A program made the translations under genes and the position numbers. 30,631 nt of DNA. Source: Minisyncoccota bacterium. GTDB taxonomy: Bacteria; Patescibacteriota; Minisyncoccia; Phycocordibacterales; JACOZG01. Shown piece by piece: positions 1-30,631 of the stretch. The notes under the pieces are model-generated. The model saw only the letters and a list, made by a program, of their open reading frames with translations, had not been told where the DNA came from and ran no database searches. The DNA lies in NCBI GenBank assembly GCA_036516635.1, contig DATECC010000024.1:1-30631 (forward strand), written 5' to 3'. The first letter of the stretch is position 1; the number at the start of each line of letters is the position of its first letter.

Positions 1-1
1 G

Positions 2-595
2 GAATTATGTCTGGCGGATTTAGAAACGGTCACGAAACGCCGCATCTCGCTCGCGAAAGAAATTAAACGCGGCGCGAAAGAGGCGCTGACGGAGGATAAA
101 TTATTGGGTGAGATTGAACAGGGATTGAAAACTGGTCAGTCAGCCAGTCTTTTTCCAACCGCGCCGACAAATTTACATTTATTAACAGCCAAACCGATGC
201 TTTATGTGCTAAATACCTCCGCCGCGGCGGAAACCGCCGCGTTGGATTTCAAAAAACAATTAACCGGACCGGCGGTTGAAATTGATCCGATTTTCGGCAC
301 CGGTCTGGATGATTTGATTGTCGCCAGTTATAAATTACTCGGGCTGATAACTTTTTTTACCACCGGCGCCGATGAGACGCGGGCCTGGACAATCCGCGCG
401 GGCGTGCCCGCGCCGGAGGCCGGTGCGGCGATCCATTCCGATTTCCGCGATCGGTTCATCAGAGCCGAAGTGATCGATTGGCAAGAATTACTCGCGGCCG
501 GTTCTTACGCCGCGGCGCGCGAGCGGGGATTGATTCGCACCGAAGGCCGCGACTACATCGTCAAAGACGGCGAGGTGATTGAGTTTAAGATTTGA
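2..595 (+). CDS. ychF: Redox-regulated Obg-family ATPase YchF, C-terminal part (5' end outside window)
   Basis: Frame is open from base 2 (ELCLADLETVTKR). It contains TAKPMLYVLN, LITFFTTGADETRAWTI, GAIHSDF, FIRAEV and GRDYIVKDGEVIEFKI, which match the YchF TGS-domain C-terminus. The track start at 104 is an internal TTG. Confidence 0.95.
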   Translation, partial: ELCLADLETVTKRRISLAKEIKRGAKEALTEDKLLGEIEQGLKTGQSASLFPTAPTNLHLLTAKPMLYVLNTSAAAETAALDFKKQLTGPAVEIDPIFGTGLDDLIVASYKLLGLITFFTTGADETRAWTIRAGVPAPEAGAAIHSDFRDRFIRAEVIDWQELLAAGSYAAARERGLIRTEGRDYIVKDGEVIEFKI

Positions 596-623
596 GCCAA
601 TAAAGAAACAATCAAGAAAAGTG

Positions 624-663
624 ATTATTCCATAATTCTACGATCGTAAAGATGTGGAATAAT
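624..663. repeat. 40-bp imperfect palindrome downstream of ychF
   Basis: ATTATTCCATAATTCTACGA|TCGTAAAGATGTGGAATAAT; 16 of 20 positions are Watson-Crick complementary. Confidence 0.8.
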
Positions 664-688
664 TAAAACAATGGCGACAAATGAGGTG

Positions 689-743
689 AAAATAAAAATA
701 ACAAAAATCCCCGCCCTAAACGCTGACACGTCGGGCGGGGATT
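689..743 (-). terminator. Probable intrinsic terminator of the 782-1378 gene
   Basis: Minus strand reads AATCCCCGCCC-N16-GGGCGGGGATT (11-bp perfect stem, 706-716/733-743), followed by TTTGTTATTTTTATTTT. It starts about 40 nt after the stop codon. Confidence 0.8.
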
Positions 744-781
744 GTTAAACACTCGGTATCTAACTGTCTAACAAAGAGCGA

Positions 782-1378
782 TTACGCGGTGAGTTCAGAC
801 TCAACCAAAGCAAAATACCGGTCCCATTTCTCGTCCACCAATTGAAAGGCAAGAAGGGCGGCGTGACTGTCTTTCAATTCCCGCCGCCGACAAGCCACAT
901 CTCCGTCCAACTCTTCCTGCAATCCTCGGTCTGTATTTTCCTTTGCTCGGCGCTCGGCTTCCAGTAATTTTCTGACCCGAATTTTCATATTCATCTCGGC
1001 GAGTTCTCGAAGTCCCTTCCAGTTTTCTTGGTACAGCATCTCCGGCGGCCAACTGGAAGGCATTCCAATTGCTAACTTTTCCAGCGCGCGGGTGAATTTT
1101 TCAGATTGACTAAATTTTATTCTTGCACGGGCAATGAAGATTGTCGCCAATCCGAACCAAATAAAAGCACTAATTATCCTAGCCACACTGAAGCAGATAA
1201 AGGTTGTGAGTATAAACACAAGCCCCACCGCCGTCGCCAACAGTGCCAGAAAAATGGGATATCTAACGGTTCTCCGAGTTAGTACCGGATCATAGCCATG
1301 CATCTCTTTCCATTTGCGCCGCAATAGAGTCGGCATTGCGCAATCCTTATCTAACTGTAAAAGATCAATCGCCATCAT
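782..1378 (-). CDS. Hypothetical membrane protein (two adjacent TM helices followed by a charged, probably coiled-coil region)
   Basis: 198-aa ORF with hydrophobic segments IFLALLATAVGLVFILTTFICF and IISAFIWFGLATIFIA. It has a GGAG 5 nt before the ATG, its own promoter and its own terminator. I recognise no family. Confidence 0.75.
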   Translation of the reverse strand: MMAIDLLQLDKDCAMPTLLRRKWKEMHGYDPVLTRRTVRYPIFLALLATAVGLVFILTTFICFSVARIISAFIWFGLATIFIARARIKFSQSEKFTRALEKLAIGMPSSWPPEMLYQENWKGLRELAEMNMKIRVRKLLEAERRAKENTDRGLQEELDGDVACRRRELKDSHAALLAFQLVDEKWDRYFALVESELTA

Positions 1379-1499
1379 AATGGCTCCAGCGGTTTCGGTT
1401 GCCGGAATGGGAGCTTCAGGACTCCACCCTAAATACCACTTCAGACGGCATCGGGCACCTCATTCCAGTCCGTAAAGGAAACCAACTTTACGAATTCTA
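1379..1499 (-). ncRNA. Candidate structured cis-regulatory 5' leader (hairpin plus three-way junction)
   Basis: Hand-folded pairings: 7-bp hairpin 1471-1492; P1 1402-1409/1461-1468; P2 1426-1456 with a UA bulge; P3 1410-1425. It matches no riboswitch class I can recall. Confidence 0.45.
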
Positions 1500-1505
1500 A
1501 TTATG

Positions 1506-1534
1506 ATTGTATATTATGAGTTAAATTTAGTCAA
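1506..1534 (-). promoter_or_regulatory. Sigma70-type promoter TTGACT-N17-TACAAT for the orphan gene
   Basis: Minus-strand -35 TTGACT (1534-1529) overlaps the last codons of pfkB. A 17-nt spacer leads to -10 TACAAT (1511-1506). Confidence 0.7.
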
Positions 1535-2525
1535 ATTTTCGCGGCTGATAATCCGCCGGCGCCACGGCCAGATATTTTTCCAATTGTTCGCGCGTTAAAA
1601 GTCCAGCCTGCGCGCCGATTTGCTGAACGACGGACATTGAGTTAATCGGCGCCCAAACGAAGGCTTCTTCCACACTTTTGCCAAGGGCGAGCGCGCTGAC
1701 GAAAGTGGCGGAAAAAGCGTCGCCGGCGCCGGTGCGTTCAAACGGCGGTTTCGGGTCGGGATAAGGGGGCATAAATAAAATCGTTTGGCCATCAGAAACA
1801 TACGCGCCGCGCGGTCCGTCGGTGATCACCACAATTTTCGGACCGAGCGCGTGCATTTTAGCGAGAAGGGTTTTTATTTCTCCGGTTTCAACTTTTAAAA
1901 TTTTTTGCGCTTCCGGTAAATTGCACAAAAAGATATTCGTTCGCCGATAAAGATCAGCCAAAATATCCGTGCCGAATTTAATTTGAAAAGTGCCAGGTTG
2001 GAAAGCGAGTTGAATTTGCGGCTGGGCGTTCAGATAAGTCGCCAACGATTGATGGTAGGGGAGAGAATGTTCGCCCAGCGAACTCAAATAAAGCCAGCGC
2101 GGCGCGTCGAGATCCGGTAGAACATACGGATACTCTTCGTGTTTGATTAAAATTGTGCGGTCGTCGGCGTACCACAAAACATAATGATAATTGGTGATGT
2201 GGCCGTCGTGGCGGCACACGAAACGCGTGTCCACTTTATTTTTCTCTAAAGTCGCAATGGCCTCTTGACCGTGATAATCTTTACCTAAATCGGTAACCAG
2301 CGCCGTGCGGAGGCCGAGCCGCGCCGCCGCCACGGCGGCGTTGGGACTGTTACCCACCGCCGGCACGACCGTCACCGACTCGTAAGGAATTTTCGCGCCG
2401 AAAGACAAACAAATTTCACAATGTTCGTGATTGATATCGCAATGCAATTCCGCATCTTTTAACCTAATGAAGGCGTCGGTAACAATGTCGCCGACGGTCA
2501 GAAAATCAAATTTTTCTTGTTCCAT
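1527..2525 (-). CDS. PfkB/ribokinase-family carbohydrate kinase
   Basis: Motifs GNSPNAAVAAARLG, VVITDGPRGA and ERTGAGDAF (PfkB anion-hole signature). ATG at 2525 is preferred over the TTG at 2534. Substrate cannot be assigned. Confidence 0.9.
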   Translation of the reverse strand: MEQEKFDFLTVGDIVTDAFIRLKDAELHCDINHEHCEICLSFGAKIPYESVTVVPAVGNSPNAAVAAARLGLRTALVTDLGKDYHGQEAIATLEKNKVDTRFVCRHDGHITNYHYVLWYADDRTILIKHEEYPYVLPDLDAPRWLYLSSLGEHSLPYHQSLATYLNAQPQIQLAFQPGTFQIKFGTDILADLYRRTNIFLCNLPEAQKILKVETGEIKTLLAKMHALGPKIVVITDGPRGAYVSDGQTILFMPPYPDPKPPFERTGAGDAFSATFVSALALGKSVEEAFVWAPINSMSVVQQIGAQAGLLTREQLEKYLAVAPADYQPRKFD

Positions 2526-2574
2526 AATTGACAATTGTATTATAACTCATTTTTTCGTGTTACAATACTGTCGT
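2526..2574. promoter_or_regulatory. Compact divergent promoter region (pfkB-like / fba)
   Basis: Plus strand has extended -10 TGT-TACAAT (2558-2566), 8 nt before the ATG at 2575. Minus strand has TATAAT (2544-2539), 13 nt before the ATG at 2525. Confidence 0.6.
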
Positions 2575-3462
2575 ATGCGGACGCTGAAAGAATGCATCGC
2601 TGAAGCCGAAGCCAAACACACCGCCATCGGCCATTTTAATGTTTCCAACATTGAAGGCGTTTGGGCGGTTGTTCACGCCGCACGGGAGTTGGCTGTGCCG
2701 GTGATTATCGGCGTGTCGGAAGGCGAACGGGATTTCATCGGTGTCCGACAGATCGCCGCCCTGATTAAAGGTCTGCGCGAAGAACGGCAACAGCCGCTTT
2801 TTCTTAACGCCGACCACACTTATTCTTTTGATCGGATCAAGGAAGCCGTGGAAGCCGGTTTTGACGCCGTGATTTTTGACGGGAGTAAATTAACGCCGGC
2901 AGAAAATATTATTGAAACCAAGAAATGCGTGGATTATGTTCGGAAATTTTCCGCTGCCGCGGGAACGGAAATTATTGTTGAGGGCGAACTCGGTTACATC
3001 GGCACTTCGTCCAAGTTGTTGGAGGCGGTACCGCCGGATATTAATCTGGGCGCCGAGGCCTTGGTCAAACCGGAACAGGCGGCCGAGTTTGTCCGTCAAA
3101 CCGGCGTCCAATTATTCGCGCCGGCCGTCGGCAATATTCACGGGATGTTGAAAGAGCAAACCGATCCGGCCCTGGATATCGCGCGGATTAAACTGATCCG
3201 CGAAGCCGCCGGCGTGCCGCTGGTTCTGCACGGCGCCTCCGGCAACACCGATGATGATTTGCGGCGGGCGATCGCCGCCGGCGTCACGGTCATCCATATC
3301 AGCACCGAACTCCGCGTTGCCTACCGCGACGCCCTGAAACGCTCGCTCCAGGAAAATCCTGAAGAAGTAGCGCCGTATAAGATTCTAAAACCGGCGCTGT
3401 TGGCGATGCAAAAAGTAGTTGAAAATAAATTAAAAATATTCAATAATCTGACCAATGATTAA
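2575..3462 (+). CDS. fba: Class II fructose-bisphosphate aldolase family protein
   Basis: Motifs AIGHFNV, LNADH, AVIFDGS, VEGELGYIG, APAVGNIHG and VPLVLHGASG (Zn-binding class II aldolase). Start is ATG 2575 (MRTLKE). Confidence 0.93.
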   Translation: MRTLKECIAEAEAKHTAIGHFNVSNIEGVWAVVHAARELAVPVIIGVSEGERDFIGVRQIAALIKGLREERQQPLFLNADHTYSFDRIKEAVEAGFDAVIFDGSKLTPAENIIETKKCVDYVRKFSAAAGTEIIVEGELGYIGTSSKLLEAVPPDINLGAEALVKPEQAAEFVRQTGVQLFAPAVGNIHGMLKEQTDPALDIARIKLIREAAGVPLVLHGASGNTDDDLRRAIAAGVTVIHISTELRVAYRDALKRSLQENPEEVAPYKILKPALLAMQKVVENKLKIFNNLTND

Positions 3463-3685
3463 GAATTCGTCGTTTCGTCTGGCCGCCGCCCTGCTGGGTT
3501 TGGTGATAATTATTTTGCCGTGGCTGGGCTTGCCCGATAAATTCAAAACCGTCTTATTCGTCCTTCTCGGTCTGTTGATCATTTTATTTTCTCTGGCCGA
3601 AATCAGCAATCGGGAAATTGATCGACCGGCAACCGCCGGAAAGAATATTCATGAGGGCGGAAAATCGGACGATCGCGCGGTTTAA
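3455..3685 (+). CDS. Small two-TM membrane protein
   Basis: 76 aa with two hydrophobic helices. The start overlaps the fba stop (ATGATTAA), suggesting translational coupling. Confidence 0.7.
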   Translation: MIKNSSFRLAAALLGLVIIILPWLGLPDKFKTVLFVLLGLLIILFSLAEISNREIDRPATAGKNIHEGGKSDDRAV

Positions 3686-4853
3686 TCGATGGTTGATGCT
3701 GGCGGGGATTGCCACCGGCGCTGTTTTTATCGCCACGACCGCCAGTTTATTTGCCGGGACCGGCCGCTGGCGGCCATTTGACAATTCGCCGCCGGTCGCC
3801 GCTTTAGAATTGGCCTCCACCACGCCGCCGGTTTTTGTCGTCACTCATTTACCAACTCCCGAATCAGTGCGGGCGATTTATTTGACCAGTTGGGTGGCGG
3901 GCACGGTGCCGCGTCGCGCCGAATTGGTCAAATTGATTGACGAAACGGAGTTGAACGCGGTGGTGATTGACATTAAAGATTACACCGGCCGAATCGCTTT
4001 TGCCGTTGACGATCCGCTTTTGATCGCTGGCGGCGCAGTGGAAAACCGAATTCCCGACATTAGAGAATTTATTGGCGAACTCCACGCGCGCGGGATTTAT
4101 GTGATCGGCCGGATCTCGGTTTTTCAAGATGTTTTTCTCGCTAAGGCGCGACCGGAGCTGGCAGTCACGCGGCGCTCGGACGGCGCCGTCTGGCGCGACC
4201 GCAAGGGGATTGCCTGGTTGGAACCGGGCGCGACCGAAGTTTGGGATTACATCGTGCGTCTGGCGCGGGCCGCCTACGCGGTTGGTTTTGACGAGCTTAA
4301 TTTTGATTACATCCGTTTTCCGTCCGACGGCGAAATGAAAGATATCGCTTATCGTTTTTCTGATTTGACCGTTGAAACCAGAGTTTCCGTTTTGAAAAAA
4401 TTCTTCGCTTATTTACAACAAGAATTGAGCGCGCTCGACGCGCCGCGATCTATCGATTTATTCGGTTTGACCACCACCGCGTTTGACGATTTAGGCATCG
4501 GCCAGGTCCTGATGGAGGCGGCGCCTTATTTTGATTATCTGGCGCCGATGGTTTATCCGTCGCATTTCGCCGCCGGCTTTTTGAATTTTAGCAATCCGGC
4601 AGACCATCCGTACGAAGTGGTTAAACATTCGCTGATCGTAGCCGGCACGCGCTTGACGGCCGCCAGTTCCACCGCCAGCAAACTGCGCCCGTGGCTGCAG
4701 GATTTTGACTTGGGGGCGGATTACACGGCGGCGCTGGTTCGGGCGCAAATTCAGGCCGCGGCCGAAGCCGGCCTCACTTCATGGATGCTCTGGAGTCCGT
4801 CCAATCGCTATACACGCGCGGCGCTTGACTCCATTAAAGGGTCTGACCTCTAA
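3651..4853 (+). CDS. Membrane-anchored putative glycoside hydrolase (DUF4015-like TIM barrel)
   Basis: N-terminal TM segment, then VRAIYLT, ELNAVVIDIKD, GIYVIGRISVFQD, GFDELNFDYIRFP, APMVYPSHF and LRPWLQDF. ATG 3651 is preferred. Confidence 0.8.
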   Translation: MRAENRTIARFNRWLMLAGIATGAVFIATTASLFAGTGRWRPFDNSPPVAALELASTTPPVFVVTHLPTPESVRAIYLTSWVAGTVPRRAELVKLIDETELNAVVIDIKDYTGRIAFAVDDPLLIAGGAVENRIPDIREFIGELHARGIYVIGRISVFQDVFLAKARPELAVTRRSDGAVWRDRKGIAWLEPGATEVWDYIVRLARAAYAVGFDELNFDYIRFPSDGEMKDIAYRFSDLTVETRVSVLKKFFAYLQQELSALDAPRSIDLFGLTTTAFDDLGIGQVLMEAAPYFDYLAPMVYPSHFAAGFLNFSNPADHPYEVVKHSLIVAGTRLTAASSTASKLRPWLQDFDLGADYTAALVRAQIQAAAEAGLTSWMLWSPSNRYTRAALDSIKGSDL

Positions 4854-4862
4854 TGGGGCGGT

Positions 4863-4892
4863 TTGACACCAAACCAATAATATGCATATAAT
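4863..4892 (+). promoter_or_regulatory. Consensus sigma70 promoter TTGACA-N18-TATAAT
   Basis: Both hexamers are exact consensus (4863-4868 and 4887-4892). It lies about 130 nt upstream of the next gene start. Confidence 0.7.
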
Positions 4893-5007
4893 ATAAAAGT
4901 TTTTTGGGTTATTCCAGGTACTCATCTTGGGCCCAAAGAAGGATAAAGTTCTTTGTTGTGAAAGAAAACTGTAGGTGAATATGCGGGCGGCCATTAGTTG
5001 ATTGATG

Positions 5008-5013
5008 TATAAT
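5008..5013 (+). promoter_or_regulatory. -10 box for a near-leaderless transcript of the VirD4-like gene
   Basis: TATAAT lies 9 nt before ATG 5023. There is no SD and no clear -35. Confidence 0.5.
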
Positions 5014-5022
5014 ATAGTCGCT

Positions 5023-6603
5023 ATGCCCGAAGAAACGAACCAGGAAGTAACCTATTTCGCCGAGACGGATTTTCGCGGCCGGCGGACAAAATTCGGCATC
5101 AAAAGCGAAGACCGCGCACGGCATCTTTATGTCATCGGTAAAACCGGCATGGGAAAATCCACCCTGTTGGAAAATCTGGCCATCCAGGACATTCAGAACG
5201 GCCGCGGTTTGGCTTTTGTTGACCCGCACGGCGCGACGGCGGAAAAACTGCTGGATTATGTGCCGCCGGCGCGGTTGAAAGATGTCATTTACTTCGCCCC
5301 TTTTGATTTGGAGTATCCGATCTCGTTCAATGTGATGGAGGATGTCGGGCCGGATCAGCGGCACTTGGTAGTGAACGGCCTGATGAGCACTTTTAAAAAA
5401 ATTTGGGGGCCGGAATCATGGTCGGACCGGATGGCTTACATTCTGACCAACATTCTATTGGCGCTTCTGGGATATCCCGGCTCAACTCTGCTTGGCGTCA
5501 ATCGAATGATCGCCGACAAAGATTTCCGAAAAAAAGTGGTGGATAATGTTACCGATCCGAGCGTCAAAGCTTATTGGACCGACGAATTCGCCAAATACAC
5601 CGAACGATTTGCCGCCGAAGCGGTGCCGGCGATCCAGAACAAAATCGGCCAGTTCACTTCCAATCCGTTGATCCGGAACATTATTGGCCAGCCGGTTTCG
5701 TCGTTTGATTTCCGGCGGGTGATGGACGACCGGAAAATTTTTATCGCCAATTTATCCAAAGGCCGGATCGGCGAAGGCAACGCCAACCTGATCGGGGCCA
5801 TGCTGATCACCAAACTTTATTTGACAGCGATGTCGCGGGCCAATCTCTCCGGTCCGGAATTGCGGATTTTGCCGCCGTTCTATCTTTTTGTGGATGAGTT
5901 CCAATCGTTTGCCAACGAATCGTTCGCCAATATCCTATCCGAAGCGCGCAAGTACAAGTTATCATTAATCATCGCCCACCAATATATTGAACAAATGGCC
6001 GAAGAGGTGCGCGCGGCGGTGTTCGGCAATGTCGGCACGATCGTCGCTTTTCGCGTCGGACCGTTTGATGCTGAAGTGTTGGAGAAAATTTTCTTCCCGA
6101 CTTTCACTCAAGAAGATCTGGTTAATCTCGGCTTTGCTCAAACTTATTTGACTTTGATGATCGACGGCGTCGGTTCGCCGCCGTTTTCCGCCCTGACTCT
6201 GCCGCCAATCCCGCTCCTGCAGGACTCGCCGAAAAATCAAATTATTGAATATTCGCGAAACCACTACGCCCGGCCGCGCGGGAAAGTGGAAACCGAAATC
6301 GTTGACTGGCACAAAAGTCAATCGGCGGCGCGGCCGACAACAGCAACGGCGCCGCCGGCCGAACCAATCAGAAAAAGAGAAGAAAAACCGATGATGCCGC
6401 TTGATGTTTTGAAAAACCGCCCGCCGGCGGACAAAAAATTTTTAAGTCTAACGGAAAAAGAGAAAACCAAGGAAGAATTGCGACAATCGCTCAAAATAAT
6501 TATGGAAAAGAAAACGGCGCCGCTTCATCAGCCGCCGCCATTGGACGCCGTAAAAAACGAAGTGCCGCGCGCCGTGCTAGAGAAGATTTTACATCAAGGA
6601 TAA
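5023..6603 (+). CDS. VirD4/TrwB-like (type IV coupling-protein family) P-loop ATPase, soluble form with a Pro/Lys-rich tail
   Basis: Walker A GKTGMGKS, AFVDPHG, Walker B LFVDEFQ and SEARKY...IAHQY. There is no N-terminal TM. ATG 5023 (MPEETN) is preferred over TTG 5002. Confidence 0.85.
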   Translation: MPEETNQEVTYFAETDFRGRRTKFGIKSEDRARHLYVIGKTGMGKSTLLENLAIQDIQNGRGLAFVDPHGATAEKLLDYVPPARLKDVIYFAPFDLEYPISFNVMEDVGPDQRHLVVNGLMSTFKKIWGPESWSDRMAYILTNILLALLGYPGSTLLGVNRMIADKDFRKKVVDNVTDPSVKAYWTDEFAKYTERFAAEAVPAIQNKIGQFTSNPLIRNIIGQPVSSFDFRRVMDDRKIFIANLSKGRIGEGNANLIGAMLITKLYLTAMSRANLSGPELRILPPFYLFVDEFQSFANESFANILSEARKYKLSLIIAHQYIEQMAEEVRAAVFGNVGTIVAFRVGPFDAEVLEKIFFPTFTQEDLVNLGFAQTYLTLMIDGVGSPPFSALTLPPIPLLQDSPKNQIIEYSRNHYARPRGKVETEIVDWHKSQSAARPTTATAPPAEPIRKREEKPMMPLDVLKNRPPADKKFLSLTEKEKTKEELRQSLKIIMEKKTAPLHQPPPLDAVKNEVPRAVLEKILHQG

Positions 6604-8181
6604 TTATTTTCTCTCCGCAAACAACATCTCGGCTTTGAAATTTCCTTGGCCGTCGGTAAAGATTTGTTCAAAATACAAGCGGCCGCCGTCAGCGGGAAGG
6701 CTCGGCTCGCCGACCGCAAATTTGCTGGAAACAACCATCTCCGGTTCGCCCCACTGATTACCCCCCATTATTTTTGAGCGATAAATACCCATCGGTTTTC
6801 CCGTCGGCTGGCGATTCGAAACAAAATATAAATAATCGCCATAAACAAAGGTCTGCAGATCGTCCCCGTCGCTATTTATTGGCGGCGGCAATAATTCGGG
6901 CGCTTGCCACGCGTCGTTCGCTTTCACCGACCGGTAAATATTATGGCCTTGGAATTTTGCCGGCCGTTGGCTCCAAAAAAACATTTCATTATCTGCTCGA
7001 TTAACATACGGGTCGTCATCCCAGTAAACGCTACTGACTGCTTCAATTTTTTTTGCCGGTTGCCAGGCGCCGTTTATTTTTTCAGAATAAGCAATGTCTT
7101 TCTCGCGGCAGTGGTCATCGAACGAGGTAACGAAATAAGCTTTGTTTTCATTGACTAAAGTAATGCTTTGCACCGGACAATTAAGGGTCAAGGAATGCGG
7201 TCTGGGTTCGCTCCAGCCGCCCGAAGTTTTTTCAACATAGAATAAGTCGTACCGCGGGTAATCGCCGCAGTTCCAGTTTCCCAGCGCGCCCAAAAGACAG
7301 GTTTTCTGATCATCTAAAGACGGCCCGATTTTTTTCAGCTGGCCGTCGCCGAGACGAAGTCTAAAAGCGTCCACATTGATATAACCGAAATAAAAAGTCT
7401 GGCCGTCCGGAGAAATATAATTGCCTTCCTGCCAGCCGGCGGTGTTGAACGGCAGAAGTTTCGGCTCTTGCCATTCCGACGAAACTTGCGCAATATCGTT
7501 TTTTCTGATGGCCGGCCAATCGCTGGCGTGTAAAGTTAAGCCGAAAATTTTTACCAGCGCCAAAATCCAAATGGCGCCGATGATGAAAGCGATCAACGGC
7601 ACAAACGATAATCTGATTTTCTTTCCCAAACTGGCGGGTTGCTGTTCGGTAAAATCCGGTTTCATTAACAGATAAGGAATAATAAAAAAGGCGCCGTACA
7701 GAACGATAAATAACGGCAGACCGACAAAGGCCAGCAACGGATTATTTAACAGACCTTCAATGATAAAACCATGGAAGCCGCCGAGAATAAAGGCCTCCGT
7801 CAGAGTGTAGTTGTACTTGCGAAGGAGAGCGAACCAAAAAATCAGCCACAATAAATACCAGGGCGCGGTTAGTAGTAAATCCCAGCCAACGACCGGGTGA
7901 ATCGGTTTGGAGAACATATAAACCAATTCGGCCACGACCGTTGAGAGATAGCCGACAATGACAAACCGCCAACCGGGACGAGGAATGATTTTAATCACCC
8001 GCGCGAACGGCCGGCGGAAAAAATAAATCAACCCGAACCAGGCGAAAACCAATAATTCGCTGACAACCGTTAAGGTTTCTCGGCTGGCGCCGTTGATCAA
8101 TAAACTGGCCGCTTGCAGCAGCACCATCGCCGCCGCCCATAAAACGAAGAACCAACTCAAAATTTTAACAAATTTCCTCAT
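6604..8181 (-). CDS. Polytopic membrane domain fused to a TolB/PD40-like beta-propeller
   Basis: Residues ~1-215 hold roughly 6-7 hydrophobic helices. The C-terminal part has YISPDGQTFYF, DDDPYV..EMFFWSQR, INSDGDD..YLYFVSNR and EPSLPADGGRLYF repeats. Its stop codon abuts the stop of the convergent ATPase gene (TAATTA). Confidence 0.8.
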   Translation of the reverse strand: MRKFVKILSWFFVLWAAAMVLLQAASLLINGASRETLTVVSELLVFAWFGLIYFFRRPFARVIKIIPRPGWRFVIVGYLSTVVAELVYMFSKPIHPVVGWDLLLTAPWYLLWLIFWFALLRKYNYTLTEAFILGGFHGFIIEGLLNNPLLAFVGLPLFIVLYGAFFIIPYLLMKPDFTEQQPASLGKKIRLSFVPLIAFIIGAIWILALVKIFGLTLHASDWPAIRKNDIAQVSSEWQEPKLLPFNTAGWQEGNYISPDGQTFYFGYINVDAFRLRLGDGQLKKIGPSLDDQKTCLLGALGNWNCGDYPRYDLFYVEKTSGGWSEPRPHSLTLNCPVQSITLVNENKAYFVTSFDDHCREKDIAYSEKINGAWQPAKKIEAVSSVYWDDDPYVNRADNEMFFWSQRPAKFQGHNIYRSVKANDAWQAPELLPPPINSDGDDLQTFVYGDYLYFVSNRQPTGKPMGIYRSKIMGGNQWGEPEMVVSSKFAVGEPSLPADGGRLYFEQIFTDGQGNFKAEMLFAERK

Positions 8182-8226
8182 CTAAATTTATTTATCAGAT
8201 TAGCAGATTTGTAGTAAGATGAGCAA

Positions 8227-9408
8227 ATGGCCGGCAAAAAACACCTGTTAATTTTTTCCTTGGCTTACCAGCCGTTCATTGGCGGCGCCGAAGTGGCGGT
8301 GAAAGAAATTGCCGATCGTTTGCCCGATTACGATTCTGATTTATTAACGGTTAATCTGGACCGTCGACAAAAAGCGGCAGAAAAAATCGGTGCAGTTTCC
8401 GTTTATCGTTTAAACAGTCCGAAATATTTTTTCCCGCTCGCGGCCTGTCGTTTGGCCGTTAAACTGCACCAAAAAAATAAATATGACGCCATTTGGTCAA
8501 TCATGGCCAACCAGGCGGGGCTGGCCGCGGCGTTGTTCAAACGTTGTTTCCCTCGCGTGCCCTGGCTGCTGACGCTGCAGGAGGGGGACGACCTTAATAG
8601 TTTAGCTTATCGTTTGCGACTGTTGGCGCCGCGCTGGTTTGGCGTCTTTAAATCGGCGGATCAGATTCAAGTGATTTCTAATTATCTCAGTGCTTGGGCC
8701 AGAAGGATGGGAGCGACGGCGCCGATCAGTGTGGTGCCGAATGGGGTAGATGTTAGTAACTTTCAGGTTTTAGCTTCTAGCTTTCAGCTTAAGGATAATG
8801 AAAATAAAATCATAATTACTACCTCAAGATTGGTAAAAAAGAACGGCGTTGATACTTTGATTGAAGCCATGCAATTTTTACCAAATAACGTGCGACTGCA
8901 AATTTTGGGTACTGGCCCGAAAGAAAGGTCACTGAGAAAACTAGTGTCAAGGTTAAACCTTGACGGACGAATTAAGTTTTTTGGTCAAGTATCGCCGAAC
9001 GAAATACCAAACTATTTGGCTTCCGCCGATATTTTCGTCCGGCCCGCGCGCTCGGAGGGTTTGGGTAATTCGTTTCTGGAAGCGATGGCCGCCGGCGTGC
9101 CGATTGTCGGCACGCCGGTCGGCGGCATTCCGGATTTTTTACATGATCCGCAATGGCAAGGTGAGTCCTTGCCATTTGGCAAGGACTCACCTTTGGGGCA
9201 GACGGGCTGGTTTTGCGAAGTCGGTAATCCAAAAAGCGTGGCGGAAAAAATTTCTTTCATCCTTGATCCAAGCAATTTTAATCTCGTTAACGAAGTTATA
9301 ACTAAAGCCCGCAAAGTGGTCACTGAAAAGTATCATTGGCATCAAATTAGCATTCAAATAGGCCATATTTTTGAAAAACTGATTGCTAAAAATGAGAAAA
9401 ATAGGTAG
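8227..9408 (+). CDS. Glycosyltransferase family 4
   Basis: Motifs GGAE, VPNGVD, SRLVKKNG and SEGLGNSFLEAMAAGVP (EX7E). A -10-like TAAGAT lies 6 nt before the ATG. Confidence 0.93.
   Translation: MAGKKHLLIFSLAYQPFIGGAEVAVKEIADRLPDYDSDLLTVNLDRRQKAAEKIGAVSVYRLNSPKYFFPLAACRLAVKLHQKNKYDAIWSIMANQAGLAAALFKRCFPRVPWLLTLQEGDDLNSLAYRLRLLAPRWFGVFKSADQIQVISNYLSAWARRMGATAPISVVPNGVDVSNFQVLASSFQLKDNENKIIITTSRLVKKNGVDTLIEAMQFLPNNVRLQILGTGPKERSLRKLVSRLNLDGRIKFFGQVSPNEIPNYLASADIFVRPARSEGLGNSFLEAMAAGVPIVGTPVGGIPDFLHDPQWQGESLPFGKDSPLGQTGWFCEVGNPKSVAEKISFILDPSNFNLVNEVITKARKVVTEKYHWHQISIQIGHIFEKLIAKNEKNR
8761..8790 (+). repeat. Degenerate 7-bp tandem repeat inside the GT4 gene
   Basis: TTTCAGG TTTTAGC TTCTAGC TTTCAGC TT (consensus TTYYAGC). 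Confidence 0.7.
9152..9193. repeat. Nested palindrome inside the GT4 coding sequence
   Basis: 17-bp perfect inverted repeat with a 2-nt spacer (9158-9174/9177-9193). It overlaps a 10-bp perfect stem with a 5-nt loop (9152-9161/9167-9176). Confidence 0.92.
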
Positions 9409-9417
9409 AGTATCAAA

Positions 9418-10425
9418 GTGAAAAAAATTCTCATTGCCACGCCGCTTTATCCGCCGGATATCGGTGGTCCGGCGGAATATGCTTATAATTTGGAGTGTGA
9501 GTTAAATAATCTCGGCCACGAGGTGAAAGTGGAAAAATTTTCTAGTATCAAACACTGGCCTTCCGGCTTGCGTCACTTCATTTATTTTTTCAAAATTTTG
9601 CCGGCCATGTTTCGAGCCGATTGGTGTTTGGCTCTCGATACATTCAGTGTGGCTTTGCCAGCCGTTCTCGCGGCAAGACTTTTCGGCAATAAAATTATCA
9701 TTCGCACCGGCGGTGATTTTTTATGGGAACAATATGTGGAGCGAACCGGCAAATTGGTTCTGTTGCGGAATTTTTATCAAACCGAATTAGTTTTTTTTTC
9801 AAAAAAAGAAAAATTCATCTTTAAATTAACCAAGTGGATTTTAAATCACACCACGACCATAGTTTTCAGCACCGAATGGCAGAAGCAAATCTGGCTGGCT
9901 CCGTATGAACTAAATTTGGCCAAAACTTCAATCATTGAAAATTATTACGGGATTAAAGATTTAGCTCTTTTGCCATCAACCAAAAATTTCCTTTGGGCCA
10001 GCCGCTATCTTAAGCTTAAGAATTTGGAAAAACTTAAACTCGCTTTCGCGGTGGTGAAAGAAAGTCATCCAAACTTATCATTGGATATTGGTCAATGGTC
10101 ACCGGAAAAATTGATAACCAAGATTAAGACTAGCTACGCGGTGATTGTCCCGTCACTTTCAGAGATTAGTCCAAATTTAATTTTACTCGCTCTCCAATAT
10201 CGGAAACCTTTTATCTTGACTATGGAAACTGGCCTCCATGATCAATTACAAGAGGTGGCGGTTTTTGTTGATCCAATCAACATAGGAGATATGGCGAGCA
10301 AGATTATTTGGTTGGCTGACGAACAGAATTATCTGATTCAGCAGAAAAAAATGGACGATTTTTCATTTACTCATTCTTGGTCAGAAATCGCCAGTGAATT
10401 TTTGGAAATTTTCAGTGAGTTATGA
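9418..10425 (+). CDS. Glycosyltransferase family 4-like
   Basis: GTG start; ILIATPLYPPDIGGPAEY; C-terminal PSLSEISPN...KPFI and DP...DMASKI. Confidence 0.85.
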   Translation: MKKILIATPLYPPDIGGPAEYAYNLECELNNLGHEVKVEKFSSIKHWPSGLRHFIYFFKILPAMFRADWCLALDTFSVALPAVLAARLFGNKIIIRTGGDFLWEQYVERTGKLVLLRNFYQTELVFFSKKEKFIFKLTKWILNHTTTIVFSTEWQKQIWLAPYELNLAKTSIIENYYGIKDLALLPSTKNFLWASRYLKLKNLEKLKLAFAVVKESHPNLSLDIGQWSPEKLITKIKTSYAVIVPSLSEISPNLILLALQYRKPFILTMETGLHDQLQEVAVFVDPINIGDMASKIIWLADEQNYLIQQKKMDDFSFTHSWSEIASEFLEIFSEL

Positions 10426-11426
10426 AAATTTTAACCATTGGTTCCGATCGACAATTGTTTGATGCCACGAGCGAAGTTCGACGGCGCACCCTTAATTTAA
10501 CCTCAAACTTTACGGAATTGAAGATCATTGTTCTAGCTGAAAAATCACTCGGATTCAATCCTGAACAAATCGCTCCAAACAGTTGGATTTATCCGACCAA
10601 TTCAATTGGTCGTCTGAATTATATTTGGGATGCGGTCAGGTTGGGAAAAAATTTACGGGACAGCCAAATGGTCAGTGCGCAAGATCCGTTTGAATGTGGT
10701 TTAGCCGCTTGGCTGATCAACCGCCATCTCCGGGCCAAGTTGGAGCTGCAGATTCATACCGATCTCGGCAGCCCCTATTTTTGGCAGGAATCAATCAAAA
10801 ACAAAATTCGTTTTCTGATGGCTAAATTTTTATTGCCGCGCGCCGACAATATCCGCGTCGTGAGCGAAAGAATTAAGAATTTCCTCACCCACCACTTCTC
10901 ACTACCGGCCTCTAAAATCACCGTCCGCCCGATTGCGGTTAACACCGAACAAATTAAAACCGCGCCGATTAAGACCGATCTACATAAAAAATATCCCCAG
11001 TTTGATAAAATTATCTTGATGGCTTCGCGTTTGACGAAAGAAAAAAATATCGGTTTAGCTATTGAGGCGATGCGAGAGATCGTGAAAGCAAGACCGCGAA
11101 CCGGTCTAATCGTCGTCGGTTCCGGTCCGGAAGAAAAAAAAATAAAATTTCTGACTTCTTATTTCTCGCTCTCAGAAAATATCGTTTTTGAACCGCAGTT
11201 AAATCAAGAAACTTTATATTCCTATTACAAAACTTGCGATTTGTTTCTTTTGACTTCTTGGTACGAAGGTTACGGAATGACCCTAATTGAAGCCCAAGCC
11301 GCCGGCGGCAAAATAATTTCAACCGATGTCGGCGTGGCCCGAGCCGTCGGGGCCATCATAACTGATTTTTCCGTCACTACACTGGTTGAAAAAATTTTGC
11401 GCTTATTTCAATCTCGATCTTCATAA
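10422..11426 (+). CDS. Glycosyltransferase family 4
   Basis: Motifs SRLTKEKN and YEGYGMTLIEAQA. The start overlaps the upstream stop (ATGA). Confidence 0.9.
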   Translation: MKILTIGSDRQLFDATSEVRRRTLNLTSNFTELKIIVLAEKSLGFNPEQIAPNSWIYPTNSIGRLNYIWDAVRLGKNLRDSQMVSAQDPFECGLAAWLINRHLRAKLELQIHTDLGSPYFWQESIKNKIRFLMAKFLLPRADNIRVVSERIKNFLTHHFSLPASKITVRPIAVNTEQIKTAPIKTDLHKKYPQFDKIILMASRLTKEKNIGLAIEAMREIVKARPRTGLIVVGSGPEEKKIKFLTSYFSLSENIVFEPQLNQETLYSYYKTCDLFLLTSWYEGYGMTLIEAQAAGGKIISTDVGVARAVGAIITDFSVTTLVEKILRLFQSRSS

Positions 11427-12191
11427 TTTTTTCGCCTCGATATTTATGCTCGTTCCCAAAAACCAAAAATGTTTCGCCCAACCTTGCTCAAAATAATTCG
11501 CCAATTTTATTGTCAAGTCCGATAACCAAAAATCAAACGGCCGGAAAATAATCCGGTAATTGTATGATTGCCATCTGATCACTTCCAATCCCTGTGTCCG
11601 TAAAAAATCCAGATATTCTCTAAGCCGATATTCGCGATGGATTAATTTTGTTGCTTGGTTTTGTTGCGTTAACCGGCGAATCAAACGCGCGAGCGGTGTC
11701 AGCCCCCAACGATCCCACATTCTCGCCGGGTTCCACCAATTGGGGATTGAAACGATTAATCGTCCGTCGGGTTTTAAAACACGTTTAATTTCAGTAAAAA
11801 CTGCCGGTTCGTCATCAAGATATTCAACCAATCCCATCGCACTGATTACCTCAAAATAATTATCTGGAAAATCAATTTTTTCCGCCGTTCCAGTAGAAAA
11901 AAATATCTTCGCCGCCGGCCCAAATTTTTTTCTGGCCGCCTCAATCATCTGCGGCGAAATATCAACCCCATAATAAGTCCAATTATTTTTAATAATTTCC
12001 GCGGTCATTACTCCTGGCCCGCAACCAAGATCCAGGATTTTTCCCGGACCTTGACCCAACAGAGCAAGTAGACTTTTTTTTCTGACGCGAAAAGAATAAC
12101 CTTCGGCCGTTCGGGCAGCATACTTGACGGCGTAGCCGTCTGGGTCAACGCTGAAATTCTCGATCACTTTTAATTTTTGATTTAAAAACAT
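11421..12191 (-). CDS. Class I SAM-dependent methyltransferase
   Basis: Motifs ILDLGCGPG, YGVDIS, FPDNYFEVI and KRVLKPDGRLIV. Its stop overlaps the convergent GT stop (TCATAA). Confidence 0.9.
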   Translation of the reverse strand: MFLNQKLKVIENFSVDPDGYAVKYAARTAEGYSFRVRKKSLLALLGQGPGKILDLGCGPGVMTAEIIKNNWTYYGVDISPQMIEAARKKFGPAAKIFFSTGTAEKIDFPDNYFEVISAMGLVEYLDDEPAVFTEIKRVLKPDGRLIVSIPNWWNPARMWDRWGLTPLARLIRRLTQQNQATKLIHREYRLREYLDFLRTQGLEVIRWQSYNYRIIFRPFDFWLSDLTIKLANYFEQGWAKHFWFLGTSINIEAKKL

Positions 12192-12215
12192 CAGTTCATT
12201 ATTAGTTCGCCAATC

Positions 12216-13217
12216 TTAACGCAAAACTAAACTGGAAACCAGTGCTCGAAAAATGTTAAAATCATGGTGAGCCTGAATAGTTAATCGTGGCAACAGCAAA
12301 GGAATTTCTTTGGCCGGTCTAATTCTTCTTGGGTTGGTCGTCCAAGCATAACGCCAACCTAACGACCTTAAAATTCTCAAAGTCTCGACGTCCCAATCAC
12401 CCGATTGGCCGTTAGGGTAAGCGAAATGAGAAACGGTCCCTAATCGACCGGCAATCAATTTTTGTGACTGATAAATTTCTTTTTCTTGTTCGGCTGAAGA
12501 TAATTGGCTCAAGATCGGGTGATTGAGAGTGTGATTACCGAAAATCATACCAGCGCGAGACATAATTTTAATTTCGGTCCAAGAAAGGGGTGAATAATTC
12601 GGCGCCGTTTCAAATGAAAAGACTAAATTATTTTTTTCTTCAATTTCTCGCAGTTGGAACAATCTGGTTTTTCCCGAGCAATGTTTCAGGTATCGATTGA
12701 TTACTATATTCGCGGAAATTTTTTCATGAGGTCGGCGGAGAGAAAAAACCTGTTGCTGGCCAGCAAAATTCAGCGTTAAATTTAATTGTTCACAATGATT
12801 AATGGCAAATTCCAAACGATCAGTCCAAAGCGGTTGCCGTTTTTCAATAAAATTTCCGGTCAGAAAAAAAGTGGCGGTCACCGCCTCCGTCTGAAGGATT
12901 GGAAACGCTTGGTCAAAATTATTTTTGTAGCCATCATCAAAAGTCAGAGCGCACAATGGCTGATCGACCGCCGCTTCTAAATTATTCTCCATCTCTTTTA
13001 ATGAGACAATTTTAAAATGTTTTTTTAACCAACGAATTTGCCGTTGAAAATCTGTCGCGGAAATATGTTTGCCATGGTAGTTTTCAATTCCCGGAAAACT
13101 TTTATGGTCAGTCACCCCGTGGTAGAGCAAAACCAGCGGCCGGTGGCGGTTGAACCAACACCCCAAATTAGCCATAAATTGATTACCGAGAATTCCTCCC
13201 GCTAGTTTCTTGACCAT
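12216..13217 (-). CDS. Polysaccharide deacetylase (NodB/CE4 domain)
   Basis: Motifs LLYHGV, LTFDDG, GNHTLNHPIL and FAYPNG. Confidence 0.9.
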   Translation of the reverse strand: MVKKLAGGILGNQFMANLGCWFNRHRPLVLLYHGVTDHKSFPGIENYHGKHISATDFQRQIRWLKKHFKIVSLKEMENNLEAAVDQPLCALTFDDGYKNNFDQAFPILQTEAVTATFFLTGNFIEKRQPLWTDRLEFAINHCEQLNLTLNFAGQQQVFSLRRPHEKISANIVINRYLKHCSGKTRLFQLREIEEKNNLVFSFETAPNYSPLSWTEIKIMSRAGMIFGNHTLNHPILSQLSSAEQEKEIYQSQKLIAGRLGTVSHFAYPNGQSGDWDVETLRILRSLGWRYAWTTNPRRIRPAKEIPLLLPRLTIQAHHDFNIFRALVSSLVLR

Positions 13218-13241
13218 TTTTTATGTTATATTGCTGAAACT
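13218..13241. promoter_or_regulatory. 24-bp divergent intergenic region with overlapping -10-like boxes
   Basis: Plus strand TGT-TATATT (13224-13232) lies 9 nt before ATG 13242. Minus strand TATAAC (13230-13225) lies 7 nt before ATG 13217. Confidence 0.5.
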
Positions 13242-14291
13242 ATGTTGTTAAGCCAGCGAGGGTCAAAATTGCTGATTTTAACCCAAAAAATCGACTGTCA
13301 AGATGATGTGTTAGGATTTTTCCACGGCTGGGTCCAAGCCCTAGCCGGACAATTCGAATTTATTAATGTTATCTGTTTGGAACAAGGTCAACTTGATTTG
13401 CCAACCAATGTCAAAGTTTATTCTCTTGGTAAAGAAAAAAAACATCGTCGCTGGCAATATCTGTTCCGATTCTATCGCCTGATTATTTCCCTGCGCCATA
13501 ATTACGATACGGTATTTGTGCATATGAATCAAGAATATATCCTACTGGGTTCTCTGCTTTGGCGGCATTGGGGGAAAAAAATTTTTCTCTGGTATAACCA
13601 CACCACCGGCACGATTTGGACACGTTTGGCAATGAAGCTGGCCCAACGGGTCTGCCATACTTCCCCTTACGCTTTTACCGCCGGCACCGAAAAATCACTC
13701 CGGTTACCGGCGGGAATTGATACCGACTATTTTCGGCCGATCCGATCGATTAAAAAAACAGCCAACAGCATTCTCTATTTGGGGCGAATTGCACCGGTAA
13801 AAAAAATCCATATTTTAATCGCCGCGGTGAAAAAATTAAACCGCGCGGATAGAAAGATTATTCTTGATATCTACGGTGGATCATCGGCGAAGGATCAAAC
13901 CTATCTTGAAAATTTGCGTCAGTCGGCGGCAGAACTAACTAAACTCGGACAGATAAATTTTTGTGGGCGGATTCCTTATCTCGCCACGCCGGAAATTTAT
14001 AATGCTCATGAAATTTTGATTAATCTGACGCCGCGCGGCAATTATGATAAAACTGTCTTGGAAGCAATGGCCTGCGAAACCCTGGTCGCCGTCTCCAGTC
14101 AGGCCTTTTCAGATTTGCTGCCGGAAAACTGTTTTTTCAGCGAAGAAGACCCGGTTAGTCTAACTGTCGCTATCGGGAAATTGTTAGATTTAAGTTTAAC
14201 TGAAAAACTTAACGCCGGTCGAAAATTCAGACACACCATTATCGATCGCCACGATTTGAAAAAATTAGCTCAACAATTGAGGCAAATGTGA
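13242..14291 (+). CDS. Glycosyltransferase family 4
   Basis: Motifs LYLGRIAPVKK and GNYDKTVLEAMAC. Confidence 0.9.
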   Translation: MLLSQRGSKLLILTQKIDCQDDVLGFFHGWVQALAGQFEFINVICLEQGQLDLPTNVKVYSLGKEKKHRRWQYLFRFYRLIISLRHNYDTVFVHMNQEYILLGSLLWRHWGKKIFLWYNHTTGTIWTRLAMKLAQRVCHTSPYAFTAGTEKSLRLPAGIDTDYFRPIRSIKKTANSILYLGRIAPVKKIHILIAAVKKLNRADRKIILDIYGGSSAKDQTYLENLRQSAAELTKLGQINFCGRIPYLATPEIYNAHEILINLTPRGNYDKTVLEAMACETLVAVSSQAFSDLLPENCFFSEEDPVSLTVAIGKLLDLSLTEKLNAGRKFRHTIIDRHDLKKLAQQLRQM

Positions 14292-14932
14292 AACAAAGTT
14301 TGTTCAGAAAATTAACCCATCGATCTCTAGCTAAACTAATGATTTCTGGAACGATACTTGATGTCGGCGGCGATTACCGTTCGCTTTATCGCATCTGCCT
14401 TGGCGGTCAGCACAAATTTATAACCTTAAACATTGATGAACAGACAAAACCAGACTTAAAATTTAATGCGGAGTCCATTCCTTGGCCCGTATCCAATAGT
14501 CAATTTGACGCAGTTTTGTTGATTAATGTGCTGGAACACATCTACAATTACCGTGCTGTCTTGCAAGAAAGTTTCCGTGTCGTTAAGCCGGACGGACACC
14601 TGATCATCGTCGTTCCTTTTCTTTACCCGCTTCACCCCAGTCCTCACGATTATTTTCGCTACTCAGAAGAAACACTCCTTAAATTATTGAACGACCATCA
14701 CTTCAGTGATCGGCAGTTGACTTGTCTAGGTTATGGCGCCTTCAGCACCGCTTGCGCCAATTTGCAGCGTTTTTTTCCACTCCCGCTATACTGGTTTTTG
14801 GAAAAAATTTCCATCGGCACAGATTGGGTAATTAAATATCTCGCCCGCCGACTGGGCCGAAAATATACTGGCGCGGAATACCCGCTTGGTTATTTGGTTG
14901 TCGCGCGACGAAGTAAGCAACCCATATGCTAA
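14288..14932 (+). CDS. Class I SAM-dependent methyltransferase (type 11-like)
   Basis: Motifs ILDVGG, FDAVLLINVLEH, RVVKPDG and HPSPHDYFRY. The start overlaps the upstream stop (GTGA). Confidence 0.88.
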   Translation: MKQSLFRKLTHRSLAKLMISGTILDVGGDYRSLYRICLGGQHKFITLNIDEQTKPDLKFNAESIPWPVSNSQFDAVLLINVLEHIYNYRAVLQESFRVVKPDGHLIIVVPFLYPLHPSPHDYFRYSEETLLKLLNDHHFSDRQLTCLGYGAFSTACANLQRFFPLPLYWFLEKISIGTDWVIKYLARRLGRKYTGAEYPLGYLVVARRSKQPIC

Positions 14933-16137
14933 AAAAAATTATCCGACCTTATCTTTATCGTTACCGCCACCGCCTCCCCCTTTTTTTACAGCGGAAGTTT
15001 TTCAAGTGCGTAACCTTATTGCCTAATGGTCGGGGCCGCGGCCGGGTTTTAGTAAGTTACGCTTTGACCTCGGCCGGTCTGCCCGCCAACCATCCGTTGT
15101 TCGCTTATCACACCGGACCCTGGGAGAGCAATCGGATAGTTTCAATGTTTAATCATTACGGTTTTATTGTTGACTGTATCCATTACACCGATCGTTCTTT
15201 TGTCCCTCGAGAGGATTACGATATCATTTTTGCTTGCACCGGTGAACTTTATCGCCTCGTGGCTTCAATGAAAAAAGAGCCTGGTCGGATAATAAAAATT
15301 TGGCACTCGGTGATCAGCTCGGTCGAATCCAATAATGCCGCCGAAATAGCGAGAATTACCGAATTAATAAACAGACATCCACAAGCTCTTTATTTTCCTA
15401 AGCGCCAAGAACCGCACGAGAGAATCCAAGACAAATTGAGAACCCTGGTCGATTATTGTGTATTAATCGGTAATCAACATGTTCAAAACACCTTTCCTCA
15501 ATCATTTCATCCCAAAATCACCCGTGTCACCGTCACGGCCTCGCCATTATCTTATTTTAAGTCAGAGACAGAATGGGTGCCACCGGAAAAAGAATGGTTG
15601 TGGTTTTTTGGCAATGGCGCGGTGCGTAAGGGATTGGACATTACTTTGGAGGCCTTTGTTAAACATCCCGATTGGCAGTTAAATATTGTTGGCTTAATTG
15701 ATCAAGAACCAGATTTTCTAAAAATTTACCGGCGAGAATTATTAGAAACGCCAAATATTCACTGGCACGGTTATTTAAACCCCGGCAGCGAGCAGTTTAA
15801 CGCTCTCGTCAAACGCTGTTTTGCTTTCATTGCGCCAACGGCGACCGAATCAATCTCCACGGCCGTGGCCACTCTATTACAAGTTGGACTCTATCCGCTC
15901 TTAAGCGCAGATACGGGGGTCGATTTACCGATTGGGGCCGGCACCTATTTAACCGAACTCTCGGTGCCGGAAATCGAGGCCAAGGTGGCGAAAATTTATC
16001 GCAAAAAAGTAAATGAACTTGCGGCAGAAATCCGTCAAACGCAAGCACTGGCTCGTCGTCAATTCTCGCGCGAGAAATGGCAACAGGAGATGGGGTCGTT
16101 CATTGCCAAAGTCTTACGAGAGAATAATTTAATTTGA
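14926..16137 (+). CDS. Glycosyltransferase (GT-B, GT4-like)
   Basis: C-terminal FFGNGAVRKGLD, LNIVG, NIHWHGYL and ESISTAV...GLYP. Confidence 0.8.
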   Translation: MLKKIIRPYLYRYRHRLPLFLQRKFFKCVTLLPNGRGRGRVLVSYALTSAGLPANHPLFAYHTGPWESNRIVSMFNHYGFIVDCIHYTDRSFVPREDYDIIFACTGELYRLVASMKKEPGRIIKIWHSVISSVESNNAAEIARITELINRHPQALYFPKRQEPHERIQDKLRTLVDYCVLIGNQHVQNTFPQSFHPKITRVTVTASPLSYFKSETEWVPPEKEWLWFFGNGAVRKGLDITLEAFVKHPDWQLNIVGLIDQEPDFLKIYRRELLETPNIHWHGYLNPGSEQFNALVKRCFAFIAPTATESISTAVATLLQVGLYPLLSADTGVDLPIGAGTYLTELSVPEIEAKVAKIYRKKVNELAAEIRQTQALARRQFSREKWQQEMGSFIAKVLRENNLI

Positions 16138-17198
16138 TCACTTTTTGTTATTTCGGCATTTATCAGCCAACTTGGGCACGCGACACCGTTTTACTGAAAG
16201 GGTTAGCGGCGCGCGGCGAAAAAATAATTTTACTGACGGATAACTCAGCCGGTTGGCGTAAATACTGGCACTTATGGCGCGCCCACCGCTGGCACCGCGA
16301 ACCGTATGATTATTTACTGGTTGGTTATCTCTCCAATGCGGCGGTGCCGCTGGCTCGCCTGGTTTCCCGCCGGCCGGTGATTTTTAATGCCGGCAATTCT
16401 CTGTACGAGGGAGCGGTCTTGGATCGCGGTGACTACGGCCCATGGTCGCCACGCCGCTACTTAATTTGGCTAATCGATTTCCTGGCTTTCCACTCAGCGC
16501 ACCTAGTTTTAGTAGAAAGCGCCCAACAAAAAAAATTTTTACGGCGGCGCTTTGGCGTGCCGGAACGCAAACTGGCGGTATTGTTTACCGGGGCGATCGC
16601 GGCCGTTTCTTCTCCCGGTCCAACCGTGGCTAAAGCAGACACTTTTACTGTCCTGTTTCGCGGCTGGTTGGTGCCGGCGACCGGCGTGGAGCAAGTCTTG
16701 GCGGCGGCGAAGTTGCTCCGCGGTGAACCAATTAATTTTTTGCTCATCGGCCGCGGGCCACTCTTGAGGCAAGTCCAAAAGACGATTCAAGAATTCGGTT
16801 TAAGCAAAGTCAAACTGATTACCGAATTTTTGCCCGAAGCGGAACTCCACCGCCAAATGCTCGCCGGTCAGATTATGCTTGGCCAATTTTCTGATCATCC
16901 GCGGTTGGATCGAACGATTCAAAATAAAACCTTTGAAGCTCTGGCGCTCGGTTTGCCTTATATCACCAGGGATTCCAAAAGCAACCGCGAACTCTTAATC
17001 AATGACAAAAATTGCCTCTTTGTTAAACCCGCTGACCCGACCGACTTGGCGGCCAAAATTTTACAGCTAAAAAATGATCCGGCTTTAAGGGAAAAGTTAT
17101 CCCGCAACGGCCGAATTCTTTACGAACAAAAACTGACCCCTTGCGCAATTGCTGATGAATTCTTAAAGATTATAAAAATATCAAAAATTAAATCTTAA
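16134..17198 (+). CDS. Glycosyltransferase family 4
   Basis: Motifs VLFRG..VPATG, LLIGRGP and QNKTFEALALGLP. TTG start overlaps the upstream stop (TTGA). Confidence 0.87.
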   Translation: MITFCYFGIYQPTWARDTVLLKGLAARGEKIILLTDNSAGWRKYWHLWRAHRWHREPYDYLLVGYLSNAAVPLARLVSRRPVIFNAGNSLYEGAVLDRGDYGPWSPRRYLIWLIDFLAFHSAHLVLVESAQQKKFLRRRFGVPERKLAVLFTGAIAAVSSPGPTVAKADTFTVLFRGWLVPATGVEQVLAAAKLLRGEPINFLLIGRGPLLRQVQKTIQEFGLSKVKLITEFLPEAELHRQMLAGQIMLGQFSDHPRLDRTIQNKTFEALALGLPYITRDSKSNRELLINDKNCLFVKPADPTDLAAKILQLKNDPALREKLSRNGRILYEQKLTPCAIADEFLKIIKISKIKS

Positions 17199-17213
17199 TG
17201 GATTTATAAATCT

Positions 17214-18248
17214 TCACGATTTCGCCTCTTGGGCTAAATCGGATTTAACCATCATTGCCACCAATTGTTCAAAAGTGGTTTTGGGTCGCCAGCCGAGTTC
17301 ACGTTTGGCTTTACTGGCGTCACCGACCAACAAATCAACTTCCGCCGGACGAAAGTAGTGCGGATCAATTTCAATCAAGGTCCGGCCGGTTTTTTTGTCC
17401 ACCCCTTTTTCTTTAAGGCCGCGCTCGCGCCAAACCAATTCAAAATCCAAAAATCTGGCGCTCAATTCGGCAAACTCGCGAATGGTGTGAGTTTCGCCGG
17501 TGGCCAAAACATAGTCGTCCGGCTTCGGCTGTTGGAGTATTTGCCACATTCCTACCACATAATCTTTGGCGTAGCCCCAGTCGCGGCTGGAATCCAGATT
17601 GCCCAGATAAAGTTTTTTTTCCAAGTTCAGTTTAATCCGCGCCAACCCACGGGTAATTTTGCGGGTGACAAAGGTCTCACCCCGCCGCGGTGATTCATGG
17701 TTGAATAAAATACCGTTGACCGCGAACAAATTATAACTCTCGCGATAATTTTTAGTGATCCAGTAAGCATAAACTTTGGCACAACCGTAGGGCGAGCGGG
17801 GATGAAAGGGAGTGATTTCGGTTTGGGGGACTTCTGTTGTCTGGCCGAACATTTCCGACGAAGAGGCCTGATAAAATCTAGTGTTGCTTTTGGTTTCCCG
17901 GATGGCGTCCAAGAGTCGGAGCGGGCCGAGAGCGACCACATTGCTAGTGTACTCCGGCGTGTCAAAACTGACCCGAACATGGCTTTGGGCGCCCAGATTG
18001 TAAATTTCATCGGGTTTGATTTTTTCTACTAAACGCGAGACGCTGGAGCTGTCGGTCAAATCGCCAGAGTGGAGAAAAAAGCGAACGCCTTTCTCGTGCG
18101 GATCGCGGTAGAGGTGGTCAATCCGGCTGGTGTTAAAAGTGGAGCCGCGGCGGATCAACCCGTGAATTTCGTAATCTTTAGTCAGCAAAAATTCTGCCAA
18201 ATACGAACCGTCTTGACCGGTGATGCCGGTAATCAGAGCGCGCTTCAT
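17214..18248 (-). CDS. gmd: GDP-mannose 4,6-dehydratase
   Basis: Motifs [63 protein letters not shown] and [10 protein letters not shown]. Confidence 0.98.
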
Positions 18249-19408
18249 TGGTTTTTTAATTCGGCCAAAGTCAAGGTGGCGGTTTTAACCCAGGAAAACT
18301 TTTTTAATTGTTCCGCCATCTTAATCTTCAACGTTTCTCTCACTTTATCATTTTTTAATAAACAATCAACAGCCTCAGTAAACTCACTGATATTATTGGT
18401 TTCGCATAGAGTGGCGGCGCCACCGGCAATCTCCATGATACTGGAATTACGGGCGGCAACAACCGGTAGGGACTGTTGATAAGCCTCGAGAATTGGCATC
18501 CCAAAACCCTCAAAAGAGGACGGAAAAATCAGTAAAGTCGCTCGAGTATAAATGAATTGAAGGACTTCGTCTGGAACGAAGCCCAAAAAATGAACGCGCG
18601 CAGTGAGTCCGTATTTAGCAATCAAAACATCAAGCTCATGTTTAAGATTTTTTTTCTTGATCAGACCGGAAAAAATAACCTGGAGGTCGGGATAAAAACT
18701 GGTCAAACGATGAAGCACCTCAATCACTAAACAATGATTTTTATGAGGCCAAAGCGCGGCCGGATAAAACAAAAATCGCGAGGGCAAATTAATCGGTCGC
18801 GGCGGGGAAGACTTAATTGATGGAGCTAGGGGAGTAACGGTGATCATCTTTATCGGCCAGTTTAATTTTTCCACCAAAGTGCGTTTGGTGTATTCGGAAA
18901 TGGCAAAAATATGCCGGGCCTGATCCTTTATGTAAACTAAATTTTCGCGCCGGGCCGCAAATTCAATGGCGGAAAAATTTCCCGGCCAATACTCGTGTTG
19001 CAAATCAAAAACCGTCACATCATGTTCGACCGATTGTAAACCGCGCGGGTAAATTTTTTGGGTTGGGAAGAACATTTGACGGATCTGATAGGTGTTCATC
19101 AAATGATTCAATTCTTGAGCGACCAAATTTTCCATCCGCTCATCGTCCTGTCTTAGTTTGGCCCAAAATTTTTTGACTGCTAAAATTGGCCGGCGACCAA
19201 GGTCGAAACAAGGATCGCACACATATACAACAACATTTGACTGACTACGATGCGGTTTAAAAAAAAAGCGATCGCGCGCGCGGATAATGAGGAAAAATTT
19301 GATTGTCCGATCAAGCTTCAGTAATTGGTCCAATAAATTTTTAACATAAACAAAAGCTCCCGTTTGGTCGCGGGCGGAAACCCATAAAAGATTAATCGCT
19401 AAATGCAT
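18245..19408 (-). CDS. Glycosyltransferase family 4 (type often using GDP-sugars)
   Basis: Motifs [27 protein letters not shown] and [18 protein letters not shown] 19408 is preferred over TTG 19414. Confidence 0.92.
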
Positions 19409-19463
19409 TGCCAAAAATCATTTTTTACTATATCATAAACGGATCTAAATCTGAATAAATCTT

Positions 19464-20138
19464 ATGCCGGGCAGTCATTCCCAACAGCTAAATGAAATTG
19501 TCGAAATTATGGTTTTGCTGAAACCAAAAAGTATTTTGGATGTCGGGGTCGGTTTCGGTAAATACGGAGTTTTAGCTAGAGAATATCTTGATTTGTGGGC
19601 CGGAGCGCAAAAAAGCCGTGATGATTATCGGCAGTGGCAAACTAAAGTTGACGGGATTGAAGCTTGTCAAAATTATCTTACCCCTCTCCATTCTTTTATC
19701 TATAACCAGATCCATATCGGAAATGTCAACAATATTGTCCCGTCAATAAAAGATTTTGCTTACGAGCTGGTCCTGCTTATTGATGTGATTGAACACTTAA
19801 ATCGTCAAGACGGCTTGAAACTTTTGGATCAACTTTATCGGATTGGGCGAAATATTTTAATCAGCACGCCAAAAATTATGGGTGATCAAGACATCTTATA
19901 CGGCAATGAATTTGAACGCCATATCCATCAATGGCAGGAAACTGATTTTGCCGATTTACCGGAATCAATCATCATTCCTAATGAGGCCTCACTTATTATT
20001 TTTTCCGGCCAGAATATCGTGAAGATCAAAGCGCTGGTCAAAAAGAAAAAGCGGCAATCCTTCAAAAAAAGTCTCAAGACCATTTTTCCGTTTCTAATGT
20101 TTCCCTATCGTTGCTTTAAAAAATTTATCACCCGATGA
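19464..20138 (+). CDS. Class I SAM-dependent methyltransferase
   Basis: Motifs ILDVGVGFGKYG, VDGIE, LLIDVIEHL and ILISTP. Confidence 0.87.
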   Translation: MPGSHSQQLNEIVEIMVLLKPKSILDVGVGFGKYGVLAREYLDLWAGAQKSRDDYRQWQTKVDGIEACQNYLTPLHSFIYNQIHIGNVNNIVPSIKDFAYELVLLIDVIEHLNRQDGLKLLDQLYRIGRNILISTPKIMGDQDILYGNEFERHIHQWQETDFADLPESIIIPNEASLIIFSGQNIVKIKALVKKKKRQSFKKSLKTIFPFLMFPYRCFKKFITR

Positions 20139-21061
20139 AATTACAGGATCAAACAATTTTAATCACCGGCGGCGCAGGGTTTCTCGGTTCAGTCGTGGTT
20201 TCTAAACTCGTTGAACGCGGAGTGGCTAAAGCGAAAATTCGCCGGCCGCGGAGCCGAGAATTTGATTTGCGCCATTGGTCGGATTGCCAAACGGTTGTTC
20301 GGGGAGTAGATCTCGTTATCCATCTGGCCGCCAAGGTCGGCGGCATTGGTTATAACCAAACACACGCCGGTGAGCTCTTTTACGATAACCTGATGATGAG
20401 TACCCAAATGATGGAGGCGGCGCGGCAGGCGGGAGTAAAAAAGTATATCGCCATCGGCACAGTCTGCGCTTACCCGAAATTTACGCCTGCGCCATTCAGG
20501 GAAGAATCACTCTGGGACGGTTATCCGGAGGAAACCAATGCGCCTTACGGTTTGGCCAAGAAGATGGCTCTGGTCCAAGCGCAAAGTTACCGCCAGCAAT
20601 ACGGGTTCAATGCTATTTATCTGCTACTCGTTAACCTTTATGGTCCGGGTGATAATTTTGATTTGATCAGTTCCCATGTCATTCCGGCTCTGATCCGGAA
20701 AGTTCAGGAAGCGAAAATGAAAAACCTGCCGTTCGTTGAAGTCTGGGGAACCGGTCGAGCAACGCGAGAATTTCTTTATGTTAACGATGCCGCCGCCGGC
20801 ATTATTCAGGCGACAGAAATGTACGATGGGGCCGAACCGGTTAATTTGGGCAGCGGTCGAGAAATTTCAATTAAAGATCTAATCACAACAATCTGCCGGT
20901 TGATGAATTACCGGGGGGAAATCAGGTGGAATCTAGACAAACCAGACGGCCAACCGCGCCGCCGGCTGGATATTGCCCGCGCCAAAAAATTTTTTAACTA
21001 TGCGCCGACTACCGATTTGGAAACCGGCCTAAAAAAAACTATCAAATGGTATCTCCGGTAA
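20135..21061 (+). CDS. fcl: GDP-L-fucose synthase
   Basis: Motifs ITGGAGFLG, HLAAKVGGI, GTVCAYPK, EETNAPYGLAKK, NLYGPGDNF, SHVIPALIRK, VWGTGRATREFLYV and KPDGQPRR. Confidence 0.95.
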   Translation: MKLQDQTILITGGAGFLGSVVVSKLVERGVAKAKIRRPRSREFDLRHWSDCQTVVRGVDLVIHLAAKVGGIGYNQTHAGELFYDNLMMSTQMMEAARQAGVKKYIAIGTVCAYPKFTPAPFREESLWDGYPEETNAPYGLAKKMALVQAQSYRQQYGFNAIYLLLVNLYGPGDNFDLISSHVIPALIRKVQEAKMKNLPFVEVWGTGRATREFLYVNDAAAGIIQATEMYDGAEPVNLGSGREISIKDLITTICRLMNYRGEIRWNLDKPDGQPRRRLDIARAKKFFNYAPTTDLETGLKKTIKWYLR

Positions 21062-22266
21062 AAAATATTTATTACATTTCCACCTTGCGATTGCCGACCG
21101 AAAAAGCCTACGGAATCAATATGGTAAAAACCTGCGAGGCCTTAGGTCAACAGGGGGCAACGGTTAAATTGATTTCGCCGGCATTCCGCCATTTGCCGGA
21201 CCAGAGTATTTATGATTATTACGGTGTTAACAAATCTTTTTCCGTCAGTTTCTATCCGTTCCCGGATCTGGTCAGTCGGCTACTGGCTCTTAATCTTTAT
21301 TTGTGGCGCCGGCAAATCACCAGCCGGCCGGTATTTTCTTGGTGGTTATTTAAATTAGCTTTTCTTGGTGACCAAATTATTTTCTCATTAACTCTATTGT
21401 TTTATTTCGTGACCCACTCACGGCAGCCAGTCATCTATACCAGAAGTCTAATGCCCGCTTTAATTTTAAAAATTTTGGGCTACCGCGTTTATTACGATCT
21501 GCATGCTTTTCCCCATTGTCACCGTTGGTTTTGGTATCTAACTCTCCGTCGCCTTAACGGATTAACAGTCACTAATCACTGGAAGGCGAAGCAATGCAAA
21601 CAATTATTCGCTCTTGACCAAACTAAGGTGTTGATTGCTCCGAACGGTTTTGATCTGGATTCATACAAGACACCACTCGATCGTTCGGCAGTACGACGGC
21701 AATTGGTGCCAGAACTTCACCGGCCGATTATCCTTTACACTGGTCATCTCTATGATTGGAAAGGAGCTCAAGTTTTGGCCGCCGCCGCGCGCTTTCTGCC
21801 AGATTCCTATTTCGTTTTCATCGGTGGAATGGCTGATGACTGTGAACAATTCCGCCGGCGTTTTAATTTTTCCAATCTAGTTATTTTGGGTCGTCGTCCC
21901 CATCGCGACATCGCCAATTATTTGCGTTCAGCCGATGTGTTGGTTTATCCTAATCCCGGATTATCGCGACAAAAACATTTGACCTATTTTGCCACTTATG
22001 ACACCTCGCCGATAAAATTGTTTGAGTATATGGCCAGCGGTGTACCGATCATAGCCACCGACTTGCCGGCGATACGCGAAATGTTAAATAATAATAATGC
22101 CACTTTGGTTAAACCAAACGATGCTCAAGCGCTGGCACAGGGGATTGATCAAGTGTTAACCCATTATCAAATAATGCTTGAAAAAGCCCGACGCGCCCTG
22201 AACGATGTTCAGCCATATTCTTGGTCAGCGCGCGCGAAACACATCCTTAACTTTATTAATGAATGA
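21046..22266 (+). CDS. Glycosyltransferase family 4
   Basis: Motifs APNGFD, YTGHLYDWKG and DTSPIKLFEYMASGVP. Confidence 0.92.
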   Translation: MVSPVKNIYYISTLRLPTEKAYGINMVKTCEALGQQGATVKLISPAFRHLPDQSIYDYYGVNKSFSVSFYPFPDLVSRLLALNLYLWRRQITSRPVFSWWLFKLAFLGDQIIFSLTLLFYFVTHSRQPVIYTRSLMPALILKILGYRVYYDLHAFPHCHRWFWYLTLRRLNGLTVTNHWKAKQCKQLFALDQTKVLIAPNGFDLDSYKTPLDRSAVRRQLVPELHRPIILYTGHLYDWKGAQVLAAAARFLPDSYFVFIGGMADDCEQFRRRFNFSNLVILGRRPHRDIANYLRSADVLVYPNPGLSRQKHLTYFATYDTSPIKLFEYMASGVPIIATDLPAIREMLNNNNATLVKPNDAQALAQGIDQVLTHYQIMLEKARRALNDVQPYSWSARAKHILNFINE

Positions 22267-22925
22267 TGAAAAATAAAAGACTAAACCCAAAAACAATAGA
22301 ATTTTTTGGTCCGCCGGGTAGCGGCAAAACGACCTTGGCGAAAAAGTACGCTCTGAAAAATGGATTAATCTTCATCATCATCAACAGTCGCCGACAACGT
22401 TACGGTTATGATTTTATTTATTTCTTCACGCACCCGATAAAATTTTTTAAACTCTTGGTCATCACCGTAATTCAAGGACGCCGCTCTTTTGTTTTATTGC
22501 GGCATAAATTGCATCGCCTCAGTCATCATCTAGCTTTAGCCGCGAAATCAGATTGGCTTTCCCACCAACGCCCAGTGGTGATTGATGAAGGCTTGGCCCA
22601 ATATTTTTTTTCAGTTTATGAACAATCAGTGGCGGCGGCCGCGATTAAAAATTATTTTCAGCAATTTGTTCAATCCGATATTTTAGTGTTCATCACGGCT
22701 GTCGAAACCATTCGTTTGGACAGAATGTTGCAACGGGGGAGGATACCAAGATGGCATGCCAATTTTAATCCCCAACGATGGCTAAAAAACATCGTCATGA
22801 ACGCCCACCTGATTCCCGAACAACTCACTAATCCACCTTTTAAGTTTTTGTTCTTTGATACGACGACTAATGATTATGATCTGGTCGTTCAAGAATTGGC
22901 TGACAAAATTCGGCAATTATTATGA
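22263..22925 (+). CDS. Nucleoside-monophosphate-kinase-like P-loop protein (thymidylate-kinase-like fold)
   Basis: Walker A IEFFGPPGSGKT, VVIDEG, and DILVFITA...RLDRMLQRGR (LID-like). The gene is coupled on both sides by ATGA overlaps. Confidence 0.75.
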   Translation: MMKNKRLNPKTIEFFGPPGSGKTTLAKKYALKNGLIFIIINSRRQRYGYDFIYFFTHPIKFFKLLVITVIQGRRSFVLLRHKLHRLSHHLALAAKSDWLSHQRPVVIDEGLAQYFFSVYEQSVAAAAIKNYFQQFVQSDILVFITAVETIRLDRMLQRGRIPRWHANFNPQRWLKNIVMNAHLIPEQLTNPPFKFLFFDTTTNDYDLVVQELADKIRQLL

Positions 22926-24304
22926 AAACCATTTTTCTCACTGTCATTCGCAGTATGGTCGCTCGTAATCTGCTCCAAAATGATTTTTTTTGTATCCTGC
23001 GGGAAAAGTATCGGATTGTGATTCTAACACCAGCGGCACGCGATCCGAGATTTATCCGGGAATTTTCACATCCCAACGTATCCTTTGAATATTTTGAAGA
23101 CAAGAGTCATACTCGCGCCGACATTCTTTTTTTGGGATTGCATAAATATCTAATTTGGAGCAAATTTATCGCTTTGAAATTACGCTATGGCATTCGCACT
23201 CTAACCAAGCCGGAGAATTTAAGTTTAATCCGCTATTGGCTCTTTGCTTTGATTTTTGTCCCGTTGTCCAAATTGGTTTTTCTTCGTGATTGGTTGCGTT
23301 GGGTGGATTTCTATTTCGGCCAAAAACAAAAGGTGCGCGAGTTCCGGGCTTTGATTCGGGCCGAGCGACCAGTTTTAATTGTATCGACCTCAATTTCATC
23401 TAATGTGGAGGGCGCCCTACTGAAAGCGGCGCGCTGGGAGGGGGTCAAAACGGTGGGGATGCCCAAGAGTTGGGATAATCTCTCCCGCGCCGGTTTCCGG
23501 GCCAAGGCCGACCTCTTGGTGGTCTGGAGCCAATTTATGGCCGACCAAGCAGTTACTTTTCAGCGTTACCGGGCCGAGCAAGTGAAGATAATTGGCATCC
23601 CCCAGTTTGATGGTTATCTCGACCCGCGACGGTTATGGTCACGCGAGCGGTTTGGTCAAGAGTTTGGTTTAAACCCCCACCGTCGGGTGATTTTATTTAC
23701 CTCGGAGGGTAAAACTGTGCCGGAGGACGCCGATATTACTCTCTTACTCGCCGACTTTATTAGTCGAGGTGAGTTATCCGACTCCTCGCTTCTTATTCGG
23801 CCTCACTTTAGTTATCCCCAAGATGAGGAAAAGTTTGCCGCGCTCTCTGGCCGGCCAGGCGTGGTGATTGACCGATTAAATAACCCCGCTTCCGGCTTTA
23901 AGGATTACGGTGATTTTAGCGTCGCGGCCTATGAACGTTTTGCCAATAGCTTGGCCCAGGCCGCGGTGGTAGTGAATGTTTGCTCGACTATTACCTTAGA
24001 CGCGGTGGCGTTCGATAAGCCGATAATTAATGTCGCCTTTGAACCGAGGATTAATGTGCCGATTCAACCCCAATCCCTGGCTATGTCTTATGAGAGCGAT
24101 TATTATTTAGAAATTATCCAAACTCAAGGGACGCGATTGGTGAAGTCGCGCGAAGAATTTTTAACGGCCTTGCGCCAATACCTGGCTAATCCCAAACTAG
24201 ATGCTCTCGGTCGAATTCGGTTGCGCGAGCGCTTTCTTGGTCCCTTGGATGGTCAAACCGGCCGGCGATTTGCCGACTTAGTGGTCAAATGTTTAAATGG
24301 ATAA
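22922..24304 (+). CDS. Divergent GT-B-fold protein, CDP-glycerol glycerophosphotransferase (TagF)-like
   Basis: Motifs SWDNL, LLVVWS, IIGIPQFD, LLIRPH and VVVNVCSTITLDAVAFDKPII. The family call is approximate. Confidence 0.65.
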   Translation: MKTIFLTVIRSMVARNLLQNDFFCILREKYRIVILTPAARDPRFIREFSHPNVSFEYFEDKSHTRADILFLGLHKYLIWSKFIALKLRYGIRTLTKPENLSLIRYWLFALIFVPLSKLVFLRDWLRWVDFYFGQKQKVREFRALIRAERPVLIVSTSISSNVEGALLKAARWEGVKTVGMPKSWDNLSRAGFRAKADLLVVWSQFMADQAVTFQRYRAEQVKIIGIPQFDGYLDPRRLWSRERFGQEFGLNPHRRVILFTSEGKTVPEDADITLLLADFISRGELSDSSLLIRPHFSYPQDEEKFAALSGRPGVVIDRLNNPASGFKDYGDFSVAAYERFANSLAQAAVVVNVCSTITLDAVAFDKPIINVAFEPRINVPIQPQSLAMSYESDYYLEIIQTQGTRLVKSREEFLTALRQYLANPKLDALGRIRLRERFLGPLDGQTGRRFADLVVKCLNG

Positions 24305-26099
24305 AATCATGAACCTTTTCCCACGCTTGCGCCAGCTGACCATCCCGTTTTGGCAGGCCTTTCGTTCCTACAAACGCCAGATCGTTATCTTGGTAGCTTT
24401 GGGTTTTTTTGGCGGGTTGTTTGAAGCGATCGGCATTAACACCCTAATTCCCTTATTTTCCTTCCTTCAGAGCGGTGGCGCCGCCGGCGATGATATTGTT
24501 TCCAAAGCGATTGTCTGGGTTTTTTCCTGGTTACGGATTGAGGTTAAATTTTCCACTTTCCTGATTCTTATTGCCACCCTTTTCTTTTTAAAGGCGCTGG
24601 TTTTATTGCTCTCATCTTACATTCGAATTCTCGTTCGCTCGAATTTTGAGAGTGACAAGCGCGAGGCTTTATTGCGCAAGATGTTCGCCGCCGCTTGGCC
24701 GCGATTACTCGCCCAACGGATTGGTCACCTGGAAACTTTGCTTATTATGGATGTCAGAATGAGCGCCAAGTTGTTTGAGATCATCGCTGATTGTATTATT
24801 TTGGGCACCAGTTTGGTTGTTTATCTCTTGGTCGCGGTGAATATTTCTTGGTGGGCGACTCTCGCCACCCTCGGCTTCGGCGCCGTTTTCTTTTTCGTCA
24901 TGCGGCCGATCTTGCGGCGGCTTAAAAATTTGGCGCGGCGAACCGCCACGCTCAATAAAGAAGTCGCGCATTTGATCGGCGAGAGTACCACTGGATTAAA
25001 AACAATTAAGGCTTTTGCCGCCACCAAGCCGTTTTTAGAAAAAGGCCGCGGACAATTTGCCTTGTGGAAACGGTTGCAGGTTCGGGCATCCATTTTCAGC
25101 ACTTTGACGACGGTTTTCATCCAGCCGTTATCGATTTTTTACATTTTAGTAGTTTTCGCGGCGATTAATTCTTACTATCCAAACTTTTCTTTTGCGGCTT
25201 TAGCGGCACTGTTTTATTTAATCCACCGAATTTTCAGTTACATTCAAATGATTCAGAACAATCTCCAGCACATTGTTGACTTGGCACCCTACTTGGGAGA
25301 TACGCTTAGTTATGAAATCACCATGGCCCGCAATCGCGAAGCCGAAGGGGGAGCGGAAAAATTTTCTTTCAAGCGCGAGTTAGCTTTTATGGAAGTCTGC
25401 TTTCACTATCTCTCCGGCCGCCCGGCCGTTTTGGCCAAAGTGTCGTTTAAGGTGCCGCGCGGGTCGCTGGTTGGAGTGATCGGGATGTCCGGCGCTGGCA
25501 AAACCACCTTGTTCGATTTGCTCTTGCGGTTATTTCGGCCAACAAGCGGGGTGATTAAACTTGACGATCGGCCGATTGAAGCAATCTCTTTGGCCGACTG
25601 GCGGGGTCATCTCGGCTATGTGCCGCAAGACGCCTTTTTGTTGAATGACACCATTGAGAATAATATCCGGTTTTTTAACTCCAGCATTACCTTAGCCGAA
25701 GTCAAAACCGCCGCCCGGCTGGCCTATCTGGATGCTTTCATCGCGACCTTGCCTGCTGGTTACCGGACGCCGGTGGGCGAGCGCGGAGTGCGTCTCTCGG
25801 CCGGCCAGCGCCAGCGCGTTGGGATTGCTCGGGCGCTGGCACGCCGGCCTGAAATCCTGCTGCTTGATGAGGCAACCAGCGCCCTGGACAATGAGTCTGA
25901 AGTGGCGATTCAGCGAGCGCTCGAAGAGTTGAAAGGCCAGATGACCATTTTAGTAGTCGCGCATCGTTTATCAACCATTGCCAATGCCGACAAGTTAATT
26001 GTTTTAGACCAAGGTCGCGTGGTTGAAGACGCGCCGCCCCAAGAGTTGCTCAAAGATAAGCAGTCCTATTTTTACCGTGTCTCCAACCTCCGAAGCTAA
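24297..26099 (+). CDS. Fused ABC exporter (MsbA/PglK-like TMD+NBD), probable glycan or glycolipid flippase
   Basis: N-terminal TM domain; Walker A GMSGAGKT, Q-loop YVPQD, signature LSAGQRQR, Walker B LLLDEATS and H-loop VAHRL. Confidence 0.93.
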   Translation: MDKIMNLFPRLRQLTIPFWQAFRSYKRQIVILVALGFFGGLFEAIGINTLIPLFSFLQSGGAAGDDIVSKAIVWVFSWLRIEVKFSTFLILIATLFFLKALVLLLSSYIRILVRSNFESDKREALLRKMFAAAWPRLLAQRIGHLETLLIMDVRMSAKLFEIIADCIILGTSLVVYLLVAVNISWWATLATLGFGAVFFFVMRPILRRLKNLARRTATLNKEVAHLIGESTTGLKTIKAFAATKPFLEKGRGQFALWKRLQVRASIFSTLTTVFIQPLSIFYILVVFAAINSYYPNFSFAALAALFYLIHRIFSYIQMIQNNLQHIVDLAPYLGDTLSYEITMARNREAEGGAEKFSFKRELAFMEVCFHYLSGRPAVLAKVSFKVPRGSLVGVIGMSGAGKTTLFDLLLRLFRPTSGVIKLDDRPIEAISLADWRGHLGYVPQDAFLLNDTIENNIRFFNSSITLAEVKTAARLAYLDAFIATLPAGYRTPVGERGVRLSAGQRQRVGIARALARRPEILLLDEATSALDNESEVAIQRALEELKGQMTILVVAHRLSTIANADKLIVLDQGRVVEDAPPQELLKDKQSYFYRVSNLRS

Positions 26100-26700
26100 A
26101 TATTCGTTCGGCGATTATATCAGCTTGGATCGCTGGGTCAGTTTTTACTATCAATTAAAATCAATTTTGGCCGTGGCGCCGGCAACGATGCTGGAGGTGG
26201 GCAAGGGTAGCGGCCTAATCGAGTCGTTTATCAAGCGCCGAACGGCGATTAAATATCAAAGTCTGGATTCGGATGTGCGGCTTGAACCTGATCTGTTGGG
26301 CGATGTCCGCCGCATCCCCGCTCCCGACGATTCGTTTGATCTAGTGGCTGCGTTTGAAGTTTTGGAGCATTTGCCGTTTGCCGAGTTTGAGACGGTGCTT
26401 GGTGAACTAAGACGAGTCGCTAAGCGTTATGTTTTATTAAGTTTGCCCGACAGTCGGCCCCATTTCCGTTTTTCGTTCAAAATCCCCCTGTTACCTCGAT
26501 TCCAGGCGGCCTTAAAATTACCAGTCGGGCGGCGGGCCAAACTGCCGCCGACCGGTCCCGAATCCCACTGGTGGGAGATCGGCTGGCGGGGTTATTCGCC
26601 GCGTCGCATTCGGAAGGCGCTCAAAAAACAGTTTCAAATTTTGGCCGAGTTCGTGCCCTACGAAAATCAGTATCATCACTTTTATCTTTTAAAAAAATGA
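26077..26700 (+). CDS. Class I SAM-dependent methyltransferase (type 11-like)
   Basis: Motifs MLEVGKGSG, DDSFDLVAAFEVLEHLP and HWWEIG. GTG 26077 is preferred because it gives a short overlap with the ABC gene. Confidence 0.87.
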   Translation: MSPTSEAKYSFGDYISLDRWVSFYYQLKSILAVAPATMLEVGKGSGLIESFIKRRTAIKYQSLDSDVRLEPDLLGDVRRIPAPDDSFDLVAAFEVLEHLPFAEFETVLGELRRVAKRYVLLSLPDSRPHFRFSFKIPLLPRFQAALKLPVGRRAKLPPTGPESHWWEIGWRGYSPRRIRKALKKQFQILAEFVPYENQYHHFYLLKK

Positions 26701-27932
26701 TCGCTAAACCAAAACTTTTTTTGGTGCCAGCCTATATTGGGCCGCTTAAATATTATGCCAAACTGATTCCCTGGCTCTCGCCAAACTACGAGGTCGAGTT
26801 TTTAATTGTTCGGTCACCCAACCAGCGACGATGGCAAATGGAGAACTATCTTAGAGATAATGGCTACAGTTACCATATTATTGATCAGGGGCTGAAACCA
26901 GCTCGTGGGATTTATCTGCCTTTGATAACGCCAGTTCTCAAGCGTCTATCTCACCTACGAGCTTGCCGGCGATTTCTTGAAATTCATCGTCCGGCCAAGC
27001 TGGTGCTGACCAAAAATCTCCCCCCTTACCGGGTAATTTTGAAAGAAGCTAACCGGCAAGGGGTGGATACGATTATTTTGCAGTGGGCCTATGGCGGGAA
27101 TAAAGTGGTTAGCCGGTTGAATTTTGCGTCACCGTCCTGGTGGCGGAAACTTTATTATCGCTTAATGGACGATCTGTACTGGTTGATTGATTTTTTTGTC
27201 GGCGGCCTGGCTTACGCTCATTCGCCGGGAGTTGTCAATCGTTTGGGTTTGATGGACGAAGCGGCGATAGAAATCTTTCGCGATGATTGCGGTATTTCTC
27301 CGGAACGAATGATCAAAGTGGGAATGGCCGACCGGCAATTTGCTTACGAACTTAAGCGACGAATCACTCGGGACGCCGCCTTTCGGAAAGAGCTGGAAAG
27401 GAAATATGATTTGGGTAAAAAAGGGAAAATCATTACCGTACTGGTTTGGGGATTGCATAAAAGAAAAAGATGGAATTTCTCTCTCGAAGAACATCTGGAT
27501 TATTTTCGAATGATTTTAGAATCAATCAGAAAATTTTTTCCGCCGGTGACCGCTGAAATCGTTTTCAAACTTCACCCCGGTGACGACGCCACACTTTATT
27601 TTCCCTTCAAAGACGCGGCGGTAAAAGTTTTTGGCGACGAAGCGGAAACCGAGGAATTGATTGGCTTGGCCGATCTGTGTATTTCTGATCCCTGGACGGC
27701 GGCTAATACTTTGGTTATGGCCGTCGGCGGACCGGCCTTCTTCGTCAATTTCTCCCGACTGACGGCAATTAACGCCGGCAAGGAGTTGTATCGCCTTCAC
27801 GAGCTTATTATCAGTCGACGGGGATTTGAAGATTCTCTGCGCCAATTTAAGCAGGGAATTATTACGCCTCAATATGATGATCAACACATTGACCTCCACG
27901 CCATTGATAAAATCATCGCGCTTATTGGTTGA
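26697..27932 (+). CDS. Divergent GT-B-fold hypothetical protein (possible glycosyl- or phosphotransferase)
   Basis: ATG 26697 overlaps the upstream stop (ATGA). Contains IVFKLHPGD and ELIGLADLCIS, typical of the GT-B C-terminal domain in TagF/sialyltransferase-like proteins. Confidence 0.6.
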   Translation: MIAKPKLFLVPAYIGPLKYYAKLIPWLSPNYEVEFLIVRSPNQRRWQMENYLRDNGYSYHIIDQGLKPARGIYLPLITPVLKRLSHLRACRRFLEIHRPAKLVLTKNLPPYRVILKEANRQGVDTIILQWAYGGNKVVSRLNFASPSWWRKLYYRLMDDLYWLIDFFVGGLAYAHSPGVVNRLGLMDEAAIEIFRDDCGISPERMIKVGMADRQFAYELKRRITRDAAFRKELERKYDLGKKGKIITVLVWGLHKRKRWNFSLEEHLDYFRMILESIRKFFPPVTAEIVFKLHPGDDATLYFPFKDAAVKVFGDEAETEELIGLADLCISDPWTAANTLVMAVGGPAFFVNFSRLTAINAGKELYRLHELIISRRGFEDSLRQFKQGIITPQYDDQHIDLHAIDKIIALIG

Positions 27933-27941
27933 CCTACCTAA

Positions 27942-28754
27942 CTAAAATCTGGAAAAACCGTCGCCAAAGGCAAATTCAAGGTGTTTCTTGTTAAACTTGC
28001 CTAATGGCTTTTCTGCTAATTCTAATGTGTGTATGTCTTGTTCAAAGAAGTGTTGGTAAGTCCAATTTCTCTGTAAGTTATTCATTAAGAAGCGGACATT
28101 GGCTGTTCTGCCGTCTATCACAATCATAGTTCCCGGTAGTAGAAACGGTTCTAAAACGAGGATGTCGGCCGCCATGGGTAACCTATCGGCTGAACGGGTA
28201 GATATGCCTCCTATATCACCAAGAACACTGTATTGATCCGGTGCATCCAGATATATAAGGTCTGGGCAGACATTTGGAATTTTGTCGTACAAGGTGCAAG
28301 CTCTTCCATTAAATGTTGTCATACGAACTTTCGAAAAGCTGAATTCTACGAAGTCAAACAAGTTTTTCGGAAAGCTTTTTTTACACTCTTTTATCCAGTT
28401 TTTGCCGTTATCAACCGAATAAACTCTAAAAGAATCTTTTCTTCTTAGATTGGTTTTAACAAAATTTTCAAATTCAATTTTGTTCTTTTTTACGGCGTCG
28501 GCGAAGACAATGGTACTTTTACCCACGCCAAACTCTAAAACGGTTAGGACTTTTCTTTTTCTCGTTAGAAAGTGTAGCCGAGTTAAGTCATCTAGTTCCG
28601 GCAGTCTAGGTGTTTTATCCGTTGGATCAACGGGGCCGTAGATAGTCTTCTTTATTTTTTTATCTACATTACCGTATTTCTCCAAGCTCACGCCAAATAG
28701 GTCGTGTAAATCATTTTCTTGACACCATTTTTTATAATCTAAATCGTTAAACAT
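27942..28754 (-). CDS. Putative class I SAM-methyltransferase-like protein
   Basis: Motifs VLEFGVGKST, VYSVDN, DLIYLDAP and PGTMIVIDGR. AT-rich stretches and AGA Arg codons. Confidence 0.7.
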   Translation of the reverse strand: MFNDLDYKKWCQENDLHDLFGVSLEKYGNVDKKIKKTIYGPVDPTDKTPRLPELDDLTRLHFLTRKRKVLTVLEFGVGKSTIVFADAVKKNKIEFENFVKTNLRRKDSFRVYSVDNGKNWIKECKKSFPKNLFDFVEFSFSKVRMTTFNGRACTLYDKIPNVCPDLIYLDAPDQYSVLGDIGGISTRSADRLPMAADILVLEPFLLPGTMIVIDGRTANVRFLMNNLQRNWTYQHFFEQDIHTLELAEKPLGKFNKKHLEFAFGDGFSRF

Positions 28755-28773
28755 TAGAGTCTATTTGTCGACA

Positions 28774-30018
28774 TCAAGACACCTTATAGCGCAGTTTCCA
28801 CTCTGACCCGATCTTCTCCCAGAGGTGTGGGTCTCGAAAACCATCAATGGTTTCCCAGAATTCTTTTTCCGATAAATTGACGTACTCCAAAAATTCTTTG
28901 AAATAATATTTCGGAAATTCGCCGTCAAAACGATGAACCAAAGCGACGCCTTCCTCTCTGGTAATATGATGATTTCTAATTTCCTGGGCCGCATCTTTGG
29001 TCGCCCGTCCAAAACCAAATTTGATGTAAGTCGTATAATAAAAGAAGCCGTCGGTTTTATCGTCAATGCTATTATACTTGGAATAAGTCCCTTCCGTTCT
29101 CTCCGGATTAGCTTCAAAGCCGCTGTGTTTGACCGCGTAATAATAACAATCTTGGGGGACCCACTTTAAGTAATAACCAAGGTAATCTTGGACGATATTC
29201 TGTTCCGCAATAATTTCCGGATCTAGCGGTAGATAAGGGAAGAATTCGGCCCACTCAATTCCCTCGCGCAGATATTCGGCGATGGTTTTGCCGCCTAAGT
29301 AGATTTCTTCTGGCTTCATACTCTTGTCAACATGATCCAGGCGAAATCCCAGATTGTGCGTGGGATCAGCTTTTTCCTCGGCCTTGGTGCTGAAACCTCG
29401 CTGATTGATTGAAATATTGGCACCATAGTCGCCGGGACTTTCACCGTAAAAAACTAACGGCACCTTGAACAAGGCGGCCATCTTTGGTCCGATTGTTTTT
29501 TGGCCGAAGACAAAGGGTTGAAAAGGATGCAATAAATTAAGAAACGCATTCCGCGTTAATAATCGGTGAATTTTTCCGTTCGGCGTATAAAGAAAATTGG
29601 GCAATCCGCCGATACGCATCCAATTTTGAAAATTTTTCCAGCCGACATCAGTGTAAAGATGAGGCGACCAAGTGACCGTTAGTGGATGCATCCCATATTT
29701 GTATTTCAAAATATGCGAAGCGAAAACACTGTCTTTGCCGCCGCTCCCGGGAACGATGCAATCATAAGAACCATTTCGACTGCGGTGTTTGCTCAGAAGT
29801 TCGAGCAACTCCCGTTCCCGTTCCAACCAATTGATATCCCGGTTTTCTTTGGACGCGTTAAATCGGCAAGCTGAACATATTCCTTCATCGTCAAATTTAA
29901 TGTACTGATGCTGGTAAGTCCGGCGGTTTAGATATTCATTACACGAAGTCGCCCGGGTATTCGGGATGACACATTGTTTACAAAACTTTACTTTCGCCGG
30001 CAAACCGTAAGAGGGCAT
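28774..30018 (-). CDS. N-acetyl sugar amidotransferase (WbuX/WbpG/PseA-type PP-loop family)
   Basis: Motifs FCKQC, GICSAC, YDCIVPGSGGKDS (PP-loop), MHPLTVTW, RTEGTYSKYNSIDD and KFGFGRAT. Confidence 0.93.
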   Translation of the reverse strand: MPSYGLPAKVKFCKQCVIPNTRATSCNEYLNRRTYQHQYIKFDDEGICSACRFNASKENRDINWLERERELLELLSKHRSRNGSYDCIVPGSGGKDSVFASHILKYKYGMHPLTVTWSPHLYTDVGWKNFQNWMRIGGLPNFLYTPNGKIHRLLTRNAFLNLLHPFQPFVFGQKTIGPKMAALFKVPLVFYGESPGDYGANISINQRGFSTKAEEKADPTHNLGFRLDHVDKSMKPEEIYLGGKTIAEYLREGIEWAEFFPYLPLDPEIIAEQNIVQDYLGYYLKWVPQDCYYYAVKHSGFEANPERTEGTYSKYNSIDDKTDGFFYYTTYIKFGFGRATKDAAQEIRNHHITREEGVALVHRFDGEFPKYYFKEFLEYVNLSEKEFWETIDGFRDPHLWEKIGSEWKLRYKVS

Positions 30019-30035
30019 AGATGCTTTACACTATA

Positions 30036-30631
30036 TCAACCATTCTGCAAATTTACAAAGTGACGGATGATTGTCACCCCCGCTTCACCGCTTTTCTCCG
30101 GATGAAATTGACAACCATAAATATTACCTTGTCGAACGGCCGAACAAAATTTTTGTCCACCGTAGACGGAAGTCGCCAAAATCACCTGAGATTCTGTCGG
30201 CTCAAAAATATAGGAATGGACGAAATACATCATCGGTTCCCGCTCCGGGGATTGAAAAATGATTTCTGGCCACTTGCCCGGCGCCGGCGCCGCAATTTTA
30301 TTCCAGCCGATTTGCGGCACTTTAACGTTTTTTTCTGTCGGTTGGAGCTTTACCACCTTGCCTTTAATGATGCCCAATCCCGGACGAGGGCCAAATTCTT
30401 CACCTCGTTCAAATAAAAGCTGTGCTCCCAAACAAATACCCAACATTGGTTTGCCGGTCCGGGCAAACTGTTTAATTGGTTCAATCAGACCGCGGATTTT
30501 CAAGCCGTTCATTCCGGCGCCGAAGGCGCCGACGCCAGGTAAAATTAAACGATCGGCCGATAAAATTATCCCCGCTTCCTCGGTGATAATCCAACTGTCA
30601 ATGTATTGCGATACGGATTTAGCCACACTTC
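30036..30631 (-). CDS. hisH: HisH-like class I glutamine amidotransferase subunit (WbuY-type), 5' end outside window
   Basis: Motifs LILPGVGAF, LGICLGAQLL (Cys nucleophile), VPQIGWN, YFVHSY and GCQFHPEKS. The frame is open to the window edge (..SVAKS). Confidence 0.92.
   Translation of the reverse strand, partial: SVAKSVSQYIDSWIITEEAGIILSADRLILPGVGAFGAGMNGLKIRGLIEPIKQFARTGKPMLGICLGAQLLFERGEEFGPRPGLGIIKGKVVKLQPTEKNVKVPQIGWNKIAAPAPGKWPEIIFQSPEREPMMYFVHSYIFEPTESQVILATSVYGGQKFCSAVRQGNIYGCQFHPEKSGEAGVTIIRHFVNLQNG

Follow-up and report, generated by a model that had tools for sequence, protein, structure and literature searches.

A conserved, pseudoknotted leader RNA beside the ribosome-binding site of a membrane-protein gene in Patescibacteria

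In a Minisyncoccota bacterium, the gene for a 198-aa protein with two transmembrane (TM) helices is preceded by a 120-nt stretch that is a real, conserved and structured 5′ leader RNA. The leader comprises a 5′ hairpin (H1), a three-way junction that carries two near-identical terminal loops, and a pseudoknot in which the H1 loop pairs with the linker just upstream of the Shine–Dalgarno (SD) sequence. This loop/linker helix is the main conserved long-range feature. It was absent from the original prediction, which had been made from the letters of the window (the whole stretch of DNA analysed, 30,631 nt) and proposed an undescribed riboswitch or cis-regulatory RNA that hides or exposes the ribosome-binding site (RBS) through helix P3. 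The broader part of that proposal holds, in that a structured leader with its own promoter and without an Rfam family is a good cis-regulatory candidate; its specific P3/SD switch is not conserved. From these features we infer regulation of translation by the leader, together with its direction and the nature of the effector.

The regulatory RNAs of CPR/Patescibacteria are almost unexplored. A search of the literature found no native structured leader described for the group, and a review on these bacteria mentions riboswitches only as possible engineered tools. A binding partner of the leader, once found, would give an orphan two-TM membrane-protein family its first function, and the RBS pseudoknot and the two identical loops provide clear handles for tests. 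The leader could also serve as a native expression-control element where genetic tools are scarce.

Genomic setting and promoter

On the minus strand, the leader (1499-1379) is flanked by a PfkB-family kinase gene (1527-2534; Pfam E 8.5e-33) and the 198-aa open reading frame (Table 1). The source assembly comprises 526 kb in 98 contigs and is 86% complete; public records list its close relatives as Candidatus Vogelbacteria, which puts the genome among the CPR/Patescibacteria.

Table 1. Positions of the leader elements and neighbouring signals in the window.
Feature	Position	Strand	Details
Sigma-70-like promoter	1506..1534	-	−35 TTGACT 1534-1529, 17-nt spacer, −10 TACAAT 1511-1506; 10/12 match (consensus scan)
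5′ hairpin H1	1471..1492	-	Stem CGUAAAG (1492-1486)/CUUUACG (1477-1471), 8-nt loop UUGGUUUC (1485-1478); MFE and centroid
Pseudoknot 5′ strand GGUUUC	1478..1483	-	In H1 loop; complementary to 1396-1391; covarying
Three-way junction	1402..1468	-	P1, J1/2, P2 and P3; MFE and centroid; covariation in all three helices
P1	1468-1461 / 1409-1402	-	RNAfold
J1/2 AGGU	1460-1457	-	AAGU in most relatives
P2	1456-1446 / 1438-1426	-	UA bulge 1431-1430; RNAfold
Loop L2, heptaloop UCUGAAG	1439..1445	-	Consensus CCUGAAG; CUGAA in 20/23 L2 loops
P3	1425-1421 / 1414-1410	-	RNAfold
Loop L3 CCUGAA, then G1414	1415..1420	-	CUGAAG core as in L2; CUGAA in 19/23 L3 loops
Pseudoknot 3′ strand GAAACC	1391..1396	-	3 nt upstream of SD
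Ribosome-binding region	1373..1387	-	SD GGAG 1387-1384; ATG at 1378-1376 and 1375-1373
Start-codon hairpin GCCAU-UAUG-AUGGC	1371-1384	-	Covers start codon; kept only in closest relatives G002, G005 and L029
Putatively regulated gene	782..1378	-	198-aa protein, two long TM helices, helical cytosolic C-domain ending ...LVDEKWDRYF
Terminator-like GC-rich hairpin with U-tract	703..740	-	After the 198-aa gene; read from sequence; absent from consensus-scan list

The TTGACT-N17-TACAAT promoter of the original prediction is present, with a −35 element that overlaps the PfkB stop codon, and the transcription start site is predicted at about 1499-1497. Similar sites recur among relatives. In 17 of the 23 related loci, a promoter-like site with at least 9/12 matches ends between −7 and +7 nt from position 1 of the covariance model; the match is 11-12/12 in eight of these loci and 12/12 in G002 and G030, G002 having a perfect TTGACA-17-TATAAT at the equivalent place. 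This shared position supports a transcript that begins just before H1. The sequencing runs that contain the locus are DNA from groundwater and soil metagenomes, and no RNA run was found among those listed for it.

The length of the leader had been set against the very short leaders of other genes that head a block. For the neighbouring PfkB gene, the one gene checked, this contrast stands: a TATAAT-like box lies about 13 nt 5′ of its ATG (2520-2565, minus strand), which suggests that its mRNA is leaderless or nearly so, in contrast to the 120-nt leader studied here.

At the other end, the terminator-like hairpin 3′ of the gene marks the end of the leader-plus-gene unit. This hairpin (703-740) and P2 (1426-1456), both on the minus strand, have GCCCGA...UUUAGGG ends and a UA bulge in common. 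The likeness is not kept in G002 and is probably coincidental, because the G002 terminator (L002 about 800-855, minus strand) is unlike that genome's own P2.

Fold of the leader

The minimum free energy (MFE) structure from RNAfold is identical to the centroid and contains the hairpin and the helices P1, P2 and P3 exactly where they had been drawn by hand, on the minus strand; both terminal loops indeed carry the CUGAAG core. The junction is tight: P2 adjoins P3, and P3 adjoins P1, without an unpaired base. The motif spans ~105 nt of a leader of ~120 nt.

Folding energy of the single sequence alone is not clearly beyond chance: 136 nt of it give a thermodynamic z-score of −1.09 and the 75-nt core one of −1.73, and out of 200 shuffled sequences 13-24 fold equally well. 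Set against shuffled controls, the yardstick proposed with the original prediction itself, the stability is therefore unconvincing. It is because of its conservation with covariation, and not its energy, that the fold exceeds chance.

ARAGORN finds no tRNA or tmRNA. An upstream reading frame, running from an AUG in P1 to the UGA of L3 (15 codons in the window, G002 and G005), was considered and rejected; 1-nt length changes in P2 destroy the frame in L029 and L024, and on reading the alignment, substitutions in the region track base-pairing, not codons.

Related leaders and covariation

A BLAST-type DNA search of 60 relatives yields one orthologue, in G002 (77% identity, same genus); a further match in G058 lies inside a coding region and is due to chance. 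The pairwise alignment of the window with G002 already has compensated changes in every helix. Covariance models, the first built from these two sequences and the second from eight, detect the motif in five further genomes of the family and also in other families of the same order. It is likewise found 5′ of protein homologues from genomes, metagenomes and Logan contigs. The covariance model places the motif at 23 loci, and two more were recognised by eye. A sample of about 150 genomes of the class gave only a false partial match. Two model matches were discarded as non-members: L027 (G014), inside an AAA-ATPase-like open reading frame, and L066 (G884), which is without P2 and P3.

Among the 23 distinct leaders, 92.3% of alignment cells are paired, as against 62% with shuffled partners and 36-46% with partners slid by 1-3 columns, and 28 of 30 pairs have changes on both sides; these figures come from covariance-model alignments, which lean towards the model's own structure, and from leaders that are related and hence not independent. 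Each of the seven pairs in the H1 stem has changes on both sides, with 89% of its cells paired. A model-free alignment of ten sequences (MAFFT with RNAalifold) recovers P1, P2 and P3 as well as the long-range helix and shows compensation in 21 of 29 pairs. Covariation in homologous leaders bears the junction out.

Conservation is uneven between the unpaired parts. About 17 of the 23 leaders retain AAGU as J1/2, and the top of P1; the junction strand is replaced in L041 (UAUAAA), L046 (AUAA), L042 (UGU) and L045. The terminal loops are better conserved than J1/2. Helix length is free: P3 of L042 has a 20-nt insertion and P2 of L038 a 27-nt insertion, and both still end in CUGAAG. In five lineages the two loops have changed alike, to CCGAA in G136, CGAA in G046, CGGAA in G738, CUAAC in L064 and CUAG in G069, each present twice; counter-examples are two lineages, L047 and L063, in which one loop only has changed. 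Comparison of the loop variants with the N- or C-terminal motifs of the protein gave no clean correlation.

Perfect 4-nt palindromes occur in both loops of two members, namely CUAG in G069 (L048 2069-2215, minus strand) and CCGG in G738 (L058 1312-1430, plus strand), and the usual CUGAAG loop is self-complementary except for a tandem G.A. The palindromic variants hint at loop-loop pairing, possibly between two RNA molecules, and intermolecular dimerisation through the loops is a minor possibility. Intramolecular kissing of L2 and L3 is unlikely: the difference in length between P2 and P3 is not conserved, and neither CCGAA nor CUAAC is palindromic.

The pseudoknot beside the ribosome-binding site

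The helix between the H1 loop and the linker occurs among relatives in more than 12 distinct complementary sequence pairs. These include GGUUUU : AAAACC, GGUCUC : GAGACC, GGCUUG : CAAGCC, GGCCUGA : UCAGGUU, GCCCGUU : AACGGGU, AGCCUA : UAGGCU, GGCCGC : GCGGCU, CGCUUC : GAAGCG, UUCUUGC : GCAAGAA and GUCGUG : CACGAU. For the 23 leaders, the cognate loop and linker reach a helix score of 5.57, compared with 4.56 ± 0.18 for shuffled partners, and a duplex energy of −7.8 kcal/mol, compared with −5.4 ± 0.4 kcal/mol; none of 10,000 permutations did as well as the cognate partners (p<1e-4). In the pseudoknot-free MFE ensemble both strands are 81-100% unpaired and hence free to pair with each other. RNAalifold, which does not draw pseudoknots, took the long-range helix over the H1 stem. 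As the stem and the long-range helix are each supported, the two together constitute a pseudoknot.

The position of the 3′ strand relative to the translation signals is similar in most members. Between this strand and GGAG lie 2-6 nt in the core group; among divergent members, it occupies the SD position in L038 and L039 and stops about 1 nt short of the start codon in L045. In the MFE structure of G046 (L040) the equivalent helix is nested, and the start codon is within it. Of the two possible starts in the window, the second ATG (1375-1373) aligns with the start in relatives.

Alternative pairings with the SD sequence

The original prediction had GCUCC of P3 (1414-1410) either close P3 or sequester the SD-like GGAGC (1387-1383), so that two mutually exclusive folds would hide or expose the RBS. 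The complementarity is real and perfect in the window and in G002, and at least four pairs can form in about 12 of the 23 leaders. It does not outlast comparison with chance: across the 23 leaders, cognate partners score 3.30 and shuffled ones 3.15 (p=0.13). P3 itself covaries freely, and about half of the leaders have three pairs or fewer between the P3 3′ strand and the RBS region, as with GCCGU in G005, GGCCC in G030 and GCCA in G136; pairing is absent in G005, G030, L061, L046, L045, L038 and others. P3 is merely G/C-rich and the SD sequence is GGAG, and forcing the two together in the window costs about 6.8 kcal/mol. A switch of this kind is therefore extremely improbable.

A second candidate, a hairpin between the 3′ strand of P1 and the SD sequence with the pseudoknot strand in its loop (−8.3 kcal/mol in the MFE structure of 150 nt of the window), is not conserved either. 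Only the leaders of the window, L024 and L026 form it, and G002, G005, L029, L060 and others lack it. Thus, neither of these helices provides a mutually exclusive expression platform that is conserved among the related leaders, and no terminator or U-tract lies between motif and gene in the window.

The linked protein family

At every true match the motif stands directly 5′ of a gene for one protein family of ~185-235 aa; this linkage was established over 31 genomes of the family, 151 of the order and 151 of the class, the partial matches L027 and L066 excepted. There is one copy of the motif per genome. The proteins have a conserved N-terminal segment (...LRRxW...DP), two TM helices, and a helical C-domain that ends in GL(V)EE(K)WDxYF. 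Neighbouring genes vary by locus and include those for PfkB, a UvrD-like helicase, LeuRS, an MFS transporter, ThrRS, a PDEase-like protein and GyrB. All five diverse representatives of the protein that were looked up carry the motif, despite different neighbouring genes. With neighbours so varied, leader and gene behave as a single unit that has a promoter and a terminator of its own.

The family comprises at least 164 cluster representatives at 50% identity and is patchy, being found in 13 of 401 sampled genomes of the order and in two of 400 elsewhere in the phylum. Twelve protein matches come from other genomes of the order. Seven of these have the motif by model, L048 has a variant recognised by eye and folding, and in the four weaker or aberrant matches (L049, L054, L055 and L056) the motif is not clearly present. 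In G128 (L053 1084-1842), a family gene lies 3′ of a weak motif match and has an open frame of only 147 aa; it appears truncated or frameshifted at its 5′ end. On the G005 contig, an AbiEii-family toxin gene with a small upstream ORF (L028 5462-6329) is located ~2 kb from the leader-gene unit, and no link between this toxin gene and the motif was seen.

Pfam has no family for the 198-aa protein and returns only insignificant matches to holin, VTT and DUF2207_C. The AlphaFold2 model, made from an alignment of 60 sequences, is all-helical and confident (pLDDT 93). A Foldseek search of this model against the PDB produced no significant match (E≥0.17), nor did the ESM Atlas, by shape (TM<0.5) or by features (below 0.9). 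No RNA-binding fold was recognised in the comparisons of the model with the PDB and the Atlas.

Possible modes of action

Translational control through the RBS-adjacent helix is the most likely mode, since the pseudoknot is the sole conserved connection between the fold and an expression signal. The transcript would start a few bases 5′ of H1 and continue into the compact junction, which displays the two near-identical CUGAAG loops. Pairing of the H1 loop with the linker just 5′ of the SD sequence encloses the junction in an H-type pseudoknot that abuts the RBS and, in some relatives, overlaps it. Formation or stabilisation of this helix would control access of the 30S subunit and hence translation of the two-TM protein, and the state of the fold would be set by a factor recognised through the twin loops.

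This factor may be a macromolecule, which is slightly favoured over a small-molecule ligand: the loops are more conserved than the junction, sit on helices of variable length and change in parallel, and a single gene family is involved. It is possibly the encoded protein, acting as autoregulator of its own leader by repression in the style of S15 or ThrRS; strict co-inheritance and the parallel loop changes are indirect hints of this, and a membrane protein would be an unusual RNA-binding autoregulator. In the core group the SD sequence is outside the pseudoknot, so that occlusion is plausible without being obvious, and the fold could equally act as an enhancer or standby site. Taken as a whole, a leader family of CPR/Patescibacteria in which the pseudoknot gates translation and a factor, rather a macromolecule than a small ligand, acts through the twin loops is given an even chance of being correct.

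The same architecture would also suit an aptamer, belonging to a new class of riboswitches confined to CPR/Patescibacteria, in which a small molecule or ion stabilises the pseudoknot and thereby changes access to the RBS, and the protein acts as a ligand-related transporter, channel or sensor. The 5′ UTR does contain a conserved and covarying fold of aptamer-like form, and ~105 nt with a junction, a pseudoknot and ~15 conserved unpaired nucleotides just 5′ of the RBS is typical of translational riboswitches. The conservation of J1/2 and the top of P1 in most leaders is in keeping with this reading, and the absence of an Rfam match means that the class would be new. Several orphan or ion riboswitch classes are linked to a single membrane-protein family, as is this motif. 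However, the junction strand is replaced in members that keep their loops (L041, L046 and L042), and a fixed pocket would not be expected where the most conserved bases are found, in the terminal loops of helices that vary in length. Parallel drift of both loops is disfavoured by a constant ligand; moreover, only one gene family is linked to the motif, and its protein has two TM helices and no transporter-like fold. A riboswitch is thus a possibility on the unlikely side. If true, these ultrasmall episymbionts would have their first native riboswitch class, and its ligand would reveal the function of the two-TM family, for example as a channel or transporter for that ligand.

Two further readings are less likely. 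A constitutive structure without sensing might protect the 5′ end against RNases, or help a poorly translated membrane-protein mRNA as a ribosome standby site or enhancer of translation. In favour of this, no alternative fold proved to be conserved, the SD sequence of the core group is formally unpaired beside the pseudoknot, and most nearby genes seem nearly leaderless, so that a long folded leader might serve for stability. In hairpins of that purpose it is usually the pairing, and not the loop sequence, that is conserved, whereas here two identical heptaloops and J1/2 are conserved over an order-level spread, more than a stability element needs; this reading is accordingly improbable. It is still harder to regard the motif as an independent RNA gene (a small RNA, an RNP component or a self-cleaving ribozyme) that merely lies 5′ of its partner, comparable to OLE RNA and OapA. 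A small membrane protein that is always inherited with the motif, conserved loops that could bind protein and a compact pseudoknotted fold would agree with it, but the motif is not followed by a terminator or U-tract before the gene, the pseudoknot 3′ strand keeps a fixed short distance from the RBS in most loci, and no Rfam ribozyme family matches. An independent RNA gene is therefore very unlikely.

Comparison with known regulatory RNAs

The leader fold matches no catalogued RNA family and is new to Rfam. Rfam 15 (4227 models, among them every curated class of riboswitch, leader and ribozyme) has no gathering-level match in the 30.6-kb window; within 1200-1700, E<10 is reached once, by a 14-bit match due to chance on the other strand, and seven homologous loci searched at E≤10 have no match on the motif. 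The original statement that no known riboswitch class fits is in line with this. A T-box can be set aside, given the lack of an Rfam T-box match, of a terminator and of an antiterminator, and a leader length of no more than ~120 nt; the GAA-purine core found in both loops does no more than resemble a codon.

By analogy, purine-type riboswitches resemble the leader in that P1 encloses P2 and P3 with conserved loops and that regulation may run through sequence 3′ of P1. The leader differs from them in having one joining strand, an extra 5′ hairpin and a pseudoknot, and there is no sequence similarity. Nor are its P2 and P3 a matched pair with L2-L3 kissing (P2 has about 11 bp, P3 5 bp); a fixed L2-L3 kiss is unlikely, because the difference in length between P2 and P3 varies between members. 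Riboswitches of the preQ1-II, preQ1-III and SAM-II types, all of which are in Rfam, likewise form an H-type pseudoknot with extra helices in a long loop and a 3′ strand at the RBS, and translational control without a terminator would be a further analogy. In the leader, by contrast, the SD sequence is usually 2-6 nt outside the pseudoknot, and a full three-way junction with conserved terminal loops is embedded.

OLE RNA and its membrane partner OapA offer a parallel of another kind, a structured RNA strictly co-inherited with an adjacent small membrane protein. OLE RNA is a stand-alone RNP RNA of ~600 nt in Firmicutes, whereas the leader motif has ~105 nt and is coupled to the RBS of its partner gene; the two are not homologous.

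The leader has the architecture of an H-type pseudoknot operator, with a hairpin loop that pairs, with significant covariation (p<1e-4), to an RBS-adjacent strand. As analogues in function, the S15 and ThrRS operators and pseudoknot riboswitches such as preQ1-II come nearest to it, and it is homologous to none of them. In the E. coli rpsO/S15, thrS/ThrRS and L20 operators, an RBS-adjacent long-range helix or pseudoknot together with defined loops binds a protein that blocks or traps the 30S subunit; in thrS, two anticodon-like hairpins are bound by dimeric ThrRS. The leader shares with these operators the RBS-adjacent long-range helix and the defined loops, which are twinned as in thrS. There is no relation in sequence or family, and the scaffold of a three-way junction is found in the leader only. 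The S15 and thrS operators precede genes for a ribosomal protein or a synthetase, whereas the leader precedes the gene for a membrane protein.
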